A stretch of 64,000 nt of DNA from Patescibacteria group bacterium (GCA_038062015.1 JBBTXZ010000005.1:24215-88214), one strand, 5' to 3'; positions 1-64,000 are shown, numbered from the stretch's first letter. Notes: a model not told the origin generated them from the letters alone. Translations and numbers: made by a program.

Positions 1-369
1 AGCAAACTTTGAAGCCGTTTTGAGCGCGGCTCCTAAATTTACCCTCCCGGGCATCCTGTCGGATATTCGTAAAGAGCTGGAAGGTGCTACTTCCCCTATG
101 GGATAAGACTTTGGACGTGGACCCAGGTTTTTTGAGGCAATTTCCCGTTTGACCCGACGCGCGTTTTTCTGATAAGCGATTAGTGATTCTCTCGTTGTCA
201 GCCAACGGCCGTTGGCTTCACGAAGAGCATCAATTCTCTGCTGGCGGCAAAGCCGGCTGATATGATCAATTTCATACCCAAACTCTCGAGCTAACTCGCT
301 TATCGGAATGTACTCGGTTTTGTTTTGGTTGTTGCCGTAAAAACCCGACAAATCATAACATCCAAGTCT
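1..369 (-). CDS. Partial CDS (5' portion; continues beyond the window start): excisionase/HTH_17-like DNA-binding protein, GC-rich
   Basis: Open minus-strand frame with no stops from ~369 to position 1. It encodes ...ISELAREFGYEIDHISRLCRQQRIDALREANGRWLTTRESLIAYQ..., which fits the excisionase-type HTH pattern (S..ELA...G.S...I.RL...G.I.A.K.G..W.I....L..Y). No in-frame ATG near the 5' end, so the start is uncertain (TTG possible). Local GC is well above the genome background. Confidence 0.4.
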
Positions 370-433
370 TTACCAAATACCCGACATCACGCTGAGCGGA
401 TATTCGTCGTGCTCAGCGCGACATTCCGACATA
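265..433. repeat. 169-bp perfect direct repeat, copy 1 (contains hairpin cgctgagcg-N13-cgctcagcg)
   Basis: Identical to 829..997 by direct reading. Contains the inverted repeat cacgctgagcggatattcgtcgtgctcagcgcg. Confidence 0.9.
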
Positions 434-828
434 TCCAATTTTTAAAGTATATGTCGTGTGTATATAAATTATCTTATATACCAAGATAGCGCGTCAATAG
501 GTTTTTGTTGATAAGTTTATTAAAATCCTTACCCGTGTCAAATCTATTAGGATTTCGCTTTGGCTGACATTTTTTGGAGGTACGAATAGCTTATCTCAAG
601 TTTTTTGATTTTTTTGACTCGATTTTTGATTTCAAAAGGCCTTAAGCCGTTTTTCATCAATTTTTTACTTTTTTGATAGTTTATTAATGACTTTCTATGA
701 TACTTTATATATGTTTTAGCTATTTATAATACTTTTATTTTAAGATTTTTCATGATTTATTCGTTTAATTTTTAAATTTAGTTTTAATAGTAAAAATAAC
801 GAAAACTGCGGCGCCGATAATATCCATT

Positions 829-997
829 CTTATACCCAAACTCTCGAGCTAACTCGCTTATCGGAATGTACTCGGTTTTGTTTTGGTTGTTGCCGTAAAA
901 ACCCGACAAATCATAACATCCAAGTCTTTACCAAATACCCGACATCACGCTGAGCGGATATTCGTCGTGCTCAGCGCGACATTCCGACATATAGAGC
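829..997. repeat. 169-bp perfect direct repeat, copy 2
   Basis: Identical to 265..433. Immediately preceded by ggcgccgataatatccatt, which duplicates vanZ-like coding sequence at 1037..1055. Separated from copy 1 by ~395 bp of AT-rich DNA. Confidence 0.9.
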
Positions 998-1389
998 TAA
1001 AAAGAGGAATTGTCGTATAAAGTCATGAAAGTAATGGCGCCGATAATATCCATTGCTAAGTCATTGATAGTGTCATTAAGATTGCCCATACAGCAGATGA
1101 TTCCATGTGTATTATAAAGATAACTACTTAAGAAGGCGGTAGCTATATATTCTGAAAATTCCCAGATAACGCCGATAAAGACCGTTGCCCCTGTAATTAT
1201 GAGTAGTTTCTTAATTTTTCGGCCTTTCATATACTCTTTTAAATAGTTATAGAAAAACATAGCCACAAAAAAACCGCCTAAAAAGTGGAGAATTATGTCG
1301 AAATACAGAATTCGATAGAACCTGAAACCGAGGCCGAAAACCATATCAATCAGGAAAATCAGGATTAAAAACAGAATTGCGGTTCTCAT
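997..1389 (-). CDS. VanZ-like family membrane protein
   Basis: ORF 997..1518(-) trimmed to the internal Met (MRTAILFLIL...), because the upstream part overlaps the ileS start. Multi-pass TM protein with VanZ-like hydrophobic pattern. Confidence 0.55.
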   Translation of the reverse strand: MRTAILFLILIFLIDMVFGLGFRFYRILYFDIILHFLGGFFVAMFFYNYLKEYMKGRKIKKLLIITGATVFIGVIWEFSEYIATAFLSSYLYNTHGIICCMGNLNDTINDLAMDIIGAITFMTLYDNSSF

Positions 1390-1414
1390 TTTATTAGTGT
1401 AATAATCAATATAT

Positions 1415-4400
1415 ATGAAGCCTGAATTCAGTTTACCGAGAACAGAAGAAGAAATCCAGAAGTTTTGGGAGGCCAACAAGGTTTTTGAAAAAACTCTCGA
1501 AAACCGCAAGCGAGGCAAAAAATTTGTTTTTTATGAAGGACCGCCCACGGCCAACGGCCTGCCTCACATCGGTCATTTTTTGACCCGGGCGTTTAAGGAT
1601 TTGTTCGTTCGCTATAAAACTATGCGCGGTTTTTTTGTCCCCCGCCGGGCCGGCTGGGATACTCATGGCCTGCCAGTTGAAATAGAAGTTGAAAAAGAGC
1701 TCGGATTGAAATCAAAAAAAGAAATTGAAAAATACGGCATTGCCAAGTTCAATAAAAAAGCAAGGGAATCGGTCTGGCGCTATAAAGGTGAATGGGAGAA
1801 ATTTTCAAAGCGAATCGGATTCTGGCTGGATTTTGACAACCCTTATATCACCTATGCCAATGATTATATTGAAACGCTTTGGCATATAGTTAAGCAGTTT
1901 GATAAGAAAAAATTCCTGTATCAAGGCCATAAAGTTCTGCCCTGGTGCCCGCGCTGCGGTACTACCCTTTCAAGCCATGAAGTCGCTTTAGGATATGAAA
2001 GTATAACCGAGGATTCGGTTTATGTGAAGTTTAAAGTTACTGGCTATGAAAGATCACCGATCTATTTACTTGCTTGGACAACTACGCCTTGGACATTGCC
2101 CGGCAATGTTGCTTTGGCCGTTGGTAAAGATATAACTTATGTTAAGGGTTTTGTGCCGAATAAAGAGGAAATAGAATTTTATATCTTTGCAAAAGACCAA
2201 CTTCCTAAAATTAATGAAATTTTAGGTGAGGATTTGAATATAGTTACAGAATTCCCGGGAGGCGAGCTGGTCGGTTGGGAATACGAGCCCTTATTTGAAG
2301 TCAAAAAACTAAAATCCAATAAATCGTATAAAATTTATCCGGCTGATTTTGTGAATACCGAAGAAGGCGCCGGCGTAGTCCATACCGCGGTGATGTATGG
2401 AGAAGATGATTATCAATTAGGGGAAAAAGTCGGCCTGCCTAAACATCATACAGTAGATAAAGAAGGAAAATTCACTGAAGACGTTCCTGAATTTGCCGGC
2501 AGATTCGTTAAAGATGCCGAAAAAGACGTCATTGCTTACTTAAAAAACAAAAATCTTTTATTTAAAGTTGAACCTTATACTCATGATTATCCTTTTTGTT
2601 GGAGATGCAAAACGCCACTACTCTATTATGCGACCGATTCTTGGTTCGTAAAAACCACAGCCGTAAAAAAACAATTAATCGCCAACAACAAAAAAATAAA
2701 CTGGATTCCGCCCTACATTAAAGAGGGTCGTTTCGGCCAGTGGCTTAAAGAAGTCAAAGACTGGGCTTTTTCGCGAGACAGATATTGGGGAACGCCTCTG
2801 CCAATTTGGCATTGCCAAATTGGCAGAAGTAAAAAGTTAAAAGTTAAAAGTAAAAACTCAGATAATAATGGCTGCGGGAATTATTTAGTTATCGGATCAT
2901 TGGAAGAATTAGAGAAGCACCGCTATCAAAAACCAAACAGATACCATATCATCCGCCATGCCGAAAGCACAAAAAATATTGAGGGCCGGGAAATAAACAG
3001 CGTCAAACTGGAAAGTGATAAATATGATCTGACCGAAAAAGGGATCAACCAGGCCAGAAAATTAGCCAAAGATTTGAAAAACGAAAAAATAGACTTGATT
3101 TTCAGTTCCCCATTTTTAAGAGCTGAAAGAACCGCTGGAATAATAGCTGAAGAGTTGGGGCTTAAAGAAAAAGTTGACCACCGGCTTAAAGAAATAGACC
3201 ACGGAAGCGTCTGTGAAGGCAAGGATTATTTTGCCTGCATACCGAAAGGCCAATACCCTAACAAAGATTTTAACACTAAGTTCGGGCCGGATGGAGAGAG
3301 TCGGAATGACGTCAGAAAAAGAGTTTTTGATTTTATCAAAGAAACCGAAAGCAAATACGAAGATAAAAATATTTTAATCGTTAGCCACGGCGATCCTTTG
3401 TGGTTGATGGAGGGAATTTCAAAAAATCTTGGCGAAGAAGAATTATTTTCGGCGAAAAAGAACCAGATTTTGGGCATAAAAGATAATGCATTTAAGCTCA
3501 TTAAATTTGGAGAAAAAAGAGTTTTGGTTTTCGGCAATTATCCGAGGGATGAATTTGGGAATCCGGATCTTCACCGGCCGTATATAGATGAAGTTTTACT
3601 TAAATGCCCAAATTGTGGCGGCGGGACGCTAAGCGTCCCTGATAGCCACGCTCAGCGTGGCGAAATGAAACGGGTTCCGGAGGTAATTGATGTCTGGTTT
3701 GATTCGGGAGCAATGCCGTTTGCAAGTCGGCCTGACTTCCCGGCTGATTTTATAACCGAAGGCGTAGATCAGACCCGGGGCTGGTTCTACACTCTTTTGG
3801 CTGTTTCAACTCTTTTAGGCAAGAGTAATCCTTACAAAAATGTTATTTCTTTGGGTCATGTTTTGGATAAAGACGGGAAAAAGATGTCCAAGTCGCTTGG
3901 CAACGTGATTAAGCCTGATTATGTTATTGATAAATTCGGAGCTGATATTTCAAGATGGTGGTTTTATGGGGTTAATCAGGCCGGCGAATCAAAAAGTTTT
4001 CGAGAGGAAGAATTGAAAGAAATAACTAACGGCTTTGTCAGGGTGATTATAAATTCTTTGAGGTTTTGGCAATTATATAAAGGAAGTTCTAAAGCTAAAA
4101 TAAATTTCCACGATCTTAAAAATAAAAACTCTTTGAACTTATTAGACAGATGGTTATTATCAAAATGGAACAGTTTAGTTGATTTGGTTACAAAATCTTT
4201 GGATAAATACGACGCTACAACAGCAAGCAGAGAAATTGAAAAATTCGTGATTGAAGATTTATCCAATTGGTGGATTAGAAGAAGCCGGGATAAATTCCAA
4301 GTGCAACAAGGCGCTTCTCAGGAAGATTTACTAAGATTTGTCCTTTTGGAATTGTCGAAGTTAATTGCTCCGTTTGCGCCGTTTTTGGCGGAGTATCTGT

Positions 4401-5026
4401 ATAAGGAACTGCATCATGGTGTTAAGTTAGACGTGGCGAGTATTCATTTTCACAATTGGCCCAAAGCCGACAAAAAGCTGATTGATGAAAAGTTGGAAAA
4501 AGAAATGGAATTAGTGAGAGAGATTGTAAGTCTGGGCTTGGCGGCAAGGAAAGACGCGGGAATTAAGGTGAGGCAACCGCTGGCTTCGCTTGAAGTTTCA
4601 AAGTTTCAAAGTTTCAAAGTTTCAGAAGAGTTATTGAATCTAATAAAAGAGGAAGTGAATGTGAAAGACATAGAATTTAAAAGTTTAAAGTTTAAAGAAA
4701 CTGACAAAGAAGAACTATCGGTTGTTTTGGACACTGAAATTTCGCCGGCTTTAAGAGCCGGGGGTTGGGTTAGAGAATTTATAAGAATAATCCAGGATGC
4801 CCGAAAGGATGTCGGTTATGAATATGATCAAAAAGTCAGGGCTTACTGGTTTACTGAAGACAAATCTTTGGCCGAAGCCATAAAAAGAGAAGAAAAATTC
4901 ATAGTTCAAAAAACGGTTTTGAAAGAACTTCGCCAGTCTAACCACGACCCGAAGTTTGCCTATGATGTTGAAAAAGTCTGGGAGTTGGAACCGGGCCGAA
5001 AAATTTGGCTGGGATTGAAAAAGTGA
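1415..5026 (+). CDS. ileS: Isoleucyl-tRNA synthetase (type 2, eukaryote-like) carrying an internal ~200-aa histidine-phosphatase-like domain insertion
   Basis: HIGH motif (PHIGH), KMSKS, WFDSG and the CPNCGG zinc knuckle. 1203 aa, longer than usual because of the inserted domain (see findings). Confidence 0.95.
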   Translation: MKPEFSLPRTEEEIQKFWEANKVFEKTLENRKRGKKFVFYEGPPTANGLPHIGHFLTRAFKDLFVRYKTMRGFFVPRRAGWDTHGLPVEIEVEKELGLKSKKEIEKYGIAKFNKKARESVWRYKGEWEKFSKRIGFWLDFDNPYITYANDYIETLWHIVKQFDKKKFLYQGHKVLPWCPRCGTTLSSHEVALGYESITEDSVYVKFKVTGYERSPIYLLAWTTTPWTLPGNVALAVGKDITYVKGFVPNKEEIEFYIFAKDQLPKINEILGEDLNIVTEFPGGELVGWEYEPLFEVKKLKSNKSYKIYPADFVNTEEGAGVVHTAVMYGEDDYQLGEKVGLPKHHTVDKEGKFTEDVPEFAGRFVKDAEKDVIAYLKNKNLLFKVEPYTHDYPFCWRCKTPLLYYATDSWFVKTTAVKKQLIANNKKINWIPPYIKEGRFGQWLKEVKDWAFSRDRYWGTPLPIWHCQIGRSKKLKVKSKNSDNNGCGNYLVIGSLEELEKHRYQKPNRYHIIRHAESTKNIEGREINSVKLESDKYDLTEKGINQARKLAKDLKNEKIDLIFSSPFLRAERTAGIIAEELGLKEKVDHRLKEIDHGSVCEGKDYFACIPKGQYPNKDFNTKFGPDGESRNDVRKRVFDFIKETESKYEDKNILIVSHGDPLWLMEGISKNLGEEELFSAKKNQILGIKDNAFKLIKFGEKRVLVFGNYPRDEFGNPDLHRPYIDEVLLKCPNCGGGTLSVPDSHAQRGEMKRVPEVIDVWFDSGAMPFASRPDFPADFITEGVDQTRGWFYTLLAVSTLLGKSNPYKNVISLGHVLDKDGKKMSKSLGNVIKPDYVIDKFGADISRWWFYGVNQAGESKSFREEELKEITNGFVRVIINSLRFWQLYKGSSKAKINFHDLKNKNSLNLLDRWLLSKWNSLVDLVTKSLDKYDATTASREIEKFVIEDLSNWWIRRSRDKFQVQQGASQEDLLRFVLLELSKLIAPFAPFLAEYLYKELHHGVKLDVASIHFHNWPKADKKLIDEKLEKEMELVREIVSLGLAARKDAGIKVRQPLASLEVSKFQSFKVSEELLNLIKEEVNVKDIEFKSLKFKETDKEELSVVLDTEISPALRAGGWVREFIRIIQDARKDVGYEYDQKVRAYWFTEDKSLAEAIKREEKFIVQKTVLKELRQSNHDPKFAYDVEKVWELEPGRKIWLGLKK

Positions 5027-5040
5027 TAGGATAGAGTTAA

Positions 5041-6738
5041 ATGATCCGTCGAATAATAATCGGTTTATTCATTCTTTTGATTTTCGGCACGGCTATTTTT
5101 TTGTTGTACCGGAGCGGATTCCGCGAAGGCAATGTCATTTTTAAAATAGAAGCTCCGGACCAAGTCTCATCCGGAGAAGAAATTGAATACCGGCTCATCA
5201 TTGAAAACAGAAACAATTTTGATTTGAATAACACCAAGCTTTCGTTGTCTTATCCCGGCGGAACGATTTGGTTCAATAAAGAAGGCCAGCCGTCCAATTC
5301 GGCGATCAATAATATTGATTCAGCCGGGTTTCAAAGACGCGAGAGAAAAGAATTTATTTTAAGGGCAATTTTGACCGGCGAAAAAGGCGAGATTAAAAAA
5401 ATAAAGGCCGAATTCACTTATAGCCCGAGCGGCATCAAGCCGGTTTTTCAAAAAAGCGCCGAAGCCGGAACAACCATTTCGAAAGTTTCCATCCCTCTAA
5501 CTTTGAGCGGGCCGCCCAATGTCCTGCCCGGCCAACTGGTTCAGATCTCCCTTGATTTAAGAAATGAAACCGAAGATGACTTTAAGGATTTAGAAGTAGT
5601 TTTTTCCTATCCCGACGGCTTCATTTTCAAAAAAGCTTCGTTTTTGCCGAACCAGAGCAATAACGTATTTAATTTGTCTTTGCTTAAATCAGGGGAAGGC
5701 GTGAGGATTACTATTGAAGGCAATGTTTCCGGTTTTGAAAAAGAAAGCAAAAGATTTATCGCCGCATTAAAAAGAAAAATAGACGGGAAATTCTTTGATT
5801 TTCAAAAAACCCAGGTTCTGCTTACTGTTTCGTCGCCTCTTTTAGCCCTTGATGTTTTAGTGAATGATTCAAAAGATTATATCGCTAAAGCCGGAGACAA
5901 TTTAAAATATAAGATTATATTTTCAAATAATTCCGACAATAACTTTTCAGCTTTGGAATTGTCCGTTAAGCTTGAAGGCCAGATGTTTGACTTGGTTAGT
6001 TTGAAGACCAGCGGCTTTTTTGATCAAAACTCCAGGACAATTTTATGGAACGCGGCCGCCGAGCCGGCACTGGCGAATTTAAGCCCCAATCAAAGGGGAG
6101 AAGTTTCTTTTGATATTAATCTCAAGCCGGATTTTCCAAAGGCTTTCGGCAAAAATTATTCTTTGAAGGCGGGTTCTTCAATCCAGACTTCGTCGGTGCC
6201 TCCGGATTTTAATTTGGATAAGATTACGGCTTTAGCCGAATTGATTACCAAAGTTAAATCAAAGACTGATTTCATCTCCAAAGCTTTTTATAATGATTTA
6301 GTGTTTTCAAACACGGGTCCGGTGCCGCCGCAAGTTGGCCAAAAGACCACTTATACGATACATTGGAAGATAGTCAACGAGGGTAATGACCTGACCAATG
6401 TCAGAATCGTTTCGTCGCTTTTACCAGGCATCAGTTGGGAGAATAAATTTAAAATTATGCCGATCCAGTCAGATTTGAATTATAGTCTTTCAACCGGACA
6501 GATTTCCTGGAGTGTTCCGACTGTGCCAGCCGGAACCGGAATTGTTTCCCCGGTTTTTGAAGCGGTTTTTCAGGTTGGTGTAACGCCAAGCGTGAATCAA
6601 TCCGGCCAGAATTTGGGGATTTTAAAAGAGGTGGTTTTTGAAGCGGTTGATAACTTCACCAAAGAGAAAATTAATTTAAGTCAGCCCGGGATTAATACCC
6701 AGTTCGGGGTGGATTCTCCGGGGACGGTGCAGCCATAA
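5041..6738 (+). CDS. Hypothetical membrane-anchored, beta-rich extracytoplasmic protein
   Basis: N-terminal TM helix (IIIGLFILLIFGTAIFLLY), then a long S/T/N-rich region with repetitive beta-strand-like segments. No recognisable catalytic motif. Confidence 0.5.
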   Translation: MIRRIIIGLFILLIFGTAIFLLYRSGFREGNVIFKIEAPDQVSSGEEIEYRLIIENRNNFDLNNTKLSLSYPGGTIWFNKEGQPSNSAINNIDSAGFQRRERKEFILRAILTGEKGEIKKIKAEFTYSPSGIKPVFQKSAEAGTTISKVSIPLTLSGPPNVLPGQLVQISLDLRNETEDDFKDLEVVFSYPDGFIFKKASFLPNQSNNVFNLSLLKSGEGVRITIEGNVSGFEKESKRFIAALKRKIDGKFFDFQKTQVLLTVSSPLLALDVLVNDSKDYIAKAGDNLKYKIIFSNNSDNNFSALELSVKLEGQMFDLVSLKTSGFFDQNSRTILWNAAAEPALANLSPNQRGEVSFDINLKPDFPKAFGKNYSLKAGSSIQTSSVPPDFNLDKITALAELITKVKSKTDFISKAFYNDLVFSNTGPVPPQVGQKTTYTIHWKIVNEGNDLTNVRIVSSLLPGISWENKFKIMPIQSDLNYSLSTGQISWSVPTVPAGTGIVSPVFEAVFQVGVTPSVNQSGQNLGILKEVVFEAVDNFTKEKINLSQPGINTQFGVDSPGTVQP

Positions 6739-6787
6739 GGTAGAATTTAGGACTTAGAAATTAGAACTTAGAACCAGAAATTAAGAA

Positions 6788-8098
6788 ATGGAAGATAAGT
6801 TAAGCAAAATTGTTTCACTGGCCAAGCGCCGGGGTTTTATTTTCCCCGGTTCGGAGATTTACGGAGGGTTAGCCAACAGCTGGGACTATGGGCATGTTGG
6901 CAATGAACTGTTCAACAATCTAGCCAGTCTTTGGTGGAGTAAATTCGTTACCGAAAGAGACGACATGGTTGGAGTCAGAGGGACGGTCATAATGAATCCC
7001 AAAGTCTGGGAAGCTTCGGGCCATTTGCAGAGTTTCACTGACCCTCTCATCGAATGCAAAATTTGCCACAAAAGAATAAGGGCCGATAAAGAGGAAGAAA
7101 AACTGACCCACGAAGAATCGCACAACAACAAGAAAGAGAATCCGATATGGACCGAACCGAAAAATTTCAACCTTCTTTTCAAGACGTTTATCGGTTCGGT
7201 TGAAGACCAAAAGTCGGCCGTTTATTTAAGAGGAGAACTGGCCCAGACGATGTTTACGGATTTTAAGACGGTTTTAGACACCAATCGGCTCAAGCTGCCC
7301 TTTGGCATTGCCCAGATTGGCAAAGCTTTCAGAAATGAAATTACCACCGGTAATTTCATCTTCAGAACTAAAGAGTTTACGATAGCCGAGCTCGAATACT
7401 TTGTGAAGCCCGGCGAGGAAAATAAATATTTCAGGGAATGGCAGAATTTTATGGAAGAATTTCTGACCAACGAAATAGGCATCAAAAAAGAAAATCTAAA
7501 TTTATACGAACATCCCAAAGAGTCGCTGGCCCATTATTCAAAAGGGACGATTGATTTCCAGTATAAATTTCCGTGGGGCTGGGATGAACTGTGGGGGCTT
7601 GCTTCGAGAACTGATTACGATTTGAAAAATCACGAGAATTTTTCGGGAGAAAATCTTAAATATAAAGATCCGGAAACAGGAGATGAATTCTGGCCCTATG
7701 TGGTCGAACCTACCAGCGGATTAGACAGACTAATGCTGGCAGTATTGCTGGAATCATATAGTGAAGATGAAGACAGGGTGGTATTGAAATTTAAGCCCAA
7801 ACTGGCGCCGTATAAAGTTGGCATATTTCCATTACTAGCTAATAAGCCGGATTTGGTTAAGAAAGCGCGGGCGATTTACGAAGGTCTGAAAAAAGATTTT
7901 GAGGTTGTTTGGGACGACCGAGGCAATATCGGAAAAAGGTATTACTCGCAGGACGAAATCGGAACGGCTTGGTGCGTGACAATTGACCATCAGACCTTGG
8001 AAGACGATACGGTCACGGTCCGCGACCGTGACACGATGAAACAAGGAAGAATTAAGATTGAAGAGTTAAATAATTATTTTGAAGAACGGCTAAAATAG
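6788..8098 (+). CDS. glyQS: Glycyl-tRNA synthetase (dimeric class II type)
   Basis: N-terminus RGFIFPGSEIYGG...WDYG and overall alpha2-type GlyRS sequence pattern. Confidence 0.9.
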   Translation: MEDKLSKIVSLAKRRGFIFPGSEIYGGLANSWDYGHVGNELFNNLASLWWSKFVTERDDMVGVRGTVIMNPKVWEASGHLQSFTDPLIECKICHKRIRADKEEEKLTHEESHNNKKENPIWTEPKNFNLLFKTFIGSVEDQKSAVYLRGELAQTMFTDFKTVLDTNRLKLPFGIAQIGKAFRNEITTGNFIFRTKEFTIAELEYFVKPGEENKYFREWQNFMEEFLTNEIGIKKENLNLYEHPKESLAHYSKGTIDFQYKFPWGWDELWGLASRTDYDLKNHENFSGENLKYKDPETGDEFWPYVVEPTSGLDRLMLAVLLESYSEDEDRVVLKFKPKLAPYKVGIFPLLANKPDLVKKARAIYEGLKKDFEVVWDDRGNIGKRYYSQDEIGTAWCVTIDHQTLEDDTVTVRDRDTMKQGRIKIEELNNYFEERLK

Positions 8099-8102
8099 CC
8101 AA

Positions 8103-8134
8103 CCTACAAAAAATGATATATCATTTTTTGTAGG
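8103..8134. terminator. Perfect palindromic hairpin (cctacaaaaaatgatatatcattttttgtagg), intrinsic terminator
   Basis: Inverted repeat seen directly after the glyQS stop. Confidence 0.7.
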
Positions 8135-8158
8135 TTGAAGTTTGAAAACCCGAGATTT

Positions 8159-9436
8159 ATGAATCATGATTTCTTATTGCATCAATACGAAAACGGCCTG
8201 CGTCTTGTAGTCGTGCCGATGAAAAGCACCAAAACCGTGACGGTTTTGGTGCTGGTCGGCACCGGTTCCCGTTACGAAACCAAAGAGATCAACGGTATCT
8301 CCCATTTTTTGGAGCATATGATGTTCAAAGGAACGAATAAGAGGCCCAATACTTTGGATATTGCCAAAGAACTAGACTCAATCGGGGCCGAGTATAATGC
8401 TTTTACCCATAAAGAATATACTGGTTATTACGTCAAGGCAAGCAGTGAAAATTTAGACTTGATTACTGATGTCATATCCGACATATTTCTAAATTCAAAA
8501 CTTGACGAGAAGGAAATTGAAAAAGAAAAAGGAGTCATTATAGAAGAAATAAATTTATATCTGGACAATCCGCCCCGCTATGTAGGCGATTTATTCGAGA
8601 ACTTGCTTTACGGCGATCAGCCCTTGGGTTGGAATATTGCCGGAGAAAAAGACGTCGTCAGAAAATTGAACCGCAATAATTTCGTTGATTATTTCAATTC
8701 CCATTACGTAGCAAAGGACACTATTATTGCTGTCGCCGGTAACATAGATAAAGAAAAAGTGAGAGACGAACTGGTGCCGAAATTTTTCGGGGAAGCAAGA
8801 ATCGGGGGAAAATTGGACCGGCTGCCGGCGTCTGAATCCCAAACCAAGCCAAAAGTCCTTGTCCATTATAAAAAAACCGACCAGACTCACTTTATTTTGG
8901 GGGTTCGGGCTTACGATATGTTTTCTTCGAAGCTTCAAGCCGCTCAGATTTTATCGGTAATACTGGGCGGCGGCATGAGCTCGCGGCTTTTTATTCAAGT
9001 TCGAGAAAGGCAGGGTTTGGCTTACTATGTAAGTTCAAGTCTGGATCTTTATACTGATAAGGGATATCTGGCGACCCAGACAGGAGTGAATAATGATTTA
9101 GTGGAAAAAGCGATCGTTACGGTTTTGGAAGAATACAAAAAAATAAAAGAGAATATCGTGCCGGAAGAAGAGGTAAAAAAAGCAAAAGAATTTATAAAAG
9201 GAAAACTGGTTATCGGGCTTGAACAATCTGATGATCTGGCCGCTTACTATGCTAACCAGTGGCTTTTAAAGAACGAAACATTGACCCCGGAGGAAAAATT
9301 AAGTAAAATTATGGCAGTTACGGCCGATGAAGTTCAAGAAGCGGCCAATGAAATTTTCAGGCCGGAGAAGCTTAATCTAGCCTTAATTGGTCCGTTTGAA
9401 GACAAAGAGAAGTTTGAAAAACTATTAGAAATATGA
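8159..9436 (+). CDS. M16 family (pitrilysin/insulinase-like) zinc peptidase
   Basis: Inverted zinc motif HFLEHMMFKG (HxxEH). Start moved to the ATG at 8159, because the track start is a TTG inside the terminator hairpin. Confidence 0.85.
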   Translation: MNHDFLLHQYENGLRLVVVPMKSTKTVTVLVLVGTGSRYETKEINGISHFLEHMMFKGTNKRPNTLDIAKELDSIGAEYNAFTHKEYTGYYVKASSENLDLITDVISDIFLNSKLDEKEIEKEKGVIIEEINLYLDNPPRYVGDLFENLLYGDQPLGWNIAGEKDVVRKLNRNNFVDYFNSHYVAKDTIIAVAGNIDKEKVRDELVPKFFGEARIGGKLDRLPASESQTKPKVLVHYKKTDQTHFILGVRAYDMFSSKLQAAQILSVILGGGMSSRLFIQVRERQGLAYYVSSSLDLYTDKGYLATQTGVNNDLVEKAIVTVLEEYKKIKENIVPEEEVKKAKEFIKGKLVIGLEQSDDLAAYYANQWLLKNETLTPEEKLSKIMAVTADEVQEAANEIFRPEKLNLALIGPFEDKEKFEKLLEI

Positions 9437-10482
9437 ACGGAGAACGCTCATTATTTGATATCTCAACCGCCGCTATTTTTAAATTCATAATAATCGTTTT
9501 GTTTTTTGTTTTGCTTTATCAGGTCCGGCAGGTCATTTTTATTCTTTTTTTTGCGATTATAATCGCTTCGGCGATGAATCCTTTTGGCCAGTGGCTTGAC
9601 CGCAAAAGGATTCCCCGCCTTCTGGGCATTTTGGTTTTATACCTGTCAATATTCCTTTTGGTGGTTTTCATTCTTACTTTGATTATTCCTTTTTTTTCAC
9701 AGGAAATCGGCCAGCTGACTGAAGACTTGCCGAGGTTTATCGCCCAAGTGACGGCTTCGCTTGAAGCTATTAAAAGCGAGTCAGGGACTTTTGATATCGT
9801 CAGTCAGCTTGTAGGAATTCTAGATAGTTTTTCCCAGTTTCTTCAGGAGTCAAGTCAATCTGCCGTTGGTTTGATTATAAACATTTTCGGAGGCATTATT
9901 TCGTTTTTCGGGGTGGTGATCATTTCATTTTATCTTTCGGTGATGAGAGGCGGAATTGACCAGTTTTTGAAGTCGGTTGTGCCGGATAAATACGAAAAAT
10001 ATATATTGGACTTATGGCACCGTTCTGAAAAAAATTTGGGCCGCTGGTTTCAGGTCCAGCTACTATTATCTTTGATCGTCGGCTTGATGACTTTTATCGG
10101 TCTGTCTTTGCTCGGCATAAAATTCGCTCTTGTCTTAGCTGGTTTGATTATGATTTTAGAATTAGTGCCTAATGTCGGTCCGGTCTTGGCCGCTATTCCG
10201 GCTGTGGGCTTAGCCTTTTTCCAGTCGCCTTCTTTGGGCTTCTGGACGATTGTTCTTTATATTGGAATCCAACAGATTGAAAATCAGGTTTTGACGCCGT
10301 TGATTATAGGCCGGACACTGGGTATTAATCCGGTGGTGGTGATTATTTCTTTGCTCGTCGGATTTAATTTAGCTGGGATTTTGGGGATGATTTTAGCGGT
10401 GCCGGTGGCCACTGTGATAGTGGAGTTGTTTAATGACATTGTTGAGAAAAAAGAAAAAGCCAGAGCCGCAGCTGGAGGCTAG
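9433..10482 (+). CDS. AI-2E family transporter (PerM/YhhT-like)
   Basis: Eight-TM pattern and conserved AI-2E family sequence character. Confidence 0.75.
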   Translation: MNGERSLFDISTAAIFKFIIIVLFFVLLYQVRQVIFILFFAIIIASAMNPFGQWLDRKRIPRLLGILVLYLSIFLLVVFILTLIIPFFSQEIGQLTEDLPRFIAQVTASLEAIKSESGTFDIVSQLVGILDSFSQFLQESSQSAVGLIINIFGGIISFFGVVIISFYLSVMRGGIDQFLKSVVPDKYEKYILDLWHRSEKNLGRWFQVQLLLSLIVGLMTFIGLSLLGIKFALVLAGLIMILELVPNVGPVLAAIPAVGLAFFQSPSLGFWTIVLYIGIQQIENQVLTPLIIGRTLGINPVVVIISLLVGFNLAGILGMILAVPVATVIVELFNDIVEKKEKARAAAGG

Positions 10483-10517
10483 AAGCTGGAGGCTGGAGGT
10501 TGGAAGCTGGAAATAGT

Positions 10518-11192
10518 ATGGCTATTCTTTATATTGTTGCCACGCCGATCGGCAATTTGAAAGATTTCACGACCCGTGCCATCGAAACCTTGAAAGAGGT
10601 TGATTTTATTTTAGCCGAAGATACTCGTGAAACCATTAAACTTTTAAACTTTTATACCATCAAGAAACCATTAATATCATACTTTCAGCATAGCCGACTT
10701 AGTAAGATTGAGTATATTTTGGATTTATTAAAACAGGGGAAAAGCCTGGCTTTGGTTTCTGATGCCGGCACGCCCGGAATAAATGATCCGGGCGGAAAAC
10801 TGGTTGCCGAGATTGTTAAAAGGTTTGGCGATTCCGTGAGAATAGTTCCTATCCCCGGGCCGAATGCGGCAATTACGGCATTAAGTATCTGTGGTTTAAA
10901 TGCTGACCGATTTATGTTTTTAGGCTATCTGCCTCATAAAAAGGGCCGACAAAAGTTTTTTACCGAAATCTTGAAATCACGATATCCCGTAATAATTTAT
11001 GAATCGCCCCATCGGATTTTAAAAACCCTGAATGAGCTAGACGGATTTGAAGAATTAAAAAACCGCGAAATTGTCGTCTGTCGCGAACTGACTAAAAAAT
11101 TCGAGACGATTTATCGCGGCACGATTTCCGAGGTTTTATTAAAAATTGAGAGAGGCATAGTAAAAGGGGAGTTTACTGTCGTTATAAAATGA
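10518..11192 (+). CDS. rsmI: 16S rRNA (cytidine1402-2'-O)-methyltransferase
   Basis: ILYIVATPIGNLKDFTTRAIETLKEVDFILAEDTR... tetrapyrrole-methylase fold typical of RsmI. ATG at 10518 preferred over the TTG at 10500. Confidence 0.85.
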   Translation: MAILYIVATPIGNLKDFTTRAIETLKEVDFILAEDTRETIKLLNFYTIKKPLISYFQHSRLSKIEYILDLLKQGKSLALVSDAGTPGINDPGGKLVAEIVKRFGDSVRIVPIPGPNAAITALSICGLNADRFMFLGYLPHKKGRQKFFTEILKSRYPVIIYESPHRILKTLNELDGFEELKNREIVVCRELTKKFETIYRGTISEVLLKIERGIVKGEFTVVIK

Positions 11193-11193
11193 T

Positions 11194-11229
11194 CCCTAAA
11201 TTTATGCTATAGCATAAATTTAGGGATAT
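11194..11229. promoter_or_regulatory. 36-bp perfect palindrome atccctaaatttatgctatagcataaatttagggat (terminator/operator) downstream of the PaaX-like gene
   Basis: Seen directly. A near-identical copy lies at 11800..11836 on the other side of the gene. Confidence 0.8.
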
Positions 11230-11783
11230 TATTCTAGATTGTATTTCTTTTTTAATTTAGTTTCACCGTCTATTTCGGTTATCTCGCCTAATTTTACAAA
11301 AGGTTTAACTTCAAAGAGTTTTAGTATAAACTCTACCTCGTTCTCTAATGGATAAGGATGAATCCAAACGCTTTTCTGGAACTGGTATAAGCCAAGCCCT
11401 TTTAGTTTTTCTCTTAATGCGTTAGCCCGACCTTTAAATTTATTAGGGATGTCAAACATAACAAAACGCCATTTGCCGTCCCATTTTTTCATTGGCCTGA
11501 TTTTTAATTTTTCAAGATCGTATCCAAGTATTTTCTTTTTTCCATTTTTGGATAATTCGACTTTCATACTGCCATCGGGATTTTCTTTTATAATGATAAG
11601 TTTTCGTTCTTTAAGAGCGTGGATTACTTTGCCGATTTTATTATTGTATTTTCTTTTGATGAATTTATTTTTATTTAAGGCACTGAAAATGTTTGGAGCC
11701 ATTGCTCCGGTGATAGTAATTAATCCAAGTAATCCAACTCCTATTAGTATTTTTTTGATCAGTTCTTTTCTATCCGGATTCAT
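11229..11783 (-). CDS. Membrane-anchored winged-helix + PaaX_C/Cas2-fold domain protein (putative autoregulator), paralog of 43635..44231
   Basis: N-terminal TM helix, a wHTH-like middle, and C-terminal WDGKWRFVMFDIP...RANALREKL..LG..QFQKSVW (Cas2/PaaX-C-like pattern). Bracketed by two near-identical palindromes. Confidence 0.5.
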   Translation of the reverse strand: MNPDRKELIKKILIGVGLLGLITITGAMAPNIFSALNKNKFIKRKYNNKIGKVIHALKERKLIIIKENPDGSMKVELSKNGKKKILGYDLEKLKIRPMKKWDGKWRFVMFDIPNKFKGRANALREKLKGLGLYQFQKSVWIHPYPLENEVEFILKLFEVKPFVKLGEITEIDGETKLKKKYNLE

Positions 11784-11799
11784 TGTTTGAATTATATCT

Positions 11800-11836
11800 C
11801 CATCCCTAAAATTATGCTATAGCATAATTTTAGGGA
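11800..11836. promoter_or_regulatory. Palindrome ccatccctaaaattatgctatagcataattttagggatgg upstream of the PaaX-like gene start (candidate operator)
   Basis: Seen directly, ~17 bp upstream of the start codon at 11783. Confidence 0.7.
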
Positions 11837-11942
11837 TGGAGAGGAACGGGGAATAATAATACGGGGAATAATAATTATGAGGATAATTATTTGATTATCA
11901 GCGACTTTATTTTTGAGTATATAGTTGATATGATTTTGTATT

Positions 11943-13439
11943 ATGGCCGGAAAATTTTCTATTACAACTGCGATACCGTATGTAAATGCCAAAGGGCATG
12001 TGGGTTTTGCCATGGAGTTGATTCAAGCTGATGTGCTTGCCCGATTTGAGCGGCTTAGAGGAAATAATGTTTTTTTCTTAACCGGAACAGATGAAAATGC
12101 TCTCAAAAATGTGCAGGCGGCGGAAAAAGCGAATAAACCAATTAGAGAATTTATCGATGAACACGCTAAAAGTTTCATTGAGCTTGCTAAATTGCTCAAT
12201 ATATCAAATGACGATTTTATAAGAACTACAGAAGGAAGGCACATAAAGGGGGCCCAGAAACTTTGGCGGGCCTGTGAAGCGGCCGGCGATATTTATAAGA
12301 AAAAATATAAAGGTTTGTATTGCGTCGGATGCGAGGAGTTTAAAACAGAAAAAGATTTAATAGACGGATTATGCCCCGAGCATAATACTAAACTCGAAGA
12401 AATCGAAGAAGAAAACTACTTTTTCAGATTGTCTAAGTATCAGGATAAAGTCGAGAAACTTATTTTTTCAGATGAGTTGCGAATTGTGCCGATAACCCGG
12501 AAGAACGAGGCCTTAAGTTTTATCCGTCAAGGATTGCAAGATTTCAGTATTTCTCGCAGCCGGGAACGAGCTAAAAATTGGGGGATTCCTGTTCCCGGGG
12601 ACGACAGTCAGATAATTTACGTGTGGTATGACGCGTTAACCTGGTTTATAAACGCTCTCGGGTATTCTGATAACGAAGAAAAGTTTAAATTGTGGTGGAG
12701 TGATCGCAACATAGATCTTATCGGCAAGGGGATAAATAGATTTCATACGATTTACTGGCCGGTGATGTTAATTTCCGCCGGTCTTCTTCCGCCCAAGGAA
12801 ATATATATTCACGGATACATAACCATTGGCGGCGAAAAAATATCCAAATCCCTCGGCAACACAATTGACCCAGTTGATTTAGTCGGAAAATACGGAGTAG
12901 AAATTGTTCGTTATTTTCTTTTGCGGGAAATTCCGTCAGACGGCGACGGTGATTTTTCTGTCAAAAAATTAGAGGCCCGCCACAATGCGGATTTAGCTAA
13001 TAATTTAGGGAATTTGGTTTCGCGGGTTGTCGCTTTGATAGAAAAGTTTTTCAGCGGCAGTTTTAACTACTCCCGAAGATTTGTTTTAAAAGAAGTTGAC
13101 GATAAAGTGATTGATATATGGAAAAAGTACAATGAAAACATAAATAATTTTAAGCTCCACATTGCTTTAGAAAATATTTTTTCTTTGGTTGATTTCGCTA
13201 ATTTATATATTGATGAGCATAAACCCTGGTCTTTGGGCGATAATCCGGAGCATCTGAATGAAGTTATGACAAATCTGATTGTGATTTTACTTAATGTGGC
13301 TTGGTTTTTAAAGCCGTTTCTGCCTGAAACTTCAAACAGGATTTTCGGTATTTTAGGCGCGGATAAAGATGGTAAATCGTGGGAAGAAAAACCGTTTCAG
13401 GTCAAACCGGAAATTTTATTTCCGAAAATAGAGCAATGA
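11943..13439 (+). CDS. metG: Methionyl-tRNA synthetase (short form, no C-terminal tRNA-binding domain)
   Basis: N-terminal ITTAIPYVNAKGHVG region, zinc knuckle CVGCEEF...CPEH, and KISKS (KMSKS) motif. Confidence 0.9.
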   Translation: MAGKFSITTAIPYVNAKGHVGFAMELIQADVLARFERLRGNNVFFLTGTDENALKNVQAAEKANKPIREFIDEHAKSFIELAKLLNISNDDFIRTTEGRHIKGAQKLWRACEAAGDIYKKKYKGLYCVGCEEFKTEKDLIDGLCPEHNTKLEEIEEENYFFRLSKYQDKVEKLIFSDELRIVPITRKNEALSFIRQGLQDFSISRSRERAKNWGIPVPGDDSQIIYVWYDALTWFINALGYSDNEEKFKLWWSDRNIDLIGKGINRFHTIYWPVMLISAGLLPPKEIYIHGYITIGGEKISKSLGNTIDPVDLVGKYGVEIVRYFLLREIPSDGDGDFSVKKLEARHNADLANNLGNLVSRVVALIEKFFSGSFNYSRRFVLKEVDDKVIDIWKKYNENINNFKLHIALENIFSLVDFANLYIDEHKPWSLGDNPEHLNEVMTNLIVILLNVAWFLKPFLPETSNRIFGILGADKDGKSWEEKPFQVKPEILFPKIEQ

Positions 13440-13565
13440 AATATAATCCTCAAAAAATTGAGAAGAAGTGGTCCCGATTTTGTCTCCGACAAAGTCGGAG
13501 CTATAAAATCGAGGATCCTCGATTTGTTGATTGTGCTTCGCGCAAAACAAATCGGGACAGAAATT
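13437..13565 (+). other. ~130-bp insertion at the metG/leuS junction: duplicated leuS 5' end plus a nested-hairpin structured element
   Basis: atgaaatataatcctcaaaaaattgagaagaagtgg at 13436 duplicates the true leuS start atgaaatataatccaaacaaaatagaacgaaaatgg at 13566. Between them: long-range stem gtcccgattt/aaatcgggac enclosing the hairpin ctccgac-aaa-gtcggag and the 20-bp palindrome aaatcgaggatcctcgattt. Confidence 0.7.
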
Positions 13566-15986
13566 ATGAAATATAATCCAAACAAAATAGAACGAAAATG
13601 GCAACGTTACTGGGAGAATAAAAAACTTTATCAAACTAAAGATAAAGTCAAAGGCAAGAAAAATTTTTATCATTTGGTGATGTTTCCTTATACTTCAGGC
13701 GATCTTCATATGGGACATTGGTATAATTATGCGCCATCAGACGTATATGCCCGTTTCAAGCGGATGCAGGGATTAAATGTAATGGCGCCGATCGGTTTTG
13801 ACGCTTTCGGGCTTCCGGCTGAAAATGCGGCCATCCAAAGAAATATCAATCCGGCTGATTGGACCAGACAAAATATCTCGTATATGACCAAGCAATTAAA
13901 AAGCATGGGCGCAATTTTTGACTGGTCGAGAAAAGTAGAAACAATTGACCCCGAATACTATAAATGGACCCAGTGGATATTTTTGAAGTTTTATGAAAAG
14001 GGTTTGGCTTATCGAGCTAAAACAAAAGTAAATTGGTGTCCTAAGGATAAAACTGTTTTGGCTAACGAGCAGGTCGTGGATAATTGCTGCGAAAGGTGTG
14101 GGACTCAGGTGGTTCAGAAAGAATTAGTTCAGTGGATGTTTAAAATCACAAAATATGCCGATCAGCTTATTGATGATTTGGAAAAACTTGATTGGCCTGA
14201 AATAACTAAAACCGCCCAGAAGAATTGGATAGGAAGATCGCAGGGAGCAGTTATAAAATTTCAAGTTGAAAATTCAAAGAATTATGTAGATGTTTTTACG
14301 ACTAGGCCTGATACTATTTTCGGCGCTACTTTTATGGTTTTAGCGCCGGAGCATGAATTGGTTAAGAAAATTACTAAAGATCAATTTTTAGGCCAAGTAA
14401 ATAATTATCTTGAGAATGCAAAAAAGAAAACAGAGCTTGAAAGATTGGCTGAAGTAAAAGAAAAGACAGGGGTTTTTACTGGTGCTTATGCTTTCAATCC
14501 GGCAACCAAAGAGAAAATTCCGATTTGGATTTCTGATTTTGTTTTGCCTCATTACGGTACTGGCGCGATTATGGCTGTTCCGGCCCATGATGAAAGGGAT
14601 TTTGAGTTTGCAAAGAAGTTTAATTTATCCATTAGGGAAGTTATTGGCGGCGGCGATATTTTAAAAGAAGCGTACGAAGGCGAAGGTAAATTGATTAATT
14701 CGGGGAAGTTTTCCGGAATGGATTCTGAAAAAGCCAAGTGGGAAATTACAGAATTTGTCGGCGGAAAGAAAATGATTTCTTATCGGCTGCACGACTGGAT
14801 AATTTCTCGTCAGCGGTATTGGGGGGCGCCGATCCCAATGGTTTATTGCCAGAAATGTGATTGGCAGCCAGTTTCAGAAAAAGATTTGCCGGTTTTACTG
14901 CCTAAAATAAGAGATTACAAACCCCCTGGAACTGGAGAGCCGCCTTTAGTTAAAGCTAAAGATTGGCTCAATGTAAAATGTCCAAGATGTTTCGGTCAAG
15001 CTCGGCGTGAGACGGATACCATGGATGCTTTCGTTGATTCGGCTTGGTATTTTCTGCGATATAGCGATCCAAAAAACAAAAAACAATTTGCTTCAAAAGA
15101 CAAATTGGAGTCTTGGCTTCCGGTAGATATGTATATCGGCGGCCAGGAGCACGCCACTAAACACCTGCTTTATGCCAGATTTATAACCAAAGTTTTGAAT
15201 GACTCTGGTTATTTGAGTTTTGACGAGCCGTTTAAGACTATGAGGCATCAAGGTCTGATTTTGGGCCTTGACGGGAATAAAATGTCTAAATCAAGAGGCA
15301 ATATAGTTGATCCCGATGAAATGGTTAAGAAATTTGGTTCAGATTCTGTTCGAATGTATCTTTGTTTTATGGGGCCTTATGAAAACGGCGGACCTTGGGA
15401 TCCGAAAGCGATTGTTGGAGTATTCAGATTCCTAAACCGAGTTTGGAATCTGATAAAACCCAAATTCCAAAATCCAAATGACAAATCAATTCCAAATTCC
15501 AAAATCCAAAACAAAGAATTAGATAAAGTTTTCAATAAAGCGATTAAAAAAGTTGGCGAAGATATAGAAAACTTAAGATTTAACACAGCGGTGAGCGAAT
15601 TGATGAAGTTACTTAACGAAATAGAAGATTTTATTAATAAAGGTTTTACGTTTCAAGTTTCAAGCTTCAAGGTCTTTTTGAAATTGCTGGCGCCATTCGC
15701 GCCGCATTTAGCTGAAGAGCTTTGGCATCAGATTGGGAACAAAAAATCAATCCATTTAGAAAAGTGGCCGGAGTATAACCCGAAACTTATTGAAGATGAG
15801 ACAGTTGATTTGGTGATTCAAGTTAATGGCCGGACTCGGGATGTAATCAAAGCCCCGCATGATTTAACCGAGCCGCAAGCCCGCGAATTGGCTCTAGCTT
15901 CGGAAAAAATCAAAAAATACGTTTCCGGAAAAGAAATCAAAAAATTTATTTACATCCCCAACAAAATCGCTAATATAGTAATTTAA
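13566..15986 (+). CDS. leuS: Leucyl-tRNA synthetase
   Basis: HMGH (HIGH) motif and KMSKS. Start placed at MKYNPNKIERKWQ (the track ORF begins upstream inside the insertion). Carries an in-frame 'ccaaaatccaaa' repeat at ~15459..15511. Confidence 0.9.
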   Translation: MKYNPNKIERKWQRYWENKKLYQTKDKVKGKKNFYHLVMFPYTSGDLHMGHWYNYAPSDVYARFKRMQGLNVMAPIGFDAFGLPAENAAIQRNINPADWTRQNISYMTKQLKSMGAIFDWSRKVETIDPEYYKWTQWIFLKFYEKGLAYRAKTKVNWCPKDKTVLANEQVVDNCCERCGTQVVQKELVQWMFKITKYADQLIDDLEKLDWPEITKTAQKNWIGRSQGAVIKFQVENSKNYVDVFTTRPDTIFGATFMVLAPEHELVKKITKDQFLGQVNNYLENAKKKTELERLAEVKEKTGVFTGAYAFNPATKEKIPIWISDFVLPHYGTGAIMAVPAHDERDFEFAKKFNLSIREVIGGGDILKEAYEGEGKLINSGKFSGMDSEKAKWEITEFVGGKKMISYRLHDWIISRQRYWGAPIPMVYCQKCDWQPVSEKDLPVLLPKIRDYKPPGTGEPPLVKAKDWLNVKCPRCFGQARRETDTMDAFVDSAWYFLRYSDPKNKKQFASKDKLESWLPVDMYIGGQEHATKHLLYARFITKVLNDSGYLSFDEPFKTMRHQGLILGLDGNKMSKSRGNIVDPDEMVKKFGSDSVRMYLCFMGPYENGGPWDPKAIVGVFRFLNRVWNLIKPKFQNPNDKSIPNSKIQNKELDKVFNKAIKKVGEDIENLRFNTAVSELMKLLNEIEDFINKGFTFQVSSFKVFLKLLAPFAPHLAEELWHQIGNKKSIHLEKWPEYNPKLIEDETVDLVIQVNGRTRDVIKAPHDLTEPQARELALASEKIKKYVSGKEIKKFIYIPNKIANIVI

Positions 15987-15988
15987 CA

Positions 15989-16627
15989 ATGAAAACAATC
16001 AAAGTTGACTTAAAAGGCGATTTTTCCGAGGCAATCCGGGAGGCGGTTGCGGTTTTAAAACTGGGCGGAACAATAATTTATCCAACCGATACCTTATACG
16101 CCCTTGGAGCGAATGCTCTTGAACTTGGTCCAGTTGAGCGGGTTTTTAAGATAAAAGACAGGGCCAGAGAAAAACCGTTGCCTCTCGCTGTCAGAAATGT
16201 ACAGTGGGCAAAAGAACTCTCCTTTATTTATAAAAAGGAAGAAAAAATTTTAAATTCGGTTTGGCCGGGAGCAGTGACCGTCGTTCTTCCTAAAAGAAAT
16301 ATAGTGTCTAGTATTGTAACGGCTGGCCAGCCAAGCGTGGCTCTGCGGGTGCCAAACTATCCTTTCGTGGACAGACTATTGGGCCATTTCGGTTACCCTT
16401 TGACTGCAACTTCAGCTAACATTTCCGGTGAGGAGGCTTCCAGAAAGATTTCAGAAGTGATTGATCTGTTCAAAGAAAATTACTATAAACCTGATTTAGT
16501 AATTGATGCCGGAGATTTACCTGAATCAGAGCCGTCAACGATTTTGGATTTGACTACGGACAGGCCGAAAATTTTGAGGGTTGGTCCAGTGAAGCCCGAG
16601 ACCTTAAGAAAATTATTGGAAGTATGA
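15989..16627 (+). CDS. tsaC: L-threonylcarbamoyladenylate synthase (YrdC/Sua5 family)
   Basis: YPTDTLYALGANAL... and KIKDRAREKPLPLAV, typical YrdC motifs. Confidence 0.8.
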   Translation: MKTIKVDLKGDFSEAIREAVAVLKLGGTIIYPTDTLYALGANALELGPVERVFKIKDRAREKPLPLAVRNVQWAKELSFIYKKEEKILNSVWPGAVTVVLPKRNIVSSIVTAGQPSVALRVPNYPFVDRLLGHFGYPLTATSANISGEEASRKISEVIDLFKENYYKPDLVIDAGDLPESEPSTILDLTTDRPKILRVGPVKPETLRKLLEV

Positions 16628-17790
16628 TTAAAGATTTAATTAAAAAAGAACTTACCCGCCAGAAAAAAGTGATCAATCTGATTCCCTCCGAAAACTATCC
16701 CTCCAAAAATGTTTCGGCGGCTTTAGGAAGCCAATTGACTTCAAAATATTCTGAAGGGTATCCGGGCAAAAGATATTATGCCGGGAATAAAGTAATGGAT
16801 GAAATTGAGTTGGAAGCGCAGAATTTAGCCCGTAAGGTTTTTGGCTTGTCAAAAAACTGGCATGTTAATGCCCAGCCGTATTCCGGCTCGCCGGCCAATA
16901 TGGCGGTTTATTACGCTTTGCTTGAACCGGGCGAAAAAATCATGGGAATGAGCCTGCCTTTTGGCGGCCATCTTACCCATGGCTGGAAAGTGAATTTTTC
17001 GGCGCGTTTCTATAAAGCCGTGCAGTATCAGGTGGGCAAAGATGGATTTCTTGATTATTCTGCGATTAGAAGGCTTGCCCTTAAAGAAAAGCCTAAAATC
17101 ATAGTGGCCGGCGCCACCGCTTATCCAAGAAAATTTGATTTTCAGAAATTTGGCACAATCGCCCGCGAGGCCGGCGCATATTTTCTTGCAGATATTTCAC
17201 ATGAGGCCGGGCTTATTGCGGCCAAGTTGCACCCCTCGCCGTTTCCGCATGCGGATATAGTGACTACTACAACCCATAAAACGCTTCGCGGCCCGCGAGC
17301 CGCAGTTATTTTTGCAAACCTAAAATCGGTGTTAGCGAAACGAAACGGCGTTGAAATGGCTAAAGCAATTGACCGGGCAGTGTTCCCGGGGCTTCAAGGT
17401 GGGCCTCATATGAATACAATCGCGGCAATGGGGATTGCTTTTGAGGAAGCATTGAAGCCGGATTTCAAAAATTACATCAAACAAGTGGTTAAAAACGCGA
17501 AAGTTTTAGCCAATGAATTAAAAAAGTACGGCTTCAATTTAGTTTCCGGCGGAACCGACAATCATCTTATTCTGGTTGATTTGAAAAACAAGAACATCTC
17601 GGGCCGCGAAGCCCAAGACCGTCTTGAGAAATCAGGCATTATCGTCAATCGAAATACCGTGCCAGGCGATGAATCGCCGTTTAATCCAAGCGGTCTTCGC
17701 CTCGGCACCCCGGCTGAAACCACTCGCGGAGCTAAAGAAAAAGATATGGTAAAAATCGCTCAAAAAATCGCCGAGATTTTGAAAAATTGA
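16624..17790 (+). CDS. glyA: Serine hydroxymethyltransferase
   Basis: SENYPS..., the TTTTHKTLRGPR PLP-lysine region, and overall SHMT pattern. Confidence 0.92.
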   Translation: MIKDLIKKELTRQKKVINLIPSENYPSKNVSAALGSQLTSKYSEGYPGKRYYAGNKVMDEIELEAQNLARKVFGLSKNWHVNAQPYSGSPANMAVYYALLEPGEKIMGMSLPFGGHLTHGWKVNFSARFYKAVQYQVGKDGFLDYSAIRRLALKEKPKIIVAGATAYPRKFDFQKFGTIAREAGAYFLADISHEAGLIAAKLHPSPFPHADIVTTTTHKTLRGPRAAVIFANLKSVLAKRNGVEMAKAIDRAVFPGLQGGPHMNTIAAMGIAFEEALKPDFKNYIKQVVKNAKVLANELKKYGFNLVSGGTDNHLILVDLKNKNISGREAQDRLEKSGIIVNRNTVPGDESPFNPSGLRLGTPAETTRGAKEKDMVKIAQKIAEILKN

Positions 17791-17826
17791 CATTTTAGTA
17801 ATTTCCTGTATAGTTTAATATACCAA

Positions 17827-17850
17827 GAAAGTCCTGAAATAGGGACTTTC
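17827..17850. terminator. Hairpin gaaagtcctgaaatagggactttc after glyA
   Basis: Inverted repeat seen directly. Confidence 0.5.
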
Positions 17851-17892
17851 CAGAGAGCAATTCCGCTTTTTGAAAACATAGGAGAACTGACC

Positions 17893-18648
17893 ATGTCTGA
17901 ACAATTGGTCGGTGCGTTGCCGGGCGAAGTGCTTGGTACGCTGGCGGACATTATGCTGAAGCTCAAAAACGGCGGTATCTCGCCCGACGAGCTTAAGCAG
18001 TTCGCCAAACGGGAAAATCCGTTCGAGATCGTTGTAGTGTCGGCCCCGAAGGCCGCGCCAACGATCCAGACAATCGAGGAGCTTCTGGATGACTGGGTCA
18101 ACTTCTATCGAAACGTTTTCGCGGAGGACCTTGACTTAACTAGCCTGCGAGTACCCGACCGGCACGAGGGCTTTGACCGGCTTATCATCGTCGCCAAGGG
18201 TATGTCCCCGGAACGTGTTTTCCAAAAGATGCAAGAATTCTTTACTTGCTGGAAATACACGGGTAACCGGAGTCTCGACGAAGTCGTGTTCGACGCCGAC
18301 GGCGTGGAAAAGAAGCGCCGCCGCTCCGACCGCGAAACCCACGCTGTCTGGGTGCGCAACCGGATTGAGGCCGATCAAGAATTGAAGAATCAATCGGCCA
18401 ACCAGCTCAAGGAGTGCGGCATTCCCGGGATCACCTTGGAAGCGCGCGAGCTTTACGAGCTTAAATACTTCAGGGAAACCGGAAAGCACCTCGACATCAG
18501 CAATTGGACGCTTTGCGCGGGTTCGCGCCGCGTCGGTGGCCATGTGCCGGGCATGGGTTGGGACGGCGGCGACCGCAGGGTCGAGGTCTATTGGTTCAAT
18601 CCTTCGCATGCCTTCGCCTATCTCCGTTCCCGCGAAGCAGTTTCGTAA
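17893..18648 (+). CDS. Hypothetical protein, GC-rich (horizontally acquired island) with its own RBS and terminator
   Basis: Marked GC shift relative to neighbours. Strong SD (aggaga) 7 nt upstream. Stem-loop terminator follows. No recognisable domain. Confidence 0.6.
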   Translation: MSEQLVGALPGEVLGTLADIMLKLKNGGISPDELKQFAKRENPFEIVVVSAPKAAPTIQTIEELLDDWVNFYRNVFAEDLDLTSLRVPDRHEGFDRLIIVAKGMSPERVFQKMQEFFTCWKYTGNRSLDEVVFDADGVEKKRRRSDRETHAVWVRNRIEADQELKNQSANQLKECGIPGITLEARELYELKYFRETGKHLDISNWTLCAGSRRVGGHVPGMGWDGGDRRVEVYWFNPSHAFAYLRSREAVS

Positions 18649-18681
18649 TCTTGTACCTTTAATCTTATAACCTTTCTTCCG

Positions 18682-18728
18682 CGGCTCTACTAAAGGAGGT
18701 GATTCTAAAGTAGAGCCGTTTTATTTTT
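18682..18728 (+). terminator. Rho-independent terminator (cggctctac...gtagagccg + T-run)
   Basis: 9-bp stem followed by ttttattttt. Confidence 0.75.
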
Positions 18729-18770
18729 CGAAAAATTGTATAAAAAGTAAATTTCTATTAATTTATAGTT

Positions 18771-19568
18771 ATGTTTATCGACGGCAGAAAGATCGCCTTT
18801 AAAATTTTAGATGAGCTGAAAGAGACCCTTCGACAAGCTCAAGGCAAGAAAAAATTAAGACTTGTCGGGATTTTGGTTGGGGAGAAACCAGAATTAAGAA
18901 AATTCATTGAATTAAAGAAAAAAGCGGTTCAAGAAATCGGGGTAGATTTCAGAATTTATGAATTTCCGGAAAATATCAGCAATAATCAGTTAAGAGAAGA
19001 ATTGAATAAAATAGTTAAAGCAAAAGTAAATCACGGAGTGATTATTGAATTGCCATTACCAAGCCATTTAAATACCCAGTATCTATTAAATACAATTCCC
19101 GAAAAAAAAGATGTTGATGTTTTGTCGCAAAAAAGCCAGGGTTTATTCTTCACGGGTCGAAGCAAAATTCTTCCGCCCTCTGTTGAAGCGGTGAAGCAGA
19201 TTTTTGAAGAATATAATATTGATCCGAAAGGAAAAACCGCGGCGGTTTTCGGATATGGATTTTTAGTCGGGAAATTAGTTAGTCATTGGTTGATTCAGCA
19301 GGGGGCGACGGTTTCAATAATCACCGAATTCACGAAAGGGCCGGAAAAATTTTCTAGAGAAGCGGATATAGTAATTTCCGGGGTGGGTAAGCAGAACTTG
19401 ATTACAGCAGATATGGTGAAAGATGGGGCAGCGGTGATTGATTTTGGCAAAGACGTTGATTTTGAAAATGTTTCTCAAAAAGCCGGATTGATAACGCCGC
19501 CTGTCGGCGGGGTCGGGCCGATAGTTGTGGCCAGTGTTTTAAAGAATTTATTGGAATTGTGGAGTTAA
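18771..19568 (+). CDS. folD: Bifunctional 5,10-methylene-THF dehydrogenase / cyclohydrolase
   Basis: Conserved FolD N-terminal region and GKxxxVVGxS-like Rossmann segment (AAVFGYGFLVGK). Confidence 0.85.
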   Translation: MFIDGRKIAFKILDELKETLRQAQGKKKLRLVGILVGEKPELRKFIELKKKAVQEIGVDFRIYEFPENISNNQLREELNKIVKAKVNHGVIIELPLPSHLNTQYLLNTIPEKKDVDVLSQKSQGLFFTGRSKILPPSVEAVKQIFEEYNIDPKGKTAAVFGYGFLVGKLVSHWLIQQGATVSIITEFTKGPEKFSREADIVISGVGKQNLITADMVKDGAAVIDFGKDVDFENVSQKAGLITPPVGGVGPIVVASVLKNLLELWS

Positions 19569-20008
19569 TTATTATTTTTTTTGCTAAGTATCTTGGTTAT
19601 ATTTTGTTAGCTGCTTTTTTAATTCTGTTTTTAAATAATCAGCGTAAAGATTTTTTAATTGTTCCGCTTTTTTCCGCGTTATTGTCCAGATTTGTTTTTA
19701 CGGAGATAATCAGATTTTTCTATTTTCGGCAAAGACCCTTTGTGGTAGAAGCGTTTATACCTTTGATTAACCATGCGCCGACTGCTTCTTTCCCTTCCGG
19801 CCATGCCGCTTTTTTCTTTGCCTTGTCGGCCGGAATTTATTCTTTCAACAAAAAAGCCGGTCTTTGGTTTTTTGCGGCTAGCTCTCTTTTGAGTTTCGCC
19901 AGAGTTTTTGCCGGACTCCATTATTTCACTGATGTCTTGGGCGGCTTTATTGTCGGCTTCTTATCTTATTTGTTAGTTAAAAAGCTTTCAAGTTTAAAAC
20001 TTTTATAA
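19559..20008 (+). CDS. PAP2 family phosphatase (undecaprenyl-diphosphatase-like)
   Basis: PAP2 motifs SFPSGHAAFF and the ...HYFTDVLGG segment. Confidence 0.8.
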   Translation: MELIIIFFAKYLGYILLAAFLILFLNNQRKDFLIVPLFSALLSRFVFTEIIRFFYFRQRPFVVEAFIPLINHAPTASFPSGHAAFFFALSAGIYSFNKKAGLWFFAASSLLSFARVFAGLHYFTDVLGGFIVGFLSYLLVKKLSSLKLL

Positions 20009-20010
20009 AA

Positions 20011-20094
20011 TGCCGAGAGAGGGAGTCGAACCCTCAAGCCCTTGCGGACGGCTGATCTTGAGTCAGCTGCGGTTGCCAATTTCGCCACCTCGGC
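20011..20094 (-). tRNA. tRNA-Leu (anticodon CAA), type II with long variable arm; CCA not encoded
   Basis: Manual fold: acceptor GCCGAGG/UCUCGGC, anticodon stem GCUGA/UCAGC with loop CUCAAGA, long variable arm, T-arm GAGGG-UUCGACU-CCCUC. Confidence 0.8.
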
Positions 20095-20139
20095 TTATAT
20101 CTATTGTATCATTTTTTTCGCCGTTTTACAATTATAATA

Positions 20140-20904
20140 ATGGCCAAAGTAATCGGCATAGTTAACACTAAAGGCGGGAGCGGAAAAAGTACTACAAGTA
20201 TAAATTTGGGAGTTTATATGGCGGCTTTCGGTAAGCACGTTCTCCTCGTTGATTTGGATCCCCAGGCCAATGCTTCGGGTGGTTTGGGAATAAAACTGGA
20301 AAAAGACCAATACAATATTTATCATACCCTTGTGGCTGATGCAGAGCCCGGGGCCCTTATTAAAAAAACATCTATTTTTAATCTAGATATTCTGCCGTCT
20401 TCTGAAAGTCTGGCCGGCGCCAATATAGAACTTGTGAGTTTTAAAAACCGCGAGTTCCAGCTTAAAAAAGTTTTAGCTAAAGTTAAAAACGATTATGATT
20501 TTATTTTAATTGATTGCCTGCCTTCGGTCGGCATTTTGAACGTCAACGCCTTGTCTGCTTCGGACTATATTTTGATTCCGGTCCAGTCCGAGCATTTCGC
20601 TTTAGCCGGGCTTGATCAGCTTTTATCGGTTGTCGATTTGGTTAAAAAGTATTTGAATCCGGATTTGAGGATTCTGGGGGCGGTAGTGACAATGTTTGAT
20701 AAAAGAAACCAGCTGGATAGAAGTATTTTAAACCAAGTCCATAAAAATTTCCCGGGTCATGTTTTTAATGCCGTGATTCCGCGACAAGTCAGCCTTGCCG
20801 AATCTCCGAGCTTCGGGAAAAGCATTTTACAGCACGACCCTTATTCGAAAGGGGCTAGGTCTTATAGAGAGCTGGCGATCGAAGTAATGGATAAAGTTAA
20901 ATGA
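20140..20904 (+). CDS. parA: ParA/Soj family chromosome-partitioning ATPase
   Basis: Deviant Walker A KGGSGKST. ATG at 20140 (MAKVIGIVNTKGG). Confidence 0.9.
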   Translation: MAKVIGIVNTKGGSGKSTTSINLGVYMAAFGKHVLLVDLDPQANASGGLGIKLEKDQYNIYHTLVADAEPGALIKKTSIFNLDILPSSESLAGANIELVSFKNREFQLKKVLAKVKNDYDFILIDCLPSVGILNVNALSASDYILIPVQSEHFALAGLDQLLSVVDLVKKYLNPDLRILGAVVTMFDKRNQLDRSILNQVHKNFPGHVFNAVIPRQVSLAESPSFGKSILQHDPYSKGARSYRELAIEVMDKVK

Positions 20905-20905
20905 A

Positions 20906-21253
20906 ATGAAAAAAATAAAGGGCAGAGGGCTTCAGGCTCTCATTCCGATAAAACCCAGAACCAAATCCAAAAGAAAAAAGGAAAATGTTTATTATGTTGA
21001 GATAAGAAAAATCAGGCTTACCCCGGAACAATTTAAGGAAGAAGTCAATAAAAAAGTTTTAAAAGATTTAACCGAGTCAATCAAGAAATACGGAGTGATT
21101 CAGCCGCTCGCCCTGGTCAAAGTTGAAAAAAGAAAAAAACATGGGATTAATGTTTATTATAAGTTGCTTGAAGGTCGAAAAAGATTTTTAGCGGCTAAAG
21201 AGGCCGGCCTAAGAGTAGTCCCAGCAAAGATAAAGAAAAATGACCAAGTCTAA
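20906..21253 (+). CDS. ParB N-terminal-domain-only protein (truncated ParB-like, 115 aa, no HTH)
   Basis: RGLQALIP motif, GVIQPLALV segment, and LEGRKRFLAAKEAGL (ParB box II-like). Confidence 0.6.
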   Translation: MKKIKGRGLQALIPIKPRTKSKRKKENVYYVEIRKIRLTPEQFKEEVNKKVLKDLTESIKKYGVIQPLALVKVEKRKKHGINVYYKLLEGRKRFLAAKEAGLRVVPAKIKKNDQV

Positions 21254-22709
21254 AATTTTCCTGTTTTTGATGCTGGCGTTTATTTTGGGAGTCGGGAGCG
21301 GCTCCTTTTTTGATATATCTCAAGAGGTTTTTTTGGTTATTGCTATTATTGCCGTTTCTTTGGTGGCTGTTTTTTATCGTCAGGGTTCTAAAACTTTGAG
21401 TTTCCCGGTTGCTTTTAGCGCTTTTTTGATTCTAGCTTTTTCAGCCGGGGTTTTAAGATTTGACGTTTCCGAATCTATAAACAAAGTTTTAACCAGTTTT
21501 AACGATACAAATGTAAAAGTTGAATTGCGGGGATATATTAACGATGAACCGCAAAGATTAATTGATAAGCAGCGATTGACGCTTCAGGTTAAAGAAATTC
21601 GAGTGCCGGATTATGTTGACCCCGTTAGAGGCAGAGGCGCGCTGCGAGCCCTCGCGGCCTCTAACGGGGCGGTTTTTACCGATGAGAAGATTTTGACCAC
21701 CGTGAATTTATATCCGGAGTTTCAATACGGCGATTTGATTTCAATTGTAGGCATCCTCCAAAGTCCGAAAAATTTTGATGATTTCGATTACATTAATTAC
21801 TTGGCGAAAGATGGCATTTTTTCTTTGGTTTATTATCCGAAAATTTCTGAGATTTCTAAAGATGCCTTCTTCCGGCCTAAAGAAGTTTCTATTTTCGAAA
21901 ATTTAAAAATCGGCTTATTTAAGAATATTTTCAGGATTAAAAAATCTTTTGAAGAATCAATTGAAAGAGTTATCGCCGAGCCCAATGCCGCTTTGATTAA
22001 CGGGATTCTGCTCGGTTCGCGGGAGAATATTCCCCAAGACTTGAAAGAAGCTTTTAATAAAACCGGGACGACCCACATTTTAGCCATCTCCGGCTATAAT
22101 ATTACCATCGTCGGCCTTTATATTTCTTCATTGTTTATGTTTTTTATGCGGCGGCAAAAGGCTTTTTGGTTTACGGTTTTAGGCATAGTTATATTTACAA
22201 TTTTAACCGGCGCTTCAGCTTCGGTTATTCGGGCGGCGATTATGGGTATTTTGGTTTTGTTGGCCTATCGGGAAGGCCGATTCCACAACATGACCAACTC
22301 AATTGTTTTTGCCGGAGTAATTATGATTATCTTGAATCCGAAAGTTTTGAGATTTGATATTGGATTTCAGCTTTCTTTTCTAGCCACACTGGGGCTTATC
22401 TATCTTGCCCCTTTTTTAAGCGAGAAATTAAAGAGAGTGCCGGAATTCTGGAATTTCAGAGAAAATTTTATTGCCACCCTCTCCGCCCAAATAATGGTCT
22501 TGCCGGTAATTTTATATAACTTCGGCAGTTTTTCTTTGGTTTCTCTGCCGGCTAATGTATTGATTCTGCCGATTGTGCCGATAACAATGTTTTTCGGTTT
22601 TCTGGCCGGAGTTTCAGGATTGATTTGGCTGCGGCTTGGCGAAGCCATCGGTCTGATTGCCTGGCTTTTTTCCGAATATGAAATTTTAATCGTGAAGATT
22701 TTTTCTTGA
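21240..22709 (+). CDS. comEC: ComEC/Rec2 family competence channel protein (DUF4131 + competence domain)
   Basis: Polytopic membrane protein with the GTTHILAISGYNITIV competence-domain motif. Confidence 0.8.
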   Translation: MTKSKIFLFLMLAFILGVGSGSFFDISQEVFLVIAIIAVSLVAVFYRQGSKTLSFPVAFSAFLILAFSAGVLRFDVSESINKVLTSFNDTNVKVELRGYINDEPQRLIDKQRLTLQVKEIRVPDYVDPVRGRGALRALAASNGAVFTDEKILTTVNLYPEFQYGDLISIVGILQSPKNFDDFDYINYLAKDGIFSLVYYPKISEISKDAFFRPKEVSIFENLKIGLFKNIFRIKKSFEESIERVIAEPNAALINGILLGSRENIPQDLKEAFNKTGTTHILAISGYNITIVGLYISSLFMFFMRRQKAFWFTVLGIVIFTILTGASASVIRAAIMGILVLLAYREGRFHNMTNSIVFAGVIMIILNPKVLRFDIGFQLSFLATLGLIYLAPFLSEKLKRVPEFWNFRENFIATLSAQIMVLPVILYNFGSFSLVSLPANVLILPIVPITMFFGFLAGVSGLIWLRLGEAIGLIAWLFSEYEILIVKIFS

Positions 22710-22728
22710 ATAACATCCTAATTTACGA

Positions 22729-23622
22729 ATGTATCCAAATCTGCGAATAATTATTTTAGGGGTATTAACTCTATTTTTGGTTTTGACCTTTGTGGTTGAA
22801 TTCCGTGGCGAATACGGACTTAAAGTCTATTTTTTTGATGTCGGCCAGGGCGATTCAATTTTTATTGAAACAGAAGAAAAGAAACAAATTCTGATTGACG
22901 GCGGGCCGGATAACAAAGTGGTTCAAAAATTATCAGAAGCAATGCCATTTTGGGACCGAACCATAGACTTGGTTATTCTGACTCATCCGGACAAGGACCA
23001 TATCTTAGGTTTAATCGAAGTCTTGAAAAGATACCGAGTTAAGGGAATCATTGAAACTGGAATCGAATGCGGGAAAGCGGAATGTGTAGTCTGGAAAGAG
23101 TTGAAAGAAAAAGAAAAAGCGCCGGTTATTTTCGTGAAACTCGGCGACTCGTTAATACTTAACGAAAATACTAAAATTTTAATTTTAAATCCTTTCGCCG
23201 ATATGGCCGGAGAAAAAATTTCAAAAGCCAATAATTCTTCTATCGTGGCTAAATTAATCTACGATGGATACAGCATTTTATTGACCGGCGATATTGAGAA
23301 ACATATTGAAGAAAAGCTGGTTCTGGCCGGAGTAGACATTGATTCTGATTATCTTAAAATTCCGCATCATGGTTCTAAGACCTCAACCACCGAAGAATTT
23401 TTGGAAAAAATTTCCCCGCTTTCGGCTTTTATCTCTCTCGGCAAGAATAATTCTTACGGCCATCCGCATGATGAAGTTACCGGCCGTCTTGAAAAAAGAA
23501 ATATAAAATATTATCGTACTGATGAACTGGGAACTATTTTATTGAGTTGCAAGTTTAATGAACCGTGTTCAGTAAAATTCCAAATTCCAAATTCCAAAAT
23601 CCAAATAACAAATGACAAATAA
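22729..23622 (+). CDS. MBL-fold metallo-hydrolase (the ComEC C-terminal beta-lactamase domain as a separate gene)
   Basis: VYFFDVGQGDSIFIE and LVILTHPDKDHILG motifs. The 3' end runs into a 'ccaaaatccaaa' repeat. Confidence 0.8.
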   Translation: MYPNLRIIILGVLTLFLVLTFVVEFRGEYGLKVYFFDVGQGDSIFIETEEKKQILIDGGPDNKVVQKLSEAMPFWDRTIDLVILTHPDKDHILGLIEVLKRYRVKGIIETGIECGKAECVVWKELKEKEKAPVIFVKLGDSLILNENTKILILNPFADMAGEKISKANNSSIVAKLIYDGYSILLTGDIEKHIEEKLVLAGVDIDSDYLKIPHHGSKTSTTEEFLEKISPLSAFISLGKNNSYGHPHDEVTGRLEKRNIKYYRTDELGTILLSCKFNEPCSVKFQIPNSKIQITNDK

Positions 23623-23653
23623 AATCCAAAATCCAAATTCCAAAATAAATAAG

Positions 23654-24259
23654 ATGAAGAAATTACTAGCCGACCCCAAACATCCAAGGGAAGAAAAGAC
23701 CCTTGTTTTAATCAAGCCAGATGCCGTGAAAAGGGGGTTGGTCGGCGAAATAATCAAACGTTTTGAAAGCCGGGGACTTAAGATTATTGGTCTGAAAATG
23801 GTTCACGGCGCGCCAAAAGATTTTGACAAGCATTATCCTAAAAGCAAGGGATGGATTGCTAATTTAGGCAAAAGAACTATAGAAACCTACAAAAAATACA
23901 GTTACAGCTTGAAAAACGATTTTGGCACCGATGATCCGTTTAGAATCGGCAAAATTTTCCGTAACTGGCTGATTGATTTTATGGCTTCCGGGCCGGTGGT
24001 CAAGATTTTGATTGAAGGGGCTCATGCCATTGATGTGGTCAGAAAAATTGTCGGCGACACCCAGCCTCATTTTGCCCTGACCGGAACTATCCGCGGCGAT
24101 TTTAGTGTTGACTCGGCCGGCTCGGCGAATAAGTCAAAGCGGGCCGTTCATAATTTAGTTCACGCTTCGGGCGATAAAAATGAAGTCCGAAACGAAATAA
24201 TACTCTGGTTTAATCCCGAAGAAATCTGCGACTACAAGAGAGTGGAAGAGTTGATTTAA
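23654..24259 (+). CDS. ndk: Nucleoside-diphosphate kinase (with an internal insertion)
   Basis: TLVLIKPDAVKRGLVGEII... and active-site NLVHASGD. ATG at 23654. Confidence 0.8.
   Translation: MKKLLADPKHPREEKTLVLIKPDAVKRGLVGEIIKRFESRGLKIIGLKMVHGAPKDFDKHYPKSKGWIANLGKRTIETYKKYSYSLKNDFGTDDPFRIGKIFRNWLIDFMASGPVVKILIEGAHAIDVVRKIVGDTQPHFALTGTIRGDFSVDSAGSANKSKRAVHNLVHASGDKNEVRNEIILWFNPEEICDYKRVEELI
24203..24259. repeat. 56-bp direct repeat, copy 1 (the ndk 3' end)
   Basis: tctggtttaatcccgaagaaatctgcgactacaagagagtggaagagttgatttaa is repeated at 24998..25053. Confidence 0.9.
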
Positions 24260-24264
24260 TTGTA

Positions 24265-24675
24265 TTATTGCTGGATTTGAGTTATTGTTGGAGTTTTAAG
24301 TCCGGGTATTTTTTTTGATACATCTTCTTTAGCTAGAATTTTTGTTGCTAATTTAATAATTAAACTTAAATCAGGGCCGAATTTTGTGCCAATTTCGTCT
24401 AGGATTATCATTTCGTTAAGCAAATCTTCAAATTCTTCACTCAACTGGTCTCTAATCTTTTTATCTAAGGCATATTCAATTTTAATAAAACAATTACAGC
24501 CATCTTTTAGAGGAGTTTTTCCTTTCTGAAGAGCATCAATCACATCTAAAACCAGAAGAGCTGTTTCTCTTTCTATACCGGCAGTGTCTTTGCCTTCTTT
24601 TATCAAATTTAAAATCAACCGAAGCCGTTTTTGGATAATTTGATTATGTAGATTGTTTTTTTTCATTTTTACCAT
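24265..24675 (-). CDS. Hypothetical protein (second gene of the inserted two-gene cassette)
   Basis: ORF 136 aa, no recognisable motif. Its start overlaps the upstream ORF's end (operon-like). Confidence 0.4.
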   Translation of the reverse strand: MVKMKKNNLHNQIIQKRLRLILNLIKEGKDTAGIERETALLVLDVIDALQKGKTPLKDGCNCFIKIEYALDKKIRDQLSEEFEDLLNEMIILDEIGTKFGPDLSLIIKLATKILAKEDVSKKIPGLKTPTITQIQQ

Positions 24676-24683
24676 GATAATAA

Positions 24684-24959
24684 CTACTTTAAAATTATTT
24701 TTATGTCTTTGTGAATTACCCTGCCGGCTTTAACCACTACATGCCATACTTCAACTAACTTATTATTCTTAAATATTTTTACCATTTGCGATATGCCTTT
24801 ATCTTTTCCGAGAATTCCTCTTCTGACAATCTTAACAGAATAATTATCTATATTAACATAATCGATTTTTCTTAGCAATTTTGTGCCTCGGAAAGCGGTG
24901 ATTGATAATCGAGTTACAAGTTCTAAAATTTTAATAGTCCCTGAAGCAGGCATTGGCAT
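24684..24959 (-). CDS. Hypothetical small protein (first gene of the inserted cassette; possible toxin-antitoxin or defence pair)
   Basis: ORF 91 aa, basic, no recognisable motif. Confidence 0.4.
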   Translation of the reverse strand: MPMPASGTIKILELVTRLSITAFRGTKLLRKIDYVNIDNYSVKIVRRGILGKDKGISQMVKIFKNNKLVEVWHVVVKAGRVIHKDIKIILK

Positions 24960-24997
24960 AAGTAAATTATACGAAGTATTAAGAGATGGTCAAAGAT

Positions 24998-25053
24998 TCT
25001 GGTTTAATCCCGAAGAAATCTGCGACTACAAGAGAGTGGAAGAGTTGATTTAA
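24998..25053. repeat. 56-bp direct repeat, copy 2 (duplicate of the ndk 3' end), followed by the original ndk terminator
   Basis: Identical to 24203..24259. Followed by aaaaaccgctttaagcggttttttgg. Confidence 0.9.
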
Positions 25054-25056
25054 AAC

Positions 25057-25084
25057 CAAAAAACCGCTTTAAGCGGTTTTTTGG
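25057..25084. terminator. Bidirectional intrinsic terminator aaaaaccgctttaagcggttttttgg
   Basis: Stem-loop flanked by A-run and T-run. Confidence 0.8.
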
Positions 25085-25091
25085 TTTTAGT

Positions 25092-25161
25092 CGGGCTGCC
25101 GGGATTTGCACCCGGGCTAAATCGACCCCATCGACTCGTGCTGCTGCTACACCACAGCCCG
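25092..25161 (-). tRNA. tRNA-Pro(GGG)-like cloverleaf with non-canonical D-loop and T-loop (could be a tRNA-like element)
   Basis: Manual fold on the minus strand: acceptor CGGGCUG/CAGCCCG (7 bp), D-stem GUGU/GCAC, anticodon stem AGUCG/CGAUU with loop AUGGGGU (U33, GGG, G37), T-arm CCGGG-UGCAAAU-CCCGG. Lacks G18G19 and has G55. Begins 6 nt after the rpmB stop. Confidence 0.45.
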
Positions 25162-25167
25162 TGTTTT

Positions 25168-25350
25168 TTATCTCGTTTCTTTATGCAGCGTCTTAATGCA
25201 GTCGGTGCAGATTTTCATTCTCTTGCCGTTAACTACGGCCCATTGGAGATTGGGTTTTTGGCGATGGGTGCTTGTTGGATTATAATGGCCGCGCAATAAC
25301 TTGCGTTTGGTAACTTTCATTGATTTTTTTCCGCATCTCGGACAACGCAT
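25168..25350 (-). CDS. rpmB: 50S ribosomal protein L28 (zinc-ribbon type)
   Basis: MRCPRCGKKSMKVTKRKLLRGHYNPTS...PNLQWAVVNGKRMKICTDCIK, the L28 pattern with four Cys. Confidence 0.8.
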   Translation of the reverse strand: MRCPRCGKKSMKVTKRKLLRGHYNPTSTHRQKPNLQWAVVNGKRMKICTDCIKTLHKETR

Positions 25351-25434
25351 ACAATTAGAATTTAGTAATTAGTACTTAGAATTAAAAAACTAAGATCGTT
25401 TACAGATTACCTTAAAAATGATAACTTTTCAAGA

Positions 25435-26046
25435 ATGGAAGGACTTTTACTCGTCGTTTTTCAAATCCTTGTGGTTTTGTTTTCAATCGTCATCCACGAA
25501 GTCAGCCACGGCTTAATGGCTTTGAGTTTGGGCGATCAGACCGCTAAAAACGCCGGCCGGCTGACCCTTAACCCCTTGCCTCACTTGGATATATTCGGAT
25601 CAGTAATCCTCCCTCTTTTGACTTTTTCTTTGGGCGGTTTTATTTTCGGTTATGCCAAGCCAGTGCCTTATAATCCTCTTTATCTCCGGGACCAAAGATT
25701 CGGCCCGGCCAAGGTCGGTTTTGCCGGGCCAGCTTCAAACATTTTAATCGCTTTGATTTTTGGCCTGATTTTAAGATTTTTACCAACGTTTCTTCAGGCC
25801 ACGATTCTTCCGGAGCTTTTTTCTTTCATTGTTTTAATAAACTTAGTTTTGGCAGTTTTTAATCTGCTTCCGGTGCCGCCCTTAGACGGGCACTGGTTGC
25901 TTTTAAGCGCTGTGCCTGAAAGATTTTACGGTTTTAAAAATTTTTACCTGCGCTACGGATTGTTTTTATTTATTTTAGTTTTACTTTTTGTTTTGCCGCT
26001 TATTTTCCCTCTGGTGTTTAAACTCTTTAAATTGATAGTTGGATAG
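25435..26046 (+). CDS. Site-2 protease (M50) family membrane metalloprotease, small form
   Basis: HExxH in a TM helix (VIHEVSHG) and a second LPVPPLDG (LDG) motif. Confidence 0.75.
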   Translation: MEGLLLVVFQILVVLFSIVIHEVSHGLMALSLGDQTAKNAGRLTLNPLPHLDIFGSVILPLLTFSLGGFIFGYAKPVPYNPLYLRDQRFGPAKVGFAGPASNILIALIFGLILRFLPTFLQATILPELFSFIVLINLVLAVFNLLPVPPLDGHWLLLSAVPERFYGFKNFYLRYGLFLFILVLLFVLPLIFPLVFKLFKLIVG

Positions 26047-26104
26047 ATTTCTTGCGACGAAAAAATTTTTATGTTAGTATTTTTTTGCTAAATTGAAGTA
26101 ATTT

Positions 26105-26515
26105 ATGCCTACATTCAGACAGCTTTTGAAAAACCCGAGAAAAACATCAAAGGCGAAGACTAAGTCGCCGGCTTTGACTTTTGGATTTAATACTAATAAG
26201 AACCGGCCGGTTGACTATCCTTCCCCTTTTAAACGCGGGGTCTGCATCAAAGTTACAACTACCACTCCTAAAAAACCGAATTCGGCTCTAAGAAAAATCG
26301 CCCGGGTCCGGTTGACCAACGGCCAAGAAGTGACGGCTTACATTCCCGGCGTCGGCCATAACCTGCAGGAACACTCGGTGGTGGTGATAAGAGGCGGAAG
26401 GGTCAAGGATTTGCCCGGAGTCAGATACCATATTGTGAGAGGAGTTTTGGATTCAAGCGGTGTCGAAGGCCGGAAGCAGCAGAGGTCAAAGTACGGAGCC
26501 AAGAGGCCGAAATAA
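26105..26515 (+). CDS. rpsL: 30S ribosomal protein S12
   Basis: [14 protein letters not shown]...[34 protein letters not shown]. Confidence 0.95.
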
Positions 26516-26632
26516 GTTTTTGTCTGCGAGCGTTAGCGAGCAGTGACAAAAAGTTACCGAGCACATAATTAAATTTTATGTGCTCGGTGCTCAATGTTGT
26601 AGCTATTCGCTTCGCTCATAGACAACATTGGC

Positions 26633-27100
26633 ATGAGACAAGGACAAGCACCTAAAAGACCAAACGAACCAGACATTAAATACCAAAGCGCTCTAGTCGC
26701 TAAATTTATTAATTACATAATGAGAAGCGGCCGCAAGACGATTGCCCGCCGGATTGTTTATGATTCTCTGGAGAGCGCCGAAAAAAAATTGGGCAAAAGC
26801 CCTTTGGAAATTTTAGAGCAAGTCATAAAAAATGCCGGCCCGGATCAGGAATTAAGAAGCCGCCGGATCGGCGGGGCCAATTATCAGATTCCTTATCCGG
26901 TTAAGCAAGACCGGAGAATTACTTTAGCTTTACGTTGGATAATAGATGCGGCTAAAGCGAAAAAAGGGAAGCCGATGGATGATAAACTAACCCAGGAACT
27001 GATTGATGCTTTTAATAATACCGGCTTGGCAGTTAAGAAAAAGATAGATACTCACAGAATGGCGGATGCGAATAAAGCTTTTGCTCACTTTGCTTGGTGA
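26633..27100 (+). CDS. rpsG: 30S ribosomal protein S7
   Basis: Conserved S7 sequence pattern and gene order rpsL-rpsG-fusA. Confidence 0.92.
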   Translation: MRQGQAPKRPNEPDIKYQSALVAKFINYIMRSGRKTIARRIVYDSLESAEKKLGKSPLEILEQVIKNAGPDQELRSRRIGGANYQIPYPVKQDRRITLALRWIIDAAKAKKGKPMDDKLTQELIDAFNNTGLAVKKKIDTHRMADANKAFAHFAW

Positions 27101-27305
27101 CAGAGAGAATATAGAACACAGAATATAGAATATAGGATATAGGATATAGAATAAGAATGACCAATTCCTTTAAGGATTTGATAGTTTGGCAAAAGTCTAA
27201 ACAACTAGCCGTAGAAATATATAAACTAATTTAGAAGAAATAATGAAAATATTAAACAACTTTGTTAAGAAGTTATCTTAGTTTTAATTCTATATTCTAA
27301 ATTCT
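27101..27305. repeat. ~200-bp spacer bounded by inverted 'tagaat'-type repeat arrays (MITE-like element)
   Basis: Left end gaatatagaatataggatataggatatagaat. Right end ttctatattctaaattctat (inverse). A compact version lies at 39181..39258. Confidence 0.5.
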
Positions 27306-29438
27306 ATGCCAAGAGACTATCCAATCGAAAAAACCCGTAACATAGGCATTATCGCTCACATAGACGCAGGCAAGACCACGGTCAGCGAACGGGTTTTGTT
27401 TTACGCCGGCGTTTCTCATAAAATCGGCGAGGTTCATGAAGGCAAGGCGATTATGGACTGGATGGAGCAGGAACGCGAGCGGGGTATTACCATTACCGCG
27501 GCGGCGACCACGGTTTTTTGGGTGCCTGCTTACGCAATCGCCAATCATCAATCATCAATTACTAACCGAAAAGGCTTAGAATACAAAATCAATATCATTG
27601 ATACTCCCGGGCATGTTGATTTTACAGTTGAGGTGGAGCGTTCTTTGAGAGTGCTTGACGGAGCGGTGGTGGTTTTTGACGGCGTGGCCGGAGTGGAGCC
27701 CCAGTCAGAAACGGTCTGGCGCCAAGCCGACAAGTATAAAATTCCCCGAATATGCTTTATCAATAAATTAGACCGGTTAGGCGCTTCTTTTGATCGTTCT
27801 TTTCAATCAATTCTTGGAAGGCTTACTCCAAGCGCCGTCCGGATGCAGGTTCCTGACGGCGAAGAAGATAAGTTCACCGGCATAGCCGACCTTTTGACTA
27901 TGAAGTTTTATTGCTTTGAAGGAAAATTCGGCGAATCAGTGGCGGAATCGGAAATTCCGGAAAACCTGAAAGAAAAAGTCCAAAAGTTCCGCCACGAATT
28001 AATTGAAAAAATAGCTGAGAGCGACGATGAAATAATGGAAATGTTCTTGGAAGGAAAAGATATTCCCCTTGAAATTTTAAAAAAATCTTTGAGGAAGTCA
28101 GTTTTGAATTATAAAATCGTTCCAGTCTATTGCGGTTCGGCTTTAAAAAACAAAGGAGTTCAATTAGTTTTAGACGCGGTTATTGACTATTTGCCGTCTC
28201 CTTTGGATGTCCCGTCGATTAAAGGAATAAATCCTAAAACCGGCCAAGACGAGGAAAGGCACCCTAAAGATGATGAGCCTTTTACCGCTTTAGCTTTCAA
28301 GGTGGCCACTGATCCTTATGTCGGCCAGCTTACTTTTTTCAGGGTATATTCCGGAGTTTTGAAAGCCGGTTCTTATGTTTTAAACGCGACCAAAGACGAG
28401 AAGGAAAGAATCGGCCGGATTTTAAGAATGCATGCCAATGAAAGGCAGGAATTGTCAGAAGTCTATGCCGGCAATATCGCTGCCACTGTTGGTTTGAAAT
28501 TTACCAAAACCGGCGATACTTTAACTGACCCGGAGTGGCCGGTTGTTTTGGAGGAAATTGTTTTTCCGGAGCCGGTTATTTCTTTGAGGATTGAACCTAA
28601 AACCAAGGCTGACCAGGAGAAGATGTCTTCGGCTTTAAGAAAGCTTTCCGACGAAGATCCGACTTTCCGGATGAAAACCGATCAGGAGACCGGCGACATG
28701 ATTATTTCCGGGATGGGCGAACTTCATCTTGAAATTATCGTTGACCGGATGAAAAGGGAATTTTCAGTCGAGGCCGCTATTGGCCGGCCCCAAGTGGCTT
28801 ACAAAGAAACGATTACCGCTTCGACCGAAGTCGAGGGCAAATATATCAGACAGTCCGGCGGCCGGGGCCAGTACGGCCATGTCTGGTTGCGTCTTGAACC
28901 GTTAGAGCGGGGGCAGGGGCTTGAGTTTGTCAACGCTATCAGAGGCGGAGCCATACCTGATGAGTTCATTCCGGCGGTGGAAAAGGGAATTTTAGAAGCC
29001 AAAGAAAAAGGAGTTTTGGCCGGCTATCCGATAATCGATTTCAAAGCTACTTTGTATGACGGCACTTTCCACGAAGTTGATTCTTCGGAGATCGCTTTTA
29101 AAATCGCGGCTTCAGCCGCTTTTCAAGATGGAGCGAAAAGATCAAAACCGGTTATTTTAGAACCACTGATGAAACTTGAGGTAATTGTTCCGGAAAGATT
29201 CATGGGCGAAGCCACCGGCGATCTTTCGAGCCGTCGAGGCCAGATTTTAAATATCACTGACCGGGGGATCTTGAATCTTAAAGTCATAGATGCTAAGGTT
29301 CCTCTTGGTGAGATGTTCGGCTATGCCACGGTTTTACGTTCTTTGACCGAAGGGAGAGGCACCTTCACGATGGAATTTTCGAATTACGAGACGGTGCCCG
29401 CCAGCGTGGCCGGCGAAATCATCGCCGGGGAAAAATAA
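27306..29438 (+). CDS. fusA: Elongation factor G
   Basis: G-domain motifs [21 protein letters not shown], and EF-G domains IV/V. Confidence 0.95.
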
Positions 29439-29509
29439 GTTTTTGTCTACGAGCGAAGCGAGTGGCTACAAAAAGTATACCCGCCTTAGGCGGGCGCTGA
29501 AATTTATAG

Positions 29510-29860
29510 TTGCTTGCCAAGCTCGCAAATAAATTCCGCATGATAAACGAAGAATTGAAAAATTTAGTTTCCAGTTTAGGGACTTTGGTAATCGTTGAAA
29601 ATAATCAGCCGAAATTTATAGTCATGACCTATGATAAATTTAATTCAGTTATCCACAAAAGCATTGACAATTCTAGTAATTTTAATAAAGATAGTAATGA
29701 GACGCTAAGCGTTTCTGGTTATCACGCTCAGCGTGATGAGGAGATAGTTAATCGGTTGAATGAAGAAATATTTGCTTTAAAGGAGCAGGTAGTTGAAAAA
29801 GAAAAAGAATTTAGTAATTTGTCTGAGCGCAGCGATAGCGAGCACAGCGACAAATTCTAA
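29510..29860 (+). CDS. Small hypothetical protein (Phd/YefM-like N-terminal segment + coiled coil) inserted between fusA and tuf
   Basis: ORF 116 aa. Contains an in-frame double-hairpin element (gacgctaagcgtt...cacgctcagcgtg at 29702..29736). Flanked by repeat-family hairpins at 29441..29509 and 29861..29950. Confidence 0.45.
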
Positions 29861-29952
29861 ACCGAGCACATAAATTAGCCGAAAAAAGGCTAATTTATGT
29901 GCTCGGTGAGCGATTTTGCAGCTGCTCACTTCGTTCGCAGGCGAAAATCGTC

Positions 29953-31158
29953 ATGGCGGAAAAATTTGAAAGAAGCAAGACCCATGTGAATATCGGTACT
30001 ATAGGTCACGTGGATCACGGTAAAACCACTTTAACGGCGGCGATGCTTCATGTTGCTGGGGAACTTTTAACCGACGAAGGCTATAAGGCCAGAGTTGAAA
30101 AAATCGACCAGATTGACAAGGCTCCGGAAGAAAAAGCAAGAGGCATTACCATTGCTTTGCATCATTCCGAATTGGAAACGCCTAAAAGGCATTATGCCCA
30201 TGTTGATGCTCCGGGCCATGCCGATTACATTAAAAACATGATCACCGGAGCCGCCCAGATGGATGGAGCGATTCTGGTTGTTTCAGCCCCGGACGGTGCT
30301 ATGCCTCAAACAAGAGAGCATATTCTTTTAGCCCGCCAAGTCGGTGTTCCTTCCATTATCGTATTTTTAAACAAGACCGATCAGGTAGAGGACCAGGAAT
30401 TGGTTGATTTGGTTGAAACCGAAATCAGAGAGCTTCTGAATAAATATCAGTATCCCGGAGATTCAACGCCGATCATCCGCGGTTCGGGCTTGAAGGCCCT
30501 GGAAGCGAAATCAAAAGACGATCCGGCTGTCCAGCCGATTCGCGAGCTTTTGAAGACCATTGATGAATATATTCCGGACCCGGTCAGAGACACCGATAAG
30601 CCCTTTCTTATGCCGATTGAAGACGTTTTTTCGATTGAAGGCCGGGGCACGGTCGTGACCGGAAAAGTTGAGCGGGGCAAGATGAAGCTTAATGAGGAGA
30701 TAGAGATCATTGGAATGAGGCCGACCCAGAAAACAATCATCACCGGCGTCGAGATGTTTAATAAGCAGATGGATGAAACTATTGCCGGTGACAATGTCGG
30801 GCTCTTGCTTCGGGGAATCAAAAAAGAGGATGTTTCCCGCGGCCAGGTCATTGCCAAGCCCGGCTCAATCACTCCTCATACCGAATTTGAAGCCGAAATC
30901 TATATTTTGACCAAAGAGGAAGGCGGCCGCCACACTCCTTTCTTTGCCGGATATAAGCCCCAGTTTTACGTAAGGACTACCGATGTCACCGGTGAAGTAA
31001 TACTGCCGGAAGGAACGGAAATGGTTATGCCCGGTGATACCGTCAACTTGAAAATAAAATTGATTGCGCCGATCGCTCTGGAGGAAAAAATGAGATTCGC
31101 CATCAGAGAGGGAGGGAAAACGGTTGGTGCGGGAGTGGTGACGAAGATAATCGTTTGA
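29953..31158 (+). CDS. tuf: Elongation factor Tu
   Basis: [27 protein letters not shown] and the rest of EF-Tu. ATG at 29953 (the track ORF begins upstream). Confidence 0.95.
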
Positions 31159-31195
31159 TAAGATATATCGAAATATCAGACAGTTCCTTAAATCA

Positions 31196-31540
31196 ATGGC
31201 GAAGGTTAAAAAAGAAAAAGAAAGCAAATCGGAATCGGGGCAGCGGATCAGAATCCGCCTGAAAGCTTTTGACAGCCGAGTCATTGACCGGTCAGTCAAG
31301 CAGATTATTGAAACTTTGGAAAAACTTGATGTTAAAGTGATTGGGCCGATTCCGTTGCCGACAGAGATATGGAAAGACACAGTTCTCCGTTCTCCTTTTG
31401 TCCATAAAGACAGCCGGGAGCAGTTTGAAATGAGGACTCATAAAAGATTAATCGAAATTCTTAATCCGACTCCAAAAATTATTGATTCCTTGATAAATTT
31501 AAGTCTTCCTGCGGGAGTAGATATTGAGATCAAGATGTAG
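31196..31540 (+). CDS. rpsJ: 30S ribosomal protein S10
   Basis: IRIRLKAFD...PIPLPT... S10 pattern. Confidence 0.92.
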
Positions 31541-31744
31541 CATCCGAATAGCGCAACCTCGGCTTTCGGCCTCGGGTATCCGAATGCGTCCATCCGAATA
31601 TGCGGTGGCAAATCACGAATCAGAAAGCTATTCCTGGTTCGAAATTTGTTACCACTATGGTAATAAAAACAATAACAATTTAAGTTTGAAAAAAATTTAG
31701 CTTTAGTATGCTTAAAATCGGGCGCTAAGGCCCGATTTTCATTT

Positions 31745-32173
31745 ATGGCAGAAATTGTCGTCCGAAAATTAGGGATGTCTCAAGTATTCAAGGGAAACAA
31801 AGTTATCCCGGTTACTTTGATTGAAGTCCCCGGAGGAGATTTTGAAGTAAAAGAAGGCGACAAAGTAAAGGTGAGCGGGATTTCAAAAGGAAAAGGATTT
31901 CAGGGGGTGGTGAAGAGGCATGGATTTTCCGGTTTTCCGGCCAGCCACGGGCACAAGGGTCACGAAAGGGGGCCCGGTTCAATCGGCCAGAGATTCCCTC
32001 AGCATACTTTGAAAGGGAAAAGGATGGCCGGCCGCATGGGCGGGACAAAAGTGACGGTTAGGAACCTAGAAGTTGTTAAAATAGACAAAGACGATAGAAT
32101 CTTGGCGGTTAAAGGAGCGGTGCCCGGAAGAAGAGGGACGGAGTTAAAGATAATAAAAAGTTTAAATGTTTAA
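31745..32173 (+). CDS. rplC: 50S ribosomal protein L3 (short form)
   Basis: [13 protein letters not shown]...[14 protein letters not shown]3 core. Only 142 aa. Confidence 0.85.
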
Positions 32174-32191
32174 AAGTTTAAAAATAAAATT

Positions 32192-32851
32192 ATGGAAGTT
32201 AAATTATACAATCAGTCAGGTGAAGAAGTCGGAAGCGTTGAATTATCAGATGCTATTTTTAATGTGCCGATAAACCCAGATTTAATTTATCAGGCAGTGG
32301 TTACCCAAAGGGCCAACGCCAGAAAAATTTTAGCTCACGCAAAAGGAAGAGGCGAAGTAAGAGGTGGCGGTAAAAAGCCGTGGCGTCAGAAAGGCACTGG
32401 CCGGGCCCGGCATGGTTCAATAAGGTCGCCGATTTGGAAAGGAGGCGGAGTGACTCACGGACCCCTCAAGCAAAAAGTCTATTTTAAAAATATAAATAAA
32501 AAAGCCAGAAGGAAGGCTCTCTTTATGGCTTTGAGTTCAAAAATTAAAGACGGCCAGTTAATAATTTTGGATTCCATTTCTTTGGTTGAAGCCAAGACTA
32601 AAAAAATGAAAGAGATTATAGACAAAATTTCAGTTAATTTGCCGGGATACAAAAAGAGCAGAAAAAAAAACGATTCAATTTTATTGGTTCAACCCGATTC
32701 GGATAAATCCCTGATCAGAACCGCCAGGAACTTAAATTTTGCCAAAGTAGTTCGGGCCGACGGTTTGAATACGACCGATGTTCTAGAAAAAAAATATCTT
32801 GTCTTACTGAAAAATGCGATACCGGTGATTGAAAAGACATACCTTAGATAA
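32192..32851 (+). CDS. rplD: 50S ribosomal protein L4
   Basis: Position after rplC and L4-like sequence (GGGKKPWRQKGTGRAR). Confidence 0.9.
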   Translation: MEVKLYNQSGEEVGSVELSDAIFNVPINPDLIYQAVVTQRANARKILAHAKGRGEVRGGGKKPWRQKGTGRARHGSIRSPIWKGGGVTHGPLKQKVYFKNINKKARRKALFMALSSKIKDGQLIILDSISLVEAKTKKMKEIIDKISVNLPGYKKSRKKNDSILLVQPDSDKSLIRTARNLNFAKVVRADGLNTTDVLEKKYLVLLKNAIPVIEKTYLR

Positions 32852-32948
32852 TTTTCAATTTTCAATTTTAAATGAAATCTAAATTTTTAAAATTCAAAAC
32901 ATTTAAGCGTTCAATTAAAATTTAAAATTTGGGTTTTGAATTTTTAAC

Positions 32949-33338
32949 ATGGCATTATTCAAAAGAAAAAAAGAGCCCCCCTTCGCTAAAGCTACGGAGG
33001 GCAAGGGAATAAAAGAAGCCGAGAAGAAGGAGGCCAAACTTGGTTTGCCTGTAGGCAAAGACCCTCGGCTTTACAAAATAGTAGAGAAGCTGGTTCAAAC
33101 CGAAAAAGCAATCGGTTCGTCCAGCCACAATAAATATGTTTTTAAGGTTTCGCCGAAAACCAACAAGATTGAAGTCAAGAAAGCGATTGAAAAATTATAC
33201 GAGGTTAAAGTCAAGGACGTGAGAATAATTAATACGTTTGGGAAAAAGAGGCAGGTCGGCCGTTTTGAAGGCTGGAAGCCGGGTTTTAAAAAGGCGATCG
33301 TGGCATTAGAGAAAGGATATAAAATTGAAACAATATAA
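32949..33338 (+). CDS. rplW: 50S ribosomal protein L23 (with N-terminal extension)
   Basis: KYVFKVSPKTNKIEVKKAIEKLYEVKVKDVRI L23 core. Confidence 0.88.
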   Translation: MALFKRKKEPPFAKATEGKGIKEAEKKEAKLGLPVGKDPRLYKIVEKLVQTEKAIGSSSHNKYVFKVSPKTNKIEVKKAIEKLYEVKVKDVRIINTFGKKRQVGRFEGWKPGFKKAIVALEKGYKIETI

Positions 33339-34149
33339 ACCCATAACTCCGGGAAGAAGACAGATGACTGGCTACAATTTCAATGGTTTGATTAAAACCA
33401 GGCCTTTAAAATCTTTGACTAAGAATTTTAAAAGAAGTTTCGGCCGTTCCGGCAACGGAAGAATCACTTCAAGGCATTTAGGCGGGGGTCATAAAAAACT
33501 ATACCGTTTGGTTGATTTCAAGCAGGACAAATTAGATATGCCGGCCAGAGTCAAGACTATTGAATACGATCCATATCGGTCATCTAGGATTGCCTTGGTT
33601 GCTTATGCCGATGGAGAAAAGAGATATATTTTATCGCCTGACGGGCTTAAGATTGGAGAAAAAATACAGTCTTTTTCCGGAAAAGGAAATTTGGATAACG
33701 GTAACAGGATGAAGTTAAGATTTATTCCTCAAGGAACGTTGGTCCATAATATTGAATTAAATCCTGGTCAGGGCGGGAAAATGGCCAGATCAGCCGGTTC
33801 TTCGGCTCAAGTTCTGGCTCAGGATAATAAATATACCCAGCTAAAAATGCCTTCCGGAGAAGTAAGAATGGTTTTGTCGGAAAGCCGGGCTTCGATAGGC
33901 CAGCTTTCAAATCCAGAGCATATTCATATCAGCCTTGGGAAAGCCGGAAGATCGCGTTGGCTTGGAAAAAGGCCGAAAGTCCGCGGTTCGGCCATGAATC
34001 CGGTTGACCATCCGCATGGCGGCGGCGAAGGCAGGCAGGGCATCGGTTTAACCGGTCCTAAAACCCCTTGGGGCAAGCCGGCTAGGGGGGTAAAAACCAG
34101 AAAAAGAAAGAAGAAGTCGAGCAAGTTAATTTTAAAGAGAAGAAAGTAA
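33325..34149 (+). CDS. rplB: 50S ribosomal protein L2
   Basis: L2 pattern including the ...GSAMNPVDHPHGGGEG signature. Confidence 0.95.
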   Translation: MKQYKPITPGRRQMTGYNFNGLIKTRPLKSLTKNFKRSFGRSGNGRITSRHLGGGHKKLYRLVDFKQDKLDMPARVKTIEYDPYRSSRIALVAYADGEKRYILSPDGLKIGEKIQSFSGKGNLDNGNRMKLRFIPQGTLVHNIELNPGQGGKMARSAGSSAQVLAQDNKYTQLKMPSGEVRMVLSESRASIGQLSNPEHIHISLGKAGRSRWLGKRPKVRGSAMNPVDHPHGGGEGRQGIGLTGPKTPWGKPARGVKTRKRKKKSSKLILKRRK

Positions 34150-34226
34150 CATCTACAAAATTACAAATCATTTACGAATATACAAATTTGTATATTTGTA
34201 GGGATTTGTAAATTCGTAGATATTTA

Positions 34227-34565
34227 ATGAGCCGAAGCCTAAAAAAAGGACCATATGTAGATCAGAAATTGCTCAAGAAATTGGGGCGGTTTAAAGCTGG
34301 CGATAAAACAATTATCAAAACCTGGTCGCGGGGCTCATCCGTTACCCCGGAAATGGTCGGTTTTACTATCGGCGTTCATAACGGTAAAATCCATATTCCG
34401 GTTTTTATCGTTGAAGAGATGGTCGGCCATAAATTGGGCGAATTCAGTTTGACTAAGAAATTCACCCGGCACGGCGGAAAGATGCAGAGAGAACTTGAAG
34501 CCCAAGCCAAACAGAAAGAGATTGATGCGGCCAAAACGGTCAAGGCGGCCGAAGAGAAGAAATAG
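34227..34565 (+). CDS. rpsS: 30S ribosomal protein S19 (with C-terminal extension)
   Basis: [11 protein letters not shown]...GHKLGEF S19 pattern. Confidence 0.92.
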
Positions 34566-34577
34566 TTAACTAAAACT

Positions 34578-35123
34578 ATGCCACAAATCACTGCCCAATT
34601 AAATTATTTACGAATATCCCCCAGAAAAGTGCGGGCGGTGGTTGAATTGCTTAGGGGCTTGGATGTTGATGCGGCCATAGCCCAGCTTAGATATTTAACC
34701 AGAAGGCCAGCCAAGCCGATTTTAAAGCTTTTAAATTCAGCTATTTCTAATGCAAAGCACCTTGGTTTCGAAAAAGATTATCTTTATATAAAAGAAGCAA
34801 TGGTTAATGAAGGAATGAAATTAAAAAGATATAAGCCCAAAGGATTTAGTCTTATGATGCCGATTCAGAAAAAAACTTCGCATATAAAAATAGTTTTGGA
34901 CGAGCTTCCGGAAGAAAAAAAGAAAAAGAAAGAAAAGTTAATAGCTAAAATGCCGAAAATTGAAGAGAAAAAACTTTCCTTCGGCAAGGCTATGGAGGAT
35001 AAGAAGGAAGAAAAAATTGAAAAACCAAAGTTTGGTAAAGAAACAGAAAAAGTTCCAAAGAAAAGAGGATTCGGCGGGATTAAGACATTGGGTCGGAGGT
35101 TATTTAGAAGAAAGGTGGTTTAA
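34578..35123 (+). CDS. rplV: 50S ribosomal protein L22 (Lys-rich C-terminal extension)
   Basis: LRISPRKVRAVVELLRG L22 pattern. Confidence 0.9.
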   Translation: MPQITAQLNYLRISPRKVRAVVELLRGLDVDAAIAQLRYLTRRPAKPILKLLNSAISNAKHLGFEKDYLYIKEAMVNEGMKLKRYKPKGFSLMMPIQKKTSHIKIVLDELPEEKKKKKEKLIAKMPKIEEKKLSFGKAMEDKKEEKIEKPKFGKETEKVPKKRGFGGIKTLGRRLFRRKVV

Positions 35124-35177
35124 AGAAATTTCGATATGTCGATATAAAAACATTTCGACATATCGAAATATCAAATT

Positions 35178-35834
35178 ATGGGGCAGAAAACTTCACCAAT
35201 TTCAATGAGGATGGGTTTTACCCAGGACTGGCGCTCCCGGTATTTTTCCAAACGCGAAATGATTAAGTACCTGAGGGAAGATGTCAAAATCCGCGAATTT
35301 TTAAATAAAAAATTGAGATTTATGAGCGTAGCCCGGGTTGAAATTGAAAGGACGGCCGGCCAGCTGAAAGTAATAATTTTTACTTCAAGGCCGGGTTTGA
35401 TCATTGGCCGCGGCGGAACCGGAAGCGAAGAACTTAAAAAAGAAATTGAAAAGTTGATTGCCTGTTCTAGCCCGGTGAGAATTGAAATCCAGGAATATAG
35501 AGGCCCGGAAAGCTCGGCGGCGATAATGGCCGAACAGATTGTTGAGCGAGTCGAGAAAAGGGTGCCTTTTCGAAGAGTCATTAAGCAGGCTTTGGCAAAA
35601 ATAATATCAAATCGGGAGGTCAAAGGGGCCAAGATTGGAATTAAGGGCCGTCTGGATGGAAGTGAAATCGCCCGGACAGAGCATTTAGAAGAAGGATTGA
35701 TGCCTCTTCAAAAATTGACCGCCGATATCGATTTTGCTAAAAATACGGCTTATACCACTTATGGAACAGTCGGAGTAAAAGTTTGGATTTATAAAGGCGA
35801 TGTAAAAAATGGTGTTTCAACCAAGAAGGATTAA
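35178..35834 (+). CDS. rpsC: 30S ribosomal protein S3
   Basis: MGQKTSPI...KH domain and S3 C-terminal domain. Confidence 0.95.
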   Translation: MGQKTSPISMRMGFTQDWRSRYFSKREMIKYLREDVKIREFLNKKLRFMSVARVEIERTAGQLKVIIFTSRPGLIIGRGGTGSEELKKEIEKLIACSSPVRIEIQEYRGPESSAAIMAEQIVERVEKRVPFRRVIKQALAKIISNREVKGAKIGIKGRLDGSEIARTEHLEEGLMPLQKLTADIDFAKNTAYTTYGTVGVKVWIYKGDVKNGVSTKKD

Positions 35835-36216
35835 ATATCCAAAAGTCCATAAAGGCCGATTAAAGAAAGTCTCGAGCCGAGGCGTCAGCTTAGCTTTTGG
35901 TTCCTATGGTCTCAAGGCTTTAGAATCAAGCTGGATAAAAGTCAATCAAATAGAAGCGGCCAGAAGGACTTTAATCAGGTATCTTGAAAAAGGAGGGAAA
36001 ATTTGGATCAGGATTTTCCCCGATAAGCCCCGAACCGCCAGAAGTCCGGAACTTGGAATGGGCGGGGGAGCTGGAAGCATGAGTCATTTTGTTGCGCCGG
36101 TTGAAGCAGGCAGAATTTTATTCGAGCTCGACGGCATTTCCGAAGACGCGGCCAAAGAGGCTTTTAAACTGGCCAGCCATAAATTGCCGGTAAAGACCAG
36201 ATTCATTAAAAGATAA
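35809..36216 (+). CDS. rplP: 50S ribosomal protein L16
   Basis: L16 pattern (...RIFPDKP...). Confidence 0.92.
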   Translation: MVFQPRRIKYPKVHKGRLKKVSSRGVSLAFGSYGLKALESSWIKVNQIEAARRTLIRYLEKGGKIWIRIFPDKPRTARSPELGMGGGAGSMSHFVAPVEAGRILFELDGISEDAAKEAFKLASHKLPVKTRFIKR

Positions 36217-36292
36217 TACTACGAAGTACGAATCAGTCCGAATGTACGAATTCGTATATTCGTAAAGATTCGTAAATTCGTAGTTTAACATT

Positions 36293-36559
36293 TTGACAGT
36301 AGAAAAAATCATAGAAAAAAAGAAGAAGCGGCAACTAAAAGGAATAGTGGTTTCAGACAAGATGCAGAAAACCATCGTGGTTTCGGTTGTCCGTTTGAAA
36401 AAGCATCCCAAATACAAAAAATATTTCAAGGTTACCAGAAAATTCAAAGCCCATGACGAGAATAATGAATATCATGTGGCTGATAAAGTAGTAATAGAAG
36501 AAACGAGGCCGCTGTCGAAAGATAAGAAATGGAGGGTAATTAGTAAACCATTGGCATGA
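36293..36559 (+). CDS. rpsQ: 30S ribosomal protein S17 (TTG start)
   Basis: [31 protein letters not shown]17 pattern. No L29 gene between rplP and rpsQ. Confidence 0.85.
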
Positions 36560-36921
36560 TTCAATTACGAAGTATTATTAATGTTGCCGACAACTCGGGC
36601 GCTAAAACTATTGGCGTAATTAGGGTTTTGAAAGGCCATAAGGGGAAATACGGCGAAGTCGGCGATATCGTCGTTGGTTCGGTTAAGGAAGCAGAACCGA
36701 GAAAGGCAGTCAAGAAAAAGGACATAGTCCGCGCTTTGATTGTAAGGCAGAAGAAACCCATCAGGAGATTAGACGGTTCGTATGTGAGATTCGATGACAA
36801 CGCCGTAGTCATAATTGAAGGCAAAGAGCCGAAAGCGACAAGGATTTTCGGGCCGATAGCCAGAGAAGTAAGAGAAAGAGGCTTTAATGCGGTCGCTTCA
36901 ATGGCAGAAGAACTGGTGTAA
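36556..36921 (+). CDS. rplN: 50S ribosomal protein L14
   Basis: [17 protein letters not shown]... L14 pattern. Confidence 0.95.
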
Positions 36922-36997
36922 ATCTACGAATTTACCAATTCATTACAAATATACAAATATTTGTATATTTGTAGAGATTTGTAATTTTGTAGATAAA

Positions 36998-37303
36998 ATG
37001 AATATTCGAACGAATGATACAATAATGATGCTTATAGGCAAAGATAAAGGTAAAACTGGAAAAATACTGCAAGTTTTGCCAAAAAGCGGAAAGGCCGTAG
37101 TTGAAGGCTTGAACCTGGTTAAAAGGCACCAGCGACCCAAGAAACAAGGCCAAAAAGGAGAAATTATTTCAAGGCCGAGGCCGATTGATATTTCGAATGT
37201 GATGTTAATTTGCCGGCACTGCAAGAAGCCTTCAAGAATGGGAATGAGACGAGAAGGTAAAAAAGTATTTAGGGTCTGCAAGAGATGCCGTGGAGAAAAT
37301 TAA
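36998..37303 (+). CDS. rplX: 50S ribosomal protein L24 (KOW) with C-terminal CxxC...CxxC zinc-ribbon-like tail
   Basis: MNIRTNDTIMMLIGKDKGKTGKIL KOW motif. Start at the internal Met, because the upstream part overlaps rplN. C-terminus CRHCKK...CKRCRG. Confidence 0.8.
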   Translation: MNIRTNDTIMMLIGKDKGKTGKILQVLPKSGKAVVEGLNLVKRHQRPKKQGQKGEIISRPRPIDISNVMLICRHCKKPSRMGMRREGKKVFRVCKRCRGEN

Positions 37304-37304
37304 A

Positions 37305-37838
37305 ATGACCAGACTTTTAGAAAAGTATAGAAAAGTAATGCCATCCATGATGGAGAAGTTTTCTTATAAGAATGTAATGGCTGTTCCGAAGATTGAAAAG
37401 GTCGTAATAAATGTCGGATCAGGAAGAATAGATTCCGAACCGAAATTCAAAGAAAGGGTCCAAAAAGATATCGCCGCAATTTGTGGCCAGAAGCCGGCTT
37501 CAAGATCAGCCAAAAAATCGATTTCCGGGTTTAAAATAAGACAGGGGATGATGATTGGTTTTATTTCCACTTTAAGGGGGAAAAGGATGTATGATTTTCT
37601 GGACCGTCTGATCTCAATAGCTCTGCCAAGATCTCGCGATTTCCGGGGCATCGACGTCAAATCGTTTGATCAAAAAGGCAGTTTGAATATGGGTATAAGA
37701 GAGCAGATAATTTTTCCGGAGGTGAACTACGAATCATCCAAAGATATTTTTCCTTTTCAAATTACGGTCGTGACCACGGCTAAAACCAAAGAAGAGGGAT
37801 TGGAATTATTGAAATTAATGGGATTTCCAATAAAATAA
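37305..37838 (+). CDS. rplE: 50S ribosomal protein L5
   Basis: [19 protein letters not shown]...[15 protein letters not shown]5 pattern. ATG at 37305 immediately after the rplX stop. Confidence 0.9.
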
Positions 37839-37851
37839 ATTTCGATATATT

Positions 37852-38037
37852 ATGGCTAAAAAATCACTAGTTTCCAGATTGAATAAACCGAAAAAATACA
37901 AAGTTAGAAAAGTTAACCATTGTTTTATTTGCGGCCGGACAAGAGGCTATATCAGAAAATTTGATTTATGCCGGATACATTTTAGGGAGTTAGCCTCGAA
38001 AGGGGAGATCCCGGGGGTAAAGAAATCATCATGGTAA
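37852..38037 (+). CDS. rpsZ: 30S ribosomal protein S14 type Z (zinc-binding)
   Basis: 61 aa with CFICGR...CRIH cysteines and the S14 pattern. Confidence 0.9.
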
Positions 38038-38167
38038 AGGCTTGGTTGAAAAATTCAAGCCAAAGGCGTAGAATTTTTCAACCAAGCCTTTACCCGCCTA
38101 AGGCGGGCGCTCAACTTTGTAGTTGTTCGCTTCACCCCGCTGAGCGGGGATTCGCTCACAAACAAAA

Positions 38168-38572
38168 ATGGCAGATTTAACTTCAGATTTTTTCATCAGA
38201 ATAAAAAACGCCTATCTGGTTAAAAAAGACCGGGTGGTTGTGCCTTTTTCAAGAATGAAATACGAAATGGCTAAAATTTTGGAGCAAAGCGGTTTTGTTT
38301 TGGCTATCCGGAAAAAAAAGAAAATAAAAAAAAGTGGATATGAAGAACTATTTCTGGATTTAAAGTTGAAATACGAAGGGGATGAGCCGGCATTCAGCAA
38401 TGTCAGGCTTCTTTCAAGTCCGAGCCGGCGGATTTATTTGAAGAAAAGCGAAATCAGGCCGGTTAGAGACGGCTACGGTATTTTAATAATTTCTACTTCG
38501 CGCGGGATTATGACCGGCGACCAGGCCCAGAAGCTCGGTCTTGGCGGCCAAGCGATAGCAGAAGTGTGGTAG
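38168..38572 (+). CDS. rpsH: 30S ribosomal protein S8
   Basis: S8 pattern and position after S14. Confidence 0.92.
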   Translation: MADLTSDFFIRIKNAYLVKKDRVVVPFSRMKYEMAKILEQSGFVLAIRKKKKIKKSGYEELFLDLKLKYEGDEPAFSNVRLLSSPSRRIYLKKSEIRPVRDGYGILIISTSRGIMTGDQAQKLGLGGQAIAEVW

Positions 38573-38619
38573 CGGAGAGAAATAGAATTTAGTAAATAGA
38601 ACTTAGAATATTTAAATTT

Positions 38620-39183
38620 ATGAGCAGAATCGGCAAGCAACCAATTAAGATTCCTGAAGGCGTTGAAATAAAAATCAGCGATGATTTGATTTTGGTAAAA
38701 GGGCCAAGGGGTCAGTTGTCAAAAAAGATTTATCCTTTAATATCGGTCAGCGAAAGCGGCGGGTTAATCACGGTTCAGCCGAAAAATGATACAAAAGAAG
38801 CTTTGGCTTTGTGGGGGACTTTCCGTTCTTTGATTAATAATATGGTTAAAGGCGCAAAAGAAGGTTTTGAGAAAGTTTTGCTTTACGAGGGGATTGGTTT
38901 TAAATCTGAAGTGAAACAAGATCCTTCGGTTGAATCGGAGAAAGTACTGGAATTAAACGTCGGATTTACTCATCCGGTCAGAATTACGGCTCCCAAAGGC
39001 ATTGACTTTAAAGCCGAAAAAAACCAAATTACTATTTCCGGGGCTGATAAGGAGCTGGTCGGTCAGATTGCCGCAAATGTAAGGAACGTAAGGCCGCCAG
39101 AGCCATATAAAGGCAAAGGGATAAGATATAAGGACGAGGTGATAATCAGAAAAGCAGGGAAGAAAGCGGTGGCGACGGGATAG
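38620..39183 (+). CDS. rplF: 50S ribosomal protein L6
   Basis: MSRIGKQPIKIPEGV... L6 pattern. Confidence 0.95.
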   Translation: MSRIGKQPIKIPEGVEIKISDDLILVKGPRGQLSKKIYPLISVSESGGLITVQPKNDTKEALALWGTFRSLINNMVKGAKEGFEKVLLYEGIGFKSEVKQDPSVESEKVLELNVGFTHPVRITAPKGIDFKAEKNQITISGADKELVGQIAANVRNVRPPEPYKGKGIRYKDEVIIRKAGKKAVATG

Positions 39184-39258
39184 AGATAGAACATAGAATA
39201 TAGAATATAGAATGTAGAATACGATCCTATGTTCTATATTCTAAATTCTACATTCTAA

Positions 39259-39585
39259 ATGGATTCAAAAGAAAAACGACAAAAAAGAATAAGACGGCAT
39301 AAACGGGTGAGAGCGGTTGTGAAAGGCACAAGTGAGCGGCCTCGTTTTTCTGTTTTTCGTTCAAACAAACGGATTTACGCTCAACTGATTGACGATTTCA
39401 GAGGGATGACTTTATTAAACGGGAGCAATGTTAAAACATCTGCTTTTAAGGTCGGAGAAACTTTGGCGAAAAAAGCATTAGAGAAGGGAATAAATTCAGT
39501 TGTTTTTGATAGAGGAGGATATAAATATCACGGCCAAGTTAAGGCTTTAGCCGAAGGGGCAAGAAAAGGCGGATTGAAATTTTAG
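39259..39585 (+). CDS. rplR: 50S ribosomal protein L18
   Basis: L18 pattern (...[20 protein letters not shown]...). Confidence 0.92.
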
Positions 39586-39593
39586 AAAATAAA

Positions 39594-40073
39594 ATGGAAG
39601 AAATAAAAAAAACAGAGAATAATTCAGGCAGAGGAATTTCTGAATACGACCAGAAAGTTTTGGATATCGCCCGGGTGACCCGGGTCACTAAGGGTGGCAA
39701 AAGATTCACTTTCAGGGCAGCTATTGTAATTGGCGATAAGCACGGGAAAGTCGGCTTCGGCCTCGGTAAGGGGCTTGATGTTGCCCGGTCGGTTGACAAA
39801 GCTTTTAAACAAGCCAAGAAGAATTTAATCAATGTTATTTTTAAAGAAGGGACGATTCCCCATCGCATTGAAGCAAAAGTTAATAGTGCGGTCGTTTTCT
39901 TAAAACCAGCTGCCAAAGGAAGCGGAGTCCGAGCCGGCGGCCCGATGCGGGTAATTGCCAAATTAGCCGGAATTGAAGATGTTTCGGGGAAAATAATCTC
40001 CAGAACTAATAATAAAATCAACATTGCCAAAGCGACGATTGAGGCGTTGAAGAAACTAAAAAGTCCAAAATAA
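39594..40073 (+). CDS. rpsE: 30S ribosomal protein S5
   Basis: S5 dsRBD and C-terminal domain pattern (VTKGGKRFTFRA...). Confidence 0.95.
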   Translation: MEEIKKTENNSGRGISEYDQKVLDIARVTRVTKGGKRFTFRAAIVIGDKHGKVGFGLGKGLDVARSVDKAFKQAKKNLINVIFKEGTIPHRIEAKVNSAVVFLKPAAKGSGVRAGGPMRVIAKLAGIEDVSGKIISRTNNKINIAKATIEALKKLKSPK

Positions 40074-40074
40074 A

Positions 40075-40521
40075 ATGCAGCTATACGAATTAAAACCATT
40101 ACAAAAAAGAAAAAATAAAAAACGGGTCGGCCGGGGAGGCAAGCGAGGCACTTATTCCGGCAAAGGGCAGAAAGGCCAAAAGTCCCGTGCCGGTGCCGGG
40201 ATAAAGCCGGGTTTTCGCGGCGGCGACACCCCGCTTTGGAAAAAATTCCATAAAGCCAGAGGCGCGACCAAAACACTGGATATAAAAAAGCGCGGTTTCC
40301 AGCTTCGCCATCCCAAGCCGGAAATTGTTAATTTAAGAGATCTGGAAAGAAATTTTTCAGAGGGCGAGATGGTTTCACCTGAAACGTTGATGGAAAAAAG
40401 GCTGGTGAAAAAAGTAAAGCATGGTGTTAAAATTTTAGGCAAAGGCGAGCTTCGCAAGAAATTGATATTCAAAGGAATAAAGATGTCAAAATCAGTGAAA
40501 GAAAGAATTGCGAGGGTATAG
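40075..40521 (+). CDS. rplO: 50S ribosomal protein L15
   Basis: GRGGKRGTYSGKGQKGQKSR L15 pattern. Directly follows rpsE, so no L30 gene. Confidence 0.92.
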   Translation: MQLYELKPLQKRKNKKRVGRGGKRGTYSGKGQKGQKSRAGAGIKPGFRGGDTPLWKKFHKARGATKTLDIKKRGFQLRHPKPEIVNLRDLERNFSEGEMVSPETLMEKRLVKKVKHGVKILGKGELRKKLIFKGIKMSKSVKERIARV

Positions 40522-40567
40522 CCAATTTCTTCTCTGAATTTTTTAGACAAATAATCTTTAGAGAGTA
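40522..40567 (+). repeat. ~46-bp intergenic repeat (ccaatttcttctctgaattttttagacaaataatc...agagag), copy 1 of 3
   Basis: Also at 42833..42879 (inverted) and 63838..63883 (direct). Confidence 0.85.
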
Positions 40568-40668
40568 CCATTCGCTCCGTTTCACTCCGTCTACACTAAA
40601 ATTTGCCGACAACTAGGGCGTGTCCACCCCTTCATCCCCTAGCTTGTTAGCGGCAAATTTTTACTCTC
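40561..40668 (+). ncRNA. ~108-nt long imperfect hairpin with nested inverted repeats (candidate structured ncRNA or complex terminator)
   Basis: Nested inverted repeats gagagta/tactctc, aaatttgccg/cggcaaattt and ctaggg/ccctag around the loop cgtgtccaccccttcatc. Confidence 0.4.
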
Positions 40669-40790
40669 TTTCAGTTATTTGTTACTAAAAAACCCAAGTT
40701 CAGAAATTGGCTATATCCCTCGCCAGCCAATAATCAGATTCCGCTGCTCGCCAAGCTCGCAACGGCGAAGCCCGAAATACAAGAAATGCC

Positions 40791-41213
40791 ATGGAAAATA
40801 AACTAAAAGAAACAACGAGTGCTGGTGGTATAGTGATAAATCAGAAAGGAGATATTCTGGTGGTTAGTCAACATGGTACCTCTTGGTCATTGCCCAAGGG
40901 TCATGTTGAAGAAGGAGAAAATTATTTGACTACAGCAAAGCGTGAAATATATGAAGAGTCAGGCATTAAAGACCTCAAATTTATAAAAGAACTTGGCAGT
41001 TATCAACGAAATAAGATAAGTTTAGATGGAGGAGATGATCCTTCAGAAATAAAAACGATTCATATGTTTTTGTTTAAAACAGCTGATTCTAGTTTAAAGC
41101 CTCAAGATCCTATGAACCCAGAAGCACGATGGGTTAACAAAAATGATGTGGGGAAATTGCTCACTCATACTAAAGATAGAGAATTCTTTGAAAGAGTAAA
41201 AGCGGAATTATAA
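40791..41213 (+). CDS. NUDIX hydrolase
   Basis: Nudix box GHVEEGENYLTTAKREIYEESGI. Confidence 0.85.
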   Translation: MENKLKETTSAGGIVINQKGDILVVSQHGTSWSLPKGHVEEGENYLTTAKREIYEESGIKDLKFIKELGSYQRNKISLDGGDDPSEIKTIHMFLFKTADSSLKPQDPMNPEARWVNKNDVGKLLTHTKDREFFERVKAEL

Positions 41214-41565
41214 ATGTTATATAGAATTAATAAAAAGCCACAAACTTATCCATTTAGATTTAGAAACCGGCTCGCGATATCAATTTCTGTATAAAAAGCG
41301 CGAGGGTGTAGTTGTTGAGGAAGTTCAGGAGGCCGAAATTGCACGGTTTGTCATAGATTTTTAGAAGAATAAAGATTTGGATTAAGCATAAGCGAAGCCA
41401 AATCTTCTTCTAAAATATCTTGACAAAATGAGGCCGTATGTACAGTGAGCGAAACCTCGCTGGGGTTTCGCGAACGGTTCCGAAACAGCTACACCCGAAG
41501 GTAGCTTTTTAAGAAATTGATATTGCGAGAGGTGAGTTTTTATAGTATGTTTGTGGCTGATTTAA

Positions 41566-42825
41566 ATGAATAAAATACTAAAACTTTTCAAAATTCCGGA
41601 TTTGAGAAAGAGGGTAGTTTTTATATTGGCCCTTTTGGTTATTTTTCGGATAGCGGCGGCGATTCCGGTGCCGGGAATCGATACTTCGCGTTTAGCCCAG
41701 TTTTTTTCCCAGAACCAGCTTTTTGGCTTAATCAGTTTATTCACCGGCGGCGGTTTGGAAACTTTATCAATCGTGATGCTCGGCGTCGGTCCTTATATAA
41801 CCGCTTCAATCATCATGCAGCTTTTGACTATGATTTTCCCCCAGCTTGAACAGATGTATAAGTATGAGGGCGAGGCCGGAAGGCAGAAGTTCAATCAGTA
41901 TTCGCGCCTTTTGACTGTGCCTCTGGCCCTGCTTCAGGGCTTTGGATTTTTGACCTTGCTTTCCCGGCAAGGAGTCATCGGCGCCTTATCTTTAAACCAA
42001 TGGCTTATTTCTTTGATCGTGGTTACGGCCGGAACAATATTTATAATGTGGCTCGGGGAATTGATTACAGAAAAAAATCTGGGCAACGGAATTTCGCTTT
42101 TGATTTTCGCCGGCATCGTTAGTAGTGGCCCGCAGGCGGTAAGACAGCTCTATTTCGGTTATGACCCGGGCCAGCTCTTCACTTATGTTGGTTATTTCAT
42201 TTTGGCTTTGGTGATAATCGGTGGCGTAGTCTATATTACTGAAGCCCAGAGGCAAATTCCGATAAACTACGCTAAACGCGTCCGCGGTTTTAAGATGTAT
42301 GGCGGCGTTTCAACTTACTTGCCTTTGCGGGTTAATCAGGCTGGCGTAATTCCGATAATTTTTGCCTTGTCTATTTTACTTTTTCCGGGAATGGTGGCTA
42401 ATTTTTTCGCCGGGTCAAACATTGTTTTTCTTTCCAGATTAGCCGAGGGTTTTAACAGATTTTTGAATAATCAAATGATTTATGGAAGCTTGTATTTTAT
42501 TTTGGTCGTCGCTTTTACCTATTTTTACACGGCTATCACTTTTGATCCGAAATCAATTTCGGAAAATATCCAGAAGCAAGGCGGCTATATCCCCGGCATC
42601 CGGCCCGGACCGTCAACTGCCCAGTTTTTAAGCCATCTCTTAAATCGGATTACTTTGGTCGGAGCCGTTTTTTTAGGCCTGATTGCGGTTTTACCTTCCA
42701 TTATTCAGGTTTTAACCGGGATTAGCGCTTTTACTTTGGGTGGGACCTCATTATTAATTATGGTTTCGGTGGCGTTGGAGGTGATGAAGCAGATGGAGAG
42801 CCAGCTTTCGATGTATGAATACTAA
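41566..42825 (+). CDS. secY: Preprotein translocase subunit SecY
   Basis: Ten-TM SecY pattern and position after the ribosomal cluster. Confidence 0.95.
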   Translation: MNKILKLFKIPDLRKRVVFILALLVIFRIAAAIPVPGIDTSRLAQFFSQNQLFGLISLFTGGGLETLSIVMLGVGPYITASIIMQLLTMIFPQLEQMYKYEGEAGRQKFNQYSRLLTVPLALLQGFGFLTLLSRQGVIGALSLNQWLISLIVVTAGTIFIMWLGELITEKNLGNGISLLIFAGIVSSGPQAVRQLYFGYDPGQLFTYVGYFILALVIIGGVVYITEAQRQIPINYAKRVRGFKMYGGVSTYLPLRVNQAGVIPIIFALSILLFPGMVANFFAGSNIVFLSRLAEGFNRFLNNQMIYGSLYFILVVAFTYFYTAITFDPKSISENIQKQGGYIPGIRPGPSTAQFLSHLLNRITLVGAVFLGLIAVLPSIIQVLTGISAFTLGGTSLLIMVSVALEVMKQMESQLSMYEY

Positions 42826-42832
42826 TTGCTTT

Positions 42833-42879
42833 GACCTCTCTGAGGATTATTTGTCTAAAAAATTCAGAGAAGAAATTGG
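42833..42879 (-). repeat. ~46-bp intergenic repeat, copy 2 (inverted orientation)
   Basis: gacctctctgaggattatttgtctaaaaaattcagagaagaaattgg is the reverse complement of copy 1. Confidence 0.85.
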
Positions 42880-42912
42880 TCATACCCGAGCAAGTTTGCT
42901 ATCGTTAAATCA

Positions 42913-43572
42913 ATGTATAAAGTCATTTTCTTAATCGGGCCGCCGGGGTCAGGGAAAGGGACGCAAGCCGAGCTTTTAGCCAAAGAACTCGGTTTTTATC
43001 ATTTTGAAATTTCAAAAGTGATTGAGAAGAATTTTAAGGAGGCTGATTCGAGCGACAAAGAAATCAGCCACCAAAAAGAACATTGGATTGCTGGAGAACT
43101 GATTCATCCTGAACTTGTTTCAAGTTGGTTTATAGAAGAAGTTGAGTTACTTAAAGATAAAGTAAGCGGTTTTGTTTTTTCAGGCTCCGGAAGAAATTTA
43201 AAAGAAATAGAAGAGGAATTGGGTTATTTGGAAAAGATTTACGGCCAGGAGAATATTGCGGCAGTTGAAATAAAATTGAGCGAGGAAGAATCGGTAAAAA
43301 GAAACAGCCATCGCCGGATTTGTTCAAAAAATCGCCATCCGATTCCGAATTTTCCGGAATACGCCGATATAAAAGTTTGCCCCGAAGACGGTTCAGAAAT
43401 TATTACCCGACCTTTGGATAAGCCGGAAATAATAAAGGAGCGTTATAAAGTTTATCTTCAGGAGACTCAACCGGTGATTGAATATTTCAGACAGAACGGA
43501 TATAAAGTGATGGAAGTTAATGGCGAACAGCCGATTGAGAAAGTATTCCAAGACATTAAATTATCTCTTTAA
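42913..43572 (+). CDS. adk: Adenylate kinase (long form, zinc-binding LID)
   Basis: P-loop GPPGSGKGTQ and LID cysteines C...C...C. Confidence 0.9.
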   Translation: MYKVIFLIGPPGSGKGTQAELLAKELGFYHFEISKVIEKNFKEADSSDKEISHQKEHWIAGELIHPELVSSWFIEEVELLKDKVSGFVFSGSGRNLKEIEEELGYLEKIYGQENIAAVEIKLSEEESVKRNSHRRICSKNRHPIPNFPEYADIKVCPEDGSEIITRPLDKPEIIKERYKVYLQETQPVIEYFRQNGYKVMEVNGEQPIEKVFQDIKLSL

Positions 43573-43589
43573 TCTAAATTAAACTTATA

Positions 43590-43625
43590 TTACAATTGTA
43601 ATATAAGTTTAATTTTTGATTTAAT
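43590..43625. promoter_or_regulatory. Perfect palindrome aaacttatattacaattgtaatataagttt upstream of the PaaX-like paralog 2 (candidate operator)
   Basis: Seen directly, ~10 bp before the ATG at 43635. Confidence 0.75.
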
Positions 43626-43634
43626 GGAATTTTA

Positions 43635-44231
43635 ATGAAACTTGGTGAATTAAGGGTCAAAAAAGAAAGCTTTACTTTAAAAGTTCTTAAAGCCGTAGCA
43701 ATTGGAGGGATGGCATTAATTGCTACTTCAAATAAACGCTTTTGGCTTGATTTTTATTTAAACTTTAATAAAGAGTTAAATAGATATAAAACACAGAAAG
43801 AAAGAAGTAAATTGTATCATGCCCTTAGATACTTAAGAGGGAGAAAATTTGTAGATGTTGCAGAAAGACCAGATGGTTTATTGGTAAAAATCAGCACTAA
43901 AGGGTATGAAGTAGTTAAATTTTTTGAATCCATTGAGAAAATGAATTTAATAAAGCCTACCAAATGGGACGGTAAATTCCGATTAGTTATTTTTGATATA
44001 CCTGCAAAAAAGCAGGGAGCGCGCATTGTTTTTATACAAAAGCTAAAAGAAATGAATTTTTATATGCTTCAAAAAAGTATTTGGGTCCATCCTTACGATT
44101 GTACTAATGAAATTGCAGTTCTTAAAAAATTATTTGAAATAGAACCTTATGTTAAAATAGTCGTTGCAGATGCAATAGAAGAACCTTATAAGATTTTAAA
44201 GAATTTTAATTTATTTAAAAGAATGTTGTAG
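43635..44231 (+). CDS. Membrane-anchored wHTH + PaaX_C/Cas2-fold domain protein, paralog of 11229..11783, inserted between adk and map
   Basis: KWDGKFRLVIFDIPAKKQGARIVFIQKLKEMNFYMLQKSIWVHPY aligns with WDGKWRFVMFDIPNKFKGRANALREKLKGLGLYQFQKSVWIHPY of the other copy. Confidence 0.5.
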   Translation: MKLGELRVKKESFTLKVLKAVAIGGMALIATSNKRFWLDFYLNFNKELNRYKTQKERSKLYHALRYLRGRKFVDVAERPDGLLVKISTKGYEVVKFFESIEKMNLIKPTKWDGKFRLVIFDIPAKKQGARIVFIQKLKEMNFYMLQKSIWVHPYDCTNEIAVLKKLFEIEPYVKIVVADAIEEPYKILKNFNLFKRML

Positions 44232-44262
44232 ATATATTACAATTGTAATATATCTTTAATTT
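44232..44262. promoter_or_regulatory. Palindrome agatatattacaattgtaatatatct downstream of paralog 2 (terminator / second operator copy)
   Basis: Seen directly. Same tatattacaattgtaatata core as the upstream palindrome. Confidence 0.7.
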
Positions 44263-45039
44263 GTGGGAATTATTACTAAATCAGAAAAAGAAATAGCAAT
44301 AATGAAAGAAGGTGGAAATATTTTGGCAGAGATTCTTAAAAAACTCGCCACAGAAATAAAAATTGGAATAGCCACTATGGAATTAGAGAATCTAGCCCGC
44401 CAATTAATAGAAAAAGCCAGAGCAGAGTCGGCCTTTTTGGGATTTAAAAATTATCCAGCAGTTTTGTGTACTTCTGTTAATGAGGAAGTAGTCCATGCTA
44501 AACCTTCTTATAGAGTATTAAAGGAAGGCGATTTACTCAAAATTGATATGGGAATTCTTTATAGAGGATTTTATACTGATTCGGCGATTACTCTACTTGT
44601 AACAGATTGGGCTATTTTTAAGATAGAACAACAAGAAGAGTATTTTCAGAAAAATAAACTGATTAAAACTACAAAAGAATGTCTTGAAATCGGGATTTCT
44701 CAAGCAAAAATCGGTAATACAATCGGCGATATTTCTTTTGCTATTCAAAATCACGCCGAAAAAAATGGTTTTTCGGTGATTCAGGATTTAGTCGGCCACG
44801 GCATCGGCCGCGAACTTCACGAAGAACCCGAGGTGCCGAATTTCGGCGCTCCGGGTAAAGGTCCGAAACTAAAAGAAGGAATGGTAATTGCCATTGAGCC
44901 GATGCTCTCGGCCGGTTCTCATGAAGTTATAGAAGATAAAAAAACTTTGGCTTGGATGACAAAAGACAGTTCTTTATCGGCTCATTTCGAACATACTATA
45001 GCAATAATAAAAAGTGGTCCGTTGGTGTTAACTAAGTAG
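44263..45039 (+). CDS. map: Type I methionine aminopeptidase (GTG start)
   Basis: MetAP pattern with metal ligands (D...D...H...E...E context: LVGHGIGRELHEEP). Confidence 0.9.
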   Translation: MGIITKSEKEIAIMKEGGNILAEILKKLATEIKIGIATMELENLARQLIEKARAESAFLGFKNYPAVLCTSVNEEVVHAKPSYRVLKEGDLLKIDMGILYRGFYTDSAITLLVTDWAIFKIEQQEEYFQKNKLIKTTKECLEIGISQAKIGNTIGDISFAIQNHAEKNGFSVIQDLVGHGIGRELHEEPEVPNFGAPGKGPKLKEGMVIAIEPMLSAGSHEVIEDKKTLAWMTKDSSLSAHFEHTIAIIKSGPLVLTK

Positions 45040-45057
45040 TTTGATAAGATTTAAGAA

Positions 45058-45780
45058 ATGCATCTTTCTGTAATAATTCCTGCTTATAACGAAGCTGAAA
45101 GAATCACTGGCACTCTTTTTTCAATAAAAGATTATTTATCCCGACAACCCTATGATTGGGAAGTTTTGGTGATTTCAGACGGTTCAAAAGATAATACTGC
45201 TGAAATAGTGAATAATTTTACTAAACAAAATCCAAGTTTTAAATTAATAGATAATAAAGAGAACCACGGGAAAGGCTACGTAGTTAGACAAGGAATGCTT
45301 GAAGCAAAAGGTGAATACCGCTTATTCACCGACGCCGATAATTCAACAACTATAGACCATCTGGAAAGATTCTGGTCATACTTTAAACAAGGCCATGATG
45401 TCGTGATCGCTTCGATTGCAGCTAGAGGAGCAACTTTAGCTCATTCCGAAAAATTCTATAAACGTTGGTTCGGGAAGCTTGGTAATCTTTGGATTCAGTT
45501 GTGGCTTTTGCCTGGAATTTGGGATTCCAGAAGAGGTTTTAAGATGTTTACAAAAAAAGCGGCCGAAGATATTTTTTCAAAAGTGATAGAACCGGGCTGG
45601 ATTTTTGATGACGAAGCTTTGGCTATTGCGAGAAGACTAAGTTATAAAATAAAAGAAGTCCCTATCCATTGGGTTAATGACCCTGAGTCAAAAGTAAAGT
45701 TAAGAGATTATCCAAAATCTTTATTAGGTACTTTAAAAATAAGATCGAATTTATTAAGAGGGAAATATAGTTTAAAATAA
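45058..45780 (+). CDS. Family 2 glycosyltransferase (dolichyl/polyprenyl-phosphate sugar transferase-like)
   Basis: VIIPAYNEAERI...DGSKDNT...DAD GT2 signature. Confidence 0.8.
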   Translation: MHLSVIIPAYNEAERITGTLFSIKDYLSRQPYDWEVLVISDGSKDNTAEIVNNFTKQNPSFKLIDNKENHGKGYVVRQGMLEAKGEYRLFTDADNSTTIDHLERFWSYFKQGHDVVIASIAARGATLAHSEKFYKRWFGKLGNLWIQLWLLPGIWDSRRGFKMFTKKAAEDIFSKVIEPGWIFDDEALAIARRLSYKIKEVPIHWVNDPESKVKLRDYPKSLLGTLKIRSNLLRGKYSLK

Positions 45781-45784
45781 TTTT

Positions 45785-46777
45785 ATGGACAAATCATTAA
45801 GCGAATTCAGGCAGGATTTAGTTTCCGGGGACTGGGTTTTATTTTCGGCCGAAAGAACCCATTCCATAAGAAAATTTGAAGATTCTTTTCAACTCAAAGA
45901 GGATTGCCCTTTTGAGGATCCCCAAAAATCCGGCCAGGAAATTATCTGGGGCTGGCCGGACAAAGAGAACTGGCGGGTTATGATTATTAAAAATAAGTAT
46001 CCGGCGGTTCTATCAGGGGTTTGCACTCCGACGAGATACTTCGGGCCGTTTAATATTCATGACGGCGTAGGGGAGCACAATGTCATAGTTTTTAAAGATC
46101 ACGATACTCATTTTGCCGACTTCACGATTGACCAGGCAGTTGAGGCCATCAGAGTTTATAAAAAAAGATATCAGGAAATGACCGTGGCTTCTGAATGTGT
46201 TGAATACATAATGATTTTTCACAATTCCGGCAAAGAAGCTGGAGCCAGCATTTTTCATCCTCACTCCCAAATTATTTCTTTGCCGATTCTGCCGCCGGAT
46301 GTATCAAGAAGCATTCGCGGCTCTTATGGATATTACCAAGAACATAAAAAGAGGGTTTACGACGTTGTCGTTGAGTGGGAGTTGGAGCAGAAAAAAAGAA
46401 TTGTCTATGAAAATGATTTTTTTGTCGCTTTCTGCCCTTTTGTTTCTAAATTCCCTTATGAGGTCAGGATATTTTCCAAAGACAGCCATGCCCATTTTGA
46501 AAAGATGCCTGATGAATTTGACAAATATTTAACCGATGTCCTTTTGGCCGTTTTGAAAAAAATCAGAAAAGTCTTGAATAATCCGCCTTATAATTTTTTC
46601 ATCCACACCGCGCCGGCTAAAGAGAGTAAATTTGAGGCCAATTTCCACGAATTCTACCATTGGCATATAGAGATTCTGCCTAAACTTTCAATAGCCGCCG
46701 GTTTTGAGCTGGGAACCGGAGTGGATATAAACGTGGTTGATCCGGATGTGGCGGCCGAAGAATTGAGAAATGCTTAA
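45785..46777 (+). CDS. Galactose-1-phosphate uridylyltransferase (GalT/HIT-like) family protein
   Basis: LVSGDWVLFSAERTHSIRKF and the HxHxQ-like motif FHPHSQI. Confidence 0.6.
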   Translation: MDKSLSEFRQDLVSGDWVLFSAERTHSIRKFEDSFQLKEDCPFEDPQKSGQEIIWGWPDKENWRVMIIKNKYPAVLSGVCTPTRYFGPFNIHDGVGEHNVIVFKDHDTHFADFTIDQAVEAIRVYKKRYQEMTVASECVEYIMIFHNSGKEAGASIFHPHSQIISLPILPPDVSRSIRGSYGYYQEHKKRVYDVVVEWELEQKKRIVYENDFFVAFCPFVSKFPYEVRIFSKDSHAHFEKMPDEFDKYLTDVLLAVLKKIRKVLNNPPYNFFIHTAPAKESKFEANFHEFYHWHIEILPKLSIAAGFELGTGVDINVVDPDVAAEELRNA

Positions 46778-47396
46778 CCTGATTTCATCAGTAAGCCGAT
46801 GGTCGTTGGATGTTTTAAGCCAAGCAGGATATCTTGGCGTTTTTTTTCTCTCAATCGCCGACCGGCTGGCTTTTCAATTCATTCCCGGAGAAGTTATTTT
46901 TTCTCTACTCGGTTTTTTAGTCAGCCAAGCCAGGTTTGATTTCATTTTGGCCCTAGTTTTAACGGTCGCAGGGAATTTTATCGGCGATGTCGTTATTTAT
47001 TCTATTTCTTTGAAGGGCGGTCGTAAATTTATCGAGAAATTCGGCAAATACTTTTTGATTTCCCATTATGATTTAGAGCATACAGAAAAGATTTTTGATA
47101 AATACGGAAGTAAAATGATTTTCTGGGGAAGATTTATTCCAGTTGTAGTTACTTTCATTTCCATTCCGGCCGGTTTGGCCAAAATGAATTTCAAAAAGTT
47201 TTCTATTTTTACTTTTTTAGGCTCTTTGCCGAGAAATTTCATTTTAATCTTTCTCGGTTTTAAACTGGGCGAAAATTGGTCTTTAATCATCAGGTTTTGG
47301 GGGAAGAGCCAATCTGTTATAATTTTAGTGTTGATTGGATTGGTGGTTGGGTATATTTACCGGCATTTAAGAAAAAAACATCTTACTCATAATTAA
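46770..47396 (+). CDS. DedA/TVP38 family membrane protein
   Basis: GYLGVFFLSIADRLAFQFIPGEVIFSLLGF DedA pattern. Confidence 0.75.
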   Translation: MLNLISSVSRWSLDVLSQAGYLGVFFLSIADRLAFQFIPGEVIFSLLGFLVSQARFDFILALVLTVAGNFIGDVVIYSISLKGGRKFIEKFGKYFLISHYDLEHTEKIFDKYGSKMIFWGRFIPVVVTFISIPAGLAKMNFKKFSIFTFLGSLPRNFILIFLGFKLGENWSLIIRFWGKSQSVIILVLIGLVVGYIYRHLRKKHLTHN

Positions 47397-47397
47397 T

Positions 47398-48084
47398 ATG
47401 GATAAAAAAATTATCGTAGCCAATTGGAAGATGAATCCGCAGATGCTCCCAGAAGCCGAGGATTTATTTCGGGTCAGCGGCAATGCCATCGTCTGTCCGC
47501 CGTTTGTTTATATCGAAGCTTTGTCAAAAATAGATTCAGAAGCAGTTTTAGGCGCCCAAGATTGTCATTGGGAAGATGAAGGCGCTTTTACCGGCGAAGT
47601 TTCCGCTAAGATGCTTAAAAACTTAGGGGTCAGATATGTGATTATCGGTCATTCGGAAAGAAGGTGGATTTTCGGCGAAACCGACGAGATAATAAATAAA
47701 AAATTAGAAGCGGTTTTAAGAAACGATTTGACGCCGATTTTGGCTGTCGGCGAAAGGAATAAAAGTGATAAAAGAGAAGAAATTTTAACCTCTCAATTAA
47801 AAGCCGATTTAGATGGAGTTGATTCTGCTAAAATTATTATTGCTTATGAACCGGTTTGGGCCATCGGTAGTGGCGATGCCGAAACTCCGGAACATACCAT
47901 TGAGGCGGTTAAAATTATCAAAAGCGTAGTCGGCGACGCCCCGGTTTTATACGGTGGCAGCGTTGATCCCCGGAATGTCGGAGATTTTATCTCAAAGCCG
48001 GAAATCGCCGGTGTTCTGATTGGTGGAGCAAGCGTTGATAAAGAAGAATTTAGAAAAATCATGGAGATCGTTTCAAATGTTTAA
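47398..48084 (+). CDS. tpiA: Triosephosphate isomerase
   Basis: IVANWKMN and AYEPVWAIGSG motifs. Confidence 0.92.
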   Translation: MDKKIIVANWKMNPQMLPEAEDLFRVSGNAIVCPPFVYIEALSKIDSEAVLGAQDCHWEDEGAFTGEVSAKMLKNLGVRYVIIGHSERRWIFGETDEIINKKLEAVLRNDLTPILAVGERNKSDKREEILTSQLKADLDGVDSAKIIIAYEPVWAIGSGDAETPEHTIEAVKIIKSVVGDAPVLYGGSVDPRNVGDFISKPEIAGVLIGGASVDKEEFRKIMEIVSNV

Positions 48085-49216
48085 AAAGTTAGAGCAATTT
48101 TCAAAAGAAGAGCTAAGTGGCAAAAAAGTTTTTCTGCGGGTTGATTTTAATATTCCATTAACACAACTTCCAACTTCTAGTTTTCGGCTTACAGAGACTT
48201 ATAGAATAAAAGCCCACAAAGAGACTATTGATTTTTTATTGTCGGCTGGAGCCAAAGTCGGGCTAGTTAGTCATATCAACGATAGTTTCAAAAATATTAC
48301 AGAAGAAATTGGGATAATTTTAGGCCATCAGCTTAATTTTGAAGAAGATATTTTAAATCCAAAGTTAGATTCGCCACTCACCCTTTTTGAAAACATCCGA
48401 AAATACGAAGGTGAAGAAATAAACGATTCTGGATTTGCCGAAGATTTGGCTAAAAACTTCGATATTTACGTTAACGACGCTTTTTCGGTTTCTCACCGCA
48501 ATCACGCTTCGGTCTCGGCGATAACCAAATTCCTGCTGTCTTATGCCGGTTTTTTAATGGAAAAAGAATTAAGTAATCTGGAGAAAGTTTTAAATGCGCC
48601 GGCTCAAGGGAAGATAATAATTTTAGGCGGAGCGAAAATTTCCACCAAGATTCCGGTGATTAGGAACTTTTTAGACAAAGCCGGCCATATATTAATCGCC
48701 GGCGCCTTGGCTAATGCAGTTTTCAAATTTAAGGGCTTGGCCGTAGGTCGGTCAACGGCTGATGATTCAGAAGCGACAGAAGTATTGAAACAAACAGATT
48801 GGGACGATTCCAAAATTCTACTGCCTAAAGACATAGTTGTTTTAGAAGACCCTGAAGGAACCCTAAAAGTATTGCCGGTTCAGAATTTAGAGGATAATCA
48901 GATGATTCTGGATATTGGTCCGGAAACGGCCAAGCAATTTTCGGAAATAATAAAAAAATCAAAAACGGTTATTTTCAACGGGCCGCTCGGATTAGCTGAG
49001 GTTGAAGCTTTTTCAGCCGGAACAAAAATAGTTTTAGATTCAATAATCCGTTCCGGGGCTTTTTCGGTTATTGGGGGTGGAGACACTCTGGCTTTGGTTG
49101 AAAAATTGAATTTAACAGACAGTTTTGGTTTTGTTTCCACCGGCGGCGGAGCGATGCTGGAATTTTTGGCTGGGAATAAACTGCCGGGGTTGGAGGCATT
49201 GGGATATTATGGATAA
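48077..49216 (+). CDS. pgk: Phosphoglycerate kinase
   Basis: KVFLRVDFNIP and PGK C-terminal motifs. ATG at 48077 overlaps the tpiA stop. Confidence 0.9.
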   Translation: MFKKLEQFSKEELSGKKVFLRVDFNIPLTQLPTSSFRLTETYRIKAHKETIDFLLSAGAKVGLVSHINDSFKNITEEIGIILGHQLNFEEDILNPKLDSPLTLFENIRKYEGEEINDSGFAEDLAKNFDIYVNDAFSVSHRNHASVSAITKFLLSYAGFLMEKELSNLEKVLNAPAQGKIIILGGAKISTKIPVIRNFLDKAGHILIAGALANAVFKFKGLAVGRSTADDSEATEVLKQTDWDDSKILLPKDIVVLEDPEGTLKVLPVQNLEDNQMILDIGPETAKQFSEIIKKSKTVIFNGPLGLAEVEAFSAGTKIVLDSIIRSGAFSVIGGGDTLALVEKLNLTDSFGFVSTGGGAMLEFLAGNKLPGLEALGYYG

Positions 49217-50060
49217 TCAAAAAATTAAGAAAAATGTAGTTATTTTATATCACGCTGACTGCAGCGACGGTTTTGGCGGAGCTTTTGCGGCTTGGAAGAA
49301 ATTCGGCGAGGAAGCCGATTATATTCCGATAGAACATCAGGCGCCTTTACCAGAAGATTTAAAGGGAAAACAGATTTTTTTCATTGATATTGTTCCGGAC
49401 GAAACAATTCTTAAAAAAGTGATTAACGGCAATATTTCAGTTGTCGGGATTGACCACCATAAAACCAGCGAGGCCAGTATGCATTTATTTAAAGAATATT
49501 CTTTTGACAACAATCATTCCGGCGCGGTTTTAGCCTGGAAATATTTTAATCAAGAAAAATCAGTTCCCAAGCTTTTGCTTTTAATTGAAGATATGGATTT
49601 ATGGAGATGGGGATATCCGGAGACTAGCCGATTTATTGCGGCCTTAGCTCTTTACGATTATGGCTTTGATAGTTGGGATAAAATATCCTCGGATATAGAA
49701 AATCCTGAAAAGTTTAAAGACTATCTTTCCAAAGGAGAAATTATAAATACTTACATCAAAAGAATCGCCAATAATTTAGTTAAGTATGCCCAAAAAGTCA
49801 ATTTTGAAGGTTATCAGGTTTATGCCGCGAATGTGCACCACCCAATTAAAAGTTTTGTTGGGCCGGTTTTAAAAGAAAAATATCCGCCTTTTGCTATTAC
49901 TTGGGTTCAGGAAGGCGATATAATTCACGTTTCTTTGCGGTCTGACGGTTCGGTTGATGTTTCTGAAATCGCTAAAAAATACGGGGGCGGAGGGCACAAA
50001 GCCGCGGCCGGTTTTTCTTTCCCGGCCGGCCAGCCCTTTCCATGGAAGATAATCAAATAA
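49209..50060 (+). CDS. DHH/DHHA1 family phosphoesterase (NrnA-like)
   Basis: HADCSDGFGGAFA and IDHHKT (DHH) motifs, plus a GGGH DHHA1 region. Confidence 0.8.
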   Translation: MDNQKIKKNVVILYHADCSDGFGGAFAAWKKFGEEADYIPIEHQAPLPEDLKGKQIFFIDIVPDETILKKVINGNISVVGIDHHKTSEASMHLFKEYSFDNNHSGAVLAWKYFNQEKSVPKLLLLIEDMDLWRWGYPETSRFIAALALYDYGFDSWDKISSDIENPEKFKDYLSKGEIINTYIKRIANNLVKYAQKVNFEGYQVYAANVHHPIKSFVGPVLKEKYPPFAITWVQEGDIIHVSLRSDGSVDVSEIAKKYGGGGHKAAAGFSFPAGQPFPWKIIK

Positions 50061-50111
50061 ACCCAGCTTACAAATAATGATATATCATAAAAAGTAAGCT
50101 GGAGGAAAATT

Positions 50112-50549
50112 ATGAATCAAAAATTTATAATACACACAGATGGAGGAGCTAGAGGAAATCCAGGCCCTGCAGCAATAGGCGTTATAATAGAAGCGCCCGC
50201 GGAGATAAAAAAATACGGCGAATATATTGGTGAAGCGACTAATAATGAGGCCGAGTATCAAGCGGTGGTTTTCGCCTTGAAAAAATTGAAGCAGTTAATC
50301 GGAAAGGAAAAATCAAAATCAGAGGCCGAGGTTGAGATTCATTTAGACAGCGAGCTTTTAGCCAGCCAGATTAATGGAGAATATAAGATTAAAGAAAAGA
50401 ACTTGCAGGAGCTTTTTTTGCAAGTTTGGAACTTGAAGCAGGATTTTAAAAACGTAAGTTTCAAAAATATTCCGCGAGAAAAAAATCGGGGCGCGGATAA
50501 GCTGGTTAATCAGGCTTTGGATAAAGAGTTGTCAAGATTGGATTTATAG
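50112..50549 (+). CDS. rnhA: Ribonuclease HI
   Basis: IHTDGGARGNPGPAAIG...NNEAEY RNase H motifs. Confidence 0.88.
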   Translation: MNQKFIIHTDGGARGNPGPAAIGVIIEAPAEIKKYGEYIGEATNNEAEYQAVVFALKKLKQLIGKEKSKSEAEVEIHLDSELLASQINGEYKIKEKNLQELFLQVWNLKQDFKNVSFKNIPREKNRGADKLVNQALDKELSRLDL

Positions 50550-50550
50550 A

Positions 50551-50580
50551 CAAAAAAATCGATGAGTATCGATTTTTTTG
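50551..50580. terminator. Bidirectional terminator caaaaaaatcgatgagtatcgatttttttg
   Basis: Stem-loop flanked by A-run and T-run, between rnhA(+) and rnpB(-). Confidence 0.8.
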
Positions 50581-50589
50581 TGTTCCTTG

Positions 50590-50965
50590 GTAAATCTATA
50601 AGCCGAATTCTGTATTTGTGTAGTCATTTATCTGGCCCATCGATTACTTTCAGGGTCAAGCGGCACTCCCTAAACTACATAGAGTCCAGGGTACGGCCTT
50701 GCACCCGGGTAAGGATTTAGCGGACCGATATGTTGCCATACCAGTACTCGTTTCACCCCGATGCTTTAAACCCATCGCATCGGACTAAGCTTAATTTGAT
50801 AAAATCAAATCTTTGGGTTTGCCTTCTTTGGAGTCGCCTCCTTGGACGTCTCTTGTCGCACCTCTATCCTTTCGGACGGCGGGCGTTACCCGCTACCATT
50901 TTAACTACTCATTTTTAAATAAGTACGTGGGTGTTCGGACTTTCCTCTCTCTGTTAAAATATATA
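50590..50965 (-). ncRNA. rnpB: RNase P RNA (bacterial type)
   Basis: Minus strand contains a P3 hairpin followed by GAGGAAAGUCCGAAC (P4 5' strand), GGGUAACGCC, a GAAAGG...GGUGCGACAAGAGAC region resembling GAAAGGGUGCGGUAAGAGCGCACC, and ACAGAAUUCGGCUUAUAG (P4 3' strand, cf. ACAGAACCCGGCUUAUCGG). The + strand ORFs here are spurious. Confidence 0.65.
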
Positions 50966-51014
50966 ACAGAGAGTGACTACCCGATTTGCCAAAGAACTAT
51001 TATATTATAGCAAA

Positions 51015-51617
51015 ATGAACTTAAAAGTCAAACGGTTTATTGATATAGTATTATCTCTTATTGGTTTAATCGTTTTAAGCCCTGTTTTTTTAATCATTGC
51101 CTTTTTCATCAAGTGGGATTCAGAAGGTCCAGTCTTTGTGAAATTAAGAAGAGTAAGCCAAGGGAAAGATTTTTGTTTTATAAAATTCAGGTCGATGATA
51201 AATAACGCCCACTTCCTCAACCCACAATTGCGTCTAATTAGAAATGACAGGCCAAATGCCGGCCCTTTTTGGAAGATGAAAGATGATCCGAGAATTACCA
51301 GAGTGGGTAGATTTTTGAGGAGTCATTTTTTGGACGAGCTGCCTTCTTTGATTAATGTCTTAAAGGGCGATATAAGTTTGGTTGGGCCGCGGCCGCACGA
51401 GCCGGAAGAAGTTATTCAATATAAAAATAAATATCCAGAAGTTGTTGCAGCCAAGGCAGGCATTACCTGTTTGCCTCGGCTTTATAATCCGCATCTCACT
51501 TTTGAAGAAGAAATGATAATAGAACAAAATTATTTAAAAAACCAATCCCTCTCGCTTGATTTTAAAATTTTGGTTAAAACACTCGCGAAGGTTTTTAAGG
51601 ACAGGCCGGAAGGGTGA
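51015..51617 (+). CDS. Polyprenyl-phosphate sugar phosphotransferase (bacterial sugar transferase, WbaP/WcaJ-like small form)
   Basis: N-terminal TM, then ...DELPSL.NVLKGDISLVGPRP signature. ATG at 51015 chosen, because the track's GTG start overlaps rnpB. Confidence 0.8.
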   Translation: MNLKVKRFIDIVLSLIGLIVLSPVFLIIAFFIKWDSEGPVFVKLRRVSQGKDFCFIKFRSMINNAHFLNPQLRLIRNDRPNAGPFWKMKDDPRITRVGRFLRSHFLDELPSLINVLKGDISLVGPRPHEPEEVIQYKNKYPEVVAAKAGITCLPRLYNPHLTFEEEMIIEQNYLKNQSLSLDFKILVKTLAKVFKDRPEG

Positions 51618-51866
51618 ATTAGTAATGTTTAACTTTTAATACCTAAGTATAAAAAGAGCTATATGACTCCTCATCTTGAATGCACCCCAGCGAATTTTGA
51701 CAAAAGACACCAACTTTGCTATAATGTAAAAGTAAGATAAAACAGCACTTTTATAAGATTTATTTGCGAAAGAGATAGCCGTAGCCAAAAGCACTTCGAT
51801 AAACTCAGTGTTTCTGGCTATGGCTATCATGGTGATGGTCCTCTGGCACAACCCAAGGAGGTTGTC

Positions 51867-52475
51867 ATGGCAAGAGTAGCACTCTGCGATATTCGTGGAC
51901 TGCTCGTTGATACGATCGAGAAGCTGTCGGGCGAAGATGGTACCGAGTGGGCTGAAGAGTTCAAGCAGATTCTCCGTAAGGGAGTATCGGGTTTGCTCAG
52001 GAAGTTCACCGAAGTCATGGCCACCGGCGTCCAGAGGTTCGTCGCCAGAGACGCTTTCGGCGAGAACAACGCTGACGGCATCAAGTTCTATCTCTGGCCG
52101 AATTTCGTGAACAACTACCTCGGTAAGATCGAGGAAGACGTGAAGCCGGCGACCATCGTCATCCACCGTCTCGAGAAGGCATCGCGCAACGACAAAATCA
52201 TGGCCGAGCTGGGCATTGACATCAAGACCAAGAAGGGGGTCATCAAGTTGGCCCACTTCCGCGAGATGCTCAAAGTTCAAGCCCAAGGCCAGGAAGGTCT
52301 TCTTCTTGTTAACGGTTACGCAAACATGGCGTATATCGAAGATGAGAAAGGGAAGGTCTGGGCCGTGTACGCGTACTGGTATTCGTCGTATCGCGAGTGG
52401 CGCGTCTTTGCCGACTCTGTCGAGGACCCGTGCGAGTGGTTTCAGGGCGACCGGGTTCTCTCGCAAGTATCCTAG
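51867..52475 (+). CDS. DGR target (variable) protein, GC-rich; the C-terminal ~36 aa are encoded by the variable repeat
   Basis: Strong SD aaggagg 7 nt upstream. The 3' end (52357..52462) matches the downstream TR except at TR adenines. A terminator follows. Confidence 0.8.
   Translation: MARVALCDIRGLLVDTIEKLSGEDGTEWAEEFKQILRKGVSGLLRKFTEVMATGVQRFVARDAFGENNADGIKFYLWPNFVNNYLGKIEEDVKPATIVIHRLEKASRNDKIMAELGIDIKTKKGVIKLAHFREMLKVQAQGQEGLLLVNGYANMAYIEDEKGKVWAVYAYWYSSYREWRVFADSVEDPCEWFQGDRVLSQVS
52357..52462 (+). repeat. DGR variable repeat (VR)
   Basis: 106-nt alignment with 52788..52893. All 16 mismatches lie where the TR has A (VR has T, C or G). Confidence 0.85.
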
Positions 52476-52512
52476 GATCTTGGGTCTTCGGACTTTTGGT
52501 CCTTGGGTCCGC

Positions 52513-52555
52513 CGGGTCGGTTGGAGTTTTCAACCGACCCGTTTTCTTTTACAAA
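52513..52555 (+). terminator. Hairpin + T-run downstream of the VR (gggtcggttgg...ccaaccgaccc gttttctttt)
   Basis: Seen directly. May also act as the DGR target-recognition hairpin. Confidence 0.6.
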
Positions 52556-52787
52556 AGTTTCCAGTAAGATATATTTGGATAGTAGGCGAATCTGCCGGCG
52601 GTTACGGCTTCCGGCGGCCGAACTCCAGGCGTGCATAATGGTTTTGAATATAGGAGCCTTAAAAACGAAGATACTTGGTGCGGAATATTAGGGGAATAAG
52701 GAAAATTATATTCCGAGGGTCCCGAATTCGATACAGTCCTGAGAGCATTCAAGGGGCAGTGGCACAGAAGATATTCCGTACGATAAT

Positions 52788-52893
52788 CTGGGCCGTGAAC
52801 GCGAACTGGAATTCGTCGAATCGCGAGTGGAACGTCAATGCCAACTCTGTCGAGAACCCGAACGAGTGGAATCAGGGCAACCAGGTTCTCTCG
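52788..52893 (+). repeat. DGR template repeat (TR), non-coding, rich in AAC codon-equivalents
   Basis: In the VR frame it would encode WAVNANWNSSNREWNVNANSVENPNEWNQGNQ. The ORF 52675..52989 in the track is an artefact of this repeat. Confidence 0.85.
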
Positions 52894-52920
52894 AAAATCT
52901 CTTCGTTCAATCCGCCTTAT

Positions 52921-53196
52921 CTATTGGCGGGTTGTTTTTTTCTGCCAGCCGCCGAGCATCCGGCCGACCTCTTCAAGTTTTATAGATAGAGCAATATACT
53001 GTTTACTATTCAATAGTTTTAGTTCCCACATTATCTGAAAAAGGAATTTTAGTATATCAAACGAGTCAGATGCTTTATTGAGATATATCAGTTTATCCGG
53101 TTTTGTTTTCCGACTCGCGATAAAAATATTCTGAATCGTTTCAATAAATAAAGATTCAATTTTAGCTCCAAGTCCGAATCTGGTCAGTTTGTCCAA
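52921..53196 (-). CDS. avd: Avd-like accessory variability determinant (four-helix-bundle, 23S-IVS protein family), antisense to TR and RT
   Basis: C-terminus ...YIALSIKLEEVGRMLGGWQKK matches the IVS/Avd family ending (E-I/V-G-K/R-M-L-x-G-L/W). TTG start, with no in-frame ATG upstream. Confidence 0.55.
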   Translation of the reverse strand: MDKLTRFGLGAKIESLFIETIQNIFIASRKTKPDKLIYLNKASDSFDILKFLFQIMWELKLLNSKQYIALSIKLEEVGRMLGGWQKKTTRQ

Positions 53197-53263
53197 ATGA
53201 ATCCAATAACCATGCCAAATCTTGTAAGCGGCAATAAGCTTTTGGAGTATCGGCAGAGTAAGG

Positions 53264-54247
53264 TTGGGGGGGGGGCGTAGAAGTCATCTTTATTATGAAG
53301 ATATTATCTCACTTGAAAATATTTTGGAAGCGTGGAAAGAATTCATCAAAGACAAAAGAAAGAAAAAAGATGTCTATGAGTTCCAGTTGAATCTGATGGA
53401 TAATATTTTGGAACTCCACCGAGATTTAAAGAGCTTCAAATATATTCATGGTGGTTATAAGGTATTCAAAATCAACGATCCGAAACCAAGAAACATCCAT
53501 AAAGCCGATGTCAGAGACAGATTACTGCATCACGCCATTTACAGAATTTTGTATCCGTTTTTTGATAGGACGTTTATTAGTGACTCTTTTTCCTGCAGAA
53601 ACTACAAAGGGACTCACAGGGCCTTAAACAGATTCAGAAGGTTTGGTTACAAGGTCAGTAAAAATAACACTAAAACCTGCTGGGTTTTAAAATGCGACAT
53701 CAGGAAATTCTTTGAAAATATTAGCCAAGATATTCTAATCGGTATTTTAAAAAAGTATATTCCAGATAAAAAAGTAATCTGGCTGCTTGAAAAAGTAATC
53801 CGCAGTTTTTCTTCTGGTTTGCCCCTCGGAAATCTTACTTCCCAACTCTTAATCAATATCTATATGAATGAATTTGACCAGTTTGTGAAACATAAATTAA
53901 GGATTAAATATTATATCAGATATGCTGATGATTTTGTCATCTTTTCGGGAGATAGAAACTGGCTTGAAAGTAAAATAGAACCGATTAGGAACTTCTTATC
54001 TGACAGATTGAAATTAGAGCTTCATTCGGATAAGATTTTCATTAAAACCTTAGCTTCGGGAGTTGATTTTCTCGGCTGGGTTCATTTTCCGGACCACAGA
54101 ATTCTAAGAACAACTACCAAAAGAAGAATGTTTAGAAGATTAAAAGAATCAAGAAATCAAGAAACTCTTAATTCTTATTTGGGGTTGATTAAACACGGGA
54201 ACACTGGAAAGATAAAAAAGAAGATTTATTTAATTCAAAAATTATGA
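53264..54247 (+). CDS. DGR reverse transcriptase
   Basis: RT motifs, including the catalytic YADD (IRYADDFVIF) and an upstream ...LPLGNLTSQLLINIYMNEFD (motif 4/5-like). TTG start flanked by a 10-G homopolymer. Confidence 0.85.
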   Translation: MGGGRRSHLYYEDIISLENILEAWKEFIKDKRKKKDVYEFQLNLMDNILELHRDLKSFKYIHGGYKVFKINDPKPRNIHKADVRDRLLHHAIYRILYPFFDRTFISDSFSCRNYKGTHRALNRFRRFGYKVSKNNTKTCWVLKCDIRKFFENISQDILIGILKKYIPDKKVIWLLEKVIRSFSSGLPLGNLTSQLLINIYMNEFDQFVKHKLRIKYYIRYADDFVIFSGDRNWLESKIEPIRNFLSDRLKLELHSDKIFIKTLASGVDFLGWVHFPDHRILRTTTKRRMFRRLKESRNQETLNSYLGLIKHGNTGKIKKKIYLIQKL

Positions 54248-54534
54248 ACCCCCACACTCACAAAGCTTATATGTTCTACGTTTATTTAATAAAAAGTAGG
54301 AAAACAGGTAATTTATACACGGGTTGTACTAGTAATTTGGTAAAAAGATTCAAAGAACATAATGAAAACAAAAACTTTTCTACGAAGAATAAAGGACCAT
54401 TTGAACTTATTTACTATGAAGCATATAAAAATAAAGACGATGCTTTCAATCGCGAACATAATTTAAAGCTTCGTGCCAATGCTTTAACTGGTCTTAAAAG
54501 AAGGCTGGTTAAAAGCCTCGGCAAAGCTTTATGA
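54244..54534 (+). CDS. GIY-YIG nuclease family protein (YhbQ/UPF0213-like), overlapping the RT stop by 4 nt
   Basis: FYVYLIKSRKTGNLYTGCTSNLVKRFKEHN, the GIY-YIG signature. Confidence 0.75.
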   Translation: MNPHTHKAYMFYVYLIKSRKTGNLYTGCTSNLVKRFKEHNENKNFSTKNKGPFELIYYEAYKNKDDAFNREHNLKLRANALTGLKRRLVKSLGKAL

Positions 54535-55634
54535 GTGTGGGGGTGAAAATCGCTTTAGTCTATGATTATTTGACTCAATTCGGCGGAGGGGAAAGAGTGC
54601 TTAAAGCGTTTTGCGAAATGTTCCCGGAGGCGCCGATTTTTACTTTGATTTATGACGAGCGAGCTACTGGCGGCGCTTTTAAGAATAAAAAAATCTATAC
54701 CTCTTTTTTACAAAAAATCCCGGGCGCCAAGAAACTTTTCCGCGGGTTCATTTGGCTGATGCCTTTGGCAATTGAGCAATTTGATTTGTCTGATTTTAAT
54801 CTAGTAATTTCTGTTTCTCATTCTTTCGGCAAAGGCATAATCACAAAGCCAAAAACAAAACATATTTGCTATTGTCTGACTCCGACCCGCTATCTTTGGC
54901 ATGATGCCGGCCTGCCCTTCAAACCGGTTTCGCAATTTCTCCTGACTTATTTAAGGGCTTGGGATTATCAAGCCGCTCAACGGCCGGATTATTTTATCGC
55001 TGATTCGGAAAACGTCCGCCAAAGAATCAAGAAATACTATAACCGCGAATCAAAAGTGATTTACCCGCCACTCTGGAGGCTGGAGACTGGAGGCGAGAAG
55101 CTGGAAGTTGAATATAAAAACTATTTTTTGATGGTCGGGCGGATGGTGCCGTATAAAAGATTTGATATAGCGATAGAGGCATTTAAAAGATTGCCGGAAG
55201 AAAAATTGTTAATTATCGGCGATGGACCGGGAAGAAAGAAGTTAGAAGTAAGAAATAAGAAATTAGGAGCTAAGAATATAAGATTTCTTGGCAAGGTTTC
55301 TGATTCAGAACTGGCAAAATATTATGCCGGCTCTAAAGCGCTGATTTTTCCGCAAGAAGAAGATTTCGGCATTGTGCCATTGGAAGCAATGGCTTCGGGC
55401 CGATCAGTGATTGCTTATCGGGCCGGCGGGGCCCTGGAAACAGTAATAGAAGGGGAGACCGGCGAATTTTTCAGCGAACAAACTCCGGAATCTTTAATGA
55501 GAAAAGTCCAGTCATTTGACGAGAAAAAATTTAACCCGCAGAAAATCAGAGAGTATTCTTTTAAGTATGACAAAGTAGAGTTTAAAAATAAGATCCAGAA
55601 TTTTTTAAGCCATTTGCATAATTATAAAAAATAA
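54531..55634 (+). CDS. Family 4 (GT-B) glycosyltransferase
   Basis: GT4 C-terminal signature (...LIFPQEEDFGIVPLEAMASGRSVIAY...). Carries an in-frame 'ctggaggctggag' repeat at ~55079..55125. Confidence 0.8.
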   Translation: MSVGVKIALVYDYLTQFGGGERVLKAFCEMFPEAPIFTLIYDERATGGAFKNKKIYTSFLQKIPGAKKLFRGFIWLMPLAIEQFDLSDFNLVISVSHSFGKGIITKPKTKHICYCLTPTRYLWHDAGLPFKPVSQFLLTYLRAWDYQAAQRPDYFIADSENVRQRIKKYYNRESKVIYPPLWRLETGGEKLEVEYKNYFLMVGRMVPYKRFDIAIEAFKRLPEEKLLIIGDGPGRKKLEVRNKKLGAKNIRFLGKVSDSELAKYYAGSKALIFPQEEDFGIVPLEAMASGRSVIAYRAGGALETVIEGETGEFFSEQTPESLMRKVQSFDEKKFNPQKIREYSFKYDKVEFKNKIQNFLSHLHNYKK

Positions 55635-55660
55635 GATAATATTATATAAGGAGGTGAAAG

Positions 55661-55966
55661 ATGGGTGATATTTTCAGCTGGCCCCTGTCTTTGGCAATGA
55701 AGGCTTTCAGTTTTTTCGTCTTAGCCGCTTTCCTTTTTTTGATTGCTGGTTTAGCGGCTTGGATAAGAGACGCCCGGCCGCCGGAAGAAAAGTTAGTCGT
55801 TTTTGTCATCTGGGCTGGTCTTGCTGCCGTGTCTTTCTTCGGTTTTCTGATTTTTGGCTTGGGCTTATCTGGTTCAGCAGGAGTCGTAGTCGGCGCCTCT
55901 CTCTGGGGTTTTTTCTGGAAGCAGATTATATCGTTCTTTTTTGGAAAAGAGCCTTTGTCGCTTTAA
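55661..55966 (+). CDS. Small hypothetical membrane protein (3 TM)
   Basis: ORF with a hydrophobic helix pattern. SD ggaggtg upstream. Confidence 0.45.
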   Translation: MGDIFSWPLSLAMKAFSFFVLAAFLFLIAGLAAWIRDARPPEEKLVVFVIWAGLAAVSFFGFLIFGLGLSGSAGVVVGASLWGFFWKQIISFFFGKEPLSL

Positions 55967-56026
55967 GCGGCGAAGGCTCTATTTTATTCACAAAGGATTT
56001 ATTTAAAATTTTGCTATACTAAAAGA

Positions 56027-58516
56027 GTGAATAGGCAAAATATCACTTTGGCTATTTTTGATGTCAGGCCGATTGATTCCAAAACTAAAAGGGTTAATTT
56101 CGAATTGATAGAAAGTTTAAGGCCGGAAATAAATCTAAAGGGGGAAAATAGAAAAAAGAAGCTTATCCCTAGTGAAGTCTCCTATTCGAATATTCTGCCC
56201 GTAAAAATAATTCCACCAGTTCTTGATGTCAAAGAAGAAGTCTTACAAGAATTACAAGCCAATCTTTCAGAGGGCATTGATTTTAATAAAGAAATTGAGC
56301 TATTCGGCGGCAGATTAGTAGATTCTCCAACTCGAATTCGGCCGAAATTGTCCTACTTGATATTTAAAAAGGATAAAAAGCCTGATTCCGATTATCTTAC
56401 TCAAGATAGTGAAAATTTAGATAAATTTAGAAAAGAATTTTCAAAGATATTTTCTGATTATCCGAAAGAAACCAAAGTCAATGGAGAGATAAAATTGATT
56501 TCGCCGCCTCCTTATCTGCCTTGGGGACCCGAAATAAATGTCAAAGAATCCAGGCCAGTTTTAAGTCTTTCACCGGCGGCCAGAGAATTAGATGCGGTGC
56601 TGGATACTTTTAGTAAAGCAGTAAAAAGCGAGCCAGCGCCCATTCCCTATAAGGCAGTTGAGGAGAAATCTTCAAAAGCCCTGATTTATTTTGCTTTAAG
56701 CGTGGCCTCTGTTTTTATTTTAACCTTTTTGTCGGTTGAATCTTTGAATTTAAAAAACAGCATTCTCCAGAGAAGCAATCAGGCTTACATAAATTTGAAC
56801 TCGGTTCAGGGTAATCTTTCCGAGTTCAATTTTTCCGGAGCGGCCAGTTCTTTTGCTTTAGCCGCAAGGAATTTTGAATTGATGCATGAGGATTTGAAAA
56901 AAGCCGGATCCGTTTTCAACGTTTTGGATAAAGTGACTCTTGGCGGGACCTCAAATGTTTCAAGTCTTCTTAAAGCCGGCGAGCTTATTTCCGGAGCCGC
57001 GGTCCAGCTCGCCGCCGCCTTAGAAAAAATTTCGGATGTGAATTTGATTTCAGTCATTCAATTCGATGCAAAAAATAACACGGAAACGAATATTTTGGAA
57101 GTTCTAAGGCAGTTTCGGATCAATTTGATCCAGGCATCTAGAAACTTAAATGAAGCCGATGCGTTAATTTCAAATTCAGATACGAGTTTAATCCCAGAGT
57201 CTGAAAGGAAAAGATTTGAAGAATTAAAGTTAAGTCTCTCGGAATTCAACGGTTTTATTGAAAAAGCGGTCCGTTACTCGGATGCTTTAATGTTTATGCT
57301 CGGCCAGTCCGGCCCTCAAAGATATATTGTTTTGTTCCAGAACACTTCCGAATTAAGGCCGACCGGAGGCTTCCCCGGTTCTTATGCTTTAATAGAGTTT
57401 AACAAAGGAACGATGGAAAAGTTTTTTGTCGACGATATTTACAATCCCGACGGCCAGATGAAGGAAAAAATAATTCCGCCCCGGCCTTTACAAAAAATCA
57501 CGCCTAACTGGGGTATGCGCGACGCCAATTGGTTCAGCGATTTTCCGGCTTCAGCCAAAAAAGTCGCCGAATTTTACTATAAAGATACCGGTATTTTAGT
57601 TGACGGAGTGATGGCGGTAAATGTTGATTTGATCCCCGAAATTCTGAAAATAACCGGTCCGATTGAGATGACTGACTATGGAATTGTTTTAGACTCTGAA
57701 AATTTCATCTTCGAAATTCAAAAAGAAGTTGAATATGAGAGGAGCAAAGGCGATGGCCAGCCCAAAAGAATTTTAGTTGATTTTGGGCCTAAGCTTTTAG
57801 AAAAACTATCAAGTTTAAGCCGCGATGACTGGATGAAAGTTTTTGCGGTTTTAGTGGCCGGACTTGAGAAAAAGGATATTTTAGGCTATTTTGCCGAGCC
57901 CCGGCTCGAGAATCTAGCTTTGGAGAATGGCTTTGCCGGAGAAATAAAAGAGGCCCAAAACTTTGATTATTTAATGATTGCTCATTCAAATATCATGGGT
58001 TCTAAGACCGACGCCGTAATTGATAATTTTGTTTCGTTGAATATAGAGAAATCGGAAAATGGCTTGGATCATACTTTGAAAATTGAAAGAAGGCATAACG
58101 GCGGCAATTTTGGTTTTTACAATAAGAAAAATAACGATTACGTGAGGGTCCTTTTGCCTGATGGTGCTGAATTGATTGAGGTAAGCGGGAATGATTCGTT
58201 TGAATCCAATCCTTTATTGGATTATCGACAAAATGGTTTTGTTTTTGATCCTGATTTAGAAAGGTATGAATCAAGAATCCAAAAAACAGGCAGTATAGAA
58301 ATTTTAAGCGAAGCCGGTAAAAAAGTTTTTGCCTTTTGGATGATTGTCGAACCGGGGCAGGCCAAGACAGTTAAAATAAAATACAAGACCCCAAATTCAG
58401 ACAGTATCTATATTCAAAAACAACCGGGCCTGAAGAGTAAATTCACTTTGATTCTCAACGGCAAAATTTTATTTGACGAAAGCCACTCTTTTGATAAGAA
58501 TATTGTTCTGGAGTGA
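56027..58516 (+). CDS. Large hypothetical secreted/membrane-anchored protein (DUF4012-like?)
   Basis: ORF 829 aa with an internal TM segment (ALIYFALSVASVFILTFL) and the motif FQNTSELRPTGGFPGSYALIEF. No catalytic motif recognised. Confidence 0.45.
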   Translation: MNRQNITLAIFDVRPIDSKTKRVNFELIESLRPEINLKGENRKKKLIPSEVSYSNILPVKIIPPVLDVKEEVLQELQANLSEGIDFNKEIELFGGRLVDSPTRIRPKLSYLIFKKDKKPDSDYLTQDSENLDKFRKEFSKIFSDYPKETKVNGEIKLISPPPYLPWGPEINVKESRPVLSLSPAARELDAVLDTFSKAVKSEPAPIPYKAVEEKSSKALIYFALSVASVFILTFLSVESLNLKNSILQRSNQAYINLNSVQGNLSEFNFSGAASSFALAARNFELMHEDLKKAGSVFNVLDKVTLGGTSNVSSLLKAGELISGAAVQLAAALEKISDVNLISVIQFDAKNNTETNILEVLRQFRINLIQASRNLNEADALISNSDTSLIPESERKRFEELKLSLSEFNGFIEKAVRYSDALMFMLGQSGPQRYIVLFQNTSELRPTGGFPGSYALIEFNKGTMEKFFVDDIYNPDGQMKEKIIPPRPLQKITPNWGMRDANWFSDFPASAKKVAEFYYKDTGILVDGVMAVNVDLIPEILKITGPIEMTDYGIVLDSENFIFEIQKEVEYERSKGDGQPKRILVDFGPKLLEKLSSLSRDDWMKVFAVLVAGLEKKDILGYFAEPRLENLALENGFAGEIKEAQNFDYLMIAHSNIMGSKTDAVIDNFVSLNIEKSENGLDHTLKIERRHNGGNFGFYNKKNNDYVRVLLPDGAELIEVSGNDSFESNPLLDYRQNGFVFDPDLERYESRIQKTGSIEILSEAGKKVFAFWMIVEPGQAKTVKIKYKTPNSDSIYIQKQPGLKSKFTLILNGKILFDESHSFDKNIVLE

Positions 58517-60369
58517 TAAGTACCAGAAATTTTGTCATCATCGCTCACATAGACGCAGGCAAGTCCACTTTGGCGGATCGGTTTTTGGAATTAACCGGAA
58601 CAATTGAAAAAAGAAAGATGCAGGAGCAGTTTTTGGATATGCATCCTTTAGAAAGAGAACGGGGGATTACGATTAAACTTCAGCCGGTAAGGATGAATTA
58701 TGGTGATTATATTCTGAATTTGATTGATACTCCGGGCCATGTTGATTTTTATTATGAGGTTTCGCGATCTTTGGCTGCAGTTGAAGGAGCCATTCTTTTA
58801 ATAGATGCCACTAAAGGAATTCAGGCCCAGACCCTTTCAAACTATAATTTTGCCCTTAGGCAGGGCCTTACAATAATTCCAGTTATAAATAAAATTGACT
58901 TGCCTAACGCTCAAGTGGAAAAAATTGAAGAAGAAGTGATAAATTTAACCGGAGCAAAAAGAGAAGATATTTTTAAGATTTCAGCCAAAATAGGGACTGG
59001 GATTGAAGATGTTTTGAGAGCGGTGATAGAAAGAGTGCCGCCGCCGCGCTCAGCGCGGCTGTCTGGGACGCTAAGCGTCCCGCCCAAAGGGAAGGCCGAG
59101 TCTCTCCAAGCTCTTATTTTTGATTCAAAATTTGATACTTATAAAGGAATAATTGCCTATGTCAGAATTTTTAGCGGTAAGGTTAAGACTGGAGATAAAA
59201 TTAAATTTGCAGTTCAAAATCAAATTGCCGAAGCAATTGAAGTTGGTTATTTTAAACCGAATTTGGAAAAATCAGGAAGCTTGAATGATGGTGAAATCGG
59301 CTATATCGCTACTGGTTTGAAAGATATTTCTAGAGTCAGGGTTGGCGACACGATTATTTTAGCCGATTCTGACGCTTCAGCTTTGCCGGGCTATGAAGAG
59401 CCGAATCCTTTTGTTTTTGCCAGTTTGTATCCCCGCAATGCCAACGATTTCAGTTATCTTAGGGAATCTTTGGAAAAGTTAAAGCTTCAGGATTCTTCTT
59501 TGCGTTTTGAGCCGGAGCATTCCGATGCTTTGGGTCCGGGTTTCCGGTGCGGATTTCTAGGGATGCTTCATGCTGAAATTGTTTCAGAGCGGCTGAAAAG
59601 GGATTTTAGTTTGGATTTAATTATTACTTCGCCCTCGGTTGAGTACGAAGTAAAATTAAAAAGTAAAAATGACCCATCCGATAAAACTCAGGGTCATCCT
59701 GAGCGAAGTCGAACGGATGAAAAATTAAAAATTAAGTCTGCTTCGAAACTTCCGGATCCAAGTCAGATAGATATAATTTTAGAGCCGATGGTGGAAATTG
59801 AAATTTTGAGTCCAACCCAATACTTAGGGCAGATAATGAAACTGATGCCGGATTATCGGGCTCAGTATATTGAAACAAGTTATTTGAGTTCTGAAACCAT
59901 TATTTTAAAATACCACGTGCCTTTAGCCGAAATAATTATTGATTTTTATGACAAATTAAAAAGTATCAGCTCTGGTTTTGCTTCGATGAATTATAAATTT
60001 ACCGATTTTAAAGAATCTGACTTAGTTAAGTTAGATATTTTGATTGGTGGTGAGCCCGTCGAACCATTTTCGCGGATTGTGCCTCGTGAGAATTCTTATC
60101 AGGAAGGAAAAAGAGTGGTTGAAAAATTAAAAGAGATAATGCCGCCGCAATTATTCACTTTGGCTTTGCAGGCGGCGATTGGGGGTAAAATTATTGCGCG
60201 GGAAACGATTAATGCCCGCCGAAAAGACGTAACCGGTTATCTCTATGGCGGCGATGTGACCAGAAAGATGAAGCTTTTGAAGAAACAGAAACGCGGCAAG
60301 GAGCGGCTCAAAGAAAGTGGTCGCGTGGAAATTCCGCAAGAGGTTTATTTGGAGATACTTAAGAAATGA
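58513..60369 (+). CDS. lepA: Elongation factor 4 (LepA), GTG start, with an in-frame palindromic insertion
   Basis: [22 protein letters not shown] and the LepA C-terminal domain. Inserted ...RSARLSGTLSVPP... in the ERVPPP-G loop. Confidence 0.92.
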   Translation: MISTRNFVIIAHIDAGKSTLADRFLELTGTIEKRKMQEQFLDMHPLERERGITIKLQPVRMNYGDYILNLIDTPGHVDFYYEVSRSLAAVEGAILLIDATKGIQAQTLSNYNFALRQGLTIIPVINKIDLPNAQVEKIEEEVINLTGAKREDIFKISAKIGTGIEDVLRAVIERVPPPRSARLSGTLSVPPKGKAESLQALIFDSKFDTYKGIIAYVRIFSGKVKTGDKIKFAVQNQIAEAIEVGYFKPNLEKSGSLNDGEIGYIATGLKDISRVRVGDTIILADSDASALPGYEEPNPFVFASLYPRNANDFSYLRESLEKLKLQDSSLRFEPEHSDALGPGFRCGFLGMLHAEIVSERLKRDFSLDLIITSPSVEYEVKLKSKNDPSDKTQGHPERSRTDEKLKIKSASKLPDPSQIDIILEPMVEIEILSPTQYLGQIMKLMPDYRAQYIETSYLSSETIILKYHVPLAEIIIDFYDKLKSISSGFASMNYKFTDFKESDLVKLDILIGGEPVEPFSRIVPRENSYQEGKRVVEKLKEIMPPQLFTLALQAAIGGKIIARETINARRKDVTGYLYGGDVTRKMKLLKKQKRGKERLKESGRVEIPQEVYLEILKK

Positions 60370-63159
60370 TTAACTGCAAACTCCGGTGATTTCACCGCAG
60401 TTGCGGCAGAGGAGGCAAGTACCGGCCCGGTACATAATAAATCCGCATTTAGAGCAGAGAGGATTTTCAGTTGTTTCAGATAGAGCCAAAGCTGGTTGGA
60501 TATCTGGCTCTGATTCTGTTTGTTCTGTAAATTTAGCCATTATAGTTTCAAGGCCATTGTTGTTAAGGGCACTTGGCAGACCATTTTTTGTAACTGATTC
60601 AGTTTTTTCGTTTCTGGCATCGCCATCACGCTGAGCGTGACTACTGGAGACGTTTAGCGTCCCGTTTCCGGGAGCGGGCGTCCCGAAAACTTCAACTTTT
60701 TCTTCGTCGGTCAAAAACTTCGCGCCCAGATATTTAAAAATATAATCAACAATTGAACTGGCAAATGGAATATCTTTGTTGGCGGTCATACCCATCGGTT
60801 CAAAGCGCATATCTTTTAGTTTTTTAACCAGAACTTTGAGCGGAATGCCGTATTGCAAGGATACTGAAGTCAGGACCGCAATCGTGTCCATTAAGCCGGC
60901 CATGGTTGAACCTTCTTTAGCCATATTGATGAATGTTTCGCCGACTTTGTAATCTTCCGGGTAAAGCCCGACATTGATGTAGCCTTCGTGGCCGGTGATG
61001 GAAAATTTGTGATGTATTGCCGGCCGTTCATTGGGCAGGTAGCGCCGGATTAATTTCGGCAGTTTTATCTTCTTTTCTTCCTTTTCGGTGTTTAATGGTT
61101 GGACTGTTTTGGAGCCGTCCCGGTAAAAAGCCACAGCCTTGATCCTCAGTCTCCAGGCCTCGATAAAAGCATTAAAGATTTCTTCTTTGGTTGATTCGCG
61201 AGGCAGATTTACGGTTTTTGAAATTGCGCCGCTCACAAAGGGCTGGACCGCCCCCATCATTTTTAAATGGCCCATATAACTTATAGTTCTTGTTCCTTTA
61301 GCGGCCTTGAAAGAACAGTCAAAGACCGGCAGGTGTTCGTTTTTAATATGCGGCGCTCCTTCAATGGTGTCATTCCGGTCAATATAATCGGTTATTTCTT
61401 TTATTTGTTCATCGGTGTAATTGAGTTTCTTTAAAGCTCGCGAAACTTGGTTATTCACTAGTTTCAAAACTCCGCCGCCGACTAATTTTTTGTATTTAAT
61501 CAAAGCCAACTCCGGTTCAATGCCAGTGGTATCGCAGTCCATCATAAAAGCTATAGTGCCAGTGGGAGCAATGACGCTTACTTGAGAATTTCGATAGCCG
61601 AATTCATGGCCGTAAGCCAAAGCTTCATCCCAGGATCTTTGAGCTTCTTTAAGGAGTTCTTTTTGTTCGACTAAATTTTCATCAATCTTATAAGCCTCGT
61701 CGCGATGCATTTTAATTACGTTTAGCATCGGTTCTCTATTAATGGGATAGCCGTTGAAAGGCCCCTTATGTTTAGCTATTTCAGCCGAGAATTTGTATGC
61801 TTTGCCATTATATAGAGCCGAGATCGCTCCGGCCATAGCCCGACCCTTGTCAGAATCATAAGGCAGGCCTTGGGCCATTAAAAGGGAACCAAGGTTGGCA
61901 AAACCAAGACCGAGCTGGCGGAAATTCTTGGTATTTTGAGTGATTTTTTCGGTTGGGTAAGAAGAATTATCTACTAAAATATCCTGAGCCAGAATCATTA
62001 CATCAACCGCTTTTTTGAAAAGTTCGGTATCAAAATCTTCGTCATCTTTTAAGAATTTTAGAAGATTGAGCGAAGCTAAGTTACATGCAGAATTATCTAT
62101 ACTCATATATTCACTACATGGATTTGAGGCATTTATTCTACTTGTATTTGGAAGCGTGTGCCATCGATTTATTGTCGTATCATATTGCATTCCCGGATCA
62201 GCCGAGTGCCAAGCTGCGTCGGCGCACCATTCAAGCACTTGTCTGGCTTTTACTTTTTCCAAACTCTCGCCGTCTTTCACCGCTTTTAAATCCCAATCTT
62301 CATCATTCAAAACTTTTTCCATAAACTCATCAGTAACTCTGACGGAATTGTTTGCATTCTGGAAAGGCAGAGTGGTATAGATTGAAAAAAGCTTGCCTTC
62401 TATTGAAGTGTCATACTTTCCGGTCTGGGCCAGCACCCGCGACATTTCTTCCATAATGCGTTTGCAGTAAATGAAGTCTTTGATGTCAGGATGGTCGGCA
62501 TTGAGTACTACCATCTTGGCGGCGCGCCTTGTCCGGCCGCCTGACTTGATTGAATTGGCCACACCATCCGCTCCTTGCATAAAAGAAACCGGGCCAGAAG
62601 CAGTTCCGCCTTTAGATAAAGATTCTTTTGAAGAACGTAGATTGGAAATATTTATTCCTGAACCAGAACCATTTTTGAAAATTTTCCCTTCAACTGCATA
62701 CCAGTCATGAAGAATTGAATCCATGTCATCTTCAACCGAAAGGATAAAACAGGCCGAGGCCTGAAAGTTTTCAATTACGCCGACATTGAACCAGACCGGA
62801 CTATTAAAAGAAGCGTATTGATTAACTAATAACCATTTCAAGTCGTTTTCAAAATTCTGGGTGTTTTCGGCTGAATCAAAGTAGCCATCTTTTAAGCCTA
62901 AGCTGGAAATTGTTTTAGCCACCCGGCTGACTAGTTGTTTAACCGAATTTTCTCTTTCCGGAGAATTTTTTTTGCCGGAAAAATATTTTGAAGCGACAAT
63001 GTCAATCGCAGTCTGGGACCAAAAATCAGGAACCTCAACATTTTTCTGTTCAAAAATAATTCGGCCGTCTGATGAGCCGATTTTAGCGTCTCTCTTAACC
63101 CAGTTTATTTGGTCAAAGGGATCGCCTTGGGCGAATTTTGGTTGCCAGTTAAAAGCCAC
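60370..63159 (-). CDS. nrdJ: Adenosylcobalamin-dependent ribonucleotide reductase (class II, NrdJ) with C-terminal zinc ribbon
   Basis: Class II RNR pattern (large, VWFNVGV..., catalytic Cys context ...NPCSEY...) and C-terminal CSKCGF...CRNCG. Carries an in-frame double-hairpin element near the C-terminus. Confidence 0.8.
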   Translation of the reverse strand: MAFNWQPKFAQGDPFDQINWVKRDAKIGSSDGRIIFEQKNVEVPDFWSQTAIDIVASKYFSGKKNSPERENSVKQLVSRVAKTISSLGLKDGYFDSAENTQNFENDLKWLLVNQYASFNSPVWFNVGVIENFQASACFILSVEDDMDSILHDWYAVEGKIFKNGSGSGINISNLRSSKESLSKGGTASGPVSFMQGADGVANSIKSGGRTRRAAKMVVLNADHPDIKDFIYCKRIMEEMSRVLAQTGKYDTSIEGKLFSIYTTLPFQNANNSVRVTDEFMEKVLNDEDWDLKAVKDGESLEKVKARQVLEWCADAAWHSADPGMQYDTTINRWHTLPNTSRINASNPCSEYMSIDNSACNLASLNLLKFLKDDEDFDTELFKKAVDVMILAQDILVDNSSYPTEKITQNTKNFRQLGLGFANLGSLLMAQGLPYDSDKGRAMAGAISALYNGKAYKFSAEIAKHKGPFNGYPINREPMLNVIKMHRDEAYKIDENLVEQKELLKEAQRSWDEALAYGHEFGYRNSQVSVIAPTGTIAFMMDCDTTGIEPELALIKYKKLVGGGVLKLVNNQVSRALKKLNYTDEQIKEITDYIDRNDTIEGAPHIKNEHLPVFDCSFKAAKGTRTISYMGHLKMMGAVQPFVSGAISKTVNLPRESTKEEIFNAFIEAWRLRIKAVAFYRDGSKTVQPLNTEKEEKKIKLPKLIRRYLPNERPAIHHKFSITGHEGYINVGLYPEDYKVGETFINMAKEGSTMAGLMDTIAVLTSVSLQYGIPLKVLVKKLKDMRFEPMGMTANKDIPFASSIVDYIFKYLGAKFLTDEEKVEVFGTPAPGNGTLNVSSSHAQRDGDARNEKTESVTKNGLPSALNNNGLETIMAKFTEQTESEPDIQPALALSETTENPLCSKCGFIMYRAGTCLLCRNCGEITGVCS

Positions 63160-63235
63160 AATTTAGTATTCAAATAAAAATACAAACCTAACCCAATTTT
63201 AAGTTTTTGGGATGACGGGGTCAATGTTTATAACC

Positions 63236-63841
63236 TTAATATTCAACGCCTCGCTTTACCGGTCCAAATTTATATTTGATTTCCTTCATTTCTGTGGCGA
63301 TGTCGGCTAGGTATATGAATTTTTGGGGCGCGTTTCGGCCGGTAAGAATGATGTCAGTGCCTTGGGGCGCCTTTTTGAGTATTTTTAAGATATCGTTTTC
63401 AGAAATCAGTTTCAAACTGATGGCGACATTGACTTCGTCTAAAATTACAAGATCATATTTTTTGCTCAAAATTATTTTTTCAGCGAGCTTCAGAGTTTTT
63501 TGAGCCGCTTTTTTGTGGACTGAACGCGGAAGCCGGTCACCCATGATGCCGACAAAGCCTTTACCGCCTTTGATTATTTGAAAATTATAGAATTTTTTTA
63601 ATTCTTCTGTTAATTTTTTATTTTTGCTTTGTAATTTTGATTTTTGATTTTTAATTTTTGATATCAGGTAATCTTCTCCCGATACCCATGGTCCCTTGAT
63701 GAACTGGATCATTATAACTTTCTTGCCTTCGCCCAAAGCCCGGATGGCCTGGCCCAAAGCCGCAGTAGTCTTACCTTTGCCGTTACCGGTATAAACGATA
63801 ATCATAAATGTTTGTTCAGGGAAACCGGCCCGCAACACCAA
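63236..63841 (-). CDS. cobO: Cob(I)alamin adenosyltransferase (CobA/CobO/BtuR type)
   Basis: P-loop-like IIVYTGNGKGKTTAALG and overall BtuR pattern. Confidence 0.75.
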   Translation of the reverse strand: MVLRAGFPEQTFMIIVYTGNGKGKTTAALGQAIRALGEGKKVIMIQFIKGPWVSGEDYLISKIKNQKSKLQSKNKKLTEELKKFYNFQIIKGGKGFVGIMGDRLPRSVHKKAAQKTLKLAEKIILSKKYDLVILDEVNVAISLKLISENDILKILKKAPQGTDIILTGRNAPQKFIYLADIATEMKEIKYKFGPVKRGVEY

Positions 63842-63883
63842 TTTCTTCTCTGAATTTTTTAGACAAATAATCTTCAGAGAGTT
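63838..63883 (+). repeat. ~46-bp intergenic repeat, copy 3, followed by a ~70-bp element homologous to 41290..41360
   Basis: ccaatttcttctctgaattttttagacaaataatcttcagagag, then ...aggaggccgaagtagcacggtaagtca (compare 41329 aggaggccgaaattgcacggtttgtca). Confidence 0.8.
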
Positions 63884-64000
63884 GTGTAGGTTGAGGATAG
63901 AGTATGTTTTTCGGGAAATTTAGGAGGCCGAAGTAGCACGGTAAGTCAAGATTGTTTAACGAAATCATGAAGTGATTTCTAGTCTTGACTTTACGAGGCC

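Follow-up and report, generated by a model that had tools for sequence, protein, structure and literature searches.

The stretch of DNA analyzed here (the window, 64,000 nucleotides) originates from a metagenome-assembled genome (MAG) of a member of the Patescibacteria (CPR), an ultra-small bacterium, from Hainich groundwater. It harbors a diversity-generating retroelement (DGR) composed of a target gene that ends in a variable repeat (VR), the template of this repeat (TR), a gene for Avd on the opposite strand and a gene for a reverse transcriptase (RT). Each of these parts was located (Table 1), which bears out the original prediction, made from the sequence alone, that a DGR is found here. 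The element had also been described as complete; all named parts are indeed present, but in the assembled sequence a homopolymer of ten G residues puts avd as well as RT off the frame of their own ATG codons. The DGR is a typical chromosomal member of the Patescibacteria-specific clade; its anatomy, the confinement of VR/TR mismatches to adenines, and the assignment of RT and Avd are established here. No further DGR targets were found in the 64-kb window, and an Rfam scan of the window gave no match at the DGR, only RNase P RNA and one tRNA elsewhere.

Table 1. Features of the DGR, with positions counted from the first nucleotide of the window.
Feature	Position	Strand	Remarks
Promoter-like site of target gene, TTGACA-17-TATAAT with extended −10 TG	51697..51725	+	12/12 consensus match; predicted function
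Structured 5′ UTR of target mRNA	51774..51868	+	inverted repeat I1; RNA fold z = −3.8
Target gene, 202 aa	51867..52475	+	no signal peptide; no Pfam/NCBIfam family
VR	52357..52468, core 52358–52463	+	encodes last ~37 residues of target
Degenerate ~8-nt repeats (NNCTTNGG), directly past target stop codon	52470..52512	+	candidate cis element
GC-rich 13-bp hairpin and T run 3′ of VR	52513..52551	+	inverted repeat I9; fold z = −5.0
Promoter-like site for TR RNA, TTTACA-16-TATATT	52548..52575	+	10/12 match; putative
TR	52787..52898, core 52788–52893	+	11 AAY codons
Post-TR pyrimidine motif (CTCTTCGTTCAA), terminator hairpin (52908–52934) and T7	52899..52941	+	fold z = −4.4
avd body, entire four-helix-bundle domain	52921..53265	−	frame open up to G10 tract
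RT leader (MPNLVSGNKLLEYRQSKV), antisense to avd helix 1	53212..53265	+	off RT body frame at G10; in frame at G9/G12
G10/C10 homopolymer	53266..53275	.	GGG.. in RT frame, PPP.. in avd frame
avd leader, ATG ACT TCT ACG = MTST	53276..53287	−	+1 off avd body at G10; in frame at G9/G12
RT body	53276..54247	+	RVT_1 E=5e-23

Repeats, target gene and TR RNA

The cores of VR and TR align without gaps at an offset of 430, and all 16 mismatches are located at TR adenines, as predicted. With 27 A in the 106-nt TR core, the hypergeometric probability of A-only mismatches is p=3.5e-12, and over the extended repeat (112 nt) the count is 18/18. Read in frame, the TR holds 5 GAG/CAG codons besides the AAY codons; stop codons cannot arise by TR-templated mutagenesis, and ~10^16 protein variants are possible. 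In target homologues, variation is found at exactly the AAY-templated columns. The VR core stops 12 nt short of the target stop codon, and GGTTCTCTCG, which is identical at the 3′ ends of VR and TR, forms an IMH-like end.

The predicted open reading frame of the target and its lack of a signal peptide were confirmed. The latter had been taken as an oddity, but a target without signal peptide or known domain is the norm of the CPR DGR clade (DGR clade 2; Roux et al. 2021, PMC8144416). The GC3 of the target gene is 0.72, compared with 0.29–0.43 for the neighboring genes measured. In its 5′ UTR, a long hairpin (51774–51828) is followed by a second one that pairs the Shine–Dalgarno sequence AAGGAGG, and nucleotides of this UTR recur as spurious N-terminal extensions in two relatives (P0002 and P0020). 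Searches with the target gave no family in Pfam or NCBIfam, only noise in a profile search against PDB sequences, and no match in a Foldseek search of the PDB. The C-terminal half may adopt a very divergent C-type-lectin-like fold. The VR motif, WAVxAxWxSxxRxWxVxAxSVxxPxxWxxGxQV, seems unlike the usual CLec VR motif. In contrast to the CLec variable proteins of DGRs (Mtd, TvpA 2y3c; FGE-like domains), with which it shares no sequence similarity, the target comprises only ~200 aa.

Past the VR, the octamers show autocorrelation peaks at lags 8/16/24 across 38 loci, where CTTTG is enriched 12.7-fold. The 13-bp GC hairpin is found 45–50 nt 3′ of the VR only, not of the TR, and is predicted to serve both as terminator of the target gene and as the equivalent of the post-IMH hairpin. 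Octamer repeats and hairpin together probably mark the recipient site for homing.

The terminator that follows the TR would define a discrete TR RNA of ~360 nt (about 52582–52941), and the avd stop codon sits in the loop of its hairpin. In 37/38 related loci a per-sequence hairpin scan found a hairpin and T run after the TR, with 33 distinct 5′ arms; RNAalifold gave no consensus for this hairpin, whose stems do not line up in the MAFFT alignment. A long-range pairing of the TR flanks (I11; 52664–52676 with 52895–52907) was considered and rejected, as close equivalents were found in L004 and L038 only. The energies of TR-flank duplexes in 38 loci are no better than those of shuffles (mean z 0.06).

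The overlap of a GIY-YIG open reading frame with the RT stop codon, which had been listed as part of the layout, was confirmed, but such a gene is next to RT in none of the related DGRs with sequence there; a single weak GIY-YIG fragment in one locus (L042) is far from RT. From these comparisons, the gene is a neighbor rather than a part of the DGR.

The avd and RT genes and the G tract in their overlap

The antisense gene between TR and RT is indeed of the Avd family, with a match to Pfam bAvd (PF22296, E=3.4e-12) above cut-off. The open reading frame originally assigned to it (52921–53196, minus strand, 91 aa) gives an Avd match but covers only positions 24–106 of the 107 in the profile. Helix 1 is coded farther upstream in the same frame, to 53265, where the G10/C10 run severs it from the ATG (53287). 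The first canonical start after the tract is a TTG at 53196, which would drop helix 1, and a CTG is found at 53256–53254. When rebuilt with G9, Avd comprises 121 aa and spans positions 1–104 of 104 in NF033474 (DivGenRetAVD), where its score is below the cut-off (59.6 vs 80 bits).

The RT displays RVT_1 and the motifs LGNLTSQ and YADD, in agreement with the prediction of a YADD enzyme downstream. Its best PDB match, over the full length (residues 4–294), is 8ub7 (E=2e-42), which we take to be the Bordetella phage bRT, while group II intron RTs match at ~1e-16. Judged by motifs and PDB matches, the RT is of the DGR-clade type, closest to the Bordetella phage DGR RT.

The two genes overlap at their starts. 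The avd ATG lies opposite a conserved RT His codon (CAT, 53285–53287) and the RT ATG opposite a His codon in Avd helix 1, each pair being antisense to one another; an additional ATG for the RT leader is found at 53197. Long RT forms, “MPxL...GGG...”, occur in related protein clusters. At G10 each gene is one base off its own ATG frame, and at G9 or G12 both are in frame; the upstream RT ATG and avd have equal frame offsets in 10/10 loci that allowed both to be measured. As annotated, RT begins at a TTG (53264) that is in frame at G10. The dinucleotide before the tract is not conserved in related loci, and this TTG is therefore a chance start. In the subgroup of the window, RT has no ATG downstream of the tract, with just a TTG there in two loci, whereas most relatives have an RT ATG 12–53 nt downstream. 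Automatic annotation of such DGRs is systematically misled and yields a truncated Avd and RT calls of the type “MGGGRRR...” or “MEAWKEF...”.

The tract is the sole G/C run of ≥7 in the 64-kb window. A comparable tract (G6–14, sometimes a dinucleotide repeat) is found at the avd/RT junction in ~90% of ~115 related loci, i.e., as G7–11 in 31/37 loci that share the target family (two more have (GT)9 or (GA)12 instead), and as G6–14 in 66/75 loci picked by RT similarity alone, with dinucleotide repeats in 4 more. In 1.03 Mb of related loci, 96 G runs of ≥8 were found at the junction and just 5 G/C runs of that length elsewhere. From these counts, the tract is conserved and specific to the avd/RT junction. 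The leader from ATG to tract averages 11.4 codons and has an open ATG frame in 78/80 loci, compared with 15/80 and 18/80 for the other frames (p~1e-33), which suggests that the tract is part of the coding sequence. Nearly all loci in which a His codon was found have CAT as the RT codon opposite the avd ATG, and just 3 have CAC. Loci without a repeat are in frame in 9/9 cases, compared with 19/79 tract loci (Fisher p=1.2e-5), among which the three frame phases are distributed 19:32:28, consistent with uniform.

In three pairs of related strains the tract length varies: it is the sole difference in 5765 bp between L156 (G10) and L166 (G8), and in 3990 bp between L188 (G11) and L187 (G10). L199 and L200, both from Hainich well H43, are G9 with avd in frame and G10 with avd out of frame, respectively, and otherwise differ solely by 16 VR substitutions, 16/16 at TR adenines; L201 and L202 are likewise G10. 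These pairs suggest that the tract is hypermutable. In the population of the window, each of the three further assemblies that span the tract has G10, i.e., the consensus state is out of frame and no length polymorphism was seen there. The predicted VR heterogeneity at A-templated sites is found in a relative (L199 vs L200), whereas the three assemblies that span the VR of the window all have the same VR sequence. VR alleles that differ at A sites between samples were found in the P0111 population from the same aquifer, and in P0098 and P0107 from other metagenomes. A correspondence of in-frame populations with a variable VR and out-of-frame populations with a static VR was considered, but it is not clean: P0107 (G9), although out of frame and devoid of a canonical start past the tract, has no fewer than 5 VR alleles among 7 assemblies. 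A DGR whose consensus is out of frame is therefore not necessarily inactive, and the P0107 case favors recoding at the RNA level, in-frame cells as a minority of the population, or provision of RT/Avd in trans.

Possible roles of the tract

We consider it probable, at about 0.6, that this is a DGR with a slippage-dependent gate, where a single repeat would gate or throttle the whole mutator, given that both genes are in or out of frame together. By homology to the Bordetella system, a discrete TR RNA would be copied by an RT–Avd complex with misincorporation opposite adenines, and the cDNA would replace the VR at the 3′ end of the gene for the 202-aa cytoplasmic protein. The avd and RT genes are divergent, with 5′ coding ends that overlap head-to-head across G10/C10, such that Avd and RT would be expressed only after the tract slips by ±1; slippage during transcription, or frameshifting of ribosomes on the C run, may contribute as well. 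Since changes of tract length in DNA are documented in relatives, phase variation would be the leading mechanism. More tentatively, at slightly short of even odds, most DGRs of the Patescibacteria clade may be contingency loci, in which the repeat switches the hypermutator on and off stochastically; in the subgroup of the window the tract, being read on both strands, would switch the two genes together. If so, only a subpopulation would diversify the variable protein at any time, which would add a second-order layer of bet-hedging to a diversity generator and explain in concrete terms what holds DGR activity in check. Little appears to be known of how cells control DGRs, and mutagenic retrohoming without such control should come at a cost. 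A repeat that gates avd alone, or avd and RT, in ~90% of a large uncultured clade would be a directly testable form of regulation.

What counts against such a gate is that the consensus tract length is constant in most repeatedly sampled populations (that of the window, three other assemblies; L001, 3 assemblies; P0098, 6; P0107, 9; P0067, 8). This constancy would fit a serious though unlikely alternative that acts at the RNA level only: polymerase stutter or a +1/−1 ribosomal slip on CCC-CCC-CCC-C would form a constitutive throttle, Avd (and, in the subgroup of the window, RT) would always be made in frame at a low level, and the DNA length would drift neutrally. The uniform frame phases agree with this model, as does the diversified VR of P0107, and the tract encodes poly-proline, a context prone to stalling and slippage. 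However, ~6 loci carry (GT)n, (GA)n or (CT)n, which are classic substrates of DNA replication slippage and not of polymerase stutter; strain-level length polymorphisms exist in the DNA; and the offsets +1 and +2 are equally common, which leaves no single programmed frameshift direction. It is improbable that the tract is untranslated, i.e., a shared 5′-UTR/promoter spacer of divergent genes in a complete, constitutively expressible DGR, where Avd starts at a TTG (CTG in the window) past the tract, and RT at TTG 53264, in frame at G10, or in most relatives at the downstream ATG. A start codon is found ≤8 codons after the tract in 52/80 loci (TTG 45, GTG 5, ATG 2), P0067 has an ATG at this Avd position, and TTG at the first Avd-domain codon (45/80) is far above its 15% share of Leu codons. 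Avd may thus be initiated also at the post-tract codon, which was counted against the gate. Yet such starts are no commoner in out-of-frame (36/61) than in in-frame loci (16/19), and a canonical start is lacking at this place in 25 out-of-frame loci, that of the window among them. An untranslated spacer is also at odds with a leader that is open in nearly all loci, compared with ~20% in other frames, with the in-frame state of all repeat-less loci from the conserved ATG, and with the chance nature of the TTG in the window.

The out-of-frame state of avd and RT in about three quarters of the tract loci could in principle reflect decay, where this DGR and most relatives would be pseudogenes and the VR/TR pattern a fossil. 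Although the VR is static in the window population and L037 holds a truly degraded avd, this explanation is very improbable: the lesion is always at the same homopolymer with intact reading frames on either side, the window has no non-A VR/TR mismatches, and samples of related populations differ in their VR alleles. Metagenome assemblies make up most of the data, and long G runs are error-prone on short-read platforms, but we find it hardly credible that the out-of-frame lengths are sequencing or assembly errors. The same length recurs in independent assemblies per population (3, 4, 6, 8 and 9 assemblies), the closed genome CP066687.1 has G10, one polymorphism is of 2 nt (L156/L166), and errors would create neither the tract nor its conservation.

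Relation to known systems

With poly-G contingency loci of Campylobacter, Neisseria and Haemophilus (PMC8355987, PMC5084427) the locus shares a G/C homopolymer of 7–14 nt in the 5′ coding region that sets the frame by its length, approximately equal phases among relatives, occasional replacement by a dinucleotide repeat, and length change as the sole difference between otherwise identical strains (three pairs, in relatives). In contrast to these loci, the gated genes would be a mutator (RT and Avd) rather than a surface structure or restriction system, and two divergent genes read one tract, each on its own strand; one population (P0107) is active with an out-of-frame consensus.

Homopolymers also support recoding by transcriptional slippage, e.g., in Thermus dnaX and in the poly-A rescue of genes in insect endosymbionts. 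As in those cases, a long homopolymer parts an ATG leader from a gene body in another frame, and the host is a symbiont-like organism with a reduced genome. The known cases involve A/T runs with a fixed frame relation, whereas here a G/C run is found with any relation.

With the BPP-1 DGR (mtd-avd-TR-brt) the window element shares a related RT (8ub7 is the closest solved relative, E=2e-42) with LGxxxSQ and YxDD motifs, the four-helix-bundle partner Avd, a TR rich in AAY codons, a GC hairpin past the VR, and identical VR/TR 3′ ends. It differs in that avd is antisense and downstream of the TR and overlaps RT head-to-head across a homopolymer, in that the element is chromosomal rather than phage-borne with a target that is not a tail fiber, and in that the TR RNA has its own terminator ~45 nt past the TR. 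In BPP-1, a spacer of ~140 nt runs from the TR into brt. CPR/Patescibacteria DGRs are reportedly treated by Paul et al. (2017, Nat Microbiol).

The order TR-(antisense avd)-RT had been regarded as non-canonical; this claim falls, as the order is already described as architecture B3, present in 90% of CPR DGRs (Wu et al. 2018 NAR, PMC5758913), and exactly this order was found in ~40/80 loci that hold a homologous target. Host group, opposite-strand avd, small target, C-terminal VR and A-specific mutagenesis are shared with the B3 elements, of which the window element, as a DGR, is simply a member. The main texts of PMC5758913 and PMC8144416 mention neither the repeat at the avd/RT overlap nor the octamers past the VR nor the high GC3 of the target gene. 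Likewise, no description of a G tract at the avd/RT overlap was found in the literature searched.

The target family comprises ~3200 clusters without a Pfam model and merits one. Arrays of CTTGG/CTTTG, similar by eye to that of the window, are found past orphan target paralogues and past VRs that belong to other target families. The octamers and hairpin that come after every VR, orphan targets included, offer a signature by which remote targets may be found.

The retroelement and its clade

The repeats of the window match those of a diversity-generating retroelement (DGR), as had originally been predicted. The variable repeat (VR), found at the 3' end of the target gene, pairs without gaps with the template repeat (TR) at an offset of 430 nt, and all 16 mismatches fall on adenines of the TR, of which 27 are present (hypergeometric p=3.5e-12). 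A longer repeat, defined using A-tolerant scoring, harbors 18 mismatches, also at A only. Read in frame, the TR contains 11 AAY codons and five GAG/CAG codons; no adenine substitution can yield a stop, and ~10^16 proteins are computed to be reachable. The antisense gene proposed to encode the accessory protein Avd matches Pfam bAvd (E=3.4e-12), and the assignment of the downstream reverse transcriptase (RT) to the DGR type also holds. Among solved structures, 8ub7 is clearly its closest relative (E=2e-42 over the full length, compared to ~1e-16 for group II intron RTs); we take this structure to be the RT of the Bordetella phage DGR.

Features of the window (longer repeat defined by A-tolerant scoring)
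Feature	Position	Strand	Remarks
Bacterial class A RNase P RNA	50583-50992	-	113 bits; short ORFs listed there spurious
Target promoter, predicted	51697-51725		sigma-70-like; 12/12 consensus
Target gene	51867-52475	+	202 aa
VR	52358-52463		longer repeat, 52357-52468
Post-VR elements	52470-52551		octamers, hairpin, T run
TR RNA promoter-like site	52548-52575		sequence match
TR	52788-52893		longer repeat, 52787-52898
Tract	53266-53275	+	G10 (C10 on the avd strand)
RT body	53276-54247	+	RVT_1 match; LGNLTSQ and YADD motifs
GIY-YIG gene, stand-alone	54244-54534		96 aa; start overlaps RT stop (ATGA), stop overlaps next glycosyltransferase start

The element is a genuine DGR, yet an ordinary member of a described Patescibacteria clade. 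The predicted order, target(+)-TR-avd(-)-RT(+), is present, and was found in about 40 of the 80 loci having a homologous target; in 38 of these, a VR/TR pair of ~110 nt is present whose copies disagree at 5-24 TR adenines (usually 12-24) and hardly or not at all at other bases. Wu et al. 2018 (PMC5758913) describe the order as architecture B3, which makes up 90% of their CPR set, and CPR clade-2 targets are typically devoid of transmembrane, signal or other recognizable domains (Roux et al. 2021, PMC8144416). The layout and the apparently cytoplasmic, signal-less target, initially regarded as anomalous, are therefore the norm of the clade.

The target has no family match in Pfam or NCBIfam. 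Its family comprises 3198 representatives of 50%-identity clusters, mainly of ~200 aa, and in species-representative genomes 125 stretches, almost all from Patescibacteria, encode a relative. Homologues vary at exactly the AAY-templated columns. In one protein of 926 aa (P0161), the target-family domain occurs five times in tandem. The target gene is 55% GC in a 40% GC genome, with a GC3 of 0.72 compared to 0.29-0.43 in the measured neighbor genes. Over 79 loci, the GC content of the target family exceeds that of the flanks by 12.5 points on average at any host GC, while that of the RT is 5 points below and that of avd is also below; gene conversion, transfer and selection on RNA are possible origins of the excess.

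A repeat at the avd/RT junction

What raises this DGR above an ordinary clade member is an overlap of the avd and RT 5' ends that we read as gated by a repeat. No description of such an arrangement was found in the papers searched, and an earlier mention elsewhere is possible. The 91-aa Avd ORF covers only positions 24-106 of the 107-position profile. The same frame continues upstream, where it encodes helix 1 of Avd (LPILQKLIAAYKIWHGYWIH), until it reaches the C10 run; the avd ATG (53287) with MTST is found on the far side and is out of frame by a single base. With nine Gs instead of ten, Avd would be 121 aa long and span the whole NCBIfam Avd model, and the RT would also be in frame with an upstream ATG (53212), with the N-terminus MPNLVSGNKLLEYRQSKVGGGRRSHLYY.... 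The tract is the sole G/C run of ≥7 in the 64-kb window. Related RT protein clusters display three annotation types in about equal numbers, i.e., a long 'MPxL...GGG', 'MGGGRRR' and a truncated 'MEAWKEF'; the annotated TTG start of the window RT (53264) is a chance case of the 'MGGGRRR' type.

In the related locus L001 (target 46% identical) a G10 occupies the equivalent position, and the frame relations match those of the window. Among the target-family loci, G7-11 occupies the junction in 31 of 37, and (GT)9 or (GA)12 in two others. When loci were chosen by RT similarity alone (75 usable metagenome loci, mainly with other target families), G6-14 was found in 66 and dinucleotide repeats in four. 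A total of 1.03 Mb from these loci contains 96 G runs of ≥8 at the junction, but only five G/C runs this long at other positions.

In all cases, the avd ATG lies antisense to a conserved RT His codon; of the loci in which a His codon was identified, almost all have CAT and only three have CAC. The avd leader, which runs from the ATG up to the tract and averages 11.4 codons in length, is open in 78 of the 80 loci, as compared to 15 and 18 of 80 for the other frames (p~1e-33). The avd body is in frame with its ATG in all nine repeat-less loci, whereas this is the case in 19 of 79 tract loci (Fisher p=1.2e-5), where the phases (19:32:28) are consistent with a uniform distribution. The subgroup that includes the window lacks an RT ATG downstream of the tract; in two of its loci, only a TTG is found there. 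In the window, L001 and L038, the upstream RT ATG is antisense to the His codon of Avd helix 1. The RT and avd offsets are equal in 10/10 subgroup loci where both are measurable, which implies that one tract sets the frame of both genes.

We read these data as reflecting a dependence of avd and RT expression on slippage at the tract. A change in tract length at the DNA level is documented; slippage of RNA polymerase or the ribosome may contribute, and may even dominate. Expression that is fully independent of the tract is less likely, given the preservation of the leader reading frame and the in-frame state of every repeat-less locus. Such expression could start at a TTG (at times GTG or ATG) that is found a few codons past the tract in 52 of 80 loci, much more often than the 15% share of TTG among Leu codons would predict, but this start is no commoner in out-of-frame than in in-frame loci, and the window has CTG at this position.

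Tract length and VR alleles in populations

The tract is the only difference between L156 (G10) and L166 (G8) over 5765 bp, and between L188 (G11) and L187 (G10) over 3990 bp. In one strain from Hainich well H43, one assembly has G9, with avd in frame, and three have G10. Besides the tract, L199 (G9) and L200 (G10) differ in 16 VR substitutions only, all at TR adenines, with identical TRs. The four samples of this strain (L199-L202, H43; VR at 244-368) harbor three VR alleles that differ at TR adenines only, again with identical TRs, which is direct evidence of active clade DGRs in the window's source aquifer. The window corresponds to contig CAYHUA010000001.1 of MAG GCA_964359985.1, which derives from well H51 of the Hainich groundwater; the locus is identical throughout, including the VR, in two independent assemblies that span it, and a third, starting inside avd, also has G10. 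Other populations display a single consensus tract length across 3 to 9 covering assemblies. In the P0107 population, whose G9 tract leaves the gene out of frame and is followed by no canonical start, seven assemblies nonetheless contain at least five VR alleles between them, i.e., activity does not require an in-frame consensus. The L156 contig harbors two tandem DGR copies (positions 71 and 2451), ~92% identical, with tracts G8 and G10.

Flanking elements and neighbors

The target leader (135 nt) is predicted to fold into two hairpins, one of 22 bp and another that occludes the Shine-Dalgarno sequence (region 51697-51868). In relatives its nucleotide sequence is conserved and appears as spurious extensions at the N-termini of P0002 and P0020; the leader could possibly exert translational control of the target. 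The VR of the window is followed by degenerate octamers (NNCTTNGG/CTTTGA), a 13-bp GC hairpin and a T run. VRs of the clade are followed by 5-8 degenerate 8-nt units (NNCTTTGR / NNCTTGG), then a GC hairpin and a T run (80 nt after the VR, L001-L083 and L106-L181), with autocorrelation peaks at lags of 8, 16 and 24 in 38 loci. The octamers and hairpin are probably a recipient-site signal for homing. Arrays judged similar by eye follow the VRs of other target families as well as 40 orphan target paralogues without a nearby RT, which are therefore likely remote targets.

A pyrimidine motif and a terminator hairpin follow the TR in 37 of 38 loci, with 33 distinct stem sequences; the TR RNA is thus apparently discrete, ~360 nt, starting from the promoter-like site. 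A 13-nt complementarity brackets the TR (52664-52676 / 52895-52907; AACGAAGATACTT / AAATCTCTTCGTT), with close equivalents in the nearest relatives L004 and L038 only, i.e., it is not general. The other related DGRs whose sequence reaches this position all lack the neighboring GIY-YIG ORF, which may be an independent selfish insertion. Decayed cassettes are exemplified by L006 (5001-6809), where target, avd and RT are present but a TR was not detected, and L037 (6094-6457), with a (GA)12 repeat and an avd full of stops.
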